A stretch of DNA of 64,000 nucleotides from Candidatus Poribacteria bacterium (GCA_963663765.2 CAXXUA010000005.1:960001-1024000), one strand, 5' to 3'; counted from the stretch's first letter, positions 1 to 64,000 are shown. Translations and numbers: made by a program. Notes: a model not told the origin generated them from the letters alone.

Positions 1-13
1 TAGCGTTGAGTTT

Positions 14-424
14 ATGTTTGATTTTGACAACACGATGAACGAAGACGATCTCGTTCAGTGGACACTCGGTACCGAGATAACAGAAATTTCCGGTGCAGCA
101 TCAGACGACAATACACTTTGGGTAATTTCAAGGACTTTCACTAATTATTTTTTTGAAGTCGCAATTGACCCGACAGCACCGAGAGGACCCAACCCAGGAA
201 ACAATGAGAGAGGAAAAGATTTTAGTGCTCATGACGGTTTGACCATTGGGTTAAGTTTCCACATGAATGATTGTGAAAACAATGTCCGTGAACATCAGAT
301 CGGGTGGACAGCAGGCCGCGCATGGGACCCCCTTACCTTTGGCGATCTTATTTTTAGCAAGGAATATTGGGGTGTGGAACCTTCAGGGAAACTCGCGGTA
401 ACCTGGGGAGAACTCAAGCAATAA
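14..424 (+). CDS. C-terminal part of a secreted protein (possibly CBM9/DOMON-like) ending in the Poribacteria-type motif; probably starts upstream of the window
   Basis: ORF at the window edge; ends GVEPSGKLAVTWGELKQ, the same motif as at the end of 35175..35957. Confidence 0.6.
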   Translation: MFDFDNTMNEDDLVQWTLGTEITEISGAASDDNTLWVISRTFTNYFFEVAIDPTAPRGPNPGNNERGKDFSAHDGLTIGLSFHMNDCENNVREHQIGWTAGRAWDPLTFGDLIFSKEYWGVEPSGKLAVTWGELKQ

Positions 425-429
425 TCAAT

Positions 430-465
430 GACCATACCTTATCAATATGAGGTATGGTCTTTCTA
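430..465 (+). terminator. Rho-independent terminator-like hairpin
   Basis: GACCATACCTTA...TGAGGTATGGTC followed by TTTCT, just after the stop codon. Confidence 0.55.
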
Positions 466-572
466 ATTTTATCAGAACCATTTCCCCGTCTAACTCAAAT
501 CGCATTTAGCGGTAGAATTCACAAACTACCCAATCTCAGCAAACTATCACAGCTATTAAAGTAACTTCCATC

Positions 573-3056
573 ATGAAAAATAAATATTATTTCGTGCTTA
601 TCCTTTCAATTGTCTTATCCATAAATTCAGTTCCTGTTTTCAGTCAATATGAACCACATACACAGATAGATCTACCTGCAGGTGCAAAAGCAAGGTTCGC
701 TGGAGGTCAGGTTAATATGTTCACCTACTCCCCTGATAGCAGTAGGATCGCTGTAGCGACGAATATCGGGACATGGATCTATGATGCACAGACCAGAGAA
801 GCAATTGCGTTACTCGGGGCACATCAGTCAAGAGTTTCATCCGTAGCATATTCTCCAGATGGAAGCACTCTCGCCATAGCTGTCAGAAGTCTGAATAGAT
901 TCAGTAGAAGTATCGGTAGCACCCTGCATTTATGGGATACATCTACAAATAAACTCAAAACCACTCTTACAAGATATTCGTATGTTATCAATTCTATTGC
1001 ATATTCACAGGATGGGACAACAATCGCAACGGGGGGCATGAACAATAAGGTGTGGTTATGGGATACACGAACAGGCAGCAATAGATTCGCTCTCTCTGGA
1101 CATTCGGGTATGATTAATATTGTTGTCTATTCACAAGATGGATCAACAATTGCATCTGGAAGTAATGACACCACGGTGCGATTGTGGAATGCCAACACAG
1201 GCAGATGTAAAGCAATTCTTATAGGACACACGGGATTTATCACATCAATTGCGTTTTCACCAGATGATACAACAATCGCTACGGGTAGTAGGGACAACAC
1301 TGTACGACTGTGGGATACTACGACAGGACAACATAAAATTACATTCCAAGAACATTCAGAAGGTGTAGTTTCCGTTGGGTATGCCCCCGATGGAAATACA
1401 ATCGTTAGCACTTCAATGAATGGGGAAGTGAGATTCTGGGATTTAGAAACGGGTAAATATCATAACTCTCTCAAAAATGAGGATGGGACACCTGCCACGA
1501 CTAATGCACCGATAGTTTATTCCCCAGATGGAACCACAATCGCTGCTGGCAGACGAAGTGCAATACGTTTTTGGGATGCTACCACAGGTAACTACAAATC
1601 TAAGATCGCGGAACATGACGGTCCAAAATATCAACTCGCATATTCTCCCGATGGTACTATGATCGCAAGTGGAGCAAGTATAGGTTTTCAATTATGGGAT
1701 GCTAAAACAGGAAAACTGAAATCCACTTTTGGTGAACATTCCAATTTACCCACAGCCATAGCCTTTTCTCCTGATGGCAACACTATCGCAACTGCAGATA
1801 CGGATTATAAGGTAAGATTGTGGTCAGCCACAGGTCAAAACAAAATCATATTGGAAGGACATACGCAGGAGATTCGTTGCATAGCGTTTTCCCCTGACAG
1901 TATTACAATCGCAAGTGGGGGCATGGGTAACACAATACGATTATGGGATACAATCACAGGCGAACAAATAACTACACTCAAAGCACAAAGAGGTTCTATT
2001 TCTTCTTTAACCTTTTCTCCAGATGGCACTACCCTCGTTATCGGAGCATTAAATGAACCTGCACATTTTTGGGATGTTAAAACGGGTCAACTCAAAAACA
2101 CCCTCAAAGGGGATGCAGGACGCAACTCCTCTAAAGTCTGCTATTCTCCTGACGGTTCCATTCTTGCAGCGGCAGGAAACAGGGAAATACATCTTTGGAA
2201 TAATGAGGCAGAACAACCTATAGCAACGCTCAGAGGACATACAGATTTTAATCGAGCTTTAATGTTTTCACCAGATGGGAGAATGTTAGCAAGCGCTAAT
2301 CAAGATGACACAGTGCGGTTATGGGATGTTGCAACAGGTGAATCTATAGCCGTCCTTAAAGGGCATACAACCAGCGTTGGAACTGTCGCATTTTCACCTG
2401 ATGGAAGCACACTGGCAAGTGGTGGGTACGATGGCGCATTACTACTATGGGAAATCCCAAACATTGACGCACCTACACTGAACATTGAGCCTTCAAAAAC
2501 ACAATCTCCTCCTATCGGTGAAAATTTGACGGTTGCCATTAACATCACAAAAGGAAATTATATTACAAAATATCAGGTAACTGTTCAATACGATAGTTCA
2601 ACACTACGATATATCGGTACTGATCACGAAGAAAACACGTCTGATGAGCATGCTGTTATTTCATTAACCACCGATGGAAATAAAATAACGATTAGCGGTT
2701 CCAAGACATCCGACGTAAAAGACAGAGTCAGCACACTTGCTAAATTAACCTTTCAGGTAATTGCAACACAAGAATCAACACTTACAATAAATAAAGTACT
2801 GTTGACAGGTAATAATGATACAACTATCACGCCTTGGTTAGGACATGCTGAAATCATGTTCATGTCATCTCAAAGCAGAAAAGAGGATGTCAATACTGAT
2901 GGGGTTGTAGACACGCAGGATTTAATGATTGTCACCTCAAACTTTGGGATGACCTCCGCGCGTCGGGCAGATGTAAATGGAGACAAAATCGTTGATATTG
3001 TGGACGTTATGTTGGTCACACGCGCGATAAGCACAACAACTCATCAAAAGAAATAG
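573..3056 (+). CDS. Secreted WD40-repeat protein with cohesin-like domain and C-terminal dockerin
   Basis: Signal peptide; about 13 GH...SPDG...LWD repeats; cohesin-like 'YQVTVQYDSSTLRY...LAKLTFQV'; duplicated EF-hand-like 'DVNTDGVVDTQD / DVNGDKIVDIVD'. Confidence 0.9.
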   Translation: MKNKYYFVLILSIVLSINSVPVFSQYEPHTQIDLPAGAKARFAGGQVNMFTYSPDSSRIAVATNIGTWIYDAQTREAIALLGAHQSRVSSVAYSPDGSTLAIAVRSLNRFSRSIGSTLHLWDTSTNKLKTTLTRYSYVINSIAYSQDGTTIATGGMNNKVWLWDTRTGSNRFALSGHSGMINIVVYSQDGSTIASGSNDTTVRLWNANTGRCKAILIGHTGFITSIAFSPDDTTIATGSRDNTVRLWDTTTGQHKITFQEHSEGVVSVGYAPDGNTIVSTSMNGEVRFWDLETGKYHNSLKNEDGTPATTNAPIVYSPDGTTIAAGRRSAIRFWDATTGNYKSKIAEHDGPKYQLAYSPDGTMIASGASIGFQLWDAKTGKLKSTFGEHSNLPTAIAFSPDGNTIATADTDYKVRLWSATGQNKIILEGHTQEIRCIAFSPDSITIASGGMGNTIRLWDTITGEQITTLKAQRGSISSLTFSPDGTTLVIGALNEPAHFWDVKTGQLKNTLKGDAGRNSSKVCYSPDGSILAAAGNREIHLWNNEAEQPIATLRGHTDFNRALMFSPDGRMLASANQDDTVRLWDVATGESIAVLKGHTTSVGTVAFSPDGSTLASGGYDGALLLWEIPNIDAPTLNIEPSKTQSPPIGENLTVAINITKGNYITKYQVTVQYDSSTLRYIGTDHEENTSDEHAVISLTTDGNKITISGSKTSDVKDRVSTLAKLTFQVIATQESTLTINKVLLTGNNDTTITPWLGHAEIMFMSSQSRKEDVNTDGVVDTQDLMIVTSNFGMTSARRADVNGDKIVDIVDVMLVTRAISTTTHQKK

Positions 3057-3111
3057 ATACAACAGATTACAAGAAAAACAGTGTAAGTTGCTCTTTCATG
3101 ACAGAGGAAAA

Positions 3112-5409
3112 ATGAAAACCAAATTTATCTGTATGCTGCCATTTGTAATATTCGTATTACTTTTTATACCAACATATACCGCAGCTGAAGATTACACACA
3201 AATAGCGATACCAGAAAATGCAAAAGCTCGATTAGGAAAAGGGACAATAAAGGGAACCGCTTATTCACCTGACTTAACTCGTCTCGCGGTAGGAACCAAC
3301 ATCGGAATTTGGATATATGACGCACAGAGTGGTAAGGAATTAACCTTGTTCCCAATGACGGAACCTATCTTATCAATTACTTATTCACCCGACGGTAATA
3401 CGATTGCAACTGGCGGATTCAATAGCGTGAATTTGTGGGATGCTTCCACCGGTAAACCAAAATCAAAATTTATAGTACATGCAAAGATAGTTCCAACTTT
3501 AACGTATTCTCCCGATGGAACTATGATTGCCAGTGCAAGTAATGACCAAACAGTCATGCTGTGGAATGTTGCTACCGGACAAGCTAAATATACACTTAGA
3601 GGACATACACATAATGTAAAATCTGTTGAGTTTTCTGCTGACGGCAGCACAATCGCTAGTGCAAGTTTTGATAAAACTGTACGTTTGTGGGACGTTGAAA
3701 CAGGTAAACACATTACTACGTTCAAAGAACATGACTGGATTGCTGAAGCCATAGCACTCTCACCTGATGGAAATACAATCGCAATTGGAGGTGGCACCCC
3801 ATCTCTGTTTTTATACGACGTTACCACAGGACACGAGATAGCCAGGATACATAACAATCAAAGAGGTATTACTGCCATTAAATATTCACCTGATGGCACT
3901 ACAATAGCAAGCGCATGTAGGGATGGACAAATTCGCTTATGGGATGCGAAAACAACACTACCCAAAAAAAGACTCACAGGTCATATAAGGCGAATCAATT
4001 CCTTAGTCTATAGTTCAGATGGTAATACTATTTTCGCTACAACCTATGAAGATGGCACAGTGTATTCATGGGATCCAATTACAGCACAACGCAAAACTGC
4101 TTTCACAATCACAGGACATCCGAACCTTTTATTCTCGGTGGTGTTTTCACCTGATGGCAACACGATCGCAACAGGAGAGCGCAACACAATACGTTTGTGG
4201 GATGCAAATACAAGGCGGTTCAAAGCAAAATTCAGAGAACATACTGGATATGTTGTTACCTTAGCATACTCACCGGATGGCAAAACACTCGCAAGCGGAA
4301 GCATAGACAAAACCGTCCGACTCTGGGATGCTGAATCACTGCAATTAAAGACGGCACTTGTTGGACATACAGAATCAGTCAATACTTTAGCATACTCGCC
4401 TGATGGCACTACAATCGCAACGGGAAGTAAGGACAAAACGGTGCGGTTGTGGGATGCTACCACAGGCAAACACAAAACCACGCTTTTAGGACATACGGAC
4501 GCAGTACATTCTGTCGTTTTTTCTCCAGATAGTACAACCCTCGCAACTGGTAGTAGCGACAAAACATTGCGATTATGGGATGTCGCATCAGAAGAACAGA
4601 AAATATCTTTTGCAAATAATACGGACAGGATTTCTTCTGTCGCGTTTTCACCTAATGGAACAACAATCGCAATTGGAAATTGGTACGAAGGGATAATTCT
4701 GTGGGATATTACCAAACCAGAAACTATAACCAAATTTTCTGGAAGCATCAGCGGCGTGTCTTCTATGACTTTCTCACCAGATGGGAGAACCATAGCGAGT
4801 TCAGGTGGTGATAAAACAGTGTATTTGTGGGATGTTGACACTCTACAACTTATTGGAAAATATATAGGACACTTAAGCTATGTCTCTTCCATAGCATATT
4901 CACCAGATGGAAAAACACTCGCGAGCGCAAGTCACGACGCAACAATCTTTCTATGGAATCTCCCAACTCCTACTAAAACAAGGTTGACCTTTGTGCCTAC
5001 AATAGAACAGAATCCGAGTGAAATTGGGCAAAAACTAACTTACTCCATCAATATTCAAAACGGTGAATCCATCACAGGTTTTCAGGTTACTTTGACGTAT
5101 GATAGCACTAAACTCCGTTACATTGAAAGTGCTGACGGCAGCTATCTCGGAGGATTTCTGCCCGCAGGGGTTTTCCCGATTCCTCCGAATGTCTATTCTA
5201 AGAGTGTAACACTTGCTGCATTTACGCTGTCAAGCGGCAGTTCAGGAGATGGCACACTCGCAACCATCACATTTGAAGTGATTGATACCAACGCTTCCGA
5301 ACCAACTTTATCCACTGCTCTTGTCACCAATAACAAAGCAAAAGGCGTTGTCCCGATAATAGAAAATGTATCAAGAGTTGTCTTACAACAGAAATCATTG
5401 AAGCAATGA
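3112..5409 (+). CDS. Secreted WD40-repeat protein with C-terminal cohesin-like domain
   Basis: ATG at 3112 after AGAGGAAA; AKARLGKG motif; WD40 repeats; 'GFQVTLTYDSTKLRY...GDGTLATITFEV'. Confidence 0.9.
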   Translation: MKTKFICMLPFVIFVLLFIPTYTAAEDYTQIAIPENAKARLGKGTIKGTAYSPDLTRLAVGTNIGIWIYDAQSGKELTLFPMTEPILSITYSPDGNTIATGGFNSVNLWDASTGKPKSKFIVHAKIVPTLTYSPDGTMIASASNDQTVMLWNVATGQAKYTLRGHTHNVKSVEFSADGSTIASASFDKTVRLWDVETGKHITTFKEHDWIAEAIALSPDGNTIAIGGGTPSLFLYDVTTGHEIARIHNNQRGITAIKYSPDGTTIASACRDGQIRLWDAKTTLPKKRLTGHIRRINSLVYSSDGNTIFATTYEDGTVYSWDPITAQRKTAFTITGHPNLLFSVVFSPDGNTIATGERNTIRLWDANTRRFKAKFREHTGYVVTLAYSPDGKTLASGSIDKTVRLWDAESLQLKTALVGHTESVNTLAYSPDGTTIATGSKDKTVRLWDATTGKHKTTLLGHTDAVHSVVFSPDSTTLATGSSDKTLRLWDVASEEQKISFANNTDRISSVAFSPNGTTIAIGNWYEGIILWDITKPETITKFSGSISGVSSMTFSPDGRTIASSGGDKTVYLWDVDTLQLIGKYIGHLSYVSSIAYSPDGKTLASASHDATIFLWNLPTPTKTRLTFVPTIEQNPSEIGQKLTYSINIQNGESITGFQVTLTYDSTKLRYIESADGSYLGGFLPAGVFPIPPNVYSKSVTLAAFTLSSGSSGDGTLATITFEVIDTNASEPTLSTALVTNNKAKGVVPIIENVSRVVLQQKSLKQ

Positions 5410-5436
5410 AACTAAAGATATAGGGAAAATTGAGCG

Positions 5437-6273
5437 ATGTATAACCTAACAGGCAAAACCGCCTTGGTCACAGGCGCAGGTGGCAGGAACGGTATCGGTC
5501 GCGCAATCGCTACACGTTTAGCAAAGGATGGAGCAAATGTCGCTGTCAACGACATACATGAACACCCTTATGCAGAAGAAGACCCAGAGTGGCGGGGTTT
5601 GCCAGATGTTGTACACGAAATTGAAGCGATGGGGAAACAAGCAATCTGTATTGTTGCGGATGTTTCAAATGCAAAACAGGTCAATGATATGGTAGAGACA
5701 ACCGTCTCACATTTCGGAAGAATTGATATCCTCGTTAACAATGCTGGCACAAAAGCAGGAAAAGATCGTGTCCCTGTCGTTGACCTTACCGAAGAAGATT
5801 GGGATAGGGTGCAAAATGTCAATATAAAAGGTGTGTTTCTCTGTTGTCAAGCCGTGGCACGTCATCTTATTTCACAAAACTCAGGGGGTAAGATCATCAA
5901 CATCTCATCAGTCCGAGGCAAACAAGGTGCAGCATGTTATGCTGCGTATAGCGCATCCAAATTTGCTGTCATCGGTTTGACACAGTCGCTTGCACACGAA
6001 CTTGCCCCATACAACATCAACGTCAACGCACTCTGTCCAAGTCTGGTAGATACTGAACGTGTCACGCATTTAGCATCTGCATTGATGCCAGAAAATCTCT
6101 CAGCAGCGGAACAACGCGCAGAATTTGCTTTGCATGCTGAAACTGCCGTACCATTAGGACGACTCGCAGAAGGGGTGGATGTTGCAAATATGGCAGCATT
6201 CCTCGCTTCGGACGAAGCTGCGTATCTAACAGGGTTGTCTGTTACCGTCGCAGGTGGTTCACTGATGGATTAG
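5437..6273 (+). CDS. SDR family oxidoreductase
   Basis: TGAGGRNGIG, NNAG, YSASK catalytic motif. Confidence 0.92.
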   Translation: MYNLTGKTALVTGAGGRNGIGRAIATRLAKDGANVAVNDIHEHPYAEEDPEWRGLPDVVHEIEAMGKQAICIVADVSNAKQVNDMVETTVSHFGRIDILVNNAGTKAGKDRVPVVDLTEEDWDRVQNVNIKGVFLCCQAVARHLISQNSGGKIINISSVRGKQGAACYAAYSASKFAVIGLTQSLAHELAPYNINVNALCPSLVDTERVTHLASALMPENLSAAEQRAEFALHAETAVPLGRLAEGVDVANMAAFLASDEAAYLTGLSVTVAGGSLMD

Positions 6274-6308
6274 TTTATTGAAAACCAATAATATGTCTAC
6301 ACTCCCTG

Positions 6309-6393
6309 GTAGGTGCGGTTTCTAACCAATGCAGAATACCATACGCGTATTCTGCCGTATTTATACAGGTACGACTATTAAACCAAACCTACC
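6309..6393. repeat. GTAG-type REP doublet with an inserted hairpin
   Basis: GTAGGTGCGGTTTCTAACC ... AAACCAAACCTAC flanking the GCAGAATAC-catacgc-GTATTCTGC hairpin. Confidence 0.5.
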
Positions 6394-6493
6394 GTCGTAT
6401 CCAAGTAATTATGGATTTTACTATAATCAATACATGCTTAAATCACATTTCCGTTGTGTGTTCAAAGAGTTTTAGCGTTATCTGATCTTTACG

Positions 6494-6670
6494 GTGATAC
6501 TCACGACGACTAAAGTCATGTGCTTCTTTGAAACACATAACTCTCCTCTGTGTGATTCCTGCTTCCGTCTCTCGTGCCTCTATCCAGAACTGCGTGAGGT
6601 CTTATTCGGACTCCACAAGCGTTTATGCTCTCTGTCTATCCGACAGCGAGGGTTTTTAGGTTTATTGCAG
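6494..6670 (-). ncRNA. Putative omegaRNA (reRNA) scaffold of TnpB
   Basis: Structured segment running from the tnpB 3' end to the TCAC right end, the usual omegaRNA position; 5' boundary approximate. Confidence 0.6.
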
Positions 6671-7712
6671 CATTTATGTCTCTATCTATTTGATAGTCGC
6701 ATTGACTGCAATGATACGTTCTCTCTGATAGCGTCAAATCATCTTTCTTGTGTCTACAACGACTACAAGTTTTGCTTGAAGCATAGAATTTCGGTGCTTG
6801 TAATACAGGTATTCCGAAAGCATCTGCTTTCGTTTTTAGCTTATTGAGAAACCCACCTAACGCTGAATCCGATAATGCCTTTGCGAGTTTTCTATTCTTT
6901 AGCATGTTCGTTATTTTTAGTGTCTCAATGCTGATAGTAGATGCAAGGTTGACGATCTCTGTCGTTGCTTTGTGGTGTGCATCATTTCGGATACAAGCGA
7001 TACGATAGTGGATACGTTCTAACTTGCGTTTCTGCTTGAACCAGTTTTTTGACTTGAAAACACGCCGACTCAACTTGCGTTGTTCCCTCTTTAGTTTTCT
7101 CTCATAGCGTTTCAGAGGTCTTGGATTATCATATTTCATACCATTACTCAAGGTGGCAAGGGTGTTGATGCCTACATCTATACCGATAACAGGGTGCGTT
7201 GAATTGTCAACGACTTCGGTGTCCTCTGTTTCTACAGTGATAGATATAAACCAACGATGTGCTGTCCTTGAAATCGTCACGCTGATAATCTTCCCTACAA
7301 AACGCAATGCTTGACGCATTTTGACCCAACCAACCTTAGGCAACCGGACCTTCTTGCCTTCAACTTTCACAGATTGTTCGTCTGTTGTCCATGTATCCCT
7401 AATCCCACGCTTTTTGAACCGAGGAAACCTCGCACGTTTGCTAACCCAATTCGTAATCGCTTGACCCAAATTCTTGATAGCATTTAACGCTGCACGTTGA
7501 TCTTGGGAACGTGTCCAATCATACTCTTTCTTCGTTTTATTGAAGTTTACGTTTAATGTCCGCCATGATTGGAAGGTGTCCTGATCTAAACCCGCCTTAA
7601 AATCTGATAACGCTTGATTGTAGGCAAACCTCGCATAACCGCATTGCTGAGCAAACCATGTGCGTTGTTTGTTGTTCGGATTCAATGTAATCTTGTGTGT
7701 TTTGTAGGACAT
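6636..7712 (-). CDS. tnpB: TnpB RNA-guided endonuclease
   Basis: N-terminal HTH (CGYARFAYN); RuvC-I GIDVG, RuvC-II SIETL, Zn finger CSRC/CSQC, RuvC-III DRDINAAINL; ATG at 7712 after AGGAG. Confidence 0.95.
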   Translation of the reverse strand: MSYKTHKITLNPNNKQRTWFAQQCGYARFAYNQALSDFKAGLDQDTFQSWRTLNVNFNKTKKEYDWTRSQDQRAALNAIKNLGQAITNWVSKRARFPRFKKRGIRDTWTTDEQSVKVEGKKVRLPKVGWVKMRQALRFVGKIISVTISRTAHRWFISITVETEDTEVVDNSTHPVIGIDVGINTLATLSNGMKYDNPRPLKRYERKLKREQRKLSRRVFKSKNWFKQKRKLERIHYRIACIRNDAHHKATTEIVNLASTISIETLKITNMLKNRKLAKALSDSALGGFLNKLKTKADAFGIPVLQAPKFYASSKTCSRCRHKKDDLTLSERTYHCSQCDYQIDRDINAAINLKTLAVG

Positions 7713-7792
7713 ACCTAACTCCTGTAGGGTGCTGACTTCCATTGACGTGGTGTGATAGGTGCGTCAACACCTATCACGGAGTCAGTCCTATA

Positions 7793-7822
7793 AGGATACC
7801 ATAGAAGACATATAAATGTCAA
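7793..7822 (-). promoter_or_regulatory. sigma70-type promoter of tnpB
   Basis: TTGACA-18 nt-TATCCT with an extended TG on the minus strand. Confidence 0.55.
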
Positions 7823-7860
7823 CGTTTTTTGACCCAAGCATAAATGCTTGGGATTGTCAG

Positions 7861-8751
7861 TTAATTCCCTTCATATTCCAACCACTTCATTGCAAAATCA
7901 GCGAACTCAGGATTAATCTCTATACCAAGATATTCAACCCCTAATGCTTGTGCTACGACACACTCTGATCCGGAACCTGAAAATGGGATAAACACCTTAC
8001 CCCTTTTCTCATTGATACGTGATAGGATGAGCCGTCTCGTTAACTCCATCGGTTTTTGCGTGGGATGTTTCAATATATCGTGTTCACGGTGTTCAGATAG
8101 ATCAGCAGGTGGGAAAATTTGGGACTCACATGTCTTACAGACGAACCATCTTTCAGAACGACCAGCACCACCAGCTAATGCTGGAATTTTGATAACATCT
8201 CTCGGCAGAGCACCATTTGCATGCGCGTTATAAATGGTCATTTTACCTTGTGTACCATAACGGGAAGGTGTGTCCTTTCGAATTTTGCCTGCAGCGTTCT
8301 TTAGGAAACTTTTGGTATAAGGTTCTCTAATCTGGTCAATCTCCAGATTGGTACGCGGCTTATTCGGTTTCCAGAGACACAGTATTGTCTCGTGTGACCT
8401 TTGCCAGAACTTCAATGATGGCACCGTTTTGTTGGTATAATGCCACACCAACCAACGTTGTTCATGGATAGGGAAACGCACAGATATTCTTGCAATTATT
8501 TCGGGGAACCCATAAAGGTAAAGTAATCCATCATCTGTCAGCAGGTAAAGACAGTCTTTTATCCACGCCTCTGCCCATTCAACGTAATCGTCTATCGGCA
8601 TCACTTCAGTATCGTTCCCAAAATCTTTACCGATATTGTATGGCGGATCGGCAATAATCACATCGTACTGCTTCTCCGCATTGATGAGTTTTGGTAATAC
8701 TTTCGTAGTATCTGCAACGATAATTGTATTAGTGAATGTGTTAGTCTTCAT
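7861..8751 (-). CDS. Site-specific DNA methyltransferase (N4-C/N6-A, beta class)
   Basis: DPPY before HPTQKP and PFSGSGS (FxGxG), GIEIN. Confidence 0.9.
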   Translation of the reverse strand: MKTNTFTNTIIVADTTKVLPKLINAEKQYDVIIADPPYNIGKDFGNDTEVMPIDDYVEWAEAWIKDCLYLLTDDGLLYLYGFPEIIARISVRFPIHEQRWLVWHYTNKTVPSLKFWQRSHETILCLWKPNKPRTNLEIDQIREPYTKSFLKNAAGKIRKDTPSRYGTQGKMTIYNAHANGALPRDVIKIPALAGGAGRSERWFVCKTCESQIFPPADLSEHREHDILKHPTQKPMELTRRLILSRINEKRGKVFIPFSGSGSECVVAQALGVEYLGIEINPEFADFAMKWLEYEGN

Positions 8752-8831
8752 TGGATGATCTTGCAAATGTTGTAGTTGGTCGGTGACCGGGGGTGAAATC
8801 AAACAATCACTGTAAAACGTTTTTACAATTA

Positions 8832-10844
8832 CTAAGTTGAATTCAAAGCATCAATATTAATGTTATTGATAAGTTCACATAGTCGTCCCGCTTCTTTTTT
8901 GATTTCTAGAAACTCTTTGTAACTCTGAATAGCATCATTAATAAGTTCATCATATAAAACAACACGAATATCATCATCAGCTAATGTCTTAATTGATCTA
9001 GCGCGTTCTCTTGAATTTGTCCACTCCCTTAAAGTTTGTCCTATAATACAAACAATTTCAATTGGTTCATCTACAATATTAACTTTCGCAAGTTGTTTTT
9101 CCATACCAGTTCTATATTTATGAACTTGTTTTGCTAAATCGTATTGACTGATTATAACACTTGGACGTTTCAACTCAATTATAACGTGTAGTCCAGCCAT
9201 CTTTTTATACCTGATGTCAATTCTTCCATTGCGTTCTTCGGTTGACAACTTCTCATTTATTTGTTCAAAAGCAGTTGTAACTCTTTCTTCTACATGTATT
9301 TTATCATTTACTCGTTCCCATGAAGGATCAAGTAACCAAAATTCTTCAGGTAAAAACTCTTGTATCATTTTTTCAATAACGTTGTCATCAACCATTTGTT
9401 TGAAAGCTTCAATCACCGTTAGTCTATCGTTAATTGTTTGATAGTAACGTGCTGCTTCATATTCATCTAAATCTTTGAAAATCATAGCAACCTCACCAAT
9501 ATTTTCAGGTGTCAAGTTATCAAGGAATGAAAGCCGTTCTTTATGCATTAGATTTTCAAATGCTAAGACGCAGTACTTATACAAATCAATCCGTTGGACA
9601 TCATCCAATTCAAGTTGACCTATCTTGCCCAACAGAACGTTTGCATGTTTTTTCCTATCACCTTTCAAGTTATCTAACCATTTGGCAATTGCAGGTATCT
9701 TTCTTGCGTCAATTACACCTTTTTTCTTTTGTCGTTCTAACCACTGCTTTTCAATAATTTTTAATGTGTCATTAACCCATTTGCGAAGAGCTCTATAACG
9801 TGGGTCATCCTTGATAATTTCTTGACGGTTGCTTGTGGCAATATCACGTTTATCATTCTGGTCAAGAAAATCTGCGTGGATCTCACCAATTAGGTATTTC
9901 GTATAAAGACCACCTTCCCTAAAGTCTTCAAGAATATCTTCTTGTGCCAGTTTTCCACGAACCATAATGACAATTTTATTAAGATTTTCTTCTCCATCTT
10001 TGTCTGTAAGATCCCCGGATTTCTGCACAGTTCCAATCCATCCTGTAACTTTTTCCGTTTCCTTTACTTTTCCACCTTCACCGAGTACCTCAACTTTGTC
10101 ATCTACTTTTTCTGCGAATTGGGGATCTTCCAATTCACAGTAATCAACAAATTTCTTGCTATCTTCTCCAAAGTGCCATATATACCGCATTTTATGAAAA
10201 TAATCTCTATCTGTGATCTGTATCGGTTTACCGTTTATCTTAACTGTAAAATTATATTCCTCACCAATAATACTAAATCTCCGTGCTATACGCTTACGCA
10301 AATAGGTTTCAAGATTTGAAATACGTTTCTTTAAATCTGTTAATACAATTTTTGTACCTTTGTTGTCCAAAGTTATATCAGCATCATATAAAGATTCTGG
10401 ATAGTAAGGCTTATTCTCTTTTTTCTTATTATTCTGTTTTGTCAGTATTTCAATATCCTTGGCAGACATCCGAAATCCGCACTTATTTCCTGATTTCATG
10501 GTATGTATTTCTATAGTATCTGCAATAGAGAAAAGCGAGAGTTTACCTATACCTTTCCTGCCCATTACTGGACGTCCGTGTATAATGGTTTTCTTAGAAT
10601 CATCACGCTTCTTGTATCCAACATTGAGATACTTTTTATTAATATCCTCTTCATCCATGCCATGACCGTCGTCTGTGATGATAATTGACTTATCTTCAAT
10701 CTCAATGTTAACTGCTGAGGCATCTGCATCCCAAGAATTAGCTACAACTTCGGACAGGACAGCGGGAACATTACTGTAAAGGTTTATACCGAGGTGATTC
10801 AAGACATTAAGAGTAATACTCATCTCATACTTATGTTCACTCAT
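8832..10844 (-). CDS. GHKL/MORC ATPase fused to PD-(D/E)xK nuclease (HgiDII-like restriction enzyme)
   Basis: EVVANSWDADA, DDGHGM, GRKGIGKLS; C-terminal RIDI...IIELKRP. Confidence 0.85.
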   Translation of the reverse strand: MSEHKYEMSITLNVLNHLGINLYSNVPAVLSEVVANSWDADASAVNIEIEDKSIIITDDGHGMDEEDINKKYLNVGYKKRDDSKKTIIHGRPVMGRKGIGKLSLFSIADTIEIHTMKSGNKCGFRMSAKDIEILTKQNNKKKENKPYYPESLYDADITLDNKGTKIVLTDLKKRISNLETYLRKRIARRFSIIGEEYNFTVKINGKPIQITDRDYFHKMRYIWHFGEDSKKFVDYCELEDPQFAEKVDDKVEVLGEGGKVKETEKVTGWIGTVQKSGDLTDKDGEENLNKIVIMVRGKLAQEDILEDFREGGLYTKYLIGEIHADFLDQNDKRDIATSNRQEIIKDDPRYRALRKWVNDTLKIIEKQWLERQKKKGVIDARKIPAIAKWLDNLKGDRKKHANVLLGKIGQLELDDVQRIDLYKYCVLAFENLMHKERLSFLDNLTPENIGEVAMIFKDLDEYEAARYYQTINDRLTVIEAFKQMVDDNVIEKMIQEFLPEEFWLLDPSWERVNDKIHVEERVTTAFEQINEKLSTEERNGRIDIRYKKMAGLHVIIELKRPSVIISQYDLAKQVHKYRTGMEKQLAKVNIVDEPIEIVCIIGQTLREWTNSRERARSIKTLADDDIRVVLYDELINDAIQSYKEFLEIKKEAGRLCELINNINIDALNST

Positions 10845-11934
10845 GATAATGATCCTTTACGTGATTTTGAATATGATGACCAATAACAGCTGCGAGTTTA
10901 ACAGGAACAGCGTTTCCGATGTGTGTTCCCAATTGGTAAATCTGAACAGGTTTCTCTTTCTCAACGAATTCATAATCATTTGGGAATGTTTGCAAGAGTG
11001 CCGCTTCTCTAACTGAAAGGGCACGATTTTGTTCAGGATGCCCAAAACGACCACTACCATAATTATGAAATTTTGTGGTGATTGTAGGTGAAGGTTCATC
11101 CCATTTCATACGGCCATAAACGGACTTAAAAGTTTGTCCTGATGCTTTTTTATGGCAGGACGCAAGCAGATGTTCTTCCCAATCATCCCATGTTCCACCT
11201 TGTTTTGATTGTTTAATGCGTTCCAAATTTTTTTCAAAAAGTTTTGGTGTAACATGTAGCCTATCAGTTTCGCATGCTTGTCCAGAAACAATTTCAGGCA
11301 GTTGTCCAATTGTTTCCTTAACAGTAAGATAAGGTTTAAGACCGTTCTGCCCATTTCGTGAATGTGTTTTACGAAGTGGTGCAACTTCTCCCAAGGTAGA
11401 GGCAATAATAACAAGGCGGCGACGTATTTGTGGGATTCCGTAGTTGGGGCAGTATACTACCTCAGGTTCACATTTATAGCCAAGAGATTTTAATTTATTA
11501 AGGAACTCTAAATATATGTTCTGATTTCGTATAGGTGGAACATTTTCAAAGGTAACAAGTTCTGGTTCTACTTCTTCAACCAATCTCCCAAATTCAGACA
11601 GAAGATTCCATTTCTCATCATCTTTGGCAGGTTGTCTTCTATTTTTAGGTACTGATGAAAATGGTTGGCAAGGAGCACATCCAGCGAGCAATTTGACATG
11701 GCCTTCCGGATAGTAATCGTTTAGATCATTGACTGTAATGTCACGAATGTCTTTCTCAATAAACTCAGCTTCGTTATTTTCGTTGTATGCATACATGCAC
11801 GTTGTGTCAACGTCAATTCCAGCAGTTACTTTTATACCTGATTTTTGAAGACCGTAAGTCAGACCACCTACACCACAAAACAGATCTACTGCAGAAATAA
11901 CTATTGACTTTTTTTCTATTGCTAACTTTTTCAT
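10837..11934 (-). CDS. DNA cytosine-5 methyltransferase
   Basis: DLFCGVGG, GCAPCQPFS, ENV, QIRRR, GNAVP; overlaps the next gene by 8 nt. Confidence 0.95.
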   Translation of the reverse strand: MKKLAIEKKSIVISAVDLFCGVGGLTYGLQKSGIKVTAGIDVDTTCMYAYNENNEAEFIEKDIRDITVNDLNDYYPEGHVKLLAGCAPCQPFSSVPKNRRQPAKDDEKWNLLSEFGRLVEEVEPELVTFENVPPIRNQNIYLEFLNKLKSLGYKCEPEVVYCPNYGIPQIRRRLVIIASTLGEVAPLRKTHSRNGQNGLKPYLTVKETIGQLPEIVSGQACETDRLHVTPKLFEKNLERIKQSKQGGTWDDWEEHLLASCHKKASGQTFKSVYGRMKWDEPSPTITTKFHNYGSGRFGHPEQNRALSVREAALLQTFPNDYEFVEKEKPVQIYQLGTHIGNAVPVKLAAVIGHHIQNHVKDHYHE

Positions 11935-12079
11935 AACAAGAACCTTACTTCAAACTAATACATCACCATTTTTTATATTATACAAGGAAACGATTTAGAA
12001 CACAACTTACTTTTGCTTATCTTAAACTACCCTAAACTTTGATATGAAGTGAAGACAATATAACCGTTGTGTAAATACA

Positions 12080-12108
12080 ATATTAACACATCATGTTCGG
12101 TTTGTCAA
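12080..12108 (-). promoter_or_regulatory. sigma70-type promoter of the R-M operon
   Basis: TTGACA-17 nt-TAATAT on the minus strand. Confidence 0.5.
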
Positions 12109-12290
12109 GAAAATATATTGCATCAAGTATTTGGCTTTCTGAATGCAGAATTGCATAGGAAGCGTTTCAAATCTTTCCCATTTGAGGAAATTGAGGAATA
12201 ATCCTTGACTTGCAAATCAAAGAATGCTAAAAAAGAGTGAGTAAAGTTTTTATTGTTTTTAATTTTCTGGCGTAATTTATCATAAACCTT

Positions 12291-14201
12291 CTATTTAATG
12301 CCCCATAGTTTCACAATCCAATCAGCACTCTGACTTACAAGCGTTTTGCCATCTGCAGCGAACGCGACTTCGCGAACCCTATCCCAATGTCCCGAGCACC
12401 TCCGCAGAACCGCACCAGTACGTGCATCTATAATTTCCACAATCCCACTCGTATTACCAGCAGCAAGCCGTTTCCCATCCGGACTGAAAGCAACACACAA
12501 GAAACTTGAACTATACCCACTGAACATTCCCTTTTGTCCACCTGTACGCGTATCCCACAGATAGATTCTGCGCGTGTTATCTACAGCAGCGAGTGTTTCT
12601 CCATCCGGACTGAAGGCAGCACTTAAGACCTTTAAACTATGTCCTTTGAGAACTTTCTGCTGCTCACTTGTATCAGCATCCCATAAACGAACAGTCTTAT
12701 CCTGACTCCAGCTTGCCAATTGTGAACCATCCGGACTAAATACAACATTTCCGACAAGTGCCTCATGTCCAACGAAAACTTTACTCAGTTCACCATTGTC
12801 CACATCCCACAAACGCACAGTGTGATCCTTACAACCGCCAGCAAGTGTTTTGCCATCTGGACTGAAGGCGATACCATATAAACGGGTATCATCCTCTTTT
12901 TTTAGGGATTTCAGTTTCATACCAGTGTCTACATCCCAGAGATGGATAGGATCATCATAATGTGCAGTTGCGAGCTCCTTCCCATCAGGATGAAACGCAA
13001 AGTTACTGACAGAATCTAACTGTAACTGCTCTATTCGAATTGTTTTCTGTAGTGCACCCGATGTTGTGTCCCATAGACAGACATTCTTATCTCTACCCGA
13101 AGTTGCAAATGTTTTTCCATCCGCACTGACGGCAATCCGACCGAATACACCATAATGTTCGGAAAACACACCTTTCTGTTTACCGGAGATAACTTCCCGA
13201 ATACGGATATTCCCATCCTCACCACTACTCGCAATCGTCCGCATATCCGGACTAAAGGCGACAGCACTAACTTTTCCGATATGTCCTTTGAGTGTTTTCC
13301 AATGTTCACCTGTGTTTGCATGCCACATACCAACAGTTCCATCAGAGAAACCGCAGGCTAACAGGCTCCCATCAGGACTTAAGACAACACTTCGAACACT
13401 CGTTAAATTTTCAGCAAATACCTGCTTCTGTTCGCCTGTGTCTGTATCCCATAGCCGTATGCTCCCGTCCCAACTCCCGCTTATGAGTGACTTTCCATCT
13501 TGACTGAAGACGATGCCACGTTTATTAAAAGCTACCTCGTGTCCTTTGAGTGTTTGTTTAACCTCTCTTGTAACCGTATCCCACAGAAAGATTGTGTTGT
13601 CGTGATTCGCACTTGCCAGTATCTTCCCATCCGAACTGTAGGCGAGACCGTAAGCCACAGGCTGATTTCCACCCTCGTTAGTGAGTATATTCTGTCTTAT
13701 GCCAGTGTCCGCATCCCACAAATGGGTATGTAGTTCACCGAAATGGGATACCGCGAGTGTTCCTCCATCCGGACTAAAGGCAATACACCTAACATAGTTC
13801 CCAGTATAAAGTGTCTGCTTATGTTTGAGGGTGTCCGGATCCCAAAAATGTATGACACCTTTTTTATCACCACTGGTGAAGGTGCTGCTATCCGAGTTAA
13901 ACGTTATACAATTAACAGACGTTTTGTGTTTGTTCAGAATACGGATCAGTTGAAAGTTAATTACATCATATATACAAATACCTATAGTAGTTGCGACAAT
14001 GAGACGTTTGCCGTCTAAGGTATACTGCATATCGTTGACAAGTCCCTTACCAGGTCGGGCAATAAGAACATTTTCAAATGGAATTAGTGCAGGAGCAAGA
14101 GCAGATCCAGAACCGAAGGTATCACTGAAAACAGTGGATGGATAGAACATTAAAGCGAGATAAAGTGTCAGTAAGATTAAGAGATGTCCTTTTCTTATCA
14201 C
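12291..14201 (-). CDS. Secreted WD40-repeat protein
   Basis: Signal peptide, ARPGKG motif, about 13 WD40 repeats. Confidence 0.9.
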   Translation of the reverse strand: MIRKGHLLILLTLYLALMFYPSTVFSDTFGSGSALAPALIPFENVLIARPGKGLVNDMQYTLDGKRLIVATTIGICIYDVINFQLIRILNKHKTSVNCITFNSDSSTFTSGDKKGVIHFWDPDTLKHKQTLYTGNYVRCIAFSPDGGTLAVSHFGELHTHLWDADTGIRQNILTNEGGNQPVAYGLAYSSDGKILASANHDNTIFLWDTVTREVKQTLKGHEVAFNKRGIVFSQDGKSLISGSWDGSIRLWDTDTGEQKQVFAENLTSVRSVVLSPDGSLLACGFSDGTVGMWHANTGEHWKTLKGHIGKVSAVAFSPDMRTIASSGEDGNIRIREVISGKQKGVFSEHYGVFGRIAVSADGKTFATSGRDKNVCLWDTTSGALQKTIRIEQLQLDSVSNFAFHPDGKELATAHYDDPIHLWDVDTGMKLKSLKKEDDTRLYGIAFSPDGKTLAGGCKDHTVRLWDVDNGELSKVFVGHEALVGNVVFSPDGSQLASWSQDKTVRLWDADTSEQQKVLKGHSLKVLSAAFSPDGETLAAVDNTRRIYLWDTRTGGQKGMFSGYSSSFLCVAFSPDGKRLAAGNTSGIVEIIDARTGAVLRRCSGHWDRVREVAFAADGKTLVSQSADWIVKLWGIK

Positions 14202-14305
14202 GGTTGTGTCTCCTGAATTTGGATTGTGAGGGTAGGATTTTATCGCAAGACAAGTAAGAATAGTATAACAAATCTATATTGGGTTTTCAATGAGAGTTAG
14301 AATTG

Positions 14306-14547
14306 GACCATGGTTATTCAGTTTTCAATTTATTGTGTAAATTCTATCACATTCGTTAATCCTTGAGTTAGTTAATTTTTATGGAGTTAACTCTTTCTTT
14401 GACTGAACCAGGATTTTCAGGATTACCAGATTAGCAGGATTTACCTCGTCAAGGGTTTTTGATATGCGTTTATGCTCTCTTTTGGAATAGGATTTGATGA
14501 GAAAAATCTTGATAATCTACTAATCCTGAAAATCTTGGTTCAAACAA
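14306..14547. repeat. ~240-bp dispersed repeat (copy 1) containing a long palindromic REP-like doublet
   Basis: Closely similar to 37574..37853; internal arms TGAACCAGGATTTTCAGGATTA...TAATCCTGAAAATCTTGGTTCA. Confidence 0.85.
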
Positions 14548-14586
14548 ATGCCAACACTTCTCACAACTCCAGAATGCCAAAATCAC

Positions 14587-14615
14587 TTGACAAAAACACG
14601 ATAACGGGTTAGAAT
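14587..14615 (+). promoter_or_regulatory. sigma70-type promoter
   Basis: TTGACA-17 nt-TAGAAT upstream of the GGAG RBS and ATG 14644. Confidence 0.65.
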
Positions 14616-14643
14616 CCACTAAAAATATTGACTGGAGATAAGA

Positions 14644-15453
14644 ATGAAACTCGCAATATGCAATGAGATGTTTGAAAAATGGAAAATAGAAGATGTATTT
14701 TCTTATGCTGCTGAACTCGGTTACGATGCGGTGGAAATTGCACCATTTACTTTGGCAGACTCGGTTTTGGACATCAGCGAAACAGAACGGACACGCATCC
14801 GTAAAGCAGCGAAAGATACCAATATAGAAATCGCAGGACTGCACTGGCTACTTGTCTCACCCCCTGGACTCTATATCAACCACCCAGATGCAGATATTCG
14901 GAATGAAACACGCGACTATTTACTTGCACTCATTGAACTCTGTGCTGATTTGGACGGTAAGATATTGGTATTTGGATCCCCACAGCAACGCAACGTTATG
15001 GAACCACTCACCTTTGAACAGGCATGGGATTACGCACGGGAGACCTTCACTGCGGGGGCGGAACTTGCTGGTGAAAAAGATGTGATTTTGTGTATGGAAC
15101 CACTGTCAAGTGACCAAACAGACTTTATATCCCACCCCGACCAAGCCGTTGAAATGGTCAACGCAGTCAACCATCCAAATTTTCAGATGATTTTGGATGC
15201 ATGTAGCACAGCGAAAGAGGGGTTAGATATGCCCACGCAGATCCGTAACTGTGCTAAACACCTCGCACATTTCCACTCCAATGACGACAACGGATACCTG
15301 CCCGGATCTGGCAATGTGGACTATCCACCCATCATTGAAGCGTTGAAAGAGATTGATTATAGCGGGTATCTCTCAACAGAGGTATTTGACTTTAAACCCG
15401 ACCCGAAAACGATCGCTAAACAGAGCATTGAGTTTTTGAGACCCCTTATATGA
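14644..15453 (+). CDS. Sugar phosphate isomerase/epimerase (D-psicose/D-tagatose 3-epimerase family)
   Basis: GYDAVEIAPF, MEPL, LDAC, HFHSND, STEVF metal-binding pattern. Confidence 0.85.
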   Translation: MKLAICNEMFEKWKIEDVFSYAAELGYDAVEIAPFTLADSVLDISETERTRIRKAAKDTNIEIAGLHWLLVSPPGLYINHPDADIRNETRDYLLALIELCADLDGKILVFGSPQQRNVMEPLTFEQAWDYARETFTAGAELAGEKDVILCMEPLSSDQTDFISHPDQAVEMVNAVNHPNFQMILDACSTAKEGLDMPTQIRNCAKHLAHFHSNDDNGYLPGSGNVDYPPIIEALKEIDYSGYLSTEVFDFKPDPKTIAKQSIEFLRPLI

Positions 15454-17045
15454 AAACAGAAATCAGAGAATGCTATAACGCATATAGTGCACTGAAATCG
15501 GAGATGGGTCGTTGGCTCAAACAGAGTATGATGCTTGACCCACCCGGACCGAACCAAGGTGGCGAGGATGAGGCGAACTACGCACTTGCATGGTTTCCAC
15601 ACTATCTCATCACAGGTGACACAACCGTCCTCAAACACTTTGATATGCTTAAAAACGCACTTCACGGTTGGGTTGAACGCGATTGTGTGCATGGATATGA
15701 ACCAAAAGCAGAAGCACATCACGGAACAGAACCTTTCCTGCTTTTCCTACCTCGTTATATAGGATTAAAACCTGATGATGCAGAGGCTATCTCCATTCTA
15801 ACCGATGCAGCCGAACATATCGGAAATTGGATCTCCGAAATACCTCCTTGGTATGATTATACACGTGACACCTTTATCGGTTACAATATCGGGACTCGCT
15901 ATGTTGAGAATACCGAAAAAGATGCTTATGAACTTGCGGAGCATTTTCGCTTTATCCACATTGCACTTGCAGCGTATAGCGTTACTGGTGAAGACCGATA
16001 TGTAGAGTGGGGATTGCGTTATGGACGCAAACGAGCTCAACGTATCATCAACGCTCCGAACCCGATGCCACTTCTATGGGATCTCAATGAAAATGGACTT
16101 GATGAGGCAGAAGTCAACGCAAAGAATCTACACCGACTTGTCGCCAGTTCCCACCACATTCCGGGTGATCCGTTAGCTGGAATTGAAAACCTGCTTGCTT
16201 CTGGTGCTATCTATGCTTTAGGCGATCTGTATCTCTTATCTGGAGAAGCAATTTTTCAAGAAGCAGCAAAACGCATTGTTGAACCACTTGTGACATCCCT
16301 CAACGACCCGTATAATGACCCTGCGGCAGCAGCACTCAGTTATTATCGTTGGACTTTTGACGATACCTGCTTTGATACCGACCTGATTGGTGGCTTGCAG
16401 GAACTCCCATCGGCTTCCCCTGAATTACTGGCACTGGTTTTCCCGCAGGAAAATCGTCGTAGGGAACCAGGTGTTGGCAAGAGAGCGGATATGGCATATT
16501 GGGGTGAATGGTCTGATGATGGTTCTGTGAAACCGATACATGAACCTTCAACTGCTACGTTAACGCTTGCTTATCAGCTAACAGGTGACGTTGCTTATGC
16601 TGTAAGAGCATTGCGGAATGCGTCTACACGACTGAAGATCGCACGACGTGTGTTGCGTGGTGGTCGTGAACATGCAGATATGGGTGGAGCGGTCTGTTCG
16701 GTTGCTGCAGGACACGGACGCAATTGGGGACAAGGTGCGGTCACCGCTTGCTACGGTCCGTTACTCCTTGGCACACGGGAAATATTGGGTAAAGTTTCAA
16801 CGCTTATCAATATCAAAAATGAAAACGGCAACAGACAGATACCGTCAACACTTCTCTCTTTAGTCCGACCTATAGTTGGCTCTGAAAACACAGCAGAAGT
16901 GGTCTTCTACAATAGTGGTGGTTCAGCGATCACATTCTCTTGGCAGCCACAAGACTACACCAATCTGTCAGACACCCAAGTTGAAGATATGCATTGGCAC
17001 GAGGAGTGTTTGGAAGCAAGCCAAATTCAGAAACGAATTTTGTAA
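15450..17045 (+). CDS. Hypothetical protein, possible (alpha/alpha)-barrel carbohydrate-active enzyme
   Basis: 531-aa ORF coupled by ATGA to the epimerase; repeated 'Y..TGD/E..Y' helix caps. Confidence 0.55.
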   Translation: MKTEIRECYNAYSALKSEMGRWLKQSMMLDPPGPNQGGEDEANYALAWFPHYLITGDTTVLKHFDMLKNALHGWVERDCVHGYEPKAEAHHGTEPFLLFLPRYIGLKPDDAEAISILTDAAEHIGNWISEIPPWYDYTRDTFIGYNIGTRYVENTEKDAYELAEHFRFIHIALAAYSVTGEDRYVEWGLRYGRKRAQRIINAPNPMPLLWDLNENGLDEAEVNAKNLHRLVASSHHIPGDPLAGIENLLASGAIYALGDLYLLSGEAIFQEAAKRIVEPLVTSLNDPYNDPAAAALSYYRWTFDDTCFDTDLIGGLQELPSASPELLALVFPQENRRREPGVGKRADMAYWGEWSDDGSVKPIHEPSTATLTLAYQLTGDVAYAVRALRNASTRLKIARRVLRGGREHADMGGAVCSVAAGHGRNWGQGAVTACYGPLLLGTREILGKVSTLINIKNENGNRQIPSTLLSLVRPIVGSENTAEVVFYNSGGSAITFSWQPQDYTNLSDTQVEDMHWHEECLEASQIQKRIL

Positions 17046-17068
17046 GTAAGATTTTCTTTTTTGTGTTC

Positions 17069-17875
17069 CTATGAATTAGTAAAGTTCTTTGCAACGAGTA
17101 CCAAGTCAAGGATATTCACAGTTCCATCGTTGTTCACATCCCCCTCTCCATCCACCTGACCGAAACGGGCAGCTACATAAACAAGGTCGCTGATGTTCAC
17201 AACACCATCATCAGTTACATCGTAGAGTAGATTAGAACTGACCAACTCATAGACGATATCTTGAGTATTCACAAACTTAACAGGACCGAAATTCGGTGCG
17301 AGCCATTGATAAGAAGTTGAACGGGTGATTGATAAAGTTGAGACAGTTCTAGTCTCGATTCGGACTTTTACGCAATTCTCAAATGTTCCTGCTGGGGTTA
17401 CAACATCCTCTATCACTACAACTTCGTTCGTACTTGTGAAGGTGATGGGTCCGACTAATATCACCTCTGATTCAGCCGTAAGTTCCCATGTGTCTCCAAG
17501 CTTGAGTGTTGCGGGATAAAAAAGACCGGGGGGATATAAAATAGCCGTTGCCTCGCCGAATGTCTCATCAAGTTCCACCACCAGTTTATAAAGTTGTATG
17601 CCTTCTTCGTCAAAATCCACATATAAAAACTGGGACGAGGTAACATCTGTTCCCAAGGTTTCATTTGTGATTTTGAGTAATGTTAGATTAATATCGTTAA
17701 TGACTTCATCAGATACTTCAACAGTATAAATGATGTGTTCAGCTTTATCCTTACTTTCCAATATCCATGAATTGCCGATACTTGTCGGATAATAAGTCTG
17801 TGATACTGCTGGAATGCTGAGAATAAAGGTTAGTAATGATGCGAAAAGAATCGTCAAAGTCGTATTTTTTGACAT
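17069..17875 (-). CDS. Secreted beta-rich (DUF3108/TapB-like) domain plus dockerin
   Basis: YYPTSIGNSW...TPAGTFENCVKV...WLAPNFGPVK; DVTDDGVVNISD / DVNNDGTVNILD. Confidence 0.75.
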   Translation of the reverse strand: MSKNTTLTILFASLLTFILSIPAVSQTYYPTSIGNSWILESKDKAEHIIYTVEVSDEVINDINLTLLKITNETLGTDVTSSQFLYVDFDEEGIQLYKLVVELDETFGEATAILYPPGLFYPATLKLGDTWELTAESEVILVGPITFTSTNEVVVIEDVVTPAGTFENCVKVRIETRTVSTLSITRSTSYQWLAPNFGPVKFVNTQDIVYELVSSNLLYDVTDDGVVNISDLVYVAARFGQVDGEGDVNNDGTVNILDLVLVAKNFTNS

Positions 17876-17962
17876 CAAATATTCCTTGTAAAAAGAACTG
17901 TGGGAAGGCAAAAACGCTAAGTAGTATCGTAGGCGTAGGTTGGGTTATGTGTTCAATATACC

Positions 17963-18062
17963 TATTGGTGTCAACTTAAGAAAAAATTGTTTGCATTTTC
18001 TCTTGTGGGAAGGGTTGAAAACCCCTCCCACAAGAGGTAAAATCCTTAAGTTGACACCTATA
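17963..18062. mobile_element. 100-bp MITE inserted in a REP, with a 20-bp target duplication
   Basis: TIR TATWGGTGTCAACTTAAG; flanks GGTTATGTGTTCAATATACC (17943-17962) and GGTTATGCGTTCAATATACC (18063-18082). Confidence 0.8.
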
Positions 18063-18110
18063 GGTTATGCGTTCAATATACCCAACCTACACCTATGAGT
18101 AACTACGAAA

Positions 18111-20408
18111 TTACTTGAGAATAACCATTCGACGGGAAGCAGAGAAATCCTCAGTTTGGAGCGAATAGAAATACACACCGCTTGAAACATGTTCACCTGT
18201 ATCGTTCTTGCCATCCCAATAAGCTGCTGTTGAATTTGTCATGTATGAACCAATTGATTTGCGACCCAAGTTTAGCGAACGAATTGTACTACCGGAAATA
18301 TCGTAAATCTTAATCATGACATTGGTGTCACGGTTTAGTTGATAAGGTATCCATGTTTCTGGATTGAACGGGTTCGGGAAATTCTGTCCCAACATCGTCT
18401 CTTTGGGACGTATATCCCCTACTCGCATTTGCACCGCAATATATGCGTTGTAAATATCCGATGTTTGGACTGTGCGTTCATAAGGTCCGGATACAATCGT
18501 ACCGTGCTCATCAACGAGTGCGATCTCAATCTTATCCCCGACTTCAACGACACTGTTGCGGTTCAGATCTGCCCAAACGGCAGAAACCTGTTGCTTATCA
18601 GTGCTAACCTTTTCAGATGTGACAACACCTGTGCGTAAGTTTTTTGCCACTATGGTGTATGTTGTCTCTGCGGTTTTATCTTGTATATCGGTAGTGACGA
18701 CAAATGCCCATGCACTATTTGCAGTAGGGATTTTGGGTGCTGCAGCAGCATCCTCAGTTGGAATGTTTTTCCATCTCGTACCTGTGAATGTGAATTCACC
18801 TCCGGCTGGGGTATTTACGATATAACCACTGCCACCATCAATACCGAAACCATCACCTTCTTCAGCTGCGGAGTAACCGACATAACTTTGTATTTTCGCA
18901 TCTAACTTGATGACAACCGTTGCACCTAACTTTGTTGCGAGTGATTTCGCTGTGAAGGGTTCTGCTGGCATCAATGGAACAGAAATCATATTCAATCCAG
19001 TACCAAGCGTCACATCAAAACTTGTTGGGATTTCAGGTTCTTCAATAGGAGTGATTGTTAGCGTTGCTACCGGTTCTGTCCAAGCAAATGCTTCACTCAC
19101 ATCCCCAACACCTTGAATGCCGGGATGTGGACTGATGACACCACCTTCTGTTTGAACACGAGCGTTGCTATCCGCCGGATCCGCTTCTGCATCTAAACCG
19201 AGTGGACCAGGAATATCGGATGCAAGTTCTGTATTGTCTTCACTACCCGCATCGTAAGACATCAACTCTAACGTTGTTGACATAGGCATACCATTTTCAT
19301 CAAACAAGGGAACATTCGAAGCAGCAATGAATGCATCATTCGTTGAAACTAACATTGAAGCGAATGTTAACGCATGGTTTAACACATTACCTCTTAACCT
19401 AACGGTAACAGAACCACCAGGAACGACAACGTTTTCTGCAACAACGGTATCTGCACCAATAGAAGTCGCAACTGCTAATATGCCAGAGACATCTCCATTT
19501 TCAGCAAGGTCAACAAGCACAGGGGCAGCGGGTTGACCAACAGGGGCAAGATCATCCACAGTTTGAAAGTGTGCTGCAAAAAATGGATGTGAGAATATTT
19601 GTCCACCCATGCCAGGTTCACCCGTGGTCAGATTGGTCAACTTAATCTCAAACATGTGCTCGCCAACAATTGGGGGTATCTCCGGAAGGGGGACATCATC
19701 CGGTCCTTGACCAGTACCGTCAGGAGGTAGTCCTGTGGCAGAATCACCAACAAGGTTGTATCTTTCCACTTCATATACGATACCTTGATCGTCTTGATAC
19801 TTCACTGGACCAATATCCGGTCCTAACCATTGAAAAGATTCGGATCGCAGCGTTGTAAGTGCGGTAACGGTTTTTCTGTTTATTTGTAGTTTAACGCAGT
19901 TCTCAATTGTATGACCAGATATCATAACATCTTCAATTGCGACAACTTCTATGGTACTTGTCGTAGTTGCTGTTCCGACCAAATTCAGTTCAGTAACCGT
20001 CGTAATATCCCACGTTCTTCCGAGTGGTAAATCTGCTGGAAAGAACAGAGCAGGCGGGTCAAGCATTGCTGCTGCAATGCCAAATGTGCCTTCTTCCAAA
20101 TGTGTGCGATGAAGTTTCAGATCACCTTCATCATCAGAAATATAATAAACATCGTCATCTACTGTGTCAGTCCCAAGTGTTTCAGTTAATATTCTCAGGA
20201 TGAAAATACCTTCATCTCCATCTGTATCTGTATCAGATTCCTCAATAGTATAGGTGCGACGTTCAGCACCATCCTCACTCAGGAAAACCCACGAATTACC
20301 GATACTTGTCGGATAATAATCTTGTGCTGTTGCTGAAAGTGCAAAAATACAGATAAGGCTTAGAACTAAAGAAAGTTTTAGCCAATTTAAATGTCTGTTC
20401 TTATTCAA
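18111..20408 (-). CDS. Secreted multidomain protein: TapB-like domain + Spondin_N domain + FlgD-Ig/T9SS-like CTD
   Basis: YYPTSIGNSW N-domain; spondin motifs LAENGD, SMLVSTNDAF, YDAGSE; C-terminal QNFPNPFNPETWIPY...SSGVYFY...RRMVILK. Confidence 0.8.
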   Translation of the reverse strand: MNKNRHLNWLKLSLVLSLICIFALSATAQDYYPTSIGNSWVFLSEDGAERRTYTIEESDTDTDGDEGIFILRILTETLGTDTVDDDVYYISDDEGDLKLHRTHLEEGTFGIAAAMLDPPALFFPADLPLGRTWDITTVTELNLVGTATTTSTIEVVAIEDVMISGHTIENCVKLQINRKTVTALTTLRSESFQWLGPDIGPVKYQDDQGIVYEVERYNLVGDSATGLPPDGTGQGPDDVPLPEIPPIVGEHMFEIKLTNLTTGEPGMGGQIFSHPFFAAHFQTVDDLAPVGQPAAPVLVDLAENGDVSGILAVATSIGADTVVAENVVVPGGSVTVRLRGNVLNHALTFASMLVSTNDAFIAASNVPLFDENGMPMSTTLELMSYDAGSEDNTELASDIPGPLGLDAEADPADSNARVQTEGGVISPHPGIQGVGDVSEAFAWTEPVATLTITPIEEPEIPTSFDVTLGTGLNMISVPLMPAEPFTAKSLATKLGATVVIKLDAKIQSYVGYSAAEEGDGFGIDGGSGYIVNTPAGGEFTFTGTRWKNIPTEDAAAAPKIPTANSAWAFVVTTDIQDKTAETTYTIVAKNLRTGVVTSEKVSTDKQQVSAVWADLNRNSVVEVGDKIEIALVDEHGTIVSGPYERTVQTSDIYNAYIAVQMRVGDIRPKETMLGQNFPNPFNPETWIPYQLNRDTNVMIKIYDISGSTIRSLNLGRKSIGSYMTNSTAAYWDGKNDTGEHVSSGVYFYSLQTEDFSASRRMVILK

Positions 20409-20626
20409 AGTTTTTCTCCTTGTTTAGAATTAAAATCTATGTGAACTAAAAAATGGTGGAATATCACGTCAACTGTTTGGAATACAGTATTCGGTGTCGT
20501 ATCCTGTGCATCATAGCGGATGTCGTCCTGTTCAGATATGTAACGATATCCTAACCACATACCGATTGCCATAAACAGGATACCAATGGCTACGACAATT
20601 AATACCACTTTCCAAGAGGTCACCAT
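20405..20626 (-). CDS. Small single-TM hypothetical protein
   Basis: Hydrophobic N-terminus; overlaps the next gene start by 4 nt. Confidence 0.45.
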   Translation of the reverse strand: MVTSWKVVLIVVAIGILFMAIGMWLGYRYISEQDDIRYDAQDTTPNTVFQTVDVIFHHFLVHIDFNSKQGEKL

Positions 20627-20765
20627 TTAATCATTCCAAGTGTTGGTTGATGGTAATTACATTTTATCAAATTTGTTAACGTCGTTTCAAGATGAATTAC
20701 AGGGATATTTATTATTAAGTATGTATTTTCCGTTTGCTCTACCCAACCTACGATACTCCTCACAG

Positions 20766-21788
20766 TTACCTCACATTAATAGTTACTGTAATAGTTACTG
20801 TAGATTTACCTATATTATTTTCTGCAAAAAGCGTTATTGTACCTACTATCGGGGCATTTTCAAAACTACCCGCAACCCATAGGTCATGCTTTTTTTGCGC
20901 GTTGGTTGAAAATCCTGTGCCGTCACCCGGTTTAACAATTTCTCCAGATACATTTTCTATGCCTAAGTTATGTACTTCCGATGCATAGTCTTCAACATTT
21001 GCGAGTATCTTTGCATTAAGTATTCCACCGAGTCGCGATCCAGTGACTTGAAACTCAAGGGATGGCAGCTGCCACACTGGACGATTCTGAGCATTGATCA
21101 CAGGTTTATCAAACTTTTTCAAACTGACTAACTCAAACTCTTTTCCGTCACTACCTTCATATTTAACGGGTCCGATATCAGGTGCTAACCATTGATAAGA
21201 CGTGGTTGGGTCAACATTAAGAAATGTGCTCATGATCGATACTGTCAACTTCACTTTAGCACAGTTCCGAAATGTTCCAGATAGTGTCACAACATCTTCA
21301 AAATCAACAACTTCAAAATCGCTGGTGCTATCTATAGTAATATCAGTTCCTGATAGGTTTACTGTTATTTCGGCAGGTATCTGCCATTCATCTCCTGGCT
21401 CTAATACAATTGGGAAAAAAGTAACTGGTGTTGGAAAATTCGCTGATACGGCTGTTTTTTGATTTAAAAAGTCAAATTCCAAGTCAGTTTTGTGCAGTTT
21501 AAGTGCTTCATCATCAACAGTCACAAAATACTTGTCAGTATCAACGATTTTGTCGGTGCTAGTATTTTGTGTTTCAGTTTTCAGCAGAATAAGGTCTTGA
21601 TCAGCTATGTCTTCTGGTTGTTCAAGTGAATAAGTAATTCTTTGCACATTGTTAGTTCCATCTAAAACCCATTCATTACCTATTACAGCGGGATAATAAT
21701 TCTGTGCCATTGCTGTATACGTGAAACTACAGGTAAAACATAACACTAAAAGTGCTTTGAGTGAAGTCCAAAATATTGTGTTTTTCAT
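20766..21788 (-). CDS. Secreted TapB-like domain protein with a different C-terminal beta domain
   Basis: YYPAVIGNEW...TLSGTFRNCAKV...WLAPDIGPVKY, paralogous to the 17069 and 18111 genes. Confidence 0.75.
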   Translation of the reverse strand: MKNTIFWTSLKALLVLCFTCSFTYTAMAQNYYPAVIGNEWVLDGTNNVQRITYSLEQPEDIADQDLILLKTETQNTSTDKIVDTDKYFVTVDDEALKLHKTDLEFDFLNQKTAVSANFPTPVTFFPIVLEPGDEWQIPAEITVNLSGTDITIDSTSDFEVVDFEDVVTLSGTFRNCAKVKLTVSIMSTFLNVDPTTSYQWLAPDIGPVKYEGSDGKEFELVSLKKFDKPVINAQNRPVWQLPSLEFQVTGSRLGGILNAKILANVEDYASEVHNLGIENVSGEIVKPGDGTGFSTNAQKKHDLWVAGSFENAPIVGTITLFAENNIGKSTVTITVTINVR

Positions 21789-21957
21789 GACGGTGACGTT
21801 CTATGCCTCGGTTATTTTGACTGTTGTGACTTTATTGACTTTTTCAAAAATACGTGTGATAATGTATACATGTTACACAAATTACAATAGAATTACAAGT
21901 TAAAACAACGAAAATTACTTGGTTTTTTCTGCATTTGCTAAGAATTCGTAAAGGAGA

Positions 21958-22695
21958 ATGTTGATGCGGTTGGATGGACGCGTGGCAATTGTAACGGGTG
22001 GGGGTGGCGGTATTGGAAAAGCAACATGTTTAACGTTTGCACGCGAAGGCGCGGATGTTGTTATCCCAGAAGTAAATATGACAAATGCTGAGGAAGCATC
22101 AAAAGAGATAATTGCACTCGGAAGACGGTGTATCGTAATTGAGACAGATGTTGCAGATGGTGAATCTGTGCGCGCAATGGTGAACAGAACTCGTGAAGAA
22201 TTTGGACGGATTGACATATTAGTAAATAACGCAGGTATCTTCAGTTATACTCGGATAGACGCATGCACGGAAGCGGAGTGGGATAGGATGTTGGCAGTTA
22301 ACCTCAAAGGTCCCTTCCTCTGTTCACAGGCAGTGATGGAGACGATGAAGGAGCAAAGGTTTGGTCGTATTATCAATCTCGGTTCGTTAGCAGGACAGGT
22401 AGGCGGATTAGTTGCGTCTGCGCCTTATTCCGCATCAAAAGCAGGGGTCATGTGTTTAACAAAATCCTTTGCACGTGTCTTAGGTGAGTATGGAGTTACG
22501 GTCAACTCCATCGCACCGGGAATAGCAGCAACTGATATGGCGAAGAACCACCCCGACATGACAGACCAAATCCCATTAGGACGCGTCGCAGACCCATCAG
22601 AAGTAGCAAACGTTATTCTCTTCCTTGCTTCAGAAGAGGGACAATATATAACAGGGGCAACATTGGATGTCAACGGCGGCATTCGAATGGGATAA
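21958..22695 (+). CDS. SDR family oxidoreductase (FabG-like)
   Basis: TGGGGGIG, NNAG, YSASK. Confidence 0.92.
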   Translation: MLMRLDGRVAIVTGGGGGIGKATCLTFAREGADVVIPEVNMTNAEEASKEIIALGRRCIVIETDVADGESVRAMVNRTREEFGRIDILVNNAGIFSYTRIDACTEAEWDRMLAVNLKGPFLCSQAVMETMKEQRFGRIINLGSLAGQVGGLVASAPYSASKAGVMCLTKSFARVLGEYGVTVNSIAPGIAATDMAKNHPDMTDQIPLGRVADPSEVANVILFLASEEGQYITGATLDVNGGIRMG

Positions 22696-22730
22696 TCAAG
22701 ATAATCTATCCCAAAAAGGACAATCGCCTC

Positions 22731-24635
22731 ATGCAAAAAACACTGTTTCTGATTTTAGCGATTGCGTTCTCAATATGCATTGTACCCCAATACTCATCCG
22801 CACAAGACACGCAAGATTGGCAGTTGCGGAACTTACCTAAAGGTGCGAAAGCAAGACTCGGTAAAGGTGCAATAACTGGAAATGTAACGTTTTCCACCGA
22901 AGGTAAACGTATAGCAGTCGCTTGCAGTACCGGTATATGGATTTATGACGCAGAGACAGGTGAACCACTCAAACTACTGACTGGACATACGAAGAACGTC
23001 ATGAGCGTTGCGTTCAGTCCTGACGGGACACTGTTGGCAAGTGCAAGCTACGATAGCACCGTGCGTCTGTGGGATGCACGCACCGGCACTGAACTTCAAG
23101 TATTGCGAGGTCATAAGGACGGAACCAGAACGGTAGCGTTCAACTCGGATAGTTCTTTGTTAGCAAGTGGCAGTGATGATAAAACCATCCGTTTGTGGGA
23201 TGTGCAAACCGGAACACACCTGCGGACACTGACAAGGCATGAAGAACATGTCATAAGCGTTGCATTTAGTCCTGATGGACAGACGCTGGCAAGTGCAAGT
23301 GATGACCAAACCATGCGACTCTGGAATGTACAGACGGGGACGTTGGTGCGAATGGCCAAACTATATGAAACAGATAGAATCAAAACCGTTACTTTTAGTC
23401 CAGACGGTAAAACTGTAGCGACTGGCAGTAATTACAAAGCCGCTTATCTGTGGGACGCACAGACAGGTGAATTTCTCAGTGCGTTAGAAGGACAAGATAA
23501 TTCAGATAGTCATAATGCTGACGTTATGTCTGTTACTTTCAGTCCGGATGGATCAGAACTGGCAACTGCAAGCCAGGACTATACCGCACGACTGTGGGAC
23601 GCACAGACAGGTAAATCGGTAATGGTGTTAAGAGGACATACCTCTTATGTCCATAGCATCACATTCAGTCCAGATGGGAAAAGGTTGTGGACTGGTAGTT
23701 GGGACGGCACCTTATGTTTGTGGAACGCAAATACTGGCACGCAGCTTCGGACGATAAAGGGACACACGTATCATATTAATAGTATCGCATTCAGTCCGGA
23801 TGGAAAAACTTTAGTAGCAGGAAGTTCAAGCAATAGCGTTCATTTATGGAATACACAGACAGGGGAAATACAGCAAGAACTCAAGGGACACACGATGAGA
23901 GTCGAAGCCGTTGCATATAGTCCTGATGGGAAAACCATAGCTACTTCCAGCGGAAGAGAGACTATTCGTTTATGGAACGCACAAACAGGAGAATTAAGTC
24001 TAGAACTCAAAAGACGTACAAGCTCAATCAATAACATTGTTTTCCATCCAGACGGTATACAACTCTTCAGTGCGGGTTTTGGGGACAGCGACGTGCATGT
24101 TTGGGATCTGCAAAAAAACGAAATAAAAAATATTCTGTTAGAAGACACGGTAATGGTTAACAACGTGGCGTGTCATCCAGCAGGAGAACAATTAGCGGGA
24201 GGCCGTTGGGATGGAACTGTACTGATTTGGGATATAAACACCAATAAAGTAGCCTTTCGTTTGAAAGGTCATAGGAGGCATGTGGAAGCCGTTGCGTATA
24301 GTCCAAATGGGTCTCTGTTAGCGAGTGCTGCGGAGGATGGAACTGTGCATCTGTGGAATCCGCAGACAGGTGAATCTGTACGGATACTCCATACAAAAGA
24401 CAAAAGGAACCGTTGTGTTGCCTTCAGTCCAGATGGCAAGATACTGGCAATTGGTGGTTGGGATGGAACCTTGTATCTGTGGGATGTACATACCGGATCC
24501 CCTATTATTGAGTTGAAAGGACATACGTATTATGTAAATAGTGTTGCGTTTAGTCCTGACAGAAAAATCCTCGCAAGTTGCAGTGATGATGGCACCGTGT
24601 TGTTGTGGGATCTCACCGGTGGTGTTGTGGATTAG
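22731..24635 (+). CDS. Secreted WD40-repeat protein
   Basis: Signal peptide, LPKGAKARLGKG, about 13 WD40 repeats. Confidence 0.92.
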   Translation: MQKTLFLILAIAFSICIVPQYSSAQDTQDWQLRNLPKGAKARLGKGAITGNVTFSTEGKRIAVACSTGIWIYDAETGEPLKLLTGHTKNVMSVAFSPDGTLLASASYDSTVRLWDARTGTELQVLRGHKDGTRTVAFNSDSSLLASGSDDKTIRLWDVQTGTHLRTLTRHEEHVISVAFSPDGQTLASASDDQTMRLWNVQTGTLVRMAKLYETDRIKTVTFSPDGKTVATGSNYKAAYLWDAQTGEFLSALEGQDNSDSHNADVMSVTFSPDGSELATASQDYTARLWDAQTGKSVMVLRGHTSYVHSITFSPDGKRLWTGSWDGTLCLWNANTGTQLRTIKGHTYHINSIAFSPDGKTLVAGSSSNSVHLWNTQTGEIQQELKGHTMRVEAVAYSPDGKTIATSSGRETIRLWNAQTGELSLELKRRTSSINNIVFHPDGIQLFSAGFGDSDVHVWDLQKNEIKNILLEDTVMVNNVACHPAGEQLAGGRWDGTVLIWDINTNKVAFRLKGHRRHVEAVAYSPNGSLLASAAEDGTVHLWNPQTGESVRILHTKDKRNRCVAFSPDGKILAIGGWDGTLYLWDVHTGSPIIELKGHTYYVNSVAFSPDRKILASCSDDGTVLLWDLTGGVVD

Positions 24636-24741
24636 TTTGCTGGTAGGATGAGTAACGCGAAACCCATAGGTGTCAATTTAAACAAAATTTGCAGTCCTTT
24701 CTCTTGTGGGAAGGCTTTGTAAGACCTATTTCTTTGTAGGA

Positions 24742-24985
24742 GCGACGGTATTCAAAGACGGTCGCGACCAGGAGGTCGCTCCTACAAAGGGCGACGGTAT
24801 TCAAAGACGGTCGCGACAAGGAGGTCGCTCCTACAAAGGGCGACGGTATTCAAAGACGGTCGCGACAAGGAGGTCGCTCCTACAAAGGGCGACGGTATTC
24901 AAAGATGGACTCGACAAGGAGGTCGCTCCTACAAAGGGCGACGGTATTCAAAGACGGTCGCGACCAGGAGGTCGCTCCTACAAAG
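24742..24985. repeat. Tandem array of five 49-bp REP-containing units (BIME-like)
   Basis: Unit GCGACGGTATTCAAAGACGGTCGCGACMAGGAGGTCGCTCCTACAAAGG starts at 24742, 24791, 24840, 24889, 24938; reverse complement contains GTAGGAGCGACCTCCTGGTCGCGA. Confidence 0.92.
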
Positions 24986-25017
24986 AGGGGGTAACACTGC
25001 AATTCAGACAAATAAGA

Positions 25018-26364
25018 TTAAGACAAGTCTTTGAGGCTACCCGTGCTATCCCCTAACTGTCTCACATTCACATCCATTCTGTTTAGCATAGATACCCAAA
25101 GGTTGTTCAATGGGGTTTCCTTCGGATACTTGATATGTCGTCCACTCTTGAGTGTACCACAACCTTGACCTGCTAATATAATTGGCAAATCATGGTGGCT
25201 GTGCCGATTCCCATCAGAATTTCCGCTACCGTATAAAATCATGGAATGGTCAAGTAAGGAACCTTCTCCCTCAGGAATGGAGTCAAGTTTTTCCAGTAGA
25301 TATGCGAGTTGCTCTGTATGGAAAACATTAATCTTCCGAATTTTTTCTACCTTCCCTTTATCGCCACCGTGATGTGACAGATTATGGTGTCCTTGCGTGA
25401 CTTTGATAGATGGATATGTTTTGTTGCTACCTTCGTTTGCCAATGTGAAGGTTGCAATTCGCGTTACATCTGTTTGGAATGAAAGCACGATCAGGTCTAA
25501 CATCAGACGCACATGCTCTTGGAAGTTGGCAGGTATCTTCTCAGGTGCAATATATTCAGGATTTTCTAATGCTGGAAACTTTTCTGCAGATTCAATCCGC
25601 ATTTCAATATCCCGAATAGCAGAGAAGTATTCATCAAGTTTTCGAGCATCGTTTCCGCTGACTTGTTGGATGAGGTCTTTTGAATCCTGCTGTACAAAGT
25701 CCAAAATACTCTTTCGTTGTTCATCGCGCTGTCGTTTCTGTGCGTTAGGTTCAGTGATGAACATACGTTCAAAAGCAAGTTTCGGATTTACCTCTTTCGG
25801 CAGAGGTTGCGTAGCAGACTTCCAAGCCATCGTTGCTGAATAAACGCAGCTATAACCTGAATCGCAATTCCCCGCTCTGTAACCGGGTTCAATCCCGAGT
25901 TCAAGCGAAGGTAAACGCGTTTGCTTACCGATATGTGACGCCGCTGCTTGGTCAACAGAAATCCCCGCGTGAATGTCAGTGCCGCTGGTTTTGCGCGGCT
26001 GTGCACCTGTCAAGAACGCTGCCATCGCTCTGGCGTGGTCACCCCCGCCATCTCCATTTGCGCGTGCCTTATCAGCTGTCAATCCGCTCAGAACCAACAT
26101 TTTCTCTCTTACATTTGCAAGCGGTTTTAGGATGTTTGTGAGTTCATAGTCCGCACCCACCTGTGTCGGTGTCCAGTTCTCCATTATTTTCCCATTGGGA
26201 ACATAGAGAAATGCCATCCGATTTGGTATCATTTGCTTGGTCGCACCTGTAGTAGCTGCGGTTGCCCAGTTTGTAAGCGGACCCATAGTTTCTAACCACG
26301 GTAAAGCAATACTGACACCTAACCCGCGCAAAAATGTACGTCGTGAAAGTCTTGGTGTTTCCAT
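25018..26364 (-). CDS. DUF1552 domain protein (planctomycete-type)
   Basis: SRRTFLRG Tat-like motif, FLYVPNG, ISVDQ, CDSGYSCVY, HHNLSHH, LGDSTG C-terminus. Confidence 0.9.
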   Translation of the reverse strand: METPRLSRRTFLRGLGVSIALPWLETMGPLTNWATAATTGATKQMIPNRMAFLYVPNGKIMENWTPTQVGADYELTNILKPLANVREKMLVLSGLTADKARANGDGGGDHARAMAAFLTGAQPRKTSGTDIHAGISVDQAAASHIGKQTRLPSLELGIEPGYRAGNCDSGYSCVYSATMAWKSATQPLPKEVNPKLAFERMFITEPNAQKRQRDEQRKSILDFVQQDSKDLIQQVSGNDARKLDEYFSAIRDIEMRIESAEKFPALENPEYIAPEKIPANFQEHVRLMLDLIVLSFQTDVTRIATFTLANEGSNKTYPSIKVTQGHHNLSHHGGDKGKVEKIRKINVFHTEQLAYLLEKLDSIPEGEGSLLDHSMILYGSGNSDGNRHSHHDLPIILAGQGCGTLKSGRHIKYPKETPLNNLWVSMLNRMDVNVRQLGDSTGSLKDLS

Positions 26365-26446
26365 AACTATTGTTCTTTACTCCTTTTCATCATTTCTATA
26401 AGTTTCCAGCGCGCTTACAAAGCACGTCTACCGTTCCGTTTTCTTG

Positions 26447-27442
26447 TTACATTTGTAGTAGAGTATTCTCTCCATCAATGATTGACCTTGCCAATGCCCA
26501 ATCCAATCGGCGGCGATAATATCTATCTCGACGTAATCCCTTGAACGCTGTCAAAAACACATCGTGTGTTTTCTCACGAATGTTCGTCAATTTCGCGTTG
26601 AGTTTATCTATATCCACATCCCAAGGTACACAGATTTTCGTAATAGAACGGCAATGATCACATACACGATACTCACCTAATTCTGCAGGCGGGCAGAAAC
26701 GGATAGAGGCAGAAACGGTGTTATCTATGGCGAAAAGTCCCAAATTACCTTTCGGGTCATTGAACACAATACTACGATTACGAGAACGCGGTGGTAGATG
26801 CCTCTGCAGCTCACTGATTGTACCGAGAAATTGGTTGTTACGCCACATCCTAACATCCGATGTCATATTCGGATCAAACAGGGCAAGACCTACCGGATGT
26901 TCAGTATCTTCAAACATATAACTTGTGTTTCGGGTTTTATCCTCCTGAGTTGTTGTTCCATTTTGCGTCTGCGGTACTAAAGAGATGAAATCACATAACC
27001 TGTGCAGGAACAATCCACTCCGAATAAACGCCTCAGGGATAATCGCTGCGACCCATTTGCAATTTGTTAAGCATTGTTCAAGTGCATACTTATAGAGATC
27101 ATCATAGCGCGTTGCTTCAGGAAACGGTAATCCGCGTCGTGTTGCGGAGTTTCGAGCCAACCACGGTGGATTGGTAATGCATACATTATATCCAGTTGGA
27201 AAGTCCGTAAGTGTATCCTGTTGTACAATCCCTTTTGCTCCCGGCTCAATGTCATAAAATTCCCAATTCTGACACACTAAACCCGCTGAATCAATCAATT
27301 GTGGAATGTCCTTTGCACCCGCAAAAGGCTCTAATATAGTCTGTTGTTCTAACTTTACCTCTTTTGTCCATCTTTGGAACGGTTCCCATTGAAAGGGGTT
27401 TCCACGCGTGTAATACCGTCCATTTGCACGTTTTTTATCCAT
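26447..27442 (-). CDS. Putative orphan N6-adenine DNA methyltransferase
   Basis: RYYT, LEPFAG (motif I), TNPPW (motif IV). Confidence 0.65.
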   Translation of the reverse strand: MDKKRANGRYYTRGNPFQWEPFQRWTKEVKLEQQTILEPFAGAKDIPQLIDSAGLVCQNWEFYDIEPGAKGIVQQDTLTDFPTGYNVCITNPPWLARNSATRRGLPFPEATRYDDLYKYALEQCLTNCKWVAAIIPEAFIRSGLFLHRLCDFISLVPQTQNGTTTQEDKTRNTSYMFEDTEHPVGLALFDPNMTSDVRMWRNNQFLGTISELQRHLPPRSRNRSIVFNDPKGNLGLFAIDNTVSASIRFCPPAELGEYRVCDHCRSITKICVPWDVDIDKLNAKLTNIREKTHDVFLTAFKGLRRDRYYRRRLDWALARSIIDGENTLLQM

Positions 27443-27480
27443 TTGCTTATGTTATGTTTGATAGAGATTCCACAGAACTG

Positions 27481-28542
27481 TTAAAACATTGGTGCACCTT
27501 GTGCTTCAACAAATACAGAATAAAGCGATTGACTCGCAGTCATAAAGAGTCTATTTCTTTTAACGCCACCAAAGCAGATATTAGAACAAATTTCTGGTAA
27601 ATGTATCTTACCGATGCGTTTTCCATCAGGTGCAAAGATATGTACACCATCAAAACCTTCACCGACCCAACCCGCACCAGCCCACACATTGCCATCGGTA
27701 TCGCACCGAAGTCCGTCAGCAGCACCGGGTTTCATCTCGTGGAACACCTGTTTTTTACCTAACCGCTCACCGTCTACCACATCAAAGACAACGATGTTTT
27801 TGGGTGTTCCAGTGTCAGCGACATAGAGTTTATCATATTTCGGGGAAAAACATAACCCATTCGGTTTTTCAAGCACATCCGTAACGACTGTGGCGTTGCC
27901 AGTCTCAGGATCAAGGCGATAAACATTTGTAGGCAGTTCAAATTCGGCTTTATGTCCTTCATAATTGAACATAATACCGTAACCTGGGTCTGTAAACCAG
28001 ATATGTCCATCAGGATGGACGATTGCATCATTCGGGGCGTTGAACGGTTTTCCGTTGAACTTGTCAATCAGGACAGTAATTGTGCCATCATATTCGGTTC
28101 GTGTGACGCGCCGTGTGCCGTGTTCACAACTGATGAGTCTGCCTTGCCGGTCGCGCGTATGTCCGTTGGTATAATTTGATGGTTTGCGGTAGACGTTAAC
28201 TTTTCCAGTAGCTTCCTGCCATTTCAGGATACGGTTGTTTGGAATATCACTCCAAAGAAGAAATCCACCATCACCGAACCAGACAGGACCTTCCGACCAA
28301 CGCGCACCTGTCCACAACCGTTCCACAACAGCGTTTCCGATCTTGATTTTTTCAAAACGCGGATCAACAACTTCTACTGCCGGGTCAGGGTAACGTTTGA
28401 TAGTTTTACCGTCGGGGAATGTGTCTGCCCAACTGGTCAATGCGCCTAATGTACCTAACATCGGCAATGCAGCACCGATCCCCACGTTTTGAATAAAAGA
28501 TCGTCGTGAAAGCTGTTCTGTTGTCTTCATAATAAATCTCAC
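27481..28542 (-). CDS. SMP-30/gluconolactonase family protein, Tat-exported
   Basis: SRRSFI twin-arginine; WSEGPVW, PNDAIV, PNGLCFSP, ADGLRCD. Confidence 0.92.
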   Translation of the reverse strand: MRFIMKTTEQLSRRSFIQNVGIGAALPMLGTLGALTSWADTFPDGKTIKRYPDPAVEVVDPRFEKIKIGNAVVERLWTGARWSEGPVWFGDGGFLLWSDIPNNRILKWQEATGKVNVYRKPSNYTNGHTRDRQGRLISCEHGTRRVTRTEYDGTITVLIDKFNGKPFNAPNDAIVHPDGHIWFTDPGYGIMFNYEGHKAEFELPTNVYRLDPETGNATVVTDVLEKPNGLCFSPKYDKLYVADTGTPKNIVVFDVVDGERLGKKQVFHEMKPGAADGLRCDTDGNVWAGAGWVGEGFDGVHIFAPDGKRIGKIHLPEICSNICFGGVKRNRLFMTASQSLYSVFVEAQGAPMF

Positions 28543-28597
28543 CGTTTAGGAATAGTCTACCACACGCGAAGGTAATTGTCAAGCAATTTCACCTACT

Positions 28598-29650
28598 CTA
28601 CCTTATATCAGGTGGAATATAACGATTTCCATACATCAAAATAATTTTCTGATGAATAAAGTTGTATTTTGCCATATTACAGGTGCGTAGTTTATCTGGA
28701 TATACAAGATAATATCCCAGACTTTCTGCCATATCTTCATTTGGATTATGCATAAAAGCATAGTCTGTTACGAATTCTGATCGCTTTTTATTAGTTGACC
28801 ATCCATGATCACTCTCTACATTTCTATGCCATCCTCCAAGTTTTATCCATTCATTTTTTAGATGAGTTGGAAATAGATGAGACCATAAGAAATGTGCCTT
28901 TTCATGAGCTAACAACCTCTTGATTTGACTGGCATGACCATTATCAAGAAAAGATGTTTTAAATTCAATAAAACCACTGCTTGTCCATGCTTTCGCTGCA
29001 GCACCCCCTCCTAATTCCTCATCTCTACTAACAATATGCTTTAATTGTGGAAACTTGTGCAGTACTTTCGGGAATGCCTCAAGTATTGAGATAAAAGTCA
29101 TTAAGTCTTCGTTATCAATCTCACTAAAGCCTTTTGGAGATACATTTGCTGCAGCATAAGTAGGCATTAGAATATAATCTTTTACATCTTCAGTCACATC
29201 TACGCTTACACCATACCTTTCCTGCAATATCCGTATTAGCGCAGGTCTGTTCGTCCCATGTTCTGATATGAATTGCACGACAGCCTTAAACAAACGTTTG
29301 TCAGATGGCAATGCCTGCTCAGACTCGTCAACCTGAAATACATCTCTGCTAATGGTAACAGATTTCATACCCGCTTGCGTTTCTATTTTAATGTCATTGC
29401 CTAAATCCTCATTGCTTATTTTCCACACTGAGTGCTGGGTAGGTTGGTCTGGTGATATGGAATTAAATATTTTCAACAACTTTTGTGCTTGTTCTGTTGT
29501 CCACGTAGCGTCTAAACGCACATAGTGGCTATCTCCAAGTTGTGAAATAGGATCATCTTTCTTTGGCTCATATTGCAGATATGATAGACAACCAACTTGA
29601 GAAATAATAATAACGGCAAAAAGAATGTTCTTTACAATTCCTTTTTTCAT
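28598..29650 (-). CDS. Putative zinc metallopeptidase lipoprotein (paralog A)
   Basis: Lipobox-like VGC; HEKAH and downstream NEDMAES. Confidence 0.75.
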   Translation of the reverse strand: MKKGIVKNILFAVIIISQVGCLSYLQYEPKKDDPISQLGDSHYVRLDATWTTEQAQKLLKIFNSISPDQPTQHSVWKISNEDLGNDIKIETQAGMKSVTISRDVFQVDESEQALPSDKRLFKAVVQFISEHGTNRPALIRILQERYGVSVDVTEDVKDYILMPTYAAANVSPKGFSEIDNEDLMTFISILEAFPKVLHKFPQLKHIVSRDEELGGGAAAKAWTSSGFIEFKTSFLDNGHASQIKRLLAHEKAHFLWSHLFPTHLKNEWIKLGGWHRNVESDHGWSTNKKRSEFVTDYAFMHNPNEDMAESLGYYLVYPDKLRTCNMAKYNFIHQKIILMYGNRYIPPDIR

Positions 29651-29878
29651 GGGTGACTCCTTTTCCAAGCCGTAGTTGGAAGTGATCTACTGATAATCTT
29701 TGCAGTTAGGACAGAACTTCTGTAATCATTAACTTCAAGTAGAGAAGCATCTGATCAACGGTTAACGGTTGGTCTGTTGCAGACTCGCACACTCTCCCTA
29801 AAGCAAAATCAGCATTTCACCGTTATACATAGTGTTTCTTATTGTGTATCTTATTTTTTCCTTGTTTATTATAGTATA

Positions 29879-30580
29879 CTATAGTTTGGACAATTTTCAT
29901 CTTGTAGAAGTTGATTATTCAACAGAACGTCTATTTTTCTACGAGTTTCGTATATGCGTGAAACTGGAGTAAATGCTGCACTCCAACGGAGTGCCATGTT
30001 TATAGAAGACGGAATATCCGCATTCTTGCTCTCCAGCGGAGTTGTTAGTTGACAATTTGGCTAAAAACATATTGCTCCGCTGGAGCAAAGAGGGATTCCG
30101 TTTTGTTCGTTTTTCGTGATTTAACGAGTTGTGCTAAATAACTATATGTTAATCATTGTTTCACATAAGCATGACGTTTTGCAGGTGTCCTTCATAGTTT
30201 GAAACGATCTTCAGTCCCGACAAATGCCATACGCGCATTTGGCGTTGATTTGGTAGGGACGATATGTTTATAGAAAAACGTCATAGTACATCATCTTTAG
30301 TCCCGTAGGGACGAAATGTGCGCATTATAAACCTAATATATGCAGGACTTACGCACCCAACGGTAGGCGTGCTTTGTAAGCGCGCCGGAAACCTGTAAAA
30401 ATGCTGATAATTACATCATTTTCATCATAATTCATGATTAAATCAAGAAACTGTGTAAGTCCTGATATGTAAAAACTTTGAAAACAATGGGTTAACTGGC
30501 ACAAGTCGTTGATTTAGTAACATAAGCGGTGAACCGATTTCTTATCAACTCATGTTTGGAAAAAACTGTCCAAACTATAG
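29879..30580. mobile_element. MITE with CTATAGTTTGGACA TIRs (copy 1), carrying nested repeats
   Basis: Perfect inverted repeat TATACTATAGTTTGGACA (29875) / TGTCCAAACTATAGTATA (30567-30584); shares internal blocks with 34634..34975. Confidence 0.8.
30343..30464. mobile_element. Nested MITE with CAGGACTTAC(G/A)CA TIRs and 5-bp TSD
   Basis: CAGGACTTACGCA...TGTGTAAGTCCTG flanked by ATATG at 30338-30342 and 30465-30469. Confidence 0.8.
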
Positions 30581-30587
30581 TATAGAT

Positions 30588-30810
30588 CCTACACTCCGCA
30601 CTTGTTTTAATACATTTTTATAATATTGGGATAAACCCGTATCACACAAGGATTCGCACAAAATAATGGTGATTTTGAGTTCTATATTTTGAGACAAAAC
30701 CGAACTTGTTATTTTATCATTTTAAATTGAAATTGTTTGCTAAATATAGTCTCCACGCGGGTTTATCAAATTATTATCGAAAAACGCAAATCAGAAGTGC
30801 GGAGTGTCGG
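30588..30810. mobile_element. MITE with CC(T/G)ACACTCCGCACTT TIRs and 6-bp TSD
   Basis: CCTACACTCCGCACTT...AAGTGCGGAGTGTCGG flanked by ATAGAT at 30582-30587 and 30811-30816. Confidence 0.8.
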
Positions 30811-30951
30811 ATAGATTAGAATTAAAGAGACATTCAATGAACTTGAAACTACCACAAAATCCGTAGGGGCGGGGTTTCCCCGCCCGTTGTGATATGTCCC
30901 ATTAATTGTAAATTCAACTATAGAATACGTTAGTGCTTTTGTCAAATCAAT

Positions 30952-31983
30952 TTACCTGCTTATCAATACATCAGGTGAAATATAACGACTGCCAAACGTT
31001 AGTATTATTTTTTCATGAATAAACTTATATTTTTCCATAGAACTGGAGCGAAGTATATTAGGATACACCAGATAATACGCGACACTTTCTGCCATATCCT
31101 CGTTGGGATTCCTTTGATATGCGTAATCTGATACAAATTTACTGCGGTCATTCGTTGTTGACCATCCAAATGGGGCATCTGGGTCTTCATGCCATCCACC
31201 CAGTTTAATCCATTCCTGTTGTAGTTGTTCTGAGAAAAGATGCGTCCATAAAAAATGTGTCTTTTCGTGTGCAATGAGTCGGCGAACATCATCTACATTT
31301 GATAAGCCAAAAATAAATTCGGCAAACTCAATATAACCCCTTTGTTCCCATGAAAACGCTGGCGGTCTGATGTTACTGTCAATTCTACGAATGAAATATT
31401 TTAACTGTGGAATTTTGTGTAAGGCTTTAGGGAATTCCTCAAGTATTGATATAAAGAGCATGAGATCTTTGTTCTCAAATTCTGAATAGTGTTGGGCTGT
31501 CTCATTTGTCGTGTATTGTGTCAATATATCATAAGAAGGTATGTCTACACTAATGCCATATCTTTCCTTCATTATCAGTTTGAGTGCCTCTCTGTTTGTA
31601 CCATTCTCCGTCATGAAATGAACGAATGCATAAAAAAGTCGTTTTTCTATTGTCGAACTGTTTTGCGTTCCATCTATTGTAAATACATCCCTACTCAAAG
31701 TGACGGAAGCTTGTCCTGTTTGAAATTCAATTTTAATTTCATTTTGTAATTCATCACTGATGTTCCATATAGATATAGGGGTATTTAAAGTTGGTGCTAT
31801 AGATTGTAGTATTTTTAGAAGTGTCTGCGCGTGGTTTGCCGTCCAAGTAGAATCTAAACGGACAGAATAATTCTGTTCCAGTTGCAGAATAGGATCGTCT
31901 GTCTTTGTTGCAAAACGAGAGGTCGCACAACCTAATTGTAAAACAATGATTGAAAACAGAAGAAGAGAGATTGTTTTTCGCAT
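30952..31983 (-). CDS. Putative zinc metallopeptidase lipoprotein (paralog B)
   Basis: LGC lipobox; HEKTH and NEDMAES; clearly homologous to 28598..29650. Confidence 0.75.
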   Translation of the reverse strand: MRKTISLLLFSIIVLQLGCATSRFATKTDDPILQLEQNYSVRLDSTWTANHAQTLLKILQSIAPTLNTPISIWNISDELQNEIKIEFQTGQASVTLSRDVFTIDGTQNSSTIEKRLFYAFVHFMTENGTNREALKLIMKERYGISVDIPSYDILTQYTTNETAQHYSEFENKDLMLFISILEEFPKALHKIPQLKYFIRRIDSNIRPPAFSWEQRGYIEFAEFIFGLSNVDDVRRLIAHEKTHFLWTHLFSEQLQQEWIKLGGWHEDPDAPFGWSTTNDRSKFVSDYAYQRNPNEDMAESVAYYLVYPNILRSSSMEKYKFIHEKIILTFGSRYISPDVLISR

Positions 31984-31992
31984 GATTATAAT

Positions 31993-34440
31993 TTACTCTT
32001 TTGTGCCGCGTCGCAACCGAAACGGGTCGCTTTTGACGATACCTGTTATAAGCACAGAAACCTTGTAATCATTAGCCTCAAGTTGAGCAACAATACGATC
32101 CACCGTCGGTTTGTCGTAGAATTCTAAACCTCTACCTAACGCATAGATTAACATCTTTTCCGTTAAACATTGCGCAAACTGTTTTTTCCTATCTTTGAGA
32201 ATCTGCTTTAAGTCTGCAATGCCTTTGAAGGTAGTACCATCTGGGAGCTGCCCTGTTGAATCTATGTCTTGTTCCCCTTCCTTTTCACGAAACTTACCGA
32301 TAGCATCGTAGTTTTCCAACGCAAAACCGATGGGATCCATTTTTGCATGGCAGTTTGCACATGCGGGGTCTTCTCGGTGTTGTTCAAGCCGTTCCCGCAA
32401 AGTCGTTCCGGTGATAGCATCGTGATCTTCCGCCAACTCTGGTACATCTGGCGGTGGTGGCGGAGGAGGTGTACCGAGTAGCTGCTCCAAAACCCAACGT
32501 CCTCTTTTCACGGGTGAGGTGCGTGTCGGATTTGAGGTCACCGTCAGCACACTGGCTTGCGTCAGAATACCGCCACGTTTAGGGTCTTTCAATGAAACAC
32601 GTTGGAGTGTATTCCCTCTGATTGCTTCCCCATTGTCATTTTTCCAAATGCCGTAATGCCACGACAAACGCTGGTTAACAAAGGTATAGTCCGCATCAAG
32701 CAGATCCAGAATACTCCGATCTTCCCCAAAGATTGATGCTAAAAATAGTTCCGTTTCCTTTAGCATATCTGCCCGCAGTTTCGGATTGAAAGTCGGGAAG
32801 TACTTCGGGTCCGGTGCAACTGTATCTAACCGTTGGATTTGCAACCACTGTAAACCGAAATTGCTTGCCAATTCACTTGCCTTCGGATCGGCAAGCATCC
32901 GTTTAACTTGTGCTTCAAGGTTTGCTGTAAGTTCATTTTTTTCTGCGAGTTCAAGCAGTTCATCATCTGGAATGCTGCTCCACAAGAAATAGGACAAACG
33001 TGAAGCAAGTTGAAATTCGTTGATGGGCTGCGGTTCTTCGGTTTGGGGACGATCATCTAACTCTAATCGAAATAGAAACTTGGGTGAACAGAGGATAACC
33101 TTAATCGCCTGCTGAATACCGACTTCCCATTTCTCTCCATCCGCTTGCACAGATTCCACAAACTGCGTGAGTTGTTCCACTTCGTTTTCAGTCGGTGGAC
33201 GGCGATATGCTTTACGTAGCAACCGAGTCAGCACTTCACGCGTCTGGTCTATTTGTGGAATATCAGGCGTACAAACAAGTATTTTTAGGTGTGATTTTGG
33301 TCTTGTCTCTAACGGACCTTCTGACATAATTGAACGAATCTGAAGTTTAGCAGTTGGTTCTCCTGATTCAGGTTTTACATAAGCAATACCTGCTCTTTCA
33401 ATATTTGGGACGCGACTCACAAGAAACTCTATTCTCTGCAACTTTTCCGGATCACGGGCAGTAATCTCAAAAATCTTGAGTATTTTAATCTTGTTCTCTT
33501 TGGTCGTATCCACACCAACCAACCGAGAAAGTTCATCGTGAGGTGAAACATCTGTTAACACTTGTCCTTGAATGAATAGCGCAGCATGAACAGGTGTTTG
33601 GCTTTCCGTTTCGGCATAAAGAACTGCGCGGAAATATGTTTCAGCATCATCCAAGAGTTTGTGATGTGAAGCACTTGACGTAAAGGGACCGGATTTCCAA
33701 GAGTCTGTTACAGTCGGATCCAAGACGCGAAACTTTCCATCAGGGACATCTTTGTGACGCGGTTCAAGACGCATTACGTTTTGGTAGTGTTTAGAAGGTT
33801 TAGGCGGATCCACTATGATAACGCGCGTAGCAATCGCCTCAGCTGCTTCAAGATACCGTTCCATAAGCAATGGCGACATCGTCAACACATCACCAATGTT
33901 ATCAAATCCGTGTCCGACATCATCTGCGGGAAAACTCTCAGTCGGGTCAAAATCAGTCCCCAGTAAATCCCGCACGCTATTTTTATATTCTACTCTGTTG
34001 AGTCTCCGCACCGTTATACGCCCCGGATCAGGCTTTGCATTACGACTCGCCTCATCAAAAATCGCATCTACATGTTGGATAAAAGCGTCTAATTCTTCCA
34101 TTGGGGGTTGGTCGCTTTCCGCTGGCGGCATCTGGTTTGTATCCAACATCCCAAGAACTCTATCCCAGACATCGTGATCCTTAATCAATGAGATGTTGTC
34201 TTTGTATGAGTCAAGCGAAAGTCCCGCACTAGGTTGATCACCAGAATGGCACTCAAAACAGTACTGCTTTAAAAAAGGCATACCTTCTTTAGCAAAGTCA
34301 GCACCGCCTTTTTCAGCGATGCTGAGCGTAAAAGAGATGAACCCCAACAAGATTAACAAAAAAATGGAAAGGGATATGAACCGTAGATTAAGTAATGATT
34401 GTATTCTCAAAAGAGAGGATTGCCGTTTTTGTCGTATCAT
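31993..34440 (-). CDS. DUF1592/DUF1587/DUF1588-type protein with cytochrome c motifs (planctomycete PSD/PSCyt family)
   Basis: CFECH and CANCH; RRLNRVEY, GFDNIG, LASRLSYFLWSSIPD, RTSPVKRG. Confidence 0.9.
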   Translation of the reverse strand: MIRQKRQSSLLRIQSLLNLRFISLSIFLLILLGFISFTLSIAEKGGADFAKEGMPFLKQYCFECHSGDQPSAGLSLDSYKDNISLIKDHDVWDRVLGMLDTNQMPPAESDQPPMEELDAFIQHVDAIFDEASRNAKPDPGRITVRRLNRVEYKNSVRDLLGTDFDPTESFPADDVGHGFDNIGDVLTMSPLLMERYLEAAEAIATRVIIVDPPKPSKHYQNVMRLEPRHKDVPDGKFRVLDPTVTDSWKSGPFTSSASHHKLLDDAETYFRAVLYAETESQTPVHAALFIQGQVLTDVSPHDELSRLVGVDTTKENKIKILKIFEITARDPEKLQRIEFLVSRVPNIERAGIAYVKPESGEPTAKLQIRSIMSEGPLETRPKSHLKILVCTPDIPQIDQTREVLTRLLRKAYRRPPTENEVEQLTQFVESVQADGEKWEVGIQQAIKVILCSPKFLFRLELDDRPQTEEPQPINEFQLASRLSYFLWSSIPDDELLELAEKNELTANLEAQVKRMLADPKASELASNFGLQWLQIQRLDTVAPDPKYFPTFNPKLRADMLKETELFLASIFGEDRSILDLLDADYTFVNQRLSWHYGIWKNDNGEAIRGNTLQRVSLKDPKRGGILTQASVLTVTSNPTRTSPVKRGRWVLEQLLGTPPPPPPPDVPELAEDHDAITGTTLRERLEQHREDPACANCHAKMDPIGFALENYDAIGKFREKEGEQDIDSTGQLPDGTTFKGIADLKQILKDRKKQFAQCLTEKMLIYALGRGLEFYDKPTVDRIVAQLEANDYKVSVLITGIVKSDPFRLRRGTKE

Positions 34441-34633
34441 AAATGAATTGAATCGTTTACCTTTTGTAGTGTTTTCAGTTATATTTATAATACCCTAAAA
34501 TTGTATGCTTTGTCAAAAAATAGCGTAGTAGATCGGGTAGCGCGAAACGAAACTCCATAACTGTCAACTTAAGAAAACAGTGTTGTCCTTTCTCTTGTAG
34601 GAGGGTTTTGTAACCCCATAGGTGTAAACTTAA

Positions 34634-34975
34634 CTATAGTTTGGACATATTCCGTTTGTTGCAAGTTGGTTTTCAAAGGAGTTTCTATTTTTCTACGAGT
34701 TTCTCATATTTGAGAAACTGGAGAAAATACCGTACTCCAGCGGAGTGCAATGTTTATAGAAAGTGGTATCCCCCATTCTTGCACTCCAGCGGAGTGCAAT
34801 GTGTTGGAACCCACATACCGCTCCGCTGGAGCGGGGTTGTTAGTTGACAATTTGGCTATAAACATATTGCTCCGCTGGAGCAAAGAGGGATTCTGTTTTC
34901 TTCGTTGTGTTTTGATTTGGTAACATAAGCGGTGAATCAATTTATTATCAACTCATGTTTGGAAAAAACTTATAG
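34634..34975. mobile_element. MITE with CTATAGTTTGGACA left TIR (copy 2) and 9-bp TSD, inserted in another MITE end
   Basis: TAAACTTAA at 34625-34633 and 34976-34984; homologous to 29879..30580; right TIR partly deleted. Confidence 0.75.
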
Positions 34976-35174
34976 TAAACTTAAGGACAAACTTTCTTGT
35001 GGGAGGTGTTATTAACCCTGATTCTTACTTGGTAGGAGCGACCCGGGGAATGCCATAATGAAGATTAAAAATACTTTGGGTAATTCTACTAATACAGCCA
35101 CGGTAGGTGGGTAATACTATTTAGGCATTCCCCACCTACCGTTGGATGTGTTAGTCTTGTAATAATATGTTTTA

Positions 35175-35957
35175 CTATAATTGGCTTTTGAGTTTCCCCC
35201 ACGAAGTTGCTAACTTATCATTAGGTGAAACAGAAAGCACACCTTCTATACCAACGTTCACCAAATGCTGTATCTCTTGCTGTGAACGCACTACATTAGA
35301 GATGCGTACCTCATCTATATTCCCATCTAAAAACGGGTTAGAGCCGCGACCAAGCCAAACCGTTCTATCATTCGGTACAATATCACCACCAATATTGCGT
35401 TCACTGTCCAATTCTCCATCAAGGTATAACTTAGCATCACCAGTCGTCGCATCGTAAGTACCTGCTATATGAATCCAAGTACTAAGCGGCAACGGTTTTT
35501 CACCAATTAAAGTCGCAGTCACCCAATCATTGGTAGTAGTCGTCATACGTAGTATAGATCTTTCATTACTTCTCGGTCCTATTTTATAGGAACTCTCTTT
35601 TGTAACACCGGTAGCCCCAGCTGATGAATGGGCATTTAGATAAACCCACATCTCAATTGTGAGTTTGGTAACAAGATCAAGATTATCACTATCAGGAATA
35701 TCAACGAAATCTCTTGGTCCGTTTCCGCCAAAAACAAGCCCGCCTCCAAGTTTTCCTTCATCCCAATCCGCACTTCCCATGAGTATACCATCGTTTCCGT
35801 ATATAGATAAGTCTTTGACAACATCGCCATCACCGGACTCAAATGTATACAATAGCACAGTGTTTTCATCTTGTGCATAAATAGTTTGAGGCAAAATAGA
35901 CACCATAAATACAAAAAATATCATAAAGTATCCAAAACGTAATAAATTTACCATCAT
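35175..35957 (-). CDS. Secreted LamG/concanavalin-like jelly-roll protein with Poribacteria C-terminal motif
   Basis: LTIEMWV, WIHIAGTYD, LYLDG, GNIDEVRIS; ends VSPNDKLATSWGKLK. Confidence 0.85.
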   Translation of the reverse strand: MMVNLLRFGYFMIFFVFMVSILPQTIYAQDENTVLLYTFESGDGDVVKDLSIYGNDGILMGSADWDEGKLGGGLVFGGNGPRDFVDIPDSDNLDLVTKLTIEMWVYLNAHSSAGATGVTKESSYKIGPRSNERSILRMTTTTNDWVTATLIGEKPLPLSTWIHIAGTYDATTGDAKLYLDGELDSERNIGGDIVPNDRTVWLGRGSNPFLDGNIDEVRISNVVRSQQEIQHLVNVGIEGVLSVSPNDKLATSWGKLKSQL

Positions 35958-36180
35958 AGTACTACTCCTATTGTTGTTTCAATTTCAAATAATCGTTACT
36001 AAAACACGAGTTGTAGTCAAGTTTTGTCAACACGTTAACTTCTAAGATATTTGATCTATATTAGACATTTTTTGGAATTATTGGAACAATGACAAAATTG
36101 CGTTCGTTCAAAAAAGTTATAATATCCACAAGAATATATGGGATGTCAAAAATGGTAGAAGGGCAAATACCTAAAAAATG

Positions 36181-36524
36181 GCTTGAGTTGAGAATAAGCC
36201 GGATTCTGTATGTGATGATCATTCATCTGGGATCAATATTTCCATTGACCTCAAGCGGTTACCTGGGGACGAGGCGAGCACACCTCTAAATATCCCCTTT
36301 TTACCTTGCTCCAGATGGGGTTTACCAAGCTCCATAAGTCACCTTATGGACTGGTGCGCTTTTACCGCACCGTTTCACCTGTACAACGTATCAACGTTGT
36401 AGTCTGCTTTCTGTTGCACTTTCCATAGCGTCGCCACTCCTGGGGGTTACCCAGCATCCTGCTCTGCGGAGTCCGGACTTTCCTCATCCCGAAGACGAGA
36501 CGCGACCACCTACTCAACTCAAGC
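36181..36524 (-). ncRNA. rnpB: RNase P RNA (bacterial type A)
   Basis: Minus strand has GAGGAAAGTCCGGACTCC, GGAAAGTGCAACAGAAA, GGTAAACCCC, GGAGCAAG, ACAGAATCCGGCTTA; P1 GCTTGAGTTGAG/CTCAACTCAAGC. Confidence 0.96.
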
Positions 36525-36612
36525 ACTCCTTTTAGGTTACCATATTTTTACCCGAAGCAGCAATATAAATTGAAAATGATAGGAATTGCATTAAAAAAGT
36601 TATGTAATTATT

Positions 36613-37302
36613 TTACTCTGTTCTTTCTGGTTGGGTAGGTGTTAAGGTTGAATTTTGCAACATCTCTCCGTTTTCATTCCATTCAGTCCACAAGCCGTCT
36701 TCCTTGCCGTTTTTGTAGGAACCTTCTCTCTGCTTTTGTCCATTTGCATGCCATAGTGTCCACAAACCGTCCTTCTTACCGATCTGATATTGACCATCAC
36801 TTCGTTTTTGACCGTTCTCATACCATTCAATCCACAAGCCGTCTAAGTTGCCATTCTTGTATGTTACCTCACTTCGTTTTTGTCCGTTCTCATAATATTC
36901 AATGCCTACACCGTGCAACTTCCCATCTTTGAATGTGACTTTTTCTGAGGTTTGTCCGCTTGCGTGCCAAGTGATAAAGGTGCCATTCGGTTCACCACGT
37001 TGAAACTGCTGAAGGCTACGGTCCCGTTTGACCCAACCTGTATACGGCTTTTCCTGATTAGGGGCATAGTGTAATTCTTCACCCGCCGCTGACTGACGAG
37101 ATTGTAAACTATTCTCATCTATGGCATCCATAAGGATTTTCTCACGCACTTTTGGATCATCCAAATTAGGTTCCCCGCACCCTATGAGCAAGCTGATAGC
37201 AAAAAATAGAACATAGGCAAATATAAACCCCTTGGTTACACGTGCAGCGTCTATTAGTGTTCTGGTTATATATCCTTTTGAAATTAAACTCAGTTCAGCC
37301 AC
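36613..37302 (-). CDS. MORN-variant repeat (YwqK-like) lipoprotein
   Basis: IGC lipobox; repeats W/Y-YENGQKRSE..YKNG..DGLW. Confidence 0.8.
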   Translation of the reverse strand: MAELSLISKGYITRTLIDAARVTKGFIFAYVLFFAISLLIGCGEPNLDDPKVREKILMDAIDENSLQSRQSAAGEELHYAPNQEKPYTGWVKRDRSLQQFQRGEPNGTFITWHASGQTSEKVTFKDGKLHGVGIEYYENGQKRSEVTYKNGNLDGLWIEWYENGQKRSDGQYQIGKKDGLWTLWHANGQKQREGSYKNGKEDGLWTEWNENGEMLQNSTLTPTQPERTE

Positions 37303-37441
37303 TAACCATTACCTCCTCAATAAGGATTTGTTGATATGCCGCTCAGGTTTCTTGTGTATAACAATCGTAAAGTGGTACCACAAGTTACCATAACAATATA
37401 ACAGATTTCGCATTTATTTTCAATCAATTAGCATAGGTATG

Positions 37442-37563
37442 CGGGGTTGTTCAGTTTTCCTAATTTTTGGATTTTTCAAAAAAGAAACCCCGCGGTAGGA
37501 GCGACCTCCCGGTCGCGATTTTCTCTCAAAAATGTGAAAAATGGTTAAAACTGAATGACCCTG
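37442..37563. mobile_element. ISAs1-like MITE with 10-bp TSD
   Basis: CGGGGTTGTTCAGTTTT...AAAACTGAATGACCCTG flanked by CATAGGTATG (37432-37441, 37564-37573); contains REP GTAGGAGCGACCTCCCGGTCGCGA. Confidence 0.75.
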
Positions 37564-37573
37564 CATAGGTATG

Positions 37574-37853
37574 CAGGGTCATTCAGTTTTCAATTTATTG
37601 AGTAAATTCTATCACCGTCGTTAATCCTTGAGTTAGCTTATTCTTGTGGAGTTAACTCATTCTTTGTCTGAACCAAGATTTTCAGGATTAGTAGATTTTC
37701 AGGATTTACCTCGTCAAGGGTTTTTGATATGCGTTTATGCTCTATTTTGGAATAGGATCTGATGAGAAAAATCTTGGTAATCTGCTAATCCCGGGGAATG
37801 CCATAAGGCATTCATACCGTTGATTTCTTGATTTGAAAATCCTAGTTCAGACA
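37574..37853. repeat. ~240-bp dispersed repeat (copy 2) with a 43-bp insertion
   Basis: Aligns to 14306..14547; starts with CAGGGTCATTCAGTTTT; extra segment at 37793..37835. Confidence 0.85.
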
Positions 37854-37911
37854 AGTAACAAATACTTTACACACTCCAATTAATTATATGCTTTACAAAA
37901 GAAAGACGCGC

Positions 37912-37940
37912 TTGCAAATTCTGACCTTTTAGGATATACT
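37912..37940 (+). promoter_or_regulatory. sigma70-type promoter
   Basis: TTGCAA-17 nt-TATACT. Confidence 0.55.
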
Positions 37941-37972
37941 TAAATAATAATCAACTCTGTAGGATTAAAATA

Positions 37973-39151
37973 GTGCGTATCATATTGTACACAGGTAAAG
38001 GGGGTGTCGGTAAAACCACCATTTCTGCAGCAACAGGAATGAAGTTGGCATCCCTCGGATATAAGACGATTGTGATCTCGCTTGACGTAGCACATTCGCT
38101 CCGGGATTCTTACGATAATACCGAACATCTCATTGCGGAGTCGACTGAGAAACAGGTTCAAATCAGTGAGAACCTCTGGATACAGGAGATCAACGTTCAG
38201 GAAGCCATTGTTGAATACTGGGACGAGGTCTACAACTACATACGTTCTTTGTTGAACCGTTCTGGTTTGGAAACTCTTGTAGCGGAAGAGATTGCGGTAT
38301 TTCCGGGCATGGAGGAAATCTGCGCGCTGCTTTATATCAATCAGTATGTCCGTGAAAAAACCTATGATGTGATTATCCTTGATTGTGCACCCACAGGCGA
38401 ATCGTTGCGGTTTGTTAGTATTCCGACCACACTTGAGTGGTATATGCACCGAATCTTCAAATTAGAACGTAGTCTTGCCAAAATCGCTGGACCTGTCATA
38501 GAAAAAGTCAGTTCTGTTCCGATACCAAAGGACGCATACTTCCAAAATATTCAAAACCTCTTTGACAAACTGGAGGGTATTGATAAGGTACTCACAGACC
38601 CAAAAATCACAACAGTGCGATTGGTAACTAATCCCGAAAAAATCGTCATCAAAGAAACACAACGCGCGTTCATGTATTTTTGTCTTTATGGGTTATGTAT
38701 TGATGCAGTCATTATTAACCGTATATTCCCTGATGGTTTGGAAGAAAAGTTCTTTGAAATTTGGAAACAGACACAACAGCAATATATAGCGGAAGCAGAG
38801 AGTTATTTCTCGGATGTGCCAATTTGGAAGGTAAATCTCTTTGACAATCAAATTGTAGGTGAAAAAGGGTTACAGAAATTGGGAGATGTTCTTTACGGCA
38901 ATATTGATCCGGCAGATAGGTTTTCTGAAAAAAGGTCATACCAATTCAGCAAAGTTGGAGATGCCTATCAACTCACGATGCAATTACCTTTTTTAGCAAA
39001 GCAGGATGTGGACTTGTCAAAACATGGGGATGAGTTAATAGTTACCATCGGTGGCTTCAAACGGCATGTTGCTTTGCCACGAACACTTGCGAGTAGAAAA
39101 GCCACAGGTGCAAAACTGACAGGACACCAACTAATCATCTCCTTCCAGTAA
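37973..39151 (+). CDS. ArsA/GET3-family ATPase with C-terminal HSP20-like domain
   Basis: GKGGVGKTT, DVAHSL, PGMEE, DCAPTG; C-terminal 'LPFL...GDELIVTIG.FKR.V.LP'. Confidence 0.88.
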   Translation: MRIILYTGKGGVGKTTISAATGMKLASLGYKTIVISLDVAHSLRDSYDNTEHLIAESTEKQVQISENLWIQEINVQEAIVEYWDEVYNYIRSLLNRSGLETLVAEEIAVFPGMEEICALLYINQYVREKTYDVIILDCAPTGESLRFVSIPTTLEWYMHRIFKLERSLAKIAGPVIEKVSSVPIPKDAYFQNIQNLFDKLEGIDKVLTDPKITTVRLVTNPEKIVIKETQRAFMYFCLYGLCIDAVIINRIFPDGLEEKFFEIWKQTQQQYIAEAESYFSDVPIWKVNLFDNQIVGEKGLQKLGDVLYGNIDPADRFSEKRSYQFSKVGDAYQLTMQLPFLAKQDVDLSKHGDELIVTIGGFKRHVALPRTLASRKATGAKLTGHQLIISFQ

Positions 39152-39199
39152 ACTTTTTGTAAAATCAAACGTCTCAATTTGTGCATACTAAGAAATTAT

Positions 39200-39898
39200 A
39201 TGGAGATAAAAACAGATAAACCTGTATTCACTGTAGTCTTAACAACATTTTTGACGTTTTTATTACTGTTTTTACTACCGAGAAAATCGTTTGGAATTGA
39301 TGCTATCTGGTGGCTTTATCCCAACCTACTCCTTGCAATCGGATGGTTTGGTTTTCTCATTCGCTCATATCGTAATATAACTGAAGATGTATCGTCTCAA
39401 CTGCTTTCAAGTTGTGTGTTGTTTGGAGTTGCAACGACAGCAATATATCTGCCAATGGACAGATTGTTCTCAAGACATGGGAAATTGCGGTTTATCGTCT
39501 ATAGCAGCTCGGATTTCTTGGGTAATGTAACGACACCTATTGGATTGATATTGACCTGGATGCTTCTTGCAACGTTAGCCGTATACCTCTACCATCGACT
39601 CAAGATGTTTGGTCTCCCATCTTTCGTTGCTTCAGGACTTACAGGCATTGCATCTGGATTCGGAAGCGTTGTGATCTACATGCTTGGTAAAGAATTATGG
39701 GAATGGAACTCTCTGCGTATTGATAATATACCAAATATCGCATCAGTACCTATCTTTATGCCGATAACATACATACTTACCTTTACATTATGCCCTTACT
39801 ATTTTCACCGTGAACAACATGCCTTAATTGCAGGGGCAAGGTGCGGTCTTTTCATGGGTGTCATGATGTTCTTGAGTTTTCTGTTTTTTTGGTTGTAG
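39200..39898 (+). CDS. Multi-pass membrane hypothetical protein
   Basis: About 7 hydrophobic segments. Confidence 0.7.
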   Translation: MEIKTDKPVFTVVLTTFLTFLLLFLLPRKSFGIDAIWWLYPNLLLAIGWFGFLIRSYRNITEDVSSQLLSSCVLFGVATTAIYLPMDRLFSRHGKLRFIVYSSSDFLGNVTTPIGLILTWMLLATLAVYLYHRLKMFGLPSFVASGLTGIASGFGSVVIYMLGKELWEWNSLRIDNIPNIASVPIFMPITYILTFTLCPYYFHREQHALIAGARCGLFMGVMMFLSFLFFWL

Positions 39899-40013
39899 TA
39901 ACAACATAAAACAAGGTAGGTACAACGATTAACACATCATTGATTGAGCGCGGGTGTAAATATTACATGTTTTAGAAATTTCTGCGTGAATATCAGACTA
40001 TTAGGAAAAAAAT

Positions 40014-40577
40014 ATGGCTGACTTACTCGAAAAGAAAAGGATACGTTCAACAACAATACTGGCTGTCCGTCGGAATGGTGAAATCGCAATTGGCGGAGAT
40101 GGACAAGTTACATTAGGCAATACGGCTATTAAACACAGTGCACGTAAAATTCGTAAAATCTATCAGGATCGTGTTCTCATAGGGTTCGCGGGATCCACTT
40201 CGGACGCACTCACCCTTTACGAAAACTTAGAGAAAAAACTGGAGCAGTATCGTGGCAACTTGCAGAAAGCTGCCGTAGAACTCGCCAGAGATTGGCGTAG
40301 TGATCGCATTCTTAGACGCGTAGACGCTTTGATGATTGCAATCAATGAAAACGATAGTTACTTGATCTCTGGTACCGGTGATCTCATCATACCCGATGAT
40401 GATGTACTCGCTATCGGTTCGGGAGGCTCCATTGCCCTTGCTGCTGCCAGAGCACTACTCAATTACTCAGAACTTACTGCATCTGAAGTCGTCGCTGAAG
40501 CCTTAAGGATTACAAGTGAAATATGCATTTACACGAATGCAGAAATAGAAATTGAATCAATAAAGACAGAAAAATAG
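40014..40577 (+). CDS. hslV: ATP-dependent protease peptidase subunit HslV
   Basis: STTILAVRR, GDGQVTLG, GFAGS, IGSGG, ICIYTN. Confidence 0.96.
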   Translation: MADLLEKKRIRSTTILAVRRNGEIAIGGDGQVTLGNTAIKHSARKIRKIYQDRVLIGFAGSTSDALTLYENLEKKLEQYRGNLQKAAVELARDWRSDRILRRVDALMIAINENDSYLISGTGDLIIPDDDVLAIGSGGSIALAAARALLNYSELTASEVVAEALRITSEICIYTNAEIEIESIKTEK

Positions 40578-40650
40578 AAAAACACACATAATATCTGTTA
40601 TTTTGGTGATGGCACAACGTCAAGTGCCTACCACATTTTAGGAGGTTACA

Positions 40651-42183
40651 TTGGAGAAATCAATAGTTGAAACAAAGAGTTTAACAGACGCACTGACCCC
40701 GCGGCAAATTGTTGAAGAACTTGACAAGTATATTATCGGACAATTTGAAGCGAAAAGGAGTGTTGCCATTGCCTTACGTAATCGTGCACGTAGACAAATG
40801 CTTGCAGAAGATATGCAAGACGAAGTTTCACCGAAAAATATTATCATGATCGGTTCAACAGGTGTCGGGAAAACGGAAATTGCTCGAAGACTTGCACGCC
40901 TTGTTGATGCCCCTTTCATAAAAGTTGAAGCTTCCAAGTATACTGAAATCGGTTATGTTGGTCGAGACGTAGAATCAATGATCCGCGACTTAACGGAACT
41001 CTCAGTCAGTAAAGTAAAAGCAGAACAAACGTCATCAGTTGAAGAAGCTGCATTAGAATTGGCTGAAGAAAGACTATTGGATTGCCTATTACCTTTGCCT
41101 CGGTCTTTGAAAAGTCAACGCACCAAGGAACCAGAAGATGACCTTGAAATAGATTTAGACGAAGATATTGAGATTGACGAAGATATTGAGATTGACGAAG
41201 ATATTGATGACGAAGATGATGATGATGACATCCCATTTCCGTTTGACCTAATAGAAGCCGCTGATGAACAAAATGAAGCATTAGAAAAACAGCGAGAACG
41301 TCACCAAAAAACCCGTGAAAAATTAAGACAGCGGTTGAAGAATGGAGACTTTGAAGATAGACCTGTTGAAATCAATATGAAAAGTAGGAGTATGCCGTTT
41401 GTGGAGATATTTTCTCCTGGCGGTATTGAGGAGATGGACATCAACTTCAAAGATATGTTCAACAACATTCTCCCGAGTCAGACGAAAAAACGACGTGTGA
41501 AGGTCTCTGAAGCCAGACAAATTCTGATGCAAGAGGAAGCGGAAAAACTGATTGACATGGACGCTGTCATCAGTGATGCGATTGAACGTGTAGAAAACAC
41601 TGGAATCGTCTTCTTAGATGAAATTGACAAAATTGCGGGACGTGAATCTCGGCAGGGACCAGATGTCTCACGCGAAGGTGTGCAACGCGATATTCTACCC
41701 ATCATCGAAGGTAGCACAGTCGCAACGAAATATGGAGCTGTACGCACACACCATATCCTGTTCATCGCTGCAGGTGCATTTCACGTCTCAAGCCCATCAG
41801 ACCTGATCCCGGAACTACAAGGAAGGTTCCCAATCCGTGTTGAACTCAAGAGTCTAAACCAAAGTGACTTTAAATCTATCCTAACAGAACCGAAGAACGC
41901 CTTAGTCAAGCAATATACAGCACTCCTCCAAACTGAAGAAATTGAAGCAACTATCACCGAAGATGCAATTGAGGAAATCGCTGCACTGGCATTTCAGGTG
42001 AACGAGTCTGTAGAAGACATCGGCGCAAGACGACTGCACACTATCATGGAAAAACTATTTGAGAACCTATTCTTTGACGCACCCGATCTTAAAGAGGACA
42101 GTGTTACGATAGATGCAGAATATGTCACTGGCGAATTGGAGGAGATCGTTAAAGATCAGGATCTAAGCAAGTATATCCTATAG
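40651..42183 (+). CDS. hslU: ATP-dependent protease ATPase subunit HslU with acidic I-domain insertion
   Basis: [48 protein letters not shown]. Confidence 0.96.
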
Positions 42184-42193
42184 CTGGCACAAC

Positions 42194-43012
42194 TTACCTA
42201 TCTTCTGAAGACTGACGCATCCGCTTTGCAGAAAGGTATTGTTCTTCCAAGTGTGGTATACCCCCAGCTTTTTCAAGAAACGTATCTAAATAACGATTCA
42301 TCATGAGATGATCACCGTGATCTTGGTATGCAAGTGCGAGACGATAGTAAGCCTCTAATTCAGCAGCATCCAGAGATACACCTTTTTCATACGCTTGAAT
42401 AGCACTGAGTAATTCACCAGTTTCTTGGTAAGCAAGACCGAGGTTAAAGTAGACCGTAGCATCACCACCATCTATCTCTATACCTGCTTTATAATACTGT
42501 ATGGCTTCAGCATAAGATTCTTTATTTAGATACGCATCAGCGAGGTTGTAGTAGGTATCTACAAATGTTGGGTCAGATGTGAGCGCGTTTTGATATGCCT
42601 CAAGTGCTTCTTCAAATCTGTCGGACATGTCGTAAGCATAACCGAGATTGTTATAGAACGCAGGATTTTCCGGTTCAATTTCAAGTGCAGCTCTAAACAT
42701 CTCTATCGCAAGGAGAAACAAACGAAGATTGAGATAAACTAAACCCAAGTTGTTATAAGCGTGCTGATACTTTTCGTCAAGAGACAGTGCCGTTTGAAAA
42801 GAAGCTATTGCCTTGTCGTGTTCACCTAACTGATGATAAATTTTTCCTAACTCCACATGTCCTGCTGGATCAATTGGGTTGAGTGCTTGACCCATTTCAA
42901 GTTTCATAGCCTGGCGCTTGAGTTCACTTTGTTGCTGTTGTGCTTCATCAGGAGTGGAACAGCCGTATAATAAACAAGTTATGAAGATCAGCAAAATGAC
43001 CCGTTGTCCCAT
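42194..43012 (-). CDS. TPR-repeat lipoprotein
   Basis: YGC lipobox; AYNNLG / YNNLG / YFNLG TPR repeats. Confidence 0.88.
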   Translation of the reverse strand: MGQRVILLIFITCLLYGCSTPDEAQQQQSELKRQAMKLEMGQALNPIDPAGHVELGKIYHQLGEHDKAIASFQTALSLDEKYQHAYNNLGLVYLNLRLFLLAIEMFRAALEIEPENPAFYNNLGYAYDMSDRFEEALEAYQNALTSDPTFVDTYYNLADAYLNKESYAEAIQYYKAGIEIDGGDATVYFNLGLAYQETGELLSAIQAYEKGVSLDAAELEAYYRLALAYQDHGDHLMMNRYLDTFLEKAGGIPHLEEQYLSAKRMRQSSEDR

Positions 43013-43057
43013 CTTGAAGACTTCTAATCTTTTTTCTAAAATAATTGGGGAATATTG

Positions 43058-43894
43058 ATGATTATTGACACACATACGCATTTTTATGACCCGACGCGCC
43101 CAGAAGGTGTGCCGTGGCCAAACCCTAAAGATGAACTGCTTTACCGCAAAGTAATGCCAGACGACTATAAGAAACTTGCTGTGCCTGAAGGCGTAACTGG
43201 AACCGTAGTCGTTGAGGCAAGCAAATGGGTTGATGATAACCAGTGGATTCTTGACCTTGCTGCAAATGAACCGTTTATTGTCGGATTTGTAGGCAACTTA
43301 GCACCTAACGATGAAGATTTTGAGAAAAACCTAAAACGTTTTTCCGCTAATCCGCTTTTCCGCGGTATCCGTCTCGGTGGTGGACATCTTCAGCAAATTG
43401 GAGATGCTACCTTCATCAAAAACATTGAGAAGTTAGCAGCAAATGAACTAACTTTAGACCTACTCATCAATCCAGAAGCACTGAAACATTTGCCTGCTTT
43501 AGTTGAACACACACCGACGATGCGTGTTGTGATAAACCACGTCGCAGGTGTTCGCGTTGATGGCAATCCGCCTGATGAGACATGGGTTTCACGGATACAA
43601 GAAGCTGCACGTTATCCGAATGTCTATTGCAAGGTATCGGGGTTGGTAGAACACACTGGACAAAAACCTGCACCTGAAGACCTTGCCTACTACACGCCAA
43701 CTATAGATGTTTTATGGAAAGCGTTTGGTGAAGATAGACTTATCTACGGAAGCAACTGGCCCGTATCGGAACGTTTCGCTCAATATAAGGTCGTACAAAA
43801 CATTGTGAACGACTACTTCAGTGCAAAAGGTAATGAAGCTAAGGCAAAGTTCTTCTCAAAAAACGCAATAGCAGCGTATCAGTTATCGGTTTAA
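43058..43894 (+). CDS. Amidohydrolase_2 family (sugar lactonase-like)
   Basis: IDTHTH, INHVA, YCKVSG, YGSNWP. Confidence 0.88.
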   Translation: MIIDTHTHFYDPTRPEGVPWPNPKDELLYRKVMPDDYKKLAVPEGVTGTVVVEASKWVDDNQWILDLAANEPFIVGFVGNLAPNDEDFEKNLKRFSANPLFRGIRLGGGHLQQIGDATFIKNIEKLAANELTLDLLINPEALKHLPALVEHTPTMRVVINHVAGVRVDGNPPDETWVSRIQEAARYPNVYCKVSGLVEHTGQKPAPEDLAYYTPTIDVLWKAFGEDRLIYGSNWPVSERFAQYKVVQNIVNDYFSAKGNEAKAKFFSKNAIAAYQLSV

Positions 43895-44460
43895 GCCACC
43901 CATCGTATAAACTCACCTGCAGATTTACGTTTCGGTTCTTTTACTTCTGCGGGATAACCTGTATAGAAAAAACCGATGATGTATTCCTGTGATGAATCTA
44001 TACCCAGCAACTTATAAGTCGGTTCTTCCATTGTGATTCTGCCGGTACTCCACTGCATACCGACTCCTGCATCCCATGCAGCGAGTTGAATGTTCTGCAT
44101 AGCGCAACATGTTGCTGCGTAATCTTCACGTTGCCGTTGTTCATCCCCGTCTTGGACACAGGACACAGCGATAATTGTTGGCTTAGACATGAACTTTTCG
44201 TAAGCCAGTTCACCGATTTTAGCAAGATTCACTGCATCCACGTGATCGGGTGTATCCTCCATCTTGATTTCTCGGTAACGTTGTGCGAGTATCCGTTTTG
44301 TCTTTTCACCCATAACGGTAAATCGCCACGGTTCTGTTACATGATGGTTCGGTGCCCATATCCCGTAACTGAACACCTGTTCAATTACATCGTTTGGCAC
44401 AGATTCCTGTTTGAATTTGAAAACGGAACGTCTTGAAAGTATTGCATCTTTTACGTCCAT
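43891..44460 (-). CDS. Nitroreductase family protein (YdjA-like)
   Basis: SRRSV, WAPNHH..EPWRF, QNIQLAA, WSTG. Confidence 0.9.
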   Translation of the reverse strand: MDVKDAILSRRSVFKFKQESVPNDVIEQVFSYGIWAPNHHVTEPWRFTVMGEKTKRILAQRYREIKMEDTPDHVDAVNLAKIGELAYEKFMSKPTIIAVSCVQDGDEQRQREDYAATCCAMQNIQLAAWDAGVGMQWSTGRITMEEPTYKLLGIDSSQEYIIGFFYTGYPAEVKEPKRKSAGEFIRWVA

Positions 44461-44526
44461 AAATCCTCCTTTTGAATTATAGTTTATTAGTTGGTTGATT
44501 GCAAGCGTTGAATCCATCAATTTGCT

Positions 44527-45960
44527 CTATCCTAATGCAGCTTTAAGGCGTTCTACCGCTTCAATTGTATCCTCAATTTCTTTCTTTGGTATGTTAGCAA
44601 TAGTAGCATGGCTAAGCGGGTTTAGAATACGACTCCGATACAATTCAATATCATTGATAAGATCCTTGTCTAACAAGGCAGGATCCTCTTTCTCAGTCCT
44701 TCTTTTATTTTCAATCTTTATTGCATCCCAAAAATCTTGCGTGTCTTGTTTGTTCGGTTCTCGGCGATATCTAACAGGGATATGCTTATCCTCACAAAAA
44801 TTCTTTATTATCACCTCAAACGCTGTGCGTAGATAAACCGCACATGCTTTATAATCGTTTGCTTCAAAATAATCCCTTGCATTGTCAAGGTATGCCTTAT
44901 CCTCCACATAGACAGGAATTTCATATTCATCGGTCTGCCGAAAATAGAACTCAACGGCTTTCCATTTCCCACCGTGGGATGTCCGTTGTTTAACAATTTC
45001 GTACCACGATTTATCATAAGTTGTCAGAAATATTTGATAATCTGCAAAATACGCTTCTAAAATATCAAGAATTGGGAGACGATTTGACATGTCTAAACCG
45101 ATTAGTACGTCATCTAATGCTAAAATCTTTAACTCGCTTTCAGGCTGGATTAAGATTGATGAAAAGTAGATAGCAATAGCAATCGCTGACAACTTTGCTT
45201 CGTTTAGAAAACGGTGATGAGTCGGAATGTCCCTGTCAAAGAACTCAACATTTAAGGAAATTTCCTGATTATCAAGAGTCTTTTCGTCTCGGTTGTATGT
45301 TATTCCTTGAAAATCTAAGTTGAGCGTAACGTTATATCCAAATTTTTGGAGAATTTCGGATGTTTTCGCTTGCAGTATTTCCAATCTACGTTTTAATTCG
45401 CTGTTGAAGGTTTCTATTTCTGTTTCCAATTCTGCGATTTTCGTTTTAGCGTTTCGGCGGGGACACGGCTTCTGTTGGACGCTTTCCCATTCTTCACCAA
45501 GCGTTCTATTTGTTACAGGATTGACGGTGTTGACCAAAAGATTATCCACTAACAATTTGAAGACATTCACGTTTTCTTCTTCACGATGGACGTAGTGTGT
45601 TTCCAGCAAATCCTTATAGTCAAGGAAACCTTTTGCCTTTGATGCTTCAATAATTAGTGGATCATTCGTTTCTCTAACGTTTTGGGACCATTCATAGACG
45701 CGCTCATTTGTTCCTGGGTTTGCACGGAGATGTAATTTGATGTGTCCATCATCGTTTGCAATAAAGATATTCTGATGCTCTTTGAATTGGTGAGATCCTT
45801 CACTGGATTCCAGAAAAAACTTTAATGCCTGATACAACGAAGTTTTTCCGCTGCCGTTTTCACCGTAAACAAGTAGATTTTTCCCCGCCTTATGCAGATC
45901 AATTTGATAGGAACTTGGAAAAGCCCTAAAATTTCTAATCTCAATTTTGGTAATTCTCAT
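44527..45960 (-). CDS. ABC/SMC-like ATPase with C-terminal HEPN-like domain (RloC/PrrC-like)
   Basis: GENGSGKT Walker A, coiled coil, LNEAK signature, ALDD Walker B, TTYD H-loop variant; C-terminal helical 'YLRTAFE...RSRILNPLSH'. Confidence 0.75.
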   Translation of the reverse strand: MRITKIEIRNFRAFPSSYQIDLHKAGKNLLVYGENGSGKTSLYQALKFFLESSEGSHQFKEHQNIFIANDDGHIKLHLRANPGTNERVYEWSQNVRETNDPLIIEASKAKGFLDYKDLLETHYVHREEENVNVFKLLVDNLLVNTVNPVTNRTLGEEWESVQQKPCPRRNAKTKIAELETEIETFNSELKRRLEILQAKTSEILQKFGYNVTLNLDFQGITYNRDEKTLDNQEISLNVEFFDRDIPTHHRFLNEAKLSAIAIAIYFSSILIQPESELKILALDDVLIGLDMSNRLPILDILEAYFADYQIFLTTYDKSWYEIVKQRTSHGGKWKAVEFYFRQTDEYEIPVYVEDKAYLDNARDYFEANDYKACAVYLRTAFEVIIKNFCEDKHIPVRYRREPNKQDTQDFWDAIKIENKRRTEKEDPALLDKDLINDIELYRSRILNPLSHATIANIPKKEIEDTIEAVERLKAALG

Positions 45961-48590
45961 GCCTTACCCTCAATGATGCGAATAGGTTTAACACTGTCTA
46001 AAAAGAAAAGATTCCTTGCAACTGGATGATGCTTATCACATAATCGCTCAAAGATGTCCCGGAACGAAGACATTTTATCACCTTGAATCTTTTCAAGTTG
46101 CGGTAATTGCTCGTCGAATAACGGTTGGAAAAAGTATTTGTCACCCCGATGGAGTTCATCAGGTAAATAGAGTTCATAGACTAACCCGTTAAGGATATTT
46201 CCGAAATATCCTACCATCACGCGATCGCTGGCATAAGCTAAATCCTTACTGTTTACCGTTGGTTGTTTCTTGAGATAGAGAATATATTCAACGATTTTGT
46301 GAATAAGTGCCTGCTGTTCTGGTTCTATATCAGGGATCGGAATTTGTGAGACATATCGAGACGTAAATTTTAAAAACGGTCCCCGAATCTGTGGGGCAGT
46401 CCGCGCATAAAACCATGAAACTGCTCTGGTATTCAGCACACCGAGTAACCATAGTTCCTTAGTAGGTAGCAGAGAAGCGGGCAGTGCAGCATAGTAACCT
46501 TCATCGTCAAAAGCGAAAGCTGTTTCACTTGCCATCTCTGGATATATACACTTTGGATGCTCAAATCGATCCGTGTCTTTTGAGGCAACTTGGAGTTCAT
46601 ACCATTCCTGCTTTCCTGAACGTTTTTTCAAGGCATTGTTATATCTTTCCAAATGTTTTTTAATTGCGGGATAAGCGTCAATATCTATCCCGTGGTGAGT
46701 AAAGATCAACCATTTGTCTTTCGATTTCACTTGCCAACGTTGAATATCGTTTGTCATCAGAAAAGGTTTTAAAATCTGTGCTGATGATGGGTGTTCGGCA
46801 ATGAGTGCATCCCGCGTCTCACGTTCCACGATAAACGCTTCGTTATATCCTGTGATGATTCCACTCGACGGGTGATCTTGAAGATATTCTTGCAACGGTT
46901 TGCCAACATTTCGGAATTTCTCAAGTAGTCCCAACACTGCAGCGGATTCTTGGGTTTTCCCATCATGCGTCACAATCTTTTGCGTCGTGGTAAATGGGTT
47001 TACTGAGTATTGCTTCAACATGTCAACGATGTCTTTCGGCACTTTAACGTCATTTCTCCGCTCAAATGTAAAAATATTTTTATATAAGTTGTGAAACGCG
47101 ACAATGATATCAATTCCTTTGTTTTTGGCAGTGGTCAGATCGGTTTTGGCTCTATCCCATTCTCTCAGATTTAACTGTGCTAACCCTCGATGGCAATAAG
47201 ATATAGCATCATCAGGATCCAGTTTTAGGGACATATCATAATTTGCAATGGCTTTCTCAAATTCACCTGTGAGGAGGTAAACATTACCGAGATTATAATA
47301 GGCTCCTGCATGGTATTGATTTATATTTATTGCATTGGTCAAGCTATTGATTCCCTCATCAAACTTGTCTCTCTTGCCATAAGCAACTCCGCGATTAACA
47401 TAGGCATCAACAAAATCTGATTTGAGTGCTATCGCAGTGTTAAAGTCAGCAATAGCCTTGTCAAAATCGCCTTTGTCATCATAGACATTGCCCCGATTAT
47501 TATACGCTGCGGCAAACTCTGGTTGTAACTCTATTGCAGTATTAAAATCATTAATCCCTTTGTCATCCTTTCCGCTACGGACAAAAGCAAGACCCCGATT
47601 ATTATACGCTTCAGCGAATTCTGGTTGTAACTCTATCGCTATGTTAAAGTCATTAATAGCTTTTTCAATTTCACCTTGGTGTAAATAAGCTTCACCACGG
47701 TTTACATAGGCATTGGCATAATCTGGGTGCAGTTCTATTGCCTTATTAAAGTCGTCAATCCCTTTTTTGGTTTCGCTTATGACTACGTAAGTATTGCCAC
47801 GATTGTTATAAATTGCAGCCTGTTGCAAATCGAGGACTAAGGCATTAGTATAATGCGTAATTGCTTTTCTATACGCCTTCTGTTTTTCTTCTGGGATCTT
47901 TGCTTCATCTCCCTTATCTTTCTCAGAGCGTCCATTGTAAAATTCTCTATATGCCATCCAATACGCATTCTGGCTACTAATAAATCCCTGAATATCATTA
48001 TAGATAGTTTTGGGAGATATTTCGCGATCGAGTCGGCCTTGCAAGTGCTCTAATATAAGTAATTTGAGATCCTTCGGAATATTGATTATATCTTCATTAT
48101 CTGGATCAATGAAACCATCAGGCGGTTGAATGAATACGCTATCCTGGTCAGCAGCACGCTTCACTGAACCCCGTGGATATTTGAGCATCTTTTTCACTGC
48201 TTCTGTCTTTTGTAAGATAATAACTCGGCCAGACTTGTCCGGATGACCGTAGCATGCAAAAAAAAGAGCAACCTTATCGTCGGTAGTAAAATCTATCAGG
48301 TTTGTTTTACCACCATAATGTTGGAGTGCGGTGAGGATTTCAAATTTTTCCTTTTCGTCTATGTATTCTTTCGCAGCATCCACAATTTCGGTCTGAACAT
48401 CCGCTATATCGGAATACTTCAACTTGACCGCCTTAAGTTCACGATAGAGACTTGACGAGACTTTCTTATGACATTTAGCTTCACCACGGAAAATGTAGTC
48501 ACCATCTGTGGTCTTCTTCTCTATCTCATCAATGATTTCATCAACTGTTCTTAGCTTGCTTTTGGATTCAGATCGGTTTTTCGTACCCAT
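45957..48590 (-). CDS. FRG domain + TPR repeats + TaqI_C/Eco57I-like target-recognition domain fusion
   Basis: YIFRGE, QHYGGKTNLIDFT, ALFFAC; about 7 AY.NRG TPRs; GIITGYNEAF...WYELQ...PKCIYP...LLGVLNT...QIPIP. Confidence 0.8.
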   Translation of the reverse strand: MGTKNRSESKSKLRTVDEIIDEIEKKTTDGDYIFRGEAKCHKKVSSSLYRELKAVKLKYSDIADVQTEIVDAAKEYIDEKEKFEILTALQHYGGKTNLIDFTTDDKVALFFACYGHPDKSGRVIILQKTEAVKKMLKYPRGSVKRAADQDSVFIQPPDGFIDPDNEDIINIPKDLKLLILEHLQGRLDREISPKTIYNDIQGFISSQNAYWMAYREFYNGRSEKDKGDEAKIPEEKQKAYRKAITHYTNALVLDLQQAAIYNNRGNTYVVISETKKGIDDFNKAIELHPDYANAYVNRGEAYLHQGEIEKAINDFNIAIELQPEFAEAYNNRGLAFVRSGKDDKGINDFNTAIELQPEFAAAYNNRGNVYDDKGDFDKAIADFNTAIALKSDFVDAYVNRGVAYGKRDKFDEGINSLTNAININQYHAGAYYNLGNVYLLTGEFEKAIANYDMSLKLDPDDAISYCHRGLAQLNLREWDRAKTDLTTAKNKGIDIIVAFHNLYKNIFTFERRNDVKVPKDIVDMLKQYSVNPFTTTQKIVTHDGKTQESAAVLGLLEKFRNVGKPLQEYLQDHPSSGIITGYNEAFIVERETRDALIAEHPSSAQILKPFLMTNDIQRWQVKSKDKWLIFTHHGIDIDAYPAIKKHLERYNNALKKRSGKQEWYELQVASKDTDRFEHPKCIYPEMASETAFAFDDEGYYAALPASLLPTKELWLLGVLNTRAVSWFYARTAPQIRGPFLKFTSRYVSQIPIPDIEPEQQALIHKIVEYILYLKKQPTVNSKDLAYASDRVMVGYFGNILNGLVYELYLPDELHRGDKYFFQPLFDEQLPQLEKIQGDKMSSFRDIFERLCDKHHPVARNLFFLDSVKPIRIIEGKA

Positions 48591-48645
48591 TAGTTTTCCT
48601 CCAAAGGACAAAACTCCTCCCATACAAACAGAAGCAATGTTCTTG

Positions 48646-51417
48646 TTACTCCTGATATTCTATTTGAAGTATTTGCCGAACAGAACTTGTAAATTCACCA
48701 TTCATAACAAGTTTGACGTGGGCTGGTTTAATACAGTCTCCATTTTCATCAAAATAGGTTCGCCCTGTAATACCGTTATAGCCTTTCTCATGTGTATCCA
48801 ACGATGCCAAATAATCGCGGATGAATTTTCGATTTTCGGTAAGGGAAGCATCATGACTATAAGTTTGTTCAATCGCTTCGGCAATTATACCTATTGCATC
48901 ATAAGTTAATGCTGCCCATGTATTAGGGACAACACCGTACTCTGCACTAATTGCCTGAGCGAGCTGCGCTGCGTCTTCACCGGCTGCACCAAATGTAAAA
49001 GGAGTTGTCACATAAGTTCCCTCTGCGGAGTCACCAGCGATTGCGATAAAATCTGGTGAATCCACACCATCGCTACCAAAAAACGGTGCTGTGATGCCGA
49101 TTCCGCGCGCTTGTTTGACAATTAGTCCTGCTTGACTATAAAGACCAAAAATACAGATCATATCTGGATCTTTCAATTTGATCCGATCAAGCTGCGGTCT
49201 AAAATCCGTTCTATTCCGAGTGTACGATTCTTCAGCAACAATGTTGAGATTACTCTCCATAGCGGCTCTGGTGAAACTGTTCCGCACCTCACGTCCATAA
49301 CCATCTACATCAAACAAAACAGCAACTGATTGAAACTCTGTCAAGGCGTTTTGAATATATTTGGCGATGAATTGTCCTTGAAAATTGTCACTGTATATAT
49401 TCCGAAACATCCAGTCGCTTCCTTCAACAACAGCCTTATTAGTTGAACCCGGAGACAGTGCCACAAGACCAACACGTTGGTAGATAGGTTTACCAGCTAA
49501 AGAACATGAACTGTTGAAATGCCCGACAACAGCGAGGATGTTTCTATCATTAGCAAAGCGAGTAGCTACGAGTCCTGCCTGCCTTCCCTTACCAGCATCA
49601 TCTCCAAAAACAAGGGTTAACTTCATGCCGTTGATGCCCCCGGCTGCATTAATTTCTTTTACTTTGAACTCAGCACCAAGTCTAATCATCTTTCCGAATG
49701 CCGCGGCACTTCCTGTAAAAGGACCTGTCACAGCAACCTTTAATTCCTTCTCTCCGTTTTGTTCATTTCTTAGGGTTTGTTCTGATTTGGAAGTTAACAA
49801 TTTAAGATTTAATTTGGAAACTATAGCACCAAATTCCGACTCCCACGCATCCCGTTTAACACTTCCATTCTCAACACCAAGCACCAACAACCCCGGATTC
49901 TGCAGTGTGCTATTCTCACGAATCTTTTTCAGAAAATCATCAACTTCTAAGCCCACCTCTGCCGCGGCATGTGCTGCATCAAGCGGTCCTTCAAACTGCT
50001 TCACGAGCTGCTGTATCGGTTCACTCCCACCGAAGACACCGCCAGCCGCTGCAATTGCCTTCCGATAACGAGCAATGTCCTCACGGACAAGACGATCCAT
50101 CGTTGACTTTTCGGTATAGAGACGCAACGCCTGTGCTTTGTCATAAAGCGGGTTCGGATTCTGTTCAATCACCGAACGCACCTGATCGTCAAACGTTTTC
50201 ATTCCTTCTGTATGGCAGCCCATGCACGATAATCCATTACGGACAACAGGGTCTCTCGCCCCAGCGTTTGAGACAATGTTGATCGGAGCTTCGTCAAGTC
50301 GTTCACCTGTTGCAGTAGACAGATAGTATGCCTGCAATCCGTTAGGCAGGTTGAAGATAATCTCACCGCCATCATGCGTAAAATCAAGCGGATGTGTAAA
50401 GATATTCTGCCTGCCAACATTCCCTGCAAAGTCGTAGGATTTCCAATATGCACCATACCGCGATTTGTGACGTTCCACAATGCGATTGTTGACTGACACA
50501 CCAGATTCACTAAAACCTGCACGCCAGACGCGAACACCCGGTGCATTCTTAAGGTTTTCGGAGACGTTTACCTCAAGTTGTGTTTCTAATTCTTTAGCTG
50601 TTTTCGGCAGGTCAAGGATATCGTGATAAAGGGGTGGTAGTGAAGCAGTAGCGATGAACCAGTCTGCACGGATAAACGGCAAATCGCAGTCTGTTTTTTC
50701 ACATAACGTTGTGTATGTTGCAGACTTTAACTGAACACCGTAGGGATATGCCTGCTCAATTTTATACCATTTGTCAGTTTTGATGTCCCATTCATAGTTG
50801 CGAAGGTCTATGTAGAAGATGGTTTCTTCTTTATCAATTGGTTTCGGCTTGATTACCTCAGCACCCCAAGAGAGGCTATTGATGAGTTTTGATAAAGCGA
50901 TCCGATAGGCGCGGAGGTTAGCATCTGTTACCCCTGCATTGTAAAGATGTGTGAGTGTGAAATAACGTGCAAAGGAACGGTCAAATTCAGTGAGCGACAT
51001 CAAATGGGTTTGAATGGCTTTAAGCATTAACTCAGTTGTAATGAATTTGCGTTTAGGTTTGGGAATAGCATCCCAGTCTGGCGAGCCTGCTTCAATCCAG
51101 CGGCGAATAGAGGCGATTTCATCAGTGTCCAGCGGTTCTTGTCCTAACGGCATTTGCGAACCATTATCGGTATCACCAAGTAAGCGTAGATAGAATTCGG
51201 AGTCATCGGGTTGGCGTGGAATTACTGATTTGTCTTTGATTAAATTTGAATGCTTTATTGTAAGGACATCTGCATAAGATCCAAATTCCCCATGGCAATC
51301 AATGCAATGCTGTTCAAAGATTGCATGAGCTTGTTGTGCAAGGTTTTCTTGTGCATGCACAATTTGATGGTGTAAAACAAGTATCAAAATGCACAAAATA
51401 ATATAGCAGTTTTTCAT
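48646..51417 (-). CDS. Secreted di-haem cytochrome c protein fused to a branched-chain amino acid-binding (LivK-like) domain
   Basis: Signal peptide; CIDCH...MPLG and CMGCH; C-terminal GPFTG...INAAGGING...GHFNSS...FRNI...YDA periplasmic binding protein type 1. Confidence 0.82.
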   Translation of the reverse strand: MKNCYIILCILILVLHHQIVHAQENLAQQAHAIFEQHCIDCHGEFGSYADVLTIKHSNLIKDKSVIPRQPDDSEFYLRLLGDTDNGSQMPLGQEPLDTDEIASIRRWIEAGSPDWDAIPKPKRKFITTELMLKAIQTHLMSLTEFDRSFARYFTLTHLYNAGVTDANLRAYRIALSKLINSLSWGAEVIKPKPIDKEETIFYIDLRNYEWDIKTDKWYKIEQAYPYGVQLKSATYTTLCEKTDCDLPFIRADWFIATASLPPLYHDILDLPKTAKELETQLEVNVSENLKNAPGVRVWRAGFSESGVSVNNRIVERHKSRYGAYWKSYDFAGNVGRQNIFTHPLDFTHDGGEIIFNLPNGLQAYYLSTATGERLDEAPINIVSNAGARDPVVRNGLSCMGCHTEGMKTFDDQVRSVIEQNPNPLYDKAQALRLYTEKSTMDRLVREDIARYRKAIAAAGGVFGGSEPIQQLVKQFEGPLDAAHAAAEVGLEVDDFLKKIRENSTLQNPGLLVLGVENGSVKRDAWESEFGAIVSKLNLKLLTSKSEQTLRNEQNGEKELKVAVTGPFTGSAAAFGKMIRLGAEFKVKEINAAGGINGMKLTLVFGDDAGKGRQAGLVATRFANDRNILAVVGHFNSSCSLAGKPIYQRVGLVALSPGSTNKAVVEGSDWMFRNIYSDNFQGQFIAKYIQNALTEFQSVAVLFDVDGYGREVRNSFTRAAMESNLNIVAEESYTRNRTDFRPQLDRIKLKDPDMICIFGLYSQAGLIVKQARGIGITAPFFGSDGVDSPDFIAIAGDSAEGTYVTTPFTFGAAGEDAAQLAQAISAEYGVVPNTWAALTYDAIGIIAEAIEQTYSHDASLTENRKFIRDYLASLDTHEKGYNGITGRTYFDENGDCIKPAHVKLVMNGEFTSSVRQILQIEYQE

Positions 51418-51444
51418 ATTTTTACCTCCAACCGTCTACCTGAT

Positions 51445-51681
51445 AAGTACTTTTTATTAAACAAAACACGATCTCTAATAACAACTTCGCTCGTTTTTGC
51501 CGCGAAAAACAGCCATAAATGTATCTGGCAGTTCATCAAAATCTTGAGCAATCTTCACTTTACCTTTCCACTGTCCACCACAGCGAGGCTTCTTGTCACC
51601 TTGTTCTAAAGGTATGGATTTGGCAATAGACATGCCCTTGCTATCAAATTTAATCTCTTTTCCCATAACTTTCGTTTTCAT
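51445..51681 (-). pseudogene. Decayed type II TA pair: antitoxin remnant and start of a PIN toxin
   Basis: GGQWKGKVKIAQDFDELP antitoxin C-terminus; an overlapping frame reads (GCG)KLLLEIVFCL, resembling the VapC start MKLLLDT, then breaks off. Confidence 0.5.
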
Positions 51682-51728
51682 AGAATTTTACAACATAAAC
51701 ATTAGAAATACAACACATTTAGAACACA

Positions 51729-52532
51729 TCAATTCCAGCCAGCTAACTGCAAGTATTTGTCCCAAAGCGGATCACCCCATAACAGAACAACTATTGCAGC
51801 ACCAGCAAGAAAAGGCCCGTAAGGAATCGGACTTTTGCGGTTTTTCCTACCAGTTGCAATAAGCAGAGTTCCGATAACCGCGCCACTAAAGGCAGATAAC
51901 GCTATCACCAGAGGGAGCGCGGGAAAAGCACCGAGAAACAGACCGATGATCGCCATCAGTTTGACATCACCCATTCCCATTGCTTTTTTACGCATAATCG
52001 CACTACCGATAAACGCTATCAACCATAGCCCCAAACCACCTGCTAAAAAACCGATGAGTCGCATCTTTAAATAATCTATATCTTTACCTTGATATGCTAT
52101 GACTCCCACTATACCCAACCCAAGTGCTAATCCTGTGAGACTGATAGAATTTGGTATAATAAGGTGTTGTGCATCAATGACAAAAATCGGTATCAGCACA
52201 GATACAAAAAAGAGTGCATGCAGATAGTCAAGTGTCCATCCGAAATGGTAATACATCACGAGGAAGAGCACTGCAGTAACCAGTTCAACTATTGGATAGA
52301 TAGCAGAAATTTTCGCTTTGCAATGCCGACATTTTCCACGCAATAGCACATAACTCAATAGCGGAATGTTGTCATAAAACTTTATGGATTGATTACATTC
52401 GGGACAAAAGGAACGTCGCGGGGAATAAATAGATAAATCAGTACGGGGGATGCGGTAGATACAAACATTGAGGAAGCTGCCAATTGCCAAGCCTAACAGG
52501 AAAATGAGTATTTGTATCCAAATTTCGTCCAC
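51729..52532 (-). CDS. pilD: Prepilin peptidase / N-methyltransferase
   Basis: GSFLNVCIYRIP, CPEC/CRHC, FVID, MGMGDVKL, PYGPFL. Confidence 0.93.
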   Translation of the reverse strand: MDEIWIQILIFLLGLAIGSFLNVCIYRIPRTDLSIYSPRRSFCPECNQSIKFYDNIPLLSYVLLRGKCRHCKAKISAIYPIVELVTAVLFLVMYYHFGWTLDYLHALFFVSVLIPIFVIDAQHLIIPNSISLTGLALGLGIVGVIAYQGKDIDYLKMRLIGFLAGGLGLWLIAFIGSAIMRKKAMGMGDVKLMAIIGLFLGAFPALPLVIALSAFSGAVIGTLLIATGRKNRKSPIPYGPFLAGAAIVVLLWGDPLWDKYLQLAGWN

Positions 52533-52535
52533 AGA

Positions 52536-52955
52536 TTACCACCAATACTTTTCACCTTGCGTTGCATCTACATGGTAAACCTTGCTAATTTCAGCGATTC
52601 CGCCTAAAAGGTATTTTGCTGGTACGCGGGGATGATCCTTCTCAATTGCGACTTTATAGTTTTCTTGTAACAGGATATAGTTGCCTCCCCAAGGTGTTTT
52701 TGGCACAGTTTCCAGATAGGCACCGCGCCATCCATCAATACTTGGATCGTTCACAAGTTGATCCAAACTGGCGGGATACGTTTGGGTGTGTCTATGGTAT
52801 TTCTTGATTGCGGTTGCTAAGATTTCAACGTCAACGTCTGCTTGGCTAACCTTACGATATTCAGACCAAGGCGGGTAAGACAACACCCCAATGACAATCA
52901 CCAGTGCAACCAAAATAATAAGTTTAATTATTGTTTTTCCCATGTTTCTATTCAT
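52536..52955 (-). CDS. GspG-like pseudopilin
   Basis: N-terminal TM; YP.SLDQLV..P...GWRGAYL..VPKTPWG. Confidence 0.75.
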   Translation of the reverse strand: MNRNMGKTIIKLIILVALVIVIGVLSYPPWSEYRKVSQADVDVEILATAIKKYHRHTQTYPASLDQLVNDPSIDGWRGAYLETVPKTPWGGNYILLQENYKVAIEKDHPRVPAKYLLGGIAEISKVYHVDATQGEKYWW

Positions 52956-53019
52956 ATTCTATGGTTATCAGCAGTCGGTTTTCAGTTCTCGTTGTAATAA
53001 ATGCTATTTCATCAAGGTA

Positions 53020-54396
53020 TTATGCGTCTGGTCGAGAGATACTATATTTGTTCATTTTTTTATATAAATTGCTTCTTTCCACTTCCAACACATCTGCGGT
53101 TCTTCGTATATTCCAATCATTTTCATTCAAAGCCGCAAGAATACACTCCGCTTCGGCAGAATCAACCATAGAGCTCAACGGTGTGTTAGACTGATATGCA
53201 GTCGAAGCCTCCATTATCTGTGTAGCATCTTTATCAAGCGGTAAAACTTCGGCAACATCATTCGGCAAAATGATCTCTCTATTCACCATAATCAGGAGAC
53301 GTTCAACAATGTTTTTCAGTTCTCGGATGTTGCCAGGCCACTGGTAAGATTGGAGGACTTTGTATGCTTCAGATGCGAAAGTCTTTGGCGATGATCCCAT
53401 GTTCTTTTGTAATCGTTCTGAAAAGTACTTTACCAATAGTGGGATATCTTCAAATCGTTCCCGCAATGCTGGCACATCTATCGGTACAATTTTGAGACGG
53501 TAATATAGGTCATTTCGGAACAGTCCGCGCTCAATTTCTGCTGGTAAGTTTTTATTTGTAGCTGCGATAATGCGCACATCAACATTGCGAATTTGCTGGC
53601 TTCCGAGTCTCTCTACCTCACCGTATTCCAGCACGCGTAAGACTTTTGCCTGTGCCTTTAGGCTCATATCTCCGATCTCATCAAGGAAGAGCGTGCCACC
53701 GTCGGCAAGTTCAAAGCGTCCCTGTCGCATAGAGTCTGCACCTGTAAATGCGCCGCGTTCATGCCCAAACAGTTCGCTTTCAACGAGTTCTTCAGGTAGG
53801 GCTGCGCAGTTCAGTGGAATAATGGGTTTGTTTGCTCGTTTGCTGTATTGATGTATTGCGTTTGCTACCAGCTGCTTTCCTGTACCGTTTTCGCCCGATA
53901 TCAATACACCGAGGTTGCTTGTTGCGACTTGACGTATTTCTGCTCGGAGTTTATTCATATCGGCACTCTCACCGACCATTTCATCTTCAATGGTAATTTG
54001 TGTCTTCAGGATTTCATTTTCTTTGGCTAATCGAGAGAGTTCCAAAAACGGTTCTATGTTGGATAGGATTTTGTCCATACTGACCGGTTTTGTTACGTAT
54101 CGCTTTGCCCCGAGCTCCATCGTTTTGGCAGCGATTTCAATATCCTGTTGTGCTGACATCATTACTACATGTAACATGGGATGTTGAACTATCATTTTTT
54201 GTAACGTTTCAACGCCATCCATACCATTTTCCATCATGATGTCCAACAGTACGAGATCAATATCACGCGTAGTACAAAGTTGCAGTGCCTTTTCTCCACT
54301 CCCCGCAGTCAAGGTTTTGTACCCTTTGAGACTTAACCCTTGAGAAAGCATTTTTTGTATATTTTTTTCGTCATCTACAATGAGGATCGTATTCAT
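53020..54396 (-). CDS. Sigma-54-dependent response regulator (NtrC/NtrX-like)
   Basis: IVDDE receiver, GENGTGKQ, GAFTGA, FLDEIG, WPGNIREL, HTH. Confidence 0.95.
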   Translation of the reverse strand: MNTILIVDDEKNIQKMLSQGLSLKGYKTLTAGSGEKALQLCTTRDIDLVLLDIMMENGMDGVETLQKMIVQHPMLHVVMMSAQQDIEIAAKTMELGAKRYVTKPVSMDKILSNIEPFLELSRLAKENEILKTQITIEDEMVGESADMNKLRAEIRQVATSNLGVLISGENGTGKQLVANAIHQYSKRANKPIIPLNCAALPEELVESELFGHERGAFTGADSMRQGRFELADGGTLFLDEIGDMSLKAQAKVLRVLEYGEVERLGSQQIRNVDVRIIAATNKNLPAEIERGLFRNDLYYRLKIVPIDVPALRERFEDIPLLVKYFSERLQKNMGSSPKTFASEAYKVLQSYQWPGNIRELKNIVERLLIMVNREIILPNDVAEVLPLDKDATQIMEASTAYQSNTPLSSMVDSAEAECILAALNENDWNIRRTADVLEVERSNLYKKMNKYSISRPDA

Positions 54397-54452
54397 ATTT
54401 TCACCTCAAAATTTGGAAGAGTCAATTGTTTTTACTCACGCCGCTCAAGTTT

Positions 54453-56408
54453 CTATTCCTGTGGAATTGATTTTGTTATCAGAGGAATTATTGCAGGTTG
54501 TGTATCATTTAGGTATGAAGTTTCATCAAAAGTGATACATATTTTTGTTCCGACTTTCAGTTTCGATTCTACCGCTATTTCCCCGCCGTGAACGGTAATA
54601 ATTCGGCGAACTATTGCCATACCGAGTCCAGTGCCATAAGACTTTGTGGTGTAGTCTGGGGTAAAAAGATTTTTTCGTGTTTCTTCAGACATGCCGTGTC
54701 CAGTATCTTGAACTTCCAACGAGATATACCTGCCATTATTCGCTTTGGCATTGTTCTGATTTTGTTTCTCAGCATTGTTAACCACGTTTGCTTCAGCTAT
54801 TGGTTTCGCATAAGTCCGTAAGATAAGTGTTCCTCCATCTGACATTGCTTCAATTGCATTCTTTACAATGTTGCCGACAGCGCGTTCCATTTGTTCGCTA
54901 TCTAAGGAAAGGGATGGTAAGTTGTCTAAATGTCTTTCAACTGTAATCTTTTGATTTTGAGATAATTTTGTGTATAACTTTAAAACGGCTTCTACAATAT
55001 CGTTCAGATTTACTGGTTGTCGGTCAGGAACGGGTAATCGTGCATATTGGTGGAACTCATCTATTAGTCCGCGTATCCGGTCAACTTCTTCAATAATTGT
55101 TTCGGTGCATTCTTCAAAGATGTTATCAAAGATTTCGGGTTTGTTTTTTGCGGCTTGCAAGTTCTCAACGGATAGTCGAATTGGAAATAAGGGGTTTTTA
55201 ACTTCATGTGCAAGTTGCCGTGCGACGTCGCGCCACACCGCGATCCTTTCCGCTGTTCTGTGTTCCTCCAAACTTCGCTTTAATGCGAGTGCCATCTTAT
55301 TAATTCCATCTGCAAGTTCACCGACCTCTCCCTTTGATTGAACGGCAATTTGATGTGTAAGATTACCTGCGCCGATCTCACCAACACCTTGCTGGAGTTG
55401 TGCGATGGGTCGTGTTATCCGTCTACTGACAAGGTAGCTGCTGAGGTATACAAGGATCGCACCAGCGCCGACACTCCAGAGAATAATCATGCGCATGCGA
55501 GCTTGCCACAAAATACGGTCATCATGAGAATAGGCAAGAATCAGTTCTACAAATGGGAGTTGATTTGTTTCCGATAAAGGTGTGCTTAGTATGTCAGCAC
55601 GAACAACTGTGTAAGTCGGGCTGCGGCGTTCCTCCACTGGGACTTCAGTGGATAGTTGTTGTGGAATATCCTCTAAAGAGACAACCAAATCCTCAACAGG
55701 TTTTCCAGCTGCTGCGTAAGCTTCCATTTGCTGTTCCCATACATCTTTTAACTCCAATCTATTCCCCGCGATATTGTTCAAGGGTATCCACTCCTCTTGT
55801 TCGTCCTTTTTTCGCACCAGAAAAATTGGATGTTCTGCGGGTTGGCTCAGCAGTTCGCCTTCTAACCATTTTTGTAGCGATCTTCCACCTGTGACAAAAC
55901 CCCAATCCCACCACCATGTCACTTCAACGACCAACTGTGGTTCCTCACCCGATTTGATCACCCGTTCACGAATCGTCCCTTTTCCCTCCTTGATTACATC
56001 ATCTATTTTATCATTTGCTATCTCATGAATTTTGTACCCGATGCGTTCTTCGTCTATCCGCTTGCTGAGTACCAATATTCCCTCATCATTACCACATTCA
56101 AAAACATCAAAATTTGTTGTGGGTATATCCCTACTGCCGCCTCGTTCTGCTCTTCGCATTGCATTATACACACTGCGGTCTTCACCTATTGCTTTTACCT
56201 CGTTGCGAATAGATTCAACGAATAGCGTATACAAATTGGTAATTGTTGCTTTTCGTTCTACGACATCCTTACCCAATTGTTCACTAAAAGTACGGTCTAT
56301 GAGAAGACTGGCGATCCCAAACATGACTGCGAACATAATTACAAACACAAAACTATAGGTAAAGAAAATCTTGTTTTGAAGCCGAAGCGAGGACAACCTG
56401 TTGATCAT
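54453..56408 (-). CDS. HAMP sensor histidine kinase (NtrY-like)
   Basis: Two TM segments, HAMP, WRDVARQLAHEVKNPL, NAIEA, DTGHG, GTGLG. Confidence 0.92.
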   Translation of the reverse strand: MINRLSSLRLQNKIFFTYSFVFVIMFAVMFGIASLLIDRTFSEQLGKDVVERKATITNLYTLFVESIRNEVKAIGEDRSVYNAMRRAERGGSRDIPTTNFDVFECGNDEGILVLSKRIDEERIGYKIHEIANDKIDDVIKEGKGTIRERVIKSGEEPQLVVEVTWWWDWGFVTGGRSLQKWLEGELLSQPAEHPIFLVRKKDEQEEWIPLNNIAGNRLELKDVWEQQMEAYAAAGKPVEDLVVSLEDIPQQLSTEVPVEERRSPTYTVVRADILSTPLSETNQLPFVELILAYSHDDRILWQARMRMIILWSVGAGAILVYLSSYLVSRRITRPIAQLQQGVGEIGAGNLTHQIAVQSKGEVGELADGINKMALALKRSLEEHRTAERIAVWRDVARQLAHEVKNPLFPIRLSVENLQAAKNKPEIFDNIFEECTETIIEEVDRIRGLIDEFHQYARLPVPDRQPVNLNDIVEAVLKLYTKLSQNQKITVERHLDNLPSLSLDSEQMERAVGNIVKNAIEAMSDGGTLILRTYAKPIAEANVVNNAEKQNQNNAKANNGRYISLEVQDTGHGMSEETRKNLFTPDYTTKSYGTGLGMAIVRRIITVHGGEIAVESKLKVGTKICITFDETSYLNDTQPAIIPLITKSIPQE

Positions 56409-56489
56409 ATTTCAGCATATAAATGTCTGTCTTGCGTTCCGTAGGAACGATATGTGTATTACAATGACGTAACTATAGAAATATCGACC

Positions 56490-57923
56490 CTAATGTTTCT
56501 TCATGCTGCGCGCGATTTCTTCGGTGCGTTTTTTATATCCTTCAACCGCTGATTGATGATAGGTCAACTCTTCCGCAAGCGTCTGAACGCCATCGGTAAG
56601 GTGTAAATCCTGTAATCGACCTTTCACCGCAACTGTATCCATGAAGGTTCGCATTAATTGACATACATTCCGAGTGTCACGGTGTGGCAGCGTTAGTGTC
56701 ACATTCGGAATGTCATTATCGGTAAAATCCATTTCAGTGCCACGGTAAGATGCAGTTTGACTATCGTTCATTGGCAGTCCTTCAAACGCTTCTAATCCTT
56801 TTCCTTCATTTACACTTGGGATTGTTAGGTCTGAACCGAGGTCTTCCCAATGGATAAAAATAACTGCCTTGTCCTTTGGTCCAGCGAGAATTCCGTTGAG
56901 TATAGAGTGATTACTTGTCGGACCTTTCGCGGCAATCACGTTGGAACCGATGCCGCGCTCCTGAATAGATTCGGTATAGAGTTGTACAAACCACTCTCCA
57001 AGTCTGGTGTTGTCTGCATAGTTATAGAAAACGATGCTACCAGCCCCGTAGTATTTCTCTACAGAGTCAAGCCATAGCGCAAGATGGTATGCGGTGTTGT
57101 AGGGATGTGTATAGGGTAACTGAAAATTCTTATCTGCCTGCTGGACACCCTCAACCGCTGCATTTATCCTCTCCTTCGGTGTCTCTCCTGCATCTGCTGT
57201 CATCGCCAAAAAGAATAAACCGACAGGTGAAAAGGCGGAGAAGCGACCACCGACTCCCTCTGGTACGGGCAGCACACCGTATAATTCAGAATCTTGGTGT
57301 AATTGATAGAGAAGGCTTTTCGTTGTCAATCCGGTCGTTGCAATAATCTGTTTTCGCCAGTTCACAACCTCCTTCTGGAGTCTGTCCTTGATAATCATTA
57401 GCGTTGCGAGCGTTTCGCCAGTTTTCCCTGATTTGCTAATCACATTGAAAAGCGTTTTTGAGAGTAAGTTTCGGGACTTTAACATCTCAAGCAATGCTTC
57501 AAGCCGTATCGGATCAAAGGTATCCCCTGTAAAATATACCTCTGGCGAATCACCTCTTTCAGCACTTGACATTAGATTGTGATACGGATGATTAGCGATT
57601 TCGTGGAACACGCGTGCACTCAAATCTGAACCCCCGATACCAACGGTCACAAGCACCGAGAAATCGTTGCTCGCTTTAGTAGACAGTTCCAGCACATCTT
57701 GAATATGTTCTGATTGGAGATGACTACGTGTCCATGCTCTTAGATGCTGTTCTAATACGGACAGTGGAGCATCTTCCTCCTCCCTGAACAGCGTCTGAAT
57801 TGTCTCCAAACGTTCATCAACCAACGGTTCTTCATTTTCTGCCTCTGTTTCTGCACAGACAAGCATTTTCAGTCTTATACCTGAATCGTCTCCAAACTCT
57901 ATCTGTTTTACCTCTGAATTCAT
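56490..57923 (-). CDS. pgi: Glucose-6-phosphate isomerase
   Basis: GIGGS, SKSGKTGET, VGGRFS, QLYTES, QSAVEGYK. Confidence 0.88.
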   Translation of the reverse strand: MNSEVKQIEFGDDSGIRLKMLVCAETEAENEEPLVDERLETIQTLFREEEDAPLSVLEQHLRAWTRSHLQSEHIQDVLELSTKASNDFSVLVTVGIGGSDLSARVFHEIANHPYHNLMSSAERGDSPEVYFTGDTFDPIRLEALLEMLKSRNLLSKTLFNVISKSGKTGETLATLMIIKDRLQKEVVNWRKQIIATTGLTTKSLLYQLHQDSELYGVLPVPEGVGGRFSAFSPVGLFFLAMTADAGETPKERINAAVEGVQQADKNFQLPYTHPYNTAYHLALWLDSVEKYYGAGSIVFYNYADNTRLGEWFVQLYTESIQERGIGSNVIAAKGPTSNHSILNGILAGPKDKAVIFIHWEDLGSDLTIPSVNEGKGLEAFEGLPMNDSQTASYRGTEMDFTDNDIPNVTLTLPHRDTRNVCQLMRTFMDTVAVKGRLQDLHLTDGVQTLAEELTYHQSAVEGYKKRTEEIARSMKKH

Positions 57924-57954
57924 TTATATTTACCTAATTTCTACCAAATTCTTA

Positions 57955-58332
57955 CTATTTTGTTCTTCCATATATGTCATCAATTCGGACAATGTCTTCC
58001 TCATCAAAGTTCCCATAAGCGATTTCCAATCTCCTGTAATCTTGGTCTTCACTAATAAGCTGATGTCTTGTCCCTTGGGGAATAAAGACTGCTTCCATCG
58101 GATTAGGATGAAGCATCTCTTCCGCAAGTCAAATACATGCACCTTCGTCAAGAGGTATCCACAATTCACTACGATGATGGTGGTATTAATAACTCAACTG
58201 TTCGCCAGCGTGTAACTCCAATATCTTGACGGTTACTGGTTGGTTATGGACGTACTGTGAAAAACGTCCCCAAGGTTTTTCGGCTTTCAATATCGCTACT
58301 AACACTTTGTTCGGGTCTTTTATAGAAGGCAT
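57955..58332 (-). pseudogene. Cupin mannose-6-phosphate isomerase (type II C-terminal-like) pseudogene with two in-frame stops
   Basis: One frame reads KPWG...GEQLSY*YHHHRSELW...ACI*LAEE...IPQGTRHQL...EIAYGNFDEEDIVRIDDIYGRTK; stops at 58186-58188 (TAA) and 58129-58131 (TGA). Confidence 0.88.
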
Positions 58333-58710
58333 CTGTTCTACCGTGCGGGGTCGGAAAAACCAGCGTTTTTTCTGTAATAGTTTAGCACACTTGAAAAGGT
58401 AAGACAAGGAGAAAAAATGTATAGTAAAGTTTTGGAATGTGTCTTGTCAGGGACACGCTTACAAAGCATGCCTACCATCGGGGGTGCGCTTACAAAGCAC
58501 GTCTAACATGTGAGAAATATTTTTGACCGAATTAATAACTTAATCTTCATACGGGACTAAAAACCGATGTTCATGTTTCAATAAACTAAAATTGATATAT
58601 AAGGTGCAGTTAGAAAACTTTATCTACAGCAATTAGATATTAACTTTCAGTAAATCTAAATAACGGAAAACTCATAAAACTAAATATCCCCTGCCATACC
58701 TAAAAAAGTT

Positions 58711-58739
58711 TTGACAAAAACGTTTTAATTTGATACTAT
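58711..58739 (+). promoter_or_regulatory. sigma70-type promoter, probably giving a near-leaderless mRNA
   Basis: TTGACA-17 nt-TACTAT, 8 nt before GTG 58748, no SD sequence. Confidence 0.65.
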
Positions 58740-58747
58740 ATTTTTAA

Positions 58748-59176
58748 GTGTATTGTTACGATTATCCACGCCCTTCAGTTACTGTTGATATTGTGCTGCT
58801 GACGGATGTGACTCAGAATCCAAAGGTCTTGTTAATTCGTCGGAAGAATTCGCCATTTAAGGACTATTGGGCACTCCCGGGTGGTTTTTTGGATATGTGC
58901 GAAACGCTTGAGGAGAGTGCTCGCCGCGAATTGCACGAGGAAACTCGTATATCAGACGTCCAGTTGACACAGATAGGTGCATTTGGAAATCCTGATCGGG
59001 ATCCACGCGGGCGTGTAGTAACTATCGCTTTTGTTGGGATTGTGAGTTCCGAACAACAAAAAGCCGTAGCCGGTTCCGATGCTGTAGCCGTTGCTTGGTT
59101 TTCAATATCAGATTTGCCACAACTCGCCTTTGACCATGAGCAGATTATTCAAGATACATTAGCAGGATTAGAATGA
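58748..59176 (+). CDS. NUDIX hydrolase
   Basis: WALPGG...ETLEESARRELHEET Nudix box, RDPRGR, LAFDH. Confidence 0.92.
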   Translation: MYCYDYPRPSVTVDIVLLTDVTQNPKVLLIRRKNSPFKDYWALPGGFLDMCETLEESARRELHEETRISDVQLTQIGAFGNPDRDPRGRVVTIAFVGIVSSEQQKAVAGSDAVAVAWFSISDLPQLAFDHEQIIQDTLAGLE

Positions 59177-59505
59177 AACATTACGGGTTAACATTGAACC
59201 TAAAGGATGACCCAGAGTTAATTGAAAAATATAAAGCGTATCACAGAAATGCGTGGCAAGAAACATTGATTGGTCTGAAAGCGGTCGGTATTACGAAAAT
59301 GAACATTTACCTGTTAGGTAGGCGTTTATTTATGGCGATGGAAACCGTTGATACATTTGAGTTAAAACGCGACTTTCCCCGCTATCTTGAGCAACATCCG
59401 AAGTGCAAAGAATGGGATGCATTAATGCGGACTTTTCAGGAACCTGTAGAAGGTGCGCAAGCGGATGAATGGTGGGCATTGATGGAACCTGTGTTTGAAC
59501 TGTAA
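59173..59505 (+). CDS. L-rhamnose mutarotase family protein
   Basis: LKDDPELIEKYKAYH..AW, GITKMNIY, WWALMEPVF. Confidence 0.85.
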   Translation: MKHYGLTLNLKDDPELIEKYKAYHRNAWQETLIGLKAVGITKMNIYLLGRRLFMAMETVDTFELKRDFPRYLEQHPKCKEWDALMRTFQEPVEGAQADEWWALMEPVFEL

Positions 59506-59567
59506 TACCGCAGTAAAAACAAACTTGTGTATAAGATTAAGAGTGGGATCGTATATTGGAAAAAGCA

Positions 59568-60500
59568 ATGAATATTAATTACGACTACATCGCATTCAGC
59601 GGTAGACTTTCAGATAACAGATGGACTCTTGGGATGAAAGCGCTTCAAGGCGAAGTGCCACTGGACATCGTCTTTCCGAGTTTGCAGTCTTCTATAGATC
59701 CTGACGATCAGGACATAATAGGGGTTTTAACGAGAGAAGGCACATCAAGAGAAAGTACGGATGTGATGGAGCTCTACCGTTACCTTCGGCAGTTAAACCC
59801 GAAATCAAATCAAGCATTCGGTTTCAATGAGATTGTGATACGTAATATCCATTCCCGATTAAACTTATTAAAGGTTGATGAAGAACTCCGCGTCCAAATC
59901 AGTTTTTCCGAGCGTAAAGAAAACTATATCTCATCTACATATAACATCAAATTATTAGGTATTTTCCCGATTACGCCTCCCGAATCATCTGAACCGATAG
60001 ATGATATTCCAGAAGAACCAGAAATTGAAATAGAAAAACCTGATGATAACACCCAAGATATGGTTGAGGTTGAAAATGAAGATGAAGATGAAGATGAAGA
60101 TTCAACTGTTATTCCTACAAGTTTCCCACCTACAGATCCAGATATACCTGTCTATAAAACCACAAATACGTTGGAAAAAATAATCGTTTTTGCACGTACG
60201 CTGCAAACTGAGTTAGATGAGGCGAAGCGGACGATCACATCAATGTCAGAAAAAATTCAATTTTTGGAGAATGACAAAGTTCGTCACCAGGAACTTGAAA
60301 GTTTGCTCCAAGCTATTTATGATCGTCTTAACCACTTAGAGAATTTTGATAGGCGTATTGGTTTGCTTGAAAATGACCGTCATCAACTCAGCCACTTAAG
60401 ACAGACCTTAGCAAAATACTACAAGACCACCAATAGGCAAACACAGGCGTTGCTCAACGAGGTTGGTGTTGAATCTGAAGATCCCAATATAGATAGTTAA
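59568..60500 (+). CDS. Hypothetical protein with acidic linker and C-terminal coiled coil
   Basis: Long ORF; EDEDEDED tract; heptad-rich C-terminus. Confidence 0.65.
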   Translation: MNINYDYIAFSGRLSDNRWTLGMKALQGEVPLDIVFPSLQSSIDPDDQDIIGVLTREGTSRESTDVMELYRYLRQLNPKSNQAFGFNEIVIRNIHSRLNLLKVDEELRVQISFSERKENYISSTYNIKLLGIFPITPPESSEPIDDIPEEPEIEIEKPDDNTQDMVEVENEDEDEDEDSTVIPTSFPPTDPDIPVYKTTNTLEKIIVFARTLQTELDEAKRTITSMSEKIQFLENDKVRHQELESLLQAIYDRLNHLENFDRRIGLLENDRHQLSHLRQTLAKYYKTTNRQTQALLNEVGVESEDPNIDS

Positions 60501-60529
60501 CCCTTGATAAGAACATTCTAATCCGTTCT

Positions 60530-60641
60530 GGTAGGCGTGCTTTGTAAGTGTGCTGGTACATCAAGTTACAACAGCGCACTTACAAAGCACCAAATCAAGA
60601 AATCAACGGTATGAATGCCATTAAGGCATTCCCCGCCTACC
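60530..60641. repeat. GTAG REP doublet with a 44-bp insertion in one arm
   Basis: GTAGGCGTGCTTTGTAAG... and the reverse arm CTTACAAAGCAC|insert 60591-60634|GCCTAC; same REP family near 26408, 30363 and 58455. Confidence 0.75.
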
Positions 60642-60688
60642 GGGACGGGTTAGGCATAAAAACGATACTATTGGAAAGGATTGTCCGC

Positions 60689-61489
60689 ATGATGAAAATA
60701 GGTACGATGTCCTTGAATGTAAGAGGTACAACTGCGACCCAATTTGCACAGATCGTGTATGATCTTGGTTTTGATGTTATTGAATTACATTACAGAGCGT
60801 TTGAATCCACTGATGCAAACTATTTACGTGATTTGAAGAAAGACCTTATGCGTAAAGGGCTGCCTCTGGGTTACATTGGTATCAGTAATAATTTCGGTAA
60901 ACCCATTGCTGAACATCCTGAACAGGTCGCGCTTATCAAAAAATGGATTGACGTTGCTGCTTTTATGAGTTGTCCCATAGTGCGAGTTTTTGCAGCTAAG
61001 GTGCCTGCGGATTGTGAAGATGAGGAAACGTTGTGGCAGCCGATGATTGAAGGCTTCAAAGAGGTTGCTGAATATGGCTATGAATCAGGGATTCTTGTTG
61101 GTCTGCAAAACCACAACCACGATAACATCACACGCGATGGGGACGCTGTTTTGCGTGCCTTGAATGAAACCGACCATCCATATTTCACACACATTTTAGA
61201 TACGGGACAATACGCGGGTTCACCCGGTGCAAGCGGAGAACAAGACGCATCACATCCCGATTACGACTGCTATTCAAGTATTGAAAAGACAGCACCTTAT
61301 GCTGTTTATGTTAGAACCAAGTTCTACGAGATTGATAGTGGCGTAGAGGAATGGTTAGACTATCCAAGGGTTTTGGAGATTTTGCGTGGTGTTGGCTATA
61401 ATGGTTGTCTGTCTGTCGTTTATGAGGGAAAATCTGATCCGATTGAATCAATGCGTAAAGCGAGAAGTTATTTGGAATCTTTGCTGTAA
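60689..61489 (+). CDS. Sugar phosphate isomerase/epimerase (TIM barrel)
   Basis: GFDVIEL, VRVF, LQNHNH, LDTGQ, SVVYEG; the longer ORF start runs through a repeat. Confidence 0.85.
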   Translation: MMKIGTMSLNVRGTTATQFAQIVYDLGFDVIELHYRAFESTDANYLRDLKKDLMRKGLPLGYIGISNNFGKPIAEHPEQVALIKKWIDVAAFMSCPIVRVFAAKVPADCEDEETLWQPMIEGFKEVAEYGYESGILVGLQNHNHDNITRDGDAVLRALNETDHPYFTHILDTGQYAGSPGASGEQDASHPDYDCYSSIEKTAPYAVYVRTKFYEIDSGVEEWLDYPRVLEILRGVGYNGCLSVVYEGKSDPIESMRKARSYLESLL

Positions 61490-61512
61490 ATTTGCATACC
61501 GTAGAGGTTAAT

Positions 61513-62616
61513 ATGAAGACACGTGCTGCAGTCATGTATGAACACAATCAACCTGTGATTGTTGAGGAGCTTGACATAGAGGAACCGAAAGCAAACGAGG
61601 TGCTTGTCCGTACGGCTGCAAGCGGTGTCTGCCATTCCGATTTATCGGTTGTCACGGGTGCGATCTATTACGATGCTGCAGTTGTTCTCGGACATGAGGG
61701 TGCTGGTGTTATTGAACGTGTCGGTGAACAGGTTACGGATTTCAAACAAGGTGACCATGTAATCTTGTCTTTCGTTTCATATTGTGGCGACTGCACTATG
61801 TGTCGTATGGAAAAAGTTTGTCTGTGCGAAAGTTATGATGTCCCGTACGGACTTCAGTTAGACGGCACTTATCGTCTCTATAACAGTTCTGGTGAAGCGA
61901 TCTATCAGATGGCGCGGATTGCAACGATGTCAGAATATATGGTCGTGCCAGAACAGAACCTTGTCAAAATTGACGACCACTATTCTTTAGAGCATGCAGC
62001 TCTTGTGGGATGCGGTGTTACAACAGGAGTCGGTGCCGTCCTCAACACTGCCAAAGTGAAACCCGGTAGTTCAGTAGCAGTTATTGGCACTGGCGGTGTA
62101 GGTTTAAACGTTTTACAAGGTGCAGTGCTTGCAAATGCAGAAAAGATAATCGCTGTTGATATTGCTGAGAAGAAACTTGACTTTGCGAAGAGTTTTGGAG
62201 CAACAGAAGTTGTCAACGCTGCGGAGGACGATCCAGTTGACGCGGTGCGTGAGTTGACAGAGGGTCGCGGTGTAGATTACGCGTTTGAAGTCATCGGGAA
62301 TCCAGATACTATAACACAAGCATATCGTATGGTGCGTTCCGCTGGCACAGTGGTTGTTGTCGGAATTGCCCATCATAAAAAGGAATTCAGCATCCCGGCA
62401 CAACAGTTAGTCTTCACTGAAAAACGTATCCTCGGTTCATTCTACGGTTCCTGTCAACCGCGTGTAGATATGCCGAAACTTCTCAAACTCTATACGGAAG
62501 GGAAGTTGAAGTTGGATGAATTGATTACGAAACACTATCGGCTTGACGAAATAAACGAAGCCTTCTCGGCTATGCAGGCGGGTGAAAATGCCCGCGGTAT
62601 TATCGTTTTTGATTGA
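61513..62616 (+). CDS. Zn-dependent alcohol dehydrogenase (class III-like)
   Basis: GVCHSD, GHEGAG, CGDCTMC...C, GCGVTTG, GTGGVG. Confidence 0.93.
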   Translation: MKTRAAVMYEHNQPVIVEELDIEEPKANEVLVRTAASGVCHSDLSVVTGAIYYDAAVVLGHEGAGVIERVGEQVTDFKQGDHVILSFVSYCGDCTMCRMEKVCLCESYDVPYGLQLDGTYRLYNSSGEAIYQMARIATMSEYMVVPEQNLVKIDDHYSLEHAALVGCGVTTGVGAVLNTAKVKPGSSVAVIGTGGVGLNVLQGAVLANAEKIIAVDIAEKKLDFAKSFGATEVVNAAEDDPVDAVRELTEGRGVDYAFEVIGNPDTITQAYRMVRSAGTVVVVGIAHHKKEFSIPAQQLVFTEKRILGSFYGSCQPRVDMPKLLKLYTEGKLKLDELITKHYRLDEINEAFSAMQAGENARGIIVFD

Positions 62617-62675
62617 CATTTTCTCTATTTATAACGCAAGCTACTCCTAATTTAACGTTGGATGACACACAACAA

Positions 62676-63452
62676 ATGAAGTCTGTACACACATCTGTCC
62701 GCGATCAATTTAGCCAACATGCAGAATATTACGCGCAGAGCAGCGTGCATGCAAAAGGACAAACTCTTCAAGTTATTCTTGACTTAGCGGATCCAAAAGG
62801 CACGGAAAAAACGTTAGATATTGCGACAGGCACGGGTTTTACAGCGTTCGCGCTTGCCCCCAAAGTTTCCGATGTCGTTGCGACAGACCTAACACCAGAG
62901 ATGGTTGGGAAGGCAGCTGAGTTAGCACAAGAACAAGCGATAAATAACATCGCATTTTCTGTTGCTGCAGCAGAGTCCTTACCGTTTTCAACTTCCTCAT
63001 TTGATTTAGTTACCTGCCGTCTTGCACCTCACCATTTTCAAGATGTACCCAAGTTTTTAGGGGAGGTGCATCGTGTTTTACGAACAGATGGGTGTTTCTG
63101 CCTTGTAGATTCAGTTTCACCAGAATCGGAGAAGTTAATAACGTGGCAGAATCGTGTAGAAAAATTACGTGATGATTCGCATGTGTATGGGTATCCTCCC
63201 TCTCAGTGGGATAAAATGATTGTGGATGCTGGATTTGATATTGCTGAGACAGCACACACTCGCAATGCGCAGATGTCGTTTTTGTGGTGGGTGCGTCCAC
63301 ATAAGAATCCTTCGGAAGTGGTGCAGGAAATCCGAGATGCTTTCTCGGAACTCTCACATGATGATGCTGAAAAGTATTATACGTTGGAATCGGCAGGGGA
63401 TGATTTCTATTTTTCTTGGCCGATGTATGCTGTCAAAGCAAAAAGGAGATAA
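62676..63452 (+). CDS. Class I SAM-dependent methyltransferase
   Basis: LDIATGTG, DLTPEM, AESLPF, APHHF. Confidence 0.9.
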   Translation: MKSVHTSVRDQFSQHAEYYAQSSVHAKGQTLQVILDLADPKGTEKTLDIATGTGFTAFALAPKVSDVVATDLTPEMVGKAAELAQEQAINNIAFSVAAAESLPFSTSSFDLVTCRLAPHHFQDVPKFLGEVHRVLRTDGCFCLVDSVSPESEKLITWQNRVEKLRDDSHVYGYPPSQWDKMIVDAGFDIAETAHTRNAQMSFLWWVRPHKNPSEVVQEIRDAFSELSHDDAEKYYTLESAGDDFYFSWPMYAVKAKRR

Positions 63453-63455
63453 GAA

Positions 63456-64000
63456 ATGTTGTTCCAAAATAGAATTCTTACTAACAATGTGCCACGCAAA
63501 AAACAGATATCAAAAATAGTTAGATTTTTCACAATTCCTTGCATATCAGTCGTATTGTTTATCGGTTGTAGAACGCCGAATCCTGATGCCAACAACGCTA
63601 AGGACGATATAACGGACATGGTCTTGATTCCCGCGGGTGAATTTGAGATGGGAAACAATGACACTGATGAGTTTGGACCACACGGACCGCAGGAAAACGA
63701 AAGTCCGGTACATACTGTCTATGTGGACGCGTTTTACATAGACAAATACGAGGTGACGAATGCTGACTTCAAAAAGTTTCTTGATGCTAATCCGAAGTTT
63801 CATAAGAACCCTATTGCACCAAGGGTCAACAGTAAGAATTCTTCACCGTTCGAATGGATAGGAAACAATTATCCAGAAGGTCAAGGTAATTATCCTGTTC
63901 ATGCAACATGGCATGAGGCGATGGCTTATGCCACGTGGGCAGGTAAAAGGCTACCGACAGAAGCGGAATGGGAAAAGGCAGCACGCGGCGGTCTGAAAAA
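63456..64000 (+). CDS. Formylglycine-generating enzyme (SUMF1)-family lipoprotein, truncated by the window end
   Basis: Not in the ORF track; reads [12 protein letters not shown]...[21 protein letters not shown]...[17 protein letters not shown]. Confidence 0.9.

Follow-up and report, generated by a model that had tools for sequence, protein, structure and literature searches.

The two genes at positions 44527 to 48590 of the window, which is the 64,000-nt stretch of Candidatus Poribacteria DNA analyzed here, look like an undescribed anti-phage system that is common in Poribacteria-type bacteria, and we infer a role in defence. Our preferred reading, to which we give a probability of roughly 45%, is that the pair encodes an abortive-infection immune module of two proteins, descended from a type IIG restriction enzyme and an ABC ATPase translationally coupled to it. 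Literature searches found no paper describing the gene pair.

Layout and integrity of the gene pair

Both genes lie on the minus strand. Gene A (45957..48590) codes for an FRG-TPR-TRD protein of 877 aa counted from M12, where TRD is the target-recognition domain, and gene B (44527..45960) codes for an ABC ATPase that resembles SMC/Rad50 and ends in a helical domain. Residues of gene A are numbered from an upstream ATG at 48623, so that M12 corresponds to nt 48590. The open reading frame beginning at the upstream ATG has 888 codons (45957-48623). The true start was placed at M12 because a GGAGGA ribosome-binding site was read in the sequence 7 nt upstream of ATG 48590 (48597..48602, minus strand), because M12 is conserved in at least 95% of a set made up of 66 FRG-type homologues and the window protein, and because an 877-aa database protein matches the gene A product at 100% identity. 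An earlier sequence-only reading of this DNA had put the end of the feature at 48590, which agrees with this start. The ATGA overlap that it reported is present in the sequence at 45957..45960 (minus strand), where gene A stops and gene B starts.

The reading frames of both genes are intact. The locus is covered, with 0 differences, by a contig of 3694 nt from run X1 and a contig of 6291 nt from run X4; the runs come from two studies, and one of them may be the source sample. The dN/dS values were 0.09-0.27 across all domains, wherever dS was computable. The gene pair is neither an artefact nor decaying, and it is under purifying selection. A fusion unique to this assembly or not spanned by reads, and a dN/dS indicative of decay, had been named beforehand as grounds for doubt; instead, homologues were found, the contigs span the locus, and every domain has a low ratio. 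Many relatives are fragmented, which would suit a decaying remnant or an assembly chimera. This explanation is already contradicted by the intact frames, the dN/dS values, the two contigs that match the locus without differences and a core shared by all of the 120 best homologues, and it is hardly credible.

The locus does not lie in a defence island, which counts against the preferred reading: housekeeping genes flank it, and its site shows synteny across the genus. No R-M gene adjoins the pair in the window. The genome of the window contains 13 Eco57I-domain matches over the cut-off, 100 TPR matches and 7 FRG genes.

Domains of protein A and the modelled complex

The N-terminal FRG region of protein A comprises residues 12-246 (47886..48590, minus strand). 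Pfam places FRG (PF08867) at residues 42-126 with 54.1 bits, above the gathering threshold of 25. Residues R46, G47, E48, S57, R61, Q101, H102, G104-L109, D111-T113, R156 and Q160 of this region are kept in at least 95% of the 66 homologues plus the window protein; through R46, G47 and E48, the F-R-G motif of the family is thereby conserved. In the available text of PMC9503650, the view of FRG as a NAD+-consuming domain of the ART fold is given as a proposal only; the FRG of gene A is a predicted effector of this kind. An effector role fits the replacement of FRG by a TIR or HNH-like domain in homologues. Among PADLOC models, 13 of PDC-S15 (FRG-domain proteins) match the FRG region (best E = 3e-20), but the match spans the N-terminal ~140 residues only, and these models, 254-487 positions long, have no TRD and come without an ATPase partner.

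The FRG region is followed by a TPR array at residues 247-506 (47106..47885, minus strand). Pfam matched TPR_1 in 6 stretches and TPR_11 in 7 stretches, and a custom TPR profile resolved 8 repeats; a tandem repeat is absent at the DNA level. Among homologues of the gene A product, the TPR count ranges from 3 to 33. Avs and NLR-like STAND sensors carry a swappable N-terminal effector (TIR, HNH etc.) on a TPR array of variable length, as protein A does. However, Pfam matched no STAND NTPase or other NTPase family in protein A; the NTPase of this pair is the ABC protein encoded by the second gene, and protein A has a restriction-enzyme TRD attached.

A linker and a type IIG/TaqI-like TRD occupy residues 507-792 (46248..47105, minus strand). 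This assignment is based on three profile matches. TaqI_C of Pfam matched residues 620-763 with 48.7 bits (cut-off 26.5), the PADLOC model of type IIG REase-MTase (1148 positions) aligned residues 546-792 with its positions 850-1117 (E = 1e-26), and a profile search matched the TRD of the DNA methylase M.BseCI, whose structure is solved (PDB 7qw5, residues 332-572), with E = 1e-16. Modelled alone, the TRD reached a pLDDT of just 46, and its dN/dS was 0.15-0.22. Homologous C-terminal residues, ~250 in number, link gene A with type IIG enzymes (Eco57I/MmeI class) and with the TRD of TaqI-like methylases such as M.BseCI. In contrast to these enzymes, gene A has an FRG N-terminus and no catalytic body: Pfam gave no match to Eco57I, N6_Mtase or a nuclease family, a motif search found neither an NPPY-type motif ([NDS]PP[YFWH]) nor FxGxG, and the only match to a loose PD..ExK pattern lies within the FRG region. 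Gene A was accordingly rejected as a type IIG R-M enzyme, since the C-terminal TRD is present but the methylase and nuclease domains are absent. The sequence-only reading had described one ORF joining FRG, about 7 TPRs and the C-terminal part of a type IIG enzyme, with no MTase or nuclease motifs, and the profile searches bear this out, with 8 TPRs. It had also seen altered basic motifs in the TRD. The strings SSGIITG (residues 586-592) and LMTNDI (residues 622-627) are indeed there, but calling them altered is not very informative: the first arginine occurs in 3/22 and the second in 12/22 family members, and M.BseCI lacks both at the aligned places.

The last part of protein A is a helical tail (residues 793-888; 45960..46247, minus strand), recognized by its conservation in ATPase partners and by modelled contacts. 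The TRD profile extends to the C-terminus in 53/53 ATPase-coupled partners, whereas type IIG neighbours that are not paired with the ATPase end at least ~65 aa earlier; relative to them, gene A has an extra tail of ~95 residues. In distant ATPase-coupled partners the TRD core has diverged, and the kept profile positions run only from about 143-219 to 381. The tail is a predicted docking element for the ATPase.

Co-folding, which had been suggested beforehand, docked the tail of A on the ATPase with a median score of 0.85, the best of three controls scoring 0.00. Three model runs agree on at least 87% of contacts, the partner pLDDT is at least 82, and the contacts on the tail fall at residues 793-809 and 862-887. 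The mark used for the complex tool is attained by 58/80 solved complexes and 2/110 mismatched pairs, rates that apply roughly, as custom alignments were used in the complex model. The modelled interface supports binding between proteins A and B. Part of the high score may stem from a presumed resemblance to the contacts that solved Rad50-Mre11 or SMC-kleisin structures show at their coiled-coil base.

Domains of protein B

Residues 1-355 of protein B (44896..45960, minus strand) make up the head, an ABC ATPase of the SMC/Rad50/RecF type into which a short coiled coil is inserted. Its Walker B motif is DD instead of DE, and therefore hydrolysis may be slow. Fold searches with the whole gene B model were dominated by ATPase heads and barely probed the region past residue 380. 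The top PADLOC matches were AriA, LmuB and mad3. The ABC ATPase head is common to gene B and PARIS AriA, Lamassu LmuB and MADS MAD3, but the AriA and LmuB matches cover just the first ~75-100 residues (residues 1-74, a generic P-loop region, for AriA), and none of the PARIS, Lamassu and MADS ATPases has the C-terminal domain of gene B or a TRD partner. The identification of gene B as MAD3, AriA or PtuA was rejected, the curated NCBIfam scores being far below cut-off (MAD3, 17.2 bits vs 420; Septu PtuA, 18.2 vs 500) and the PADLOC match to AriA being confined to residues 1-74.

Residues 356-477 and the stop codon after them (44527..44895, minus strand) correspond to a helical C-terminal domain that is likely a DUF4145-type HEPN RNase, judging from sequence comparison, with weak family likeness. 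In the model it is helical across residues 357-476. Residues R378, E382, N447 and H451 are invariant in 65/65 gene B relatives, R/K442 occurs in 58/65, and the signature of the first helix also includes E-x3-K386 beside R378/E382. The layout of DUF4145/HEPN domains is present, namely a helical bundle, R..E in the first helix and R-x(3-4)-N-x3-H in a later one. DUF4145 scored 14.9 bits on gene B of the window, below the cut-off of 23.1 (E = 0.028). Among relatives it was found at E <= 1 in 15/21 (best 0.0041) and at E <= 0.01 in 4/78, and the HEPN family PF05168 matched 3/78. Alignment by hhalign with five true DUF4145 domains gave E = 5.5e-4 at a probability of 30%, in a register that sets R378/E382, R442, N447 and H451 of gene B with R37/E, R87, N91 and H95 of DUF4145. 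A profile search of PDB sequences with this domain returned no matches. The arginine-histidine spacing in gene B is Rx8H, which falls outside the canonical HEPN spacing of Rx4-6H. A wide spacing is also a feature of RAZR (PD-T7-4), in which, as described in the available part of PMC13017515, a divergent DUF4145 functions as a HEPN RNase with catalytic R146 and H154, comparable to R442 and H451 here. RAZR differs in that one protein, which includes a zinc finger but lacks an ATPase, makes up the whole system, and the similarity of gene B is under the Pfam threshold.

The sequence-only reading had called gene B an ATPase-HEPN gene and cited PrrC/RloC-type proteins as the known parallel. The ABC head was found, but family membership was rejected: AAA_13, the PrrC/RloC family, scored 21.9 bits, below the Pfam cut-off of 36, and 19/21 gene B relatives match it only at E <= 1 (best 1.5e-5); gene B is an analogue instead. 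In the accessible text of PMC3710099, the theme of ABC-HEPN fusions tied to R-M systems is already described: the anticodon nucleases PrrC-EcoprrI and RloC, like gene B, combine an N-terminal Rad50/SbcC-like ABC ATPase with a C-terminal helical domain bearing a conserved Arg/His signature, and, like this pair, they are linked to a restriction enzyme and would suit the part of a suicide effector kept latent as a second line. The differences from PrrC are that the C-terminal domain of gene B is DUF4145-like, with Rx8H and Nx3H spacing, and that its partner contains a type IIG TRD rather than type I HsdMSR, the restriction enzyme being replaced by an effector-TPR part.

Distribution and descent

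The ATPase is present in 89/176 genomes of the phylum and in 21/39 other genomes of the genus, and many of its copies in phylum genomes are fragmented or interrupted by stop codons. Such patchy distribution with broken copies is typical of defence genes. In the 176 phylum genomes, a TRD match lies directly upstream on the same strand for 92/98 long ATPase matches, with an intergenic gap of 0-9 nt at 88/92 paired loci. The proposed coupling of the two genes is thus conserved, and it is supported by the modelled interface as well. The pair was also found on 4/5 viral contigs having a full-length ATPase match.

The architecture recurs elsewhere, as the sequence-only reading had suggested checking. 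It cannot be due to chance, because all of the 120 best gene A homologues share the TPR-TRD core. Their N-termini are FRG (66), TIR (33), HNH-like (10) or none (11). A set of 20 fetched loci supplied 21 partner genes, in which Pfam identified TIR_2 (9), a weak HNH_5 (4), FRG (2) or no N-terminal domain (6), with 3 to 33 TPRs. At one and the same chromosomal site, beside the orthologous nitroreductase gene, the N-terminus is FRG in the window, HNH-like in genomes G080 and G100 and absent in G072. Comparison with locus L049 indicates module swapping, with 94% identity in the ATPase head and just 44% in the TPR array.

At 80 loci from many phyla, a TRD-bearing ORF is immediately upstream of the ATPase in 56, with TPRs in 21 and without them in 35. 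The long TPR-less upstream proteins that were tested are all full Eco57I + TaqI_C enzymes (10/10). In other phyla, the ATPase thus lies directly downstream of an intact type IIG enzyme that has this tail as well. At some loci the ATPase is preceded by TRD-only ORFs of 352-386 aa. At L114 and L105 such a TRD-only protein stands between the enzyme and the ATPase, and at L105 the TRD-only ORF follows an Eco57I methylase that itself has no TRD. Based on these comparisons, the module is most likely derived from a type IIG-ATPase pair, the evolutionary link being seen in other phyla. The suggestion that FRG-TPR took the place of the catalytic domains of such an enzyme agrees well with the 10/10 enzymes and with the TRD and tail shared by 53/53 partners.

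Proposed mechanism and alternatives

For the preferred immune module we infer in-cell binding, all enzymatic activities, the trigger and the defence role as follows. Protein A would have retained only the DNA-reading domain and the helical C-terminal tail of the ancestral enzyme, its nuclease-methylase body having been exchanged for the TPR array and a swappable N-terminal effector, FRG in the window. The tail would fix protein A at the coiled-coil base of protein B, and the TPR array would detect a phage protein, while the TRD would keep the complex on DNA or just act as an adaptor. Protein B would then undergo an ATP-dependent change that frees both effectors, and the resulting loss of NAD+ and cleavage of RNA would stop the infected cell. 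A broader idea, possible but doubtful, is that a TRD with an ABC ATPase as loader and switch serves as an immune receptor for foreign DNA or for anti-restriction proteins aimed at such DNA-reading heads, firing interchangeable suicide effectors, namely FRG, TIR or HNH and the HEPN RNase without cutting DNA. If true, a family of "restriction without cleavage" systems would be defined, and a large type IIG class in many phyla would work with a dedicated and so far undescribed ABC-HEPN partner.

DNA itself could be the trigger, in which case the TRD would read a specific, perhaps unmethylated, sequence, the ATPase would load or proofread, and FRG and HEPN would fire, giving restriction with suicide effectors. 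We regard this as rather unlikely. In its favour, the TRD shares homology with the functional DNA-recognition domain of M.BseCI (E = 1e-16) and evolves under purifying selection (dN/dS 0.15-0.22). Protein B resembles SMC/Rad50-like heads, which work on DNA, and in MANTIS, according to the available text (bioRxiv 10.64898/2026.09.23.753747), a PglX-like methylase is brought to its site by an ATPase loader. Self DNA could be marked through the 13 Eco57I-domain matches of the window genome, and full type IIG enzymes lie just upstream at 4/20 fetched loci. However, the sole TRD match at E <= 1e-10 in the window genome is gene A itself, and neighbouring type IIG enzymes have 26-41% TRD identity to the fusion; therefore, no cognate methylase is evident. 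Moreover, the TRD core of distant partners has diverged but the tail region is kept, which suggests that the tail is the constrained part, and a DNA trigger leaves the variable TPR array without a role. The 3-33-repeat arrays are equally unexplained if, as the sequence-only reading proposed, the catalytically empty TRD is a guard or decoy that baits phage anti-restriction proteins such as DNA mimics, whose binding would free the ATPase-HEPN and FRG. The models for such an arrangement are Stp, which unleashes PrrC, and Ocr, which triggers PARIS. AriA of PARIS heads the PADLOC matches for the N-terminal part of protein B, but over residues 1-74 only, the generic P-loop. The TRD-only proteins between enzyme and ATPase at L114 and L105 would suit a decoy, and the ancestral pairing with type IIG and other restriction genes parallels PrrC-EcoprrI as presented in the available text of PMC3710099; overall, a decoy seems distinctly unlikely.

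We consider it highly improbable that protein A is a specificity subunit working in trans, its TRD serving some type IIG enzyme or methylase from another locus and the ATPase being a cofactor of that R-M system. The TRD-only ORFs (352-386 aa) ahead of the ATPase and the TRD-less Eco57I methylase at L105 speak for such an arrangement, but no R-M gene adjoins the pair in the window, and FRG, TIR or HNH domains and TPRs are unexpected on a specificity subunit. A function outside antiviral defence, either as a selfish module of the toxin-antitoxin or addiction type or as a "eukaryote-like" TPR protein for dealings between symbiont and sponge host, is quite improbable. It is consistent with the 100 TPR matches and 7 FRG genes of the genome, with the housekeeping flanks and syntenic site, and with a 2016 sponge metagenome run that has 39% of the sampled words of the stretch and diverged contig pieces falling on the locus. 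Against it, reading of the sequence made no signal peptide or secretion signal evident, and the alternation of TIR, HNH and FRG, the descent from R-M, the viral contigs and the patchy loss all point to conflict systems.

Domain architecture and integrity of the gene pair

Positions 43891-51417 of the window hold four closely spaced genes, all on the minus strand. Two of them form the pair considered here. In the ORF map, gene A, coding for an FRG-TPR-TRD protein (protein A; TRD denotes a type IIG or TaqI-like target-recognition domain), occupies 45957-48623 and gene B, coding for an ABC ATPase with a C-terminal HEPN-like domain (protein B), occupies 44527-45960. Residues of protein A are numbered from the upstream ATG at 48623. 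Judged from the sequence, the true start of gene A is really the ATG at 48590 (M12), because GGAGGA lies 7 nt upstream, at least 95% of a set made up of 66 homologues and the window's own protein keep M12, and one 877-aa database protein is 100% identical to the gene A product. The scans for promoter-like sites (26 vs. 19.8 +/- 4.4 expected) and terminator-like sites (6 vs. 6.4 expected) did not rise above chance.

The sequence-only reading had described one ORF joining an FRG domain, about seven TPRs and the C-terminal part of a type IIG enzyme, with no methylase or nuclease motifs and an ATGA overlap with the ATPase gene. Pfam detected FRG at residues 42-126 (54.1 bits, cut-off 25) and TaqI_C at residues 620-763 (48.7 bits, cut-off 26.5). 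The TPR array was confirmed by Pfam as well as by a custom TPR profile, which counted 8 repeats rather than seven at residues 247-506; a search for a tandem repeat in the corresponding DNA gave none. In PADLOC, residues 546-792 aligned with the final quarter of type IIG REase-MTase models and the N-terminus with PDC-S15, a candidate family of FRG proteins. The target-recognition domain of M.BseCI, a solved methylase, was matched by a profile of the C-terminal region (E = 1e-16). No methylase or nuclease family was matched in Pfam, and neither an NPPY nor an FxGxG motif was present. The overlap of the gene A stop codon and the gene B start codon in ATGA was found in the sequence. An AlphaFold2 model of residues 505-888, built from a 22-row alignment, was too poor for use (pLDDT 46).

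Protein B consists of an ABC ATPase head (residues 1-355), for which SMC_N, AAA_15 and AAA_23 exceed the Pfam cut-offs, and a predicted helical bundle (residues 357-476; AlphaFold2 model of the protein, pLDDT 76). Conservation was assessed in 65 ATPase relatives from many phyla, with 29-91% identity. The invariant positions of the head include the Walker A loop, an LNEAxxxA signature-like motif, and D283, D284, G288, L289 and D290 of the Walker B and D-loop region. Within the C-terminal domain, all 65 sequences share R378, E382, N447 and H451, and 58 of them have R/K442.

The C-terminal domain is likely a DUF4145-type HEPN domain, an assignment made because of weak DUF4145 matches, the register of the conserved residues, and precedents from RAZR and the HEPN superfamily. 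Pfam DUF4145 matched protein B weakly (E = 0.028), and 15 of 21 close relatives matched at E <= 1 (best 0.0041). Among 78 diverse relatives, DUF4145 was found in 4 at E <= 0.01 and PF05168 HEPN in 3, and no other family outside the NTPase type was matched by two or more members. Compared profile to profile with five genuine DUF4145 domains, the C-terminal domain gave E = 5.5e-4 at a probability of 30%, and R378/E382, R442, N447 and H451 fell in the columns that hold R/E, R, N and H in DUF4145. The available text of Anantharaman et al. (PMC3710099) places DUF4145 in the HEPN superfamily, and the portion available for the RAZR defence protein describes its DUF4145 domain as an active RNase that needs R146 and H154 (PMC13017515). 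At E <= 0.001 the domain family comprises 1077 representative clusters, against 63 at E <= 1e-30, and two copies of the domain occur in some members of 600-700 aa. Fold searches with the whole ATPase model returned ABC/SMC heads only, and the VIA search barely probed the model beyond residue 380. With the C-terminal domain profile, nothing significant was found among PDB sequences (top match a TPR-like helix, E = 0.07). In the ESM Atlas, residues 352-477 matched unnamed clusters at 0.93 and 0.90 and, as a lead only, a cluster at 0.84 with AAA_13 in 10% of its members. The C-terminal part alone matched RmrT (E = 0.0097) and mad3 (E = 0.0033) in PADLOC and no others. Some ATPase relatives of 574-705 aa carry two tandem HEPN-like copies (loci L090, L109, L110, L113, L114, L116, L117 and L122; proteins P0139, P0144 and others), which would be consistent with a composite active site to which two HEPN domains contribute.

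The sequence data indicate that the pair is neither an artefact nor decaying. Contigs from two runs of different studies, X1 (3694 nt, spanning 44409-48102) and X4 (6291 nt, spanning 44117-49000), cover the locus with 0 differences, which removes the concern that the fusion might not be spanned by reads; one of the two may derive from the sample that the window itself came from. A sponge-metagenome run of 2016 contained diverged pieces of the locus, one of them across the TPR-TRD junction. Decay, the other concern of this kind, was not seen; dN/dS (NG86) was 0.09-0.27 in the FRG, TPR, TRD, tail, ATPase head and C-terminal domain, wherever dS was computable. Contigs in X1, X4 and X5 join 46275 to 46589 and 47623 to 47787, skipping 313 and 163 nt. 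The shorter side of these joins has fewer than 30 matching letters; they were rejected as variants of the locus and probably come from paralogous or foreign TPR/TRD genes.

Distribution and origin of the pair

The ATPase (E <= 1e-10) was found in 89 of 176 Poribacteria genomes, often in several copies, and in 21 of the 39 other genomes of the window's genus. Many of the Poribacteria genomes contain multiple copies or fragments with stop codons. Across the phylum, 92 of 98 long ATPase matches have a TRD match immediately 5' on the same strand, with a gap of 0-9 nt in 88 of the 92, and the six unpaired matches lie at contig ends or are fragments themselves. Together with TPR-TRD homologues elsewhere, this pairing disposes of the worry that the fusion is unique to one assembly. 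The 21 partner proteins from 20 fetched loci are 569-1758 aa long and consist of an N-terminal piece (about 470 aa at most), 3 to 33 TPRs, and a TRD of about 345 aa including the tail (the helical residues 793-888 of protein A). Their N-terminal pieces were assigned by Pfam to TIR_2 in nine cases, FRG in two and, below the cut-off at E about 5e-5, HNH_5 in four; six had no match. Among the best 120 database homologues of gene A, the window's own protein included, all 120 carry the TRD, and the N-terminus is FRG in 66, TIR in 33, HNH-like in 10 and absent in 11. The named records belong to Candidatus Poribacteria and, in two cases, to Latescibacterota. Modules have been exchanged between close relatives, since locus L049 is 94% identical to the window in the ATPase head vs. 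44% in the TPR array and is missing the FRG domain. In locus L043 (G100:C1:3139000-3154000), two partner genes flank a single ATPase, the upstream one coding for an HNH-like-TPR-TRD protein of 983 aa and the downstream one for a TPR-TRD protein of 569 aa with no N-terminal domain.

A scan with one genome per species yielded 270 ATPase relatives, of which the best 80 were examined. Besides Poribacteria, these come from cyanobacteria, Acidobacteriota, Bacteroidota, Planctomycetes, Desulfobacterales, Chlorobiaceae, and alpha- and betaproteobacteria. Directly upstream of the ATPase, 56 of the 80 loci have a TRD-bearing ORF (21 with TPRs, 35 without), 15 have another ORF, and in 9 the position is missing or hidden by a contig end. 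Full type IIG enzymes precede the same ATPase family in cyanobacteria, Bacteroidota, Acidobacteriota, proteobacteria and others, and a full enzyme with the ATPase was found in four of five viral contigs carrying a full-length ATPase match. Where the ATPase ORF is at least 440 aa long (53 pairs), the match to the TRD profile always ends no more than 9 residues from the C-terminus of the partner, and in the most distant partners it is reduced to profile positions from about 143-219 to 381. Type IIG enzymes near the pair that are uncoupled to the ATPase end without the last ~65 residues or more. It is thus the C-terminal tail that accompanies the ATPase. The best reading of protein A is a type IIG enzyme in which an effector-TPR part has taken the place of the nuclease-methylase body, and the earlier proposal that FRG-TPR replaced the catalytic portion fits the full type IIG-ATPase pairs elsewhere and their common tail.

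Loci L033 (8029-9753), L041 (9301-11457) and L042 (6848-8752) each contain a free-standing FRG-TPR gene coding for 574-718 aa. On one side it has a type IIG enzyme or a TRD-only ORF, and on the other a TIR-TPR-TRD gene with the ATPase after it; the four genes of such a cluster may function jointly. The window's genome carries six further FRG genes, mostly FRG-TPR with no TRD and several in tandem clusters (C4:183136-184476, C4:893396-897747, C5:30346-31872, C5:1437233-1439459 and C6:438658-443500), and some of these matches contain in-frame stops. By sequence comparison, its FRG-TPR family is an expanded and partly decaying one. With the free-standing genes and these six, donor material for the fusion is therefore at hand. 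In the viral contigs L138 (4815-6071) and L139 (6365-7621), the ATPase gene overlaps at its end with an ORF of 418 aa that matches nothing in Pfam; in this lineage the ORF may encode a third component. A phage-integrase-family recombinase gene (L067:4912-5928, Nostoc) is directly followed by a TRD-only ORF and then the ATPase, which could be a specificity-shuffling arrangement.

Predicted complex and possible mechanism

The ATPase and residues 505-888 of protein A, each with a 65-row alignment, were modelled as a complex. The median score was 0.85, and the best of three controls gave 0.00. Of 80 solved complexes, 58 reach the tool's mark, as do 2 of 110 mismatched pairs; these counts apply only roughly here, as our own alignments were used. 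The three runs share at least 87% of contacts, and the partner pLDDT is at least 82. Confident contacts were predicted between residues 793-809 and 862-887 of protein A and residues 101-109, 146-151, 177-194, 217-219 and 271-275 of the ATPase, which locates the contact surface at the base of the coiled-coil insert rather than on the C-terminal domain. The modelled tail contact agrees with the independent comparative evidence on the tail. We infer a resemblance to the Rad50-Mre11 and SMC-kleisin arrangements, and because of this likeness, memory of solved complexes may feed the score. The predicted tail-ATPase interface offers a direct handle for experiments.

A conserved and selected two-gene system is well supported by the sequence comparisons, and a defence role of the pair is plausible. 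We prefer to read it as a two-protein abortive-infection module, in which the tail would tether protein A to the ATPase, which would act as a switch, and the TPR array would sense a phage product. The TPR array is proposed as the sensor because its length is variable and it is exchanged between relatives. As outputs, FRG would consume NAD+ and the HEPN-like domain would cleave RNA; in the available text from the Aravind group, the NADase role of FRG is so far only proposed (PMC9503650). Alternatively, the TRD itself may sense foreign DNA with the ATPase as a loader, for which MANTIS offers a precedent, since its ATPase is described in the available part of the preprint as loading a PglX-like methylase (bioRxiv 10.64898/2026.09.23.753747). 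The lack of an evident cognate methylase speaks against DNA sensing. The fusion TRD is 26-41% identical to the TRDs of adjacent full type IIG enzymes, and no shared TRD was found among them. By analogy, the empty TRD may instead be bait for anti-restriction proteins, as the sequence-only reading had suggested.

The abortive-infection module would share its logic with PrrC, RloC and the many HEPN proteins linked to restriction-modification (R-M) that were catalogued in 2013 (PMC3710099). Protein A is not a type IIG enzyme, having neither methylase nor nuclease. Protein B is below the cut-off for AAA_13, and for MAD3, PtuA and AriA it is far below the cut-offs or matches in the P-loop only. The effector-plus-TPR layout recalls STAND/Avs sensors, but protein A is not a STAND member, as it has no NTPase. 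In the literature search, which lay outside supplementary files and subscription journals, neither a TPR-TRD fusion nor a type IIG-ABC-HEPN pair was found. If the pair is a defence system, it would be a new architecture built from known parts, with an R-M specificity domain reused as an adaptor or sensor, an ABC-HEPN partner attached, and an exchangeable N-terminal NADase or nuclease effector. The pair is abundant in Poribacteria, a phylum difficult for experiments. The association of the ATPase with type IIG enzymes is wider and apparently unreported; its position downstream of full enzymes in many taxa suggests a second-line or regulatory partner for many "single-polypeptide" type IIG enzymes.

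Chromosomal site and neighbouring genes

With its start 7 nt past the ATPase stop codon, a nitroreductase gene (43891-44520, minus strand) may share a transcript with the pair. Within the genus the pair usually adjoins the orthologous gene, and by coordinate reading it does so in 13 of the 39 other genomes; the nitroreductase gene is also found in genomes with no pair. These comparisons indicate that it marks a stable insertion site. The N-terminal domain at this site is FRG in the window, absent in genome G072 and HNH-like in G080 and G100. The pair is flanked by housekeeping genes, and this, with the stability of the site within the genus, argues mildly against a classical mobile defence island.

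A TPR-only protein of 295 aa is encoded 1.4 kb downstream of the pair (42194-43081, minus strand). Upstream of gene A, the gene at 48646-51417 (minus strand) codes for a 923-aa product in which weak PSCyt1 and Cytochrome_CBB3 matches at the N-terminus are fused to a Peripla_BP_6 binding protein. In the other 39 genus genomes, the binding-protein part occurs as separate ORFs of about 390-500 aa elsewhere, and therefore this cytochrome-c/periplasmic-binding fusion may be particular to the window's genome.
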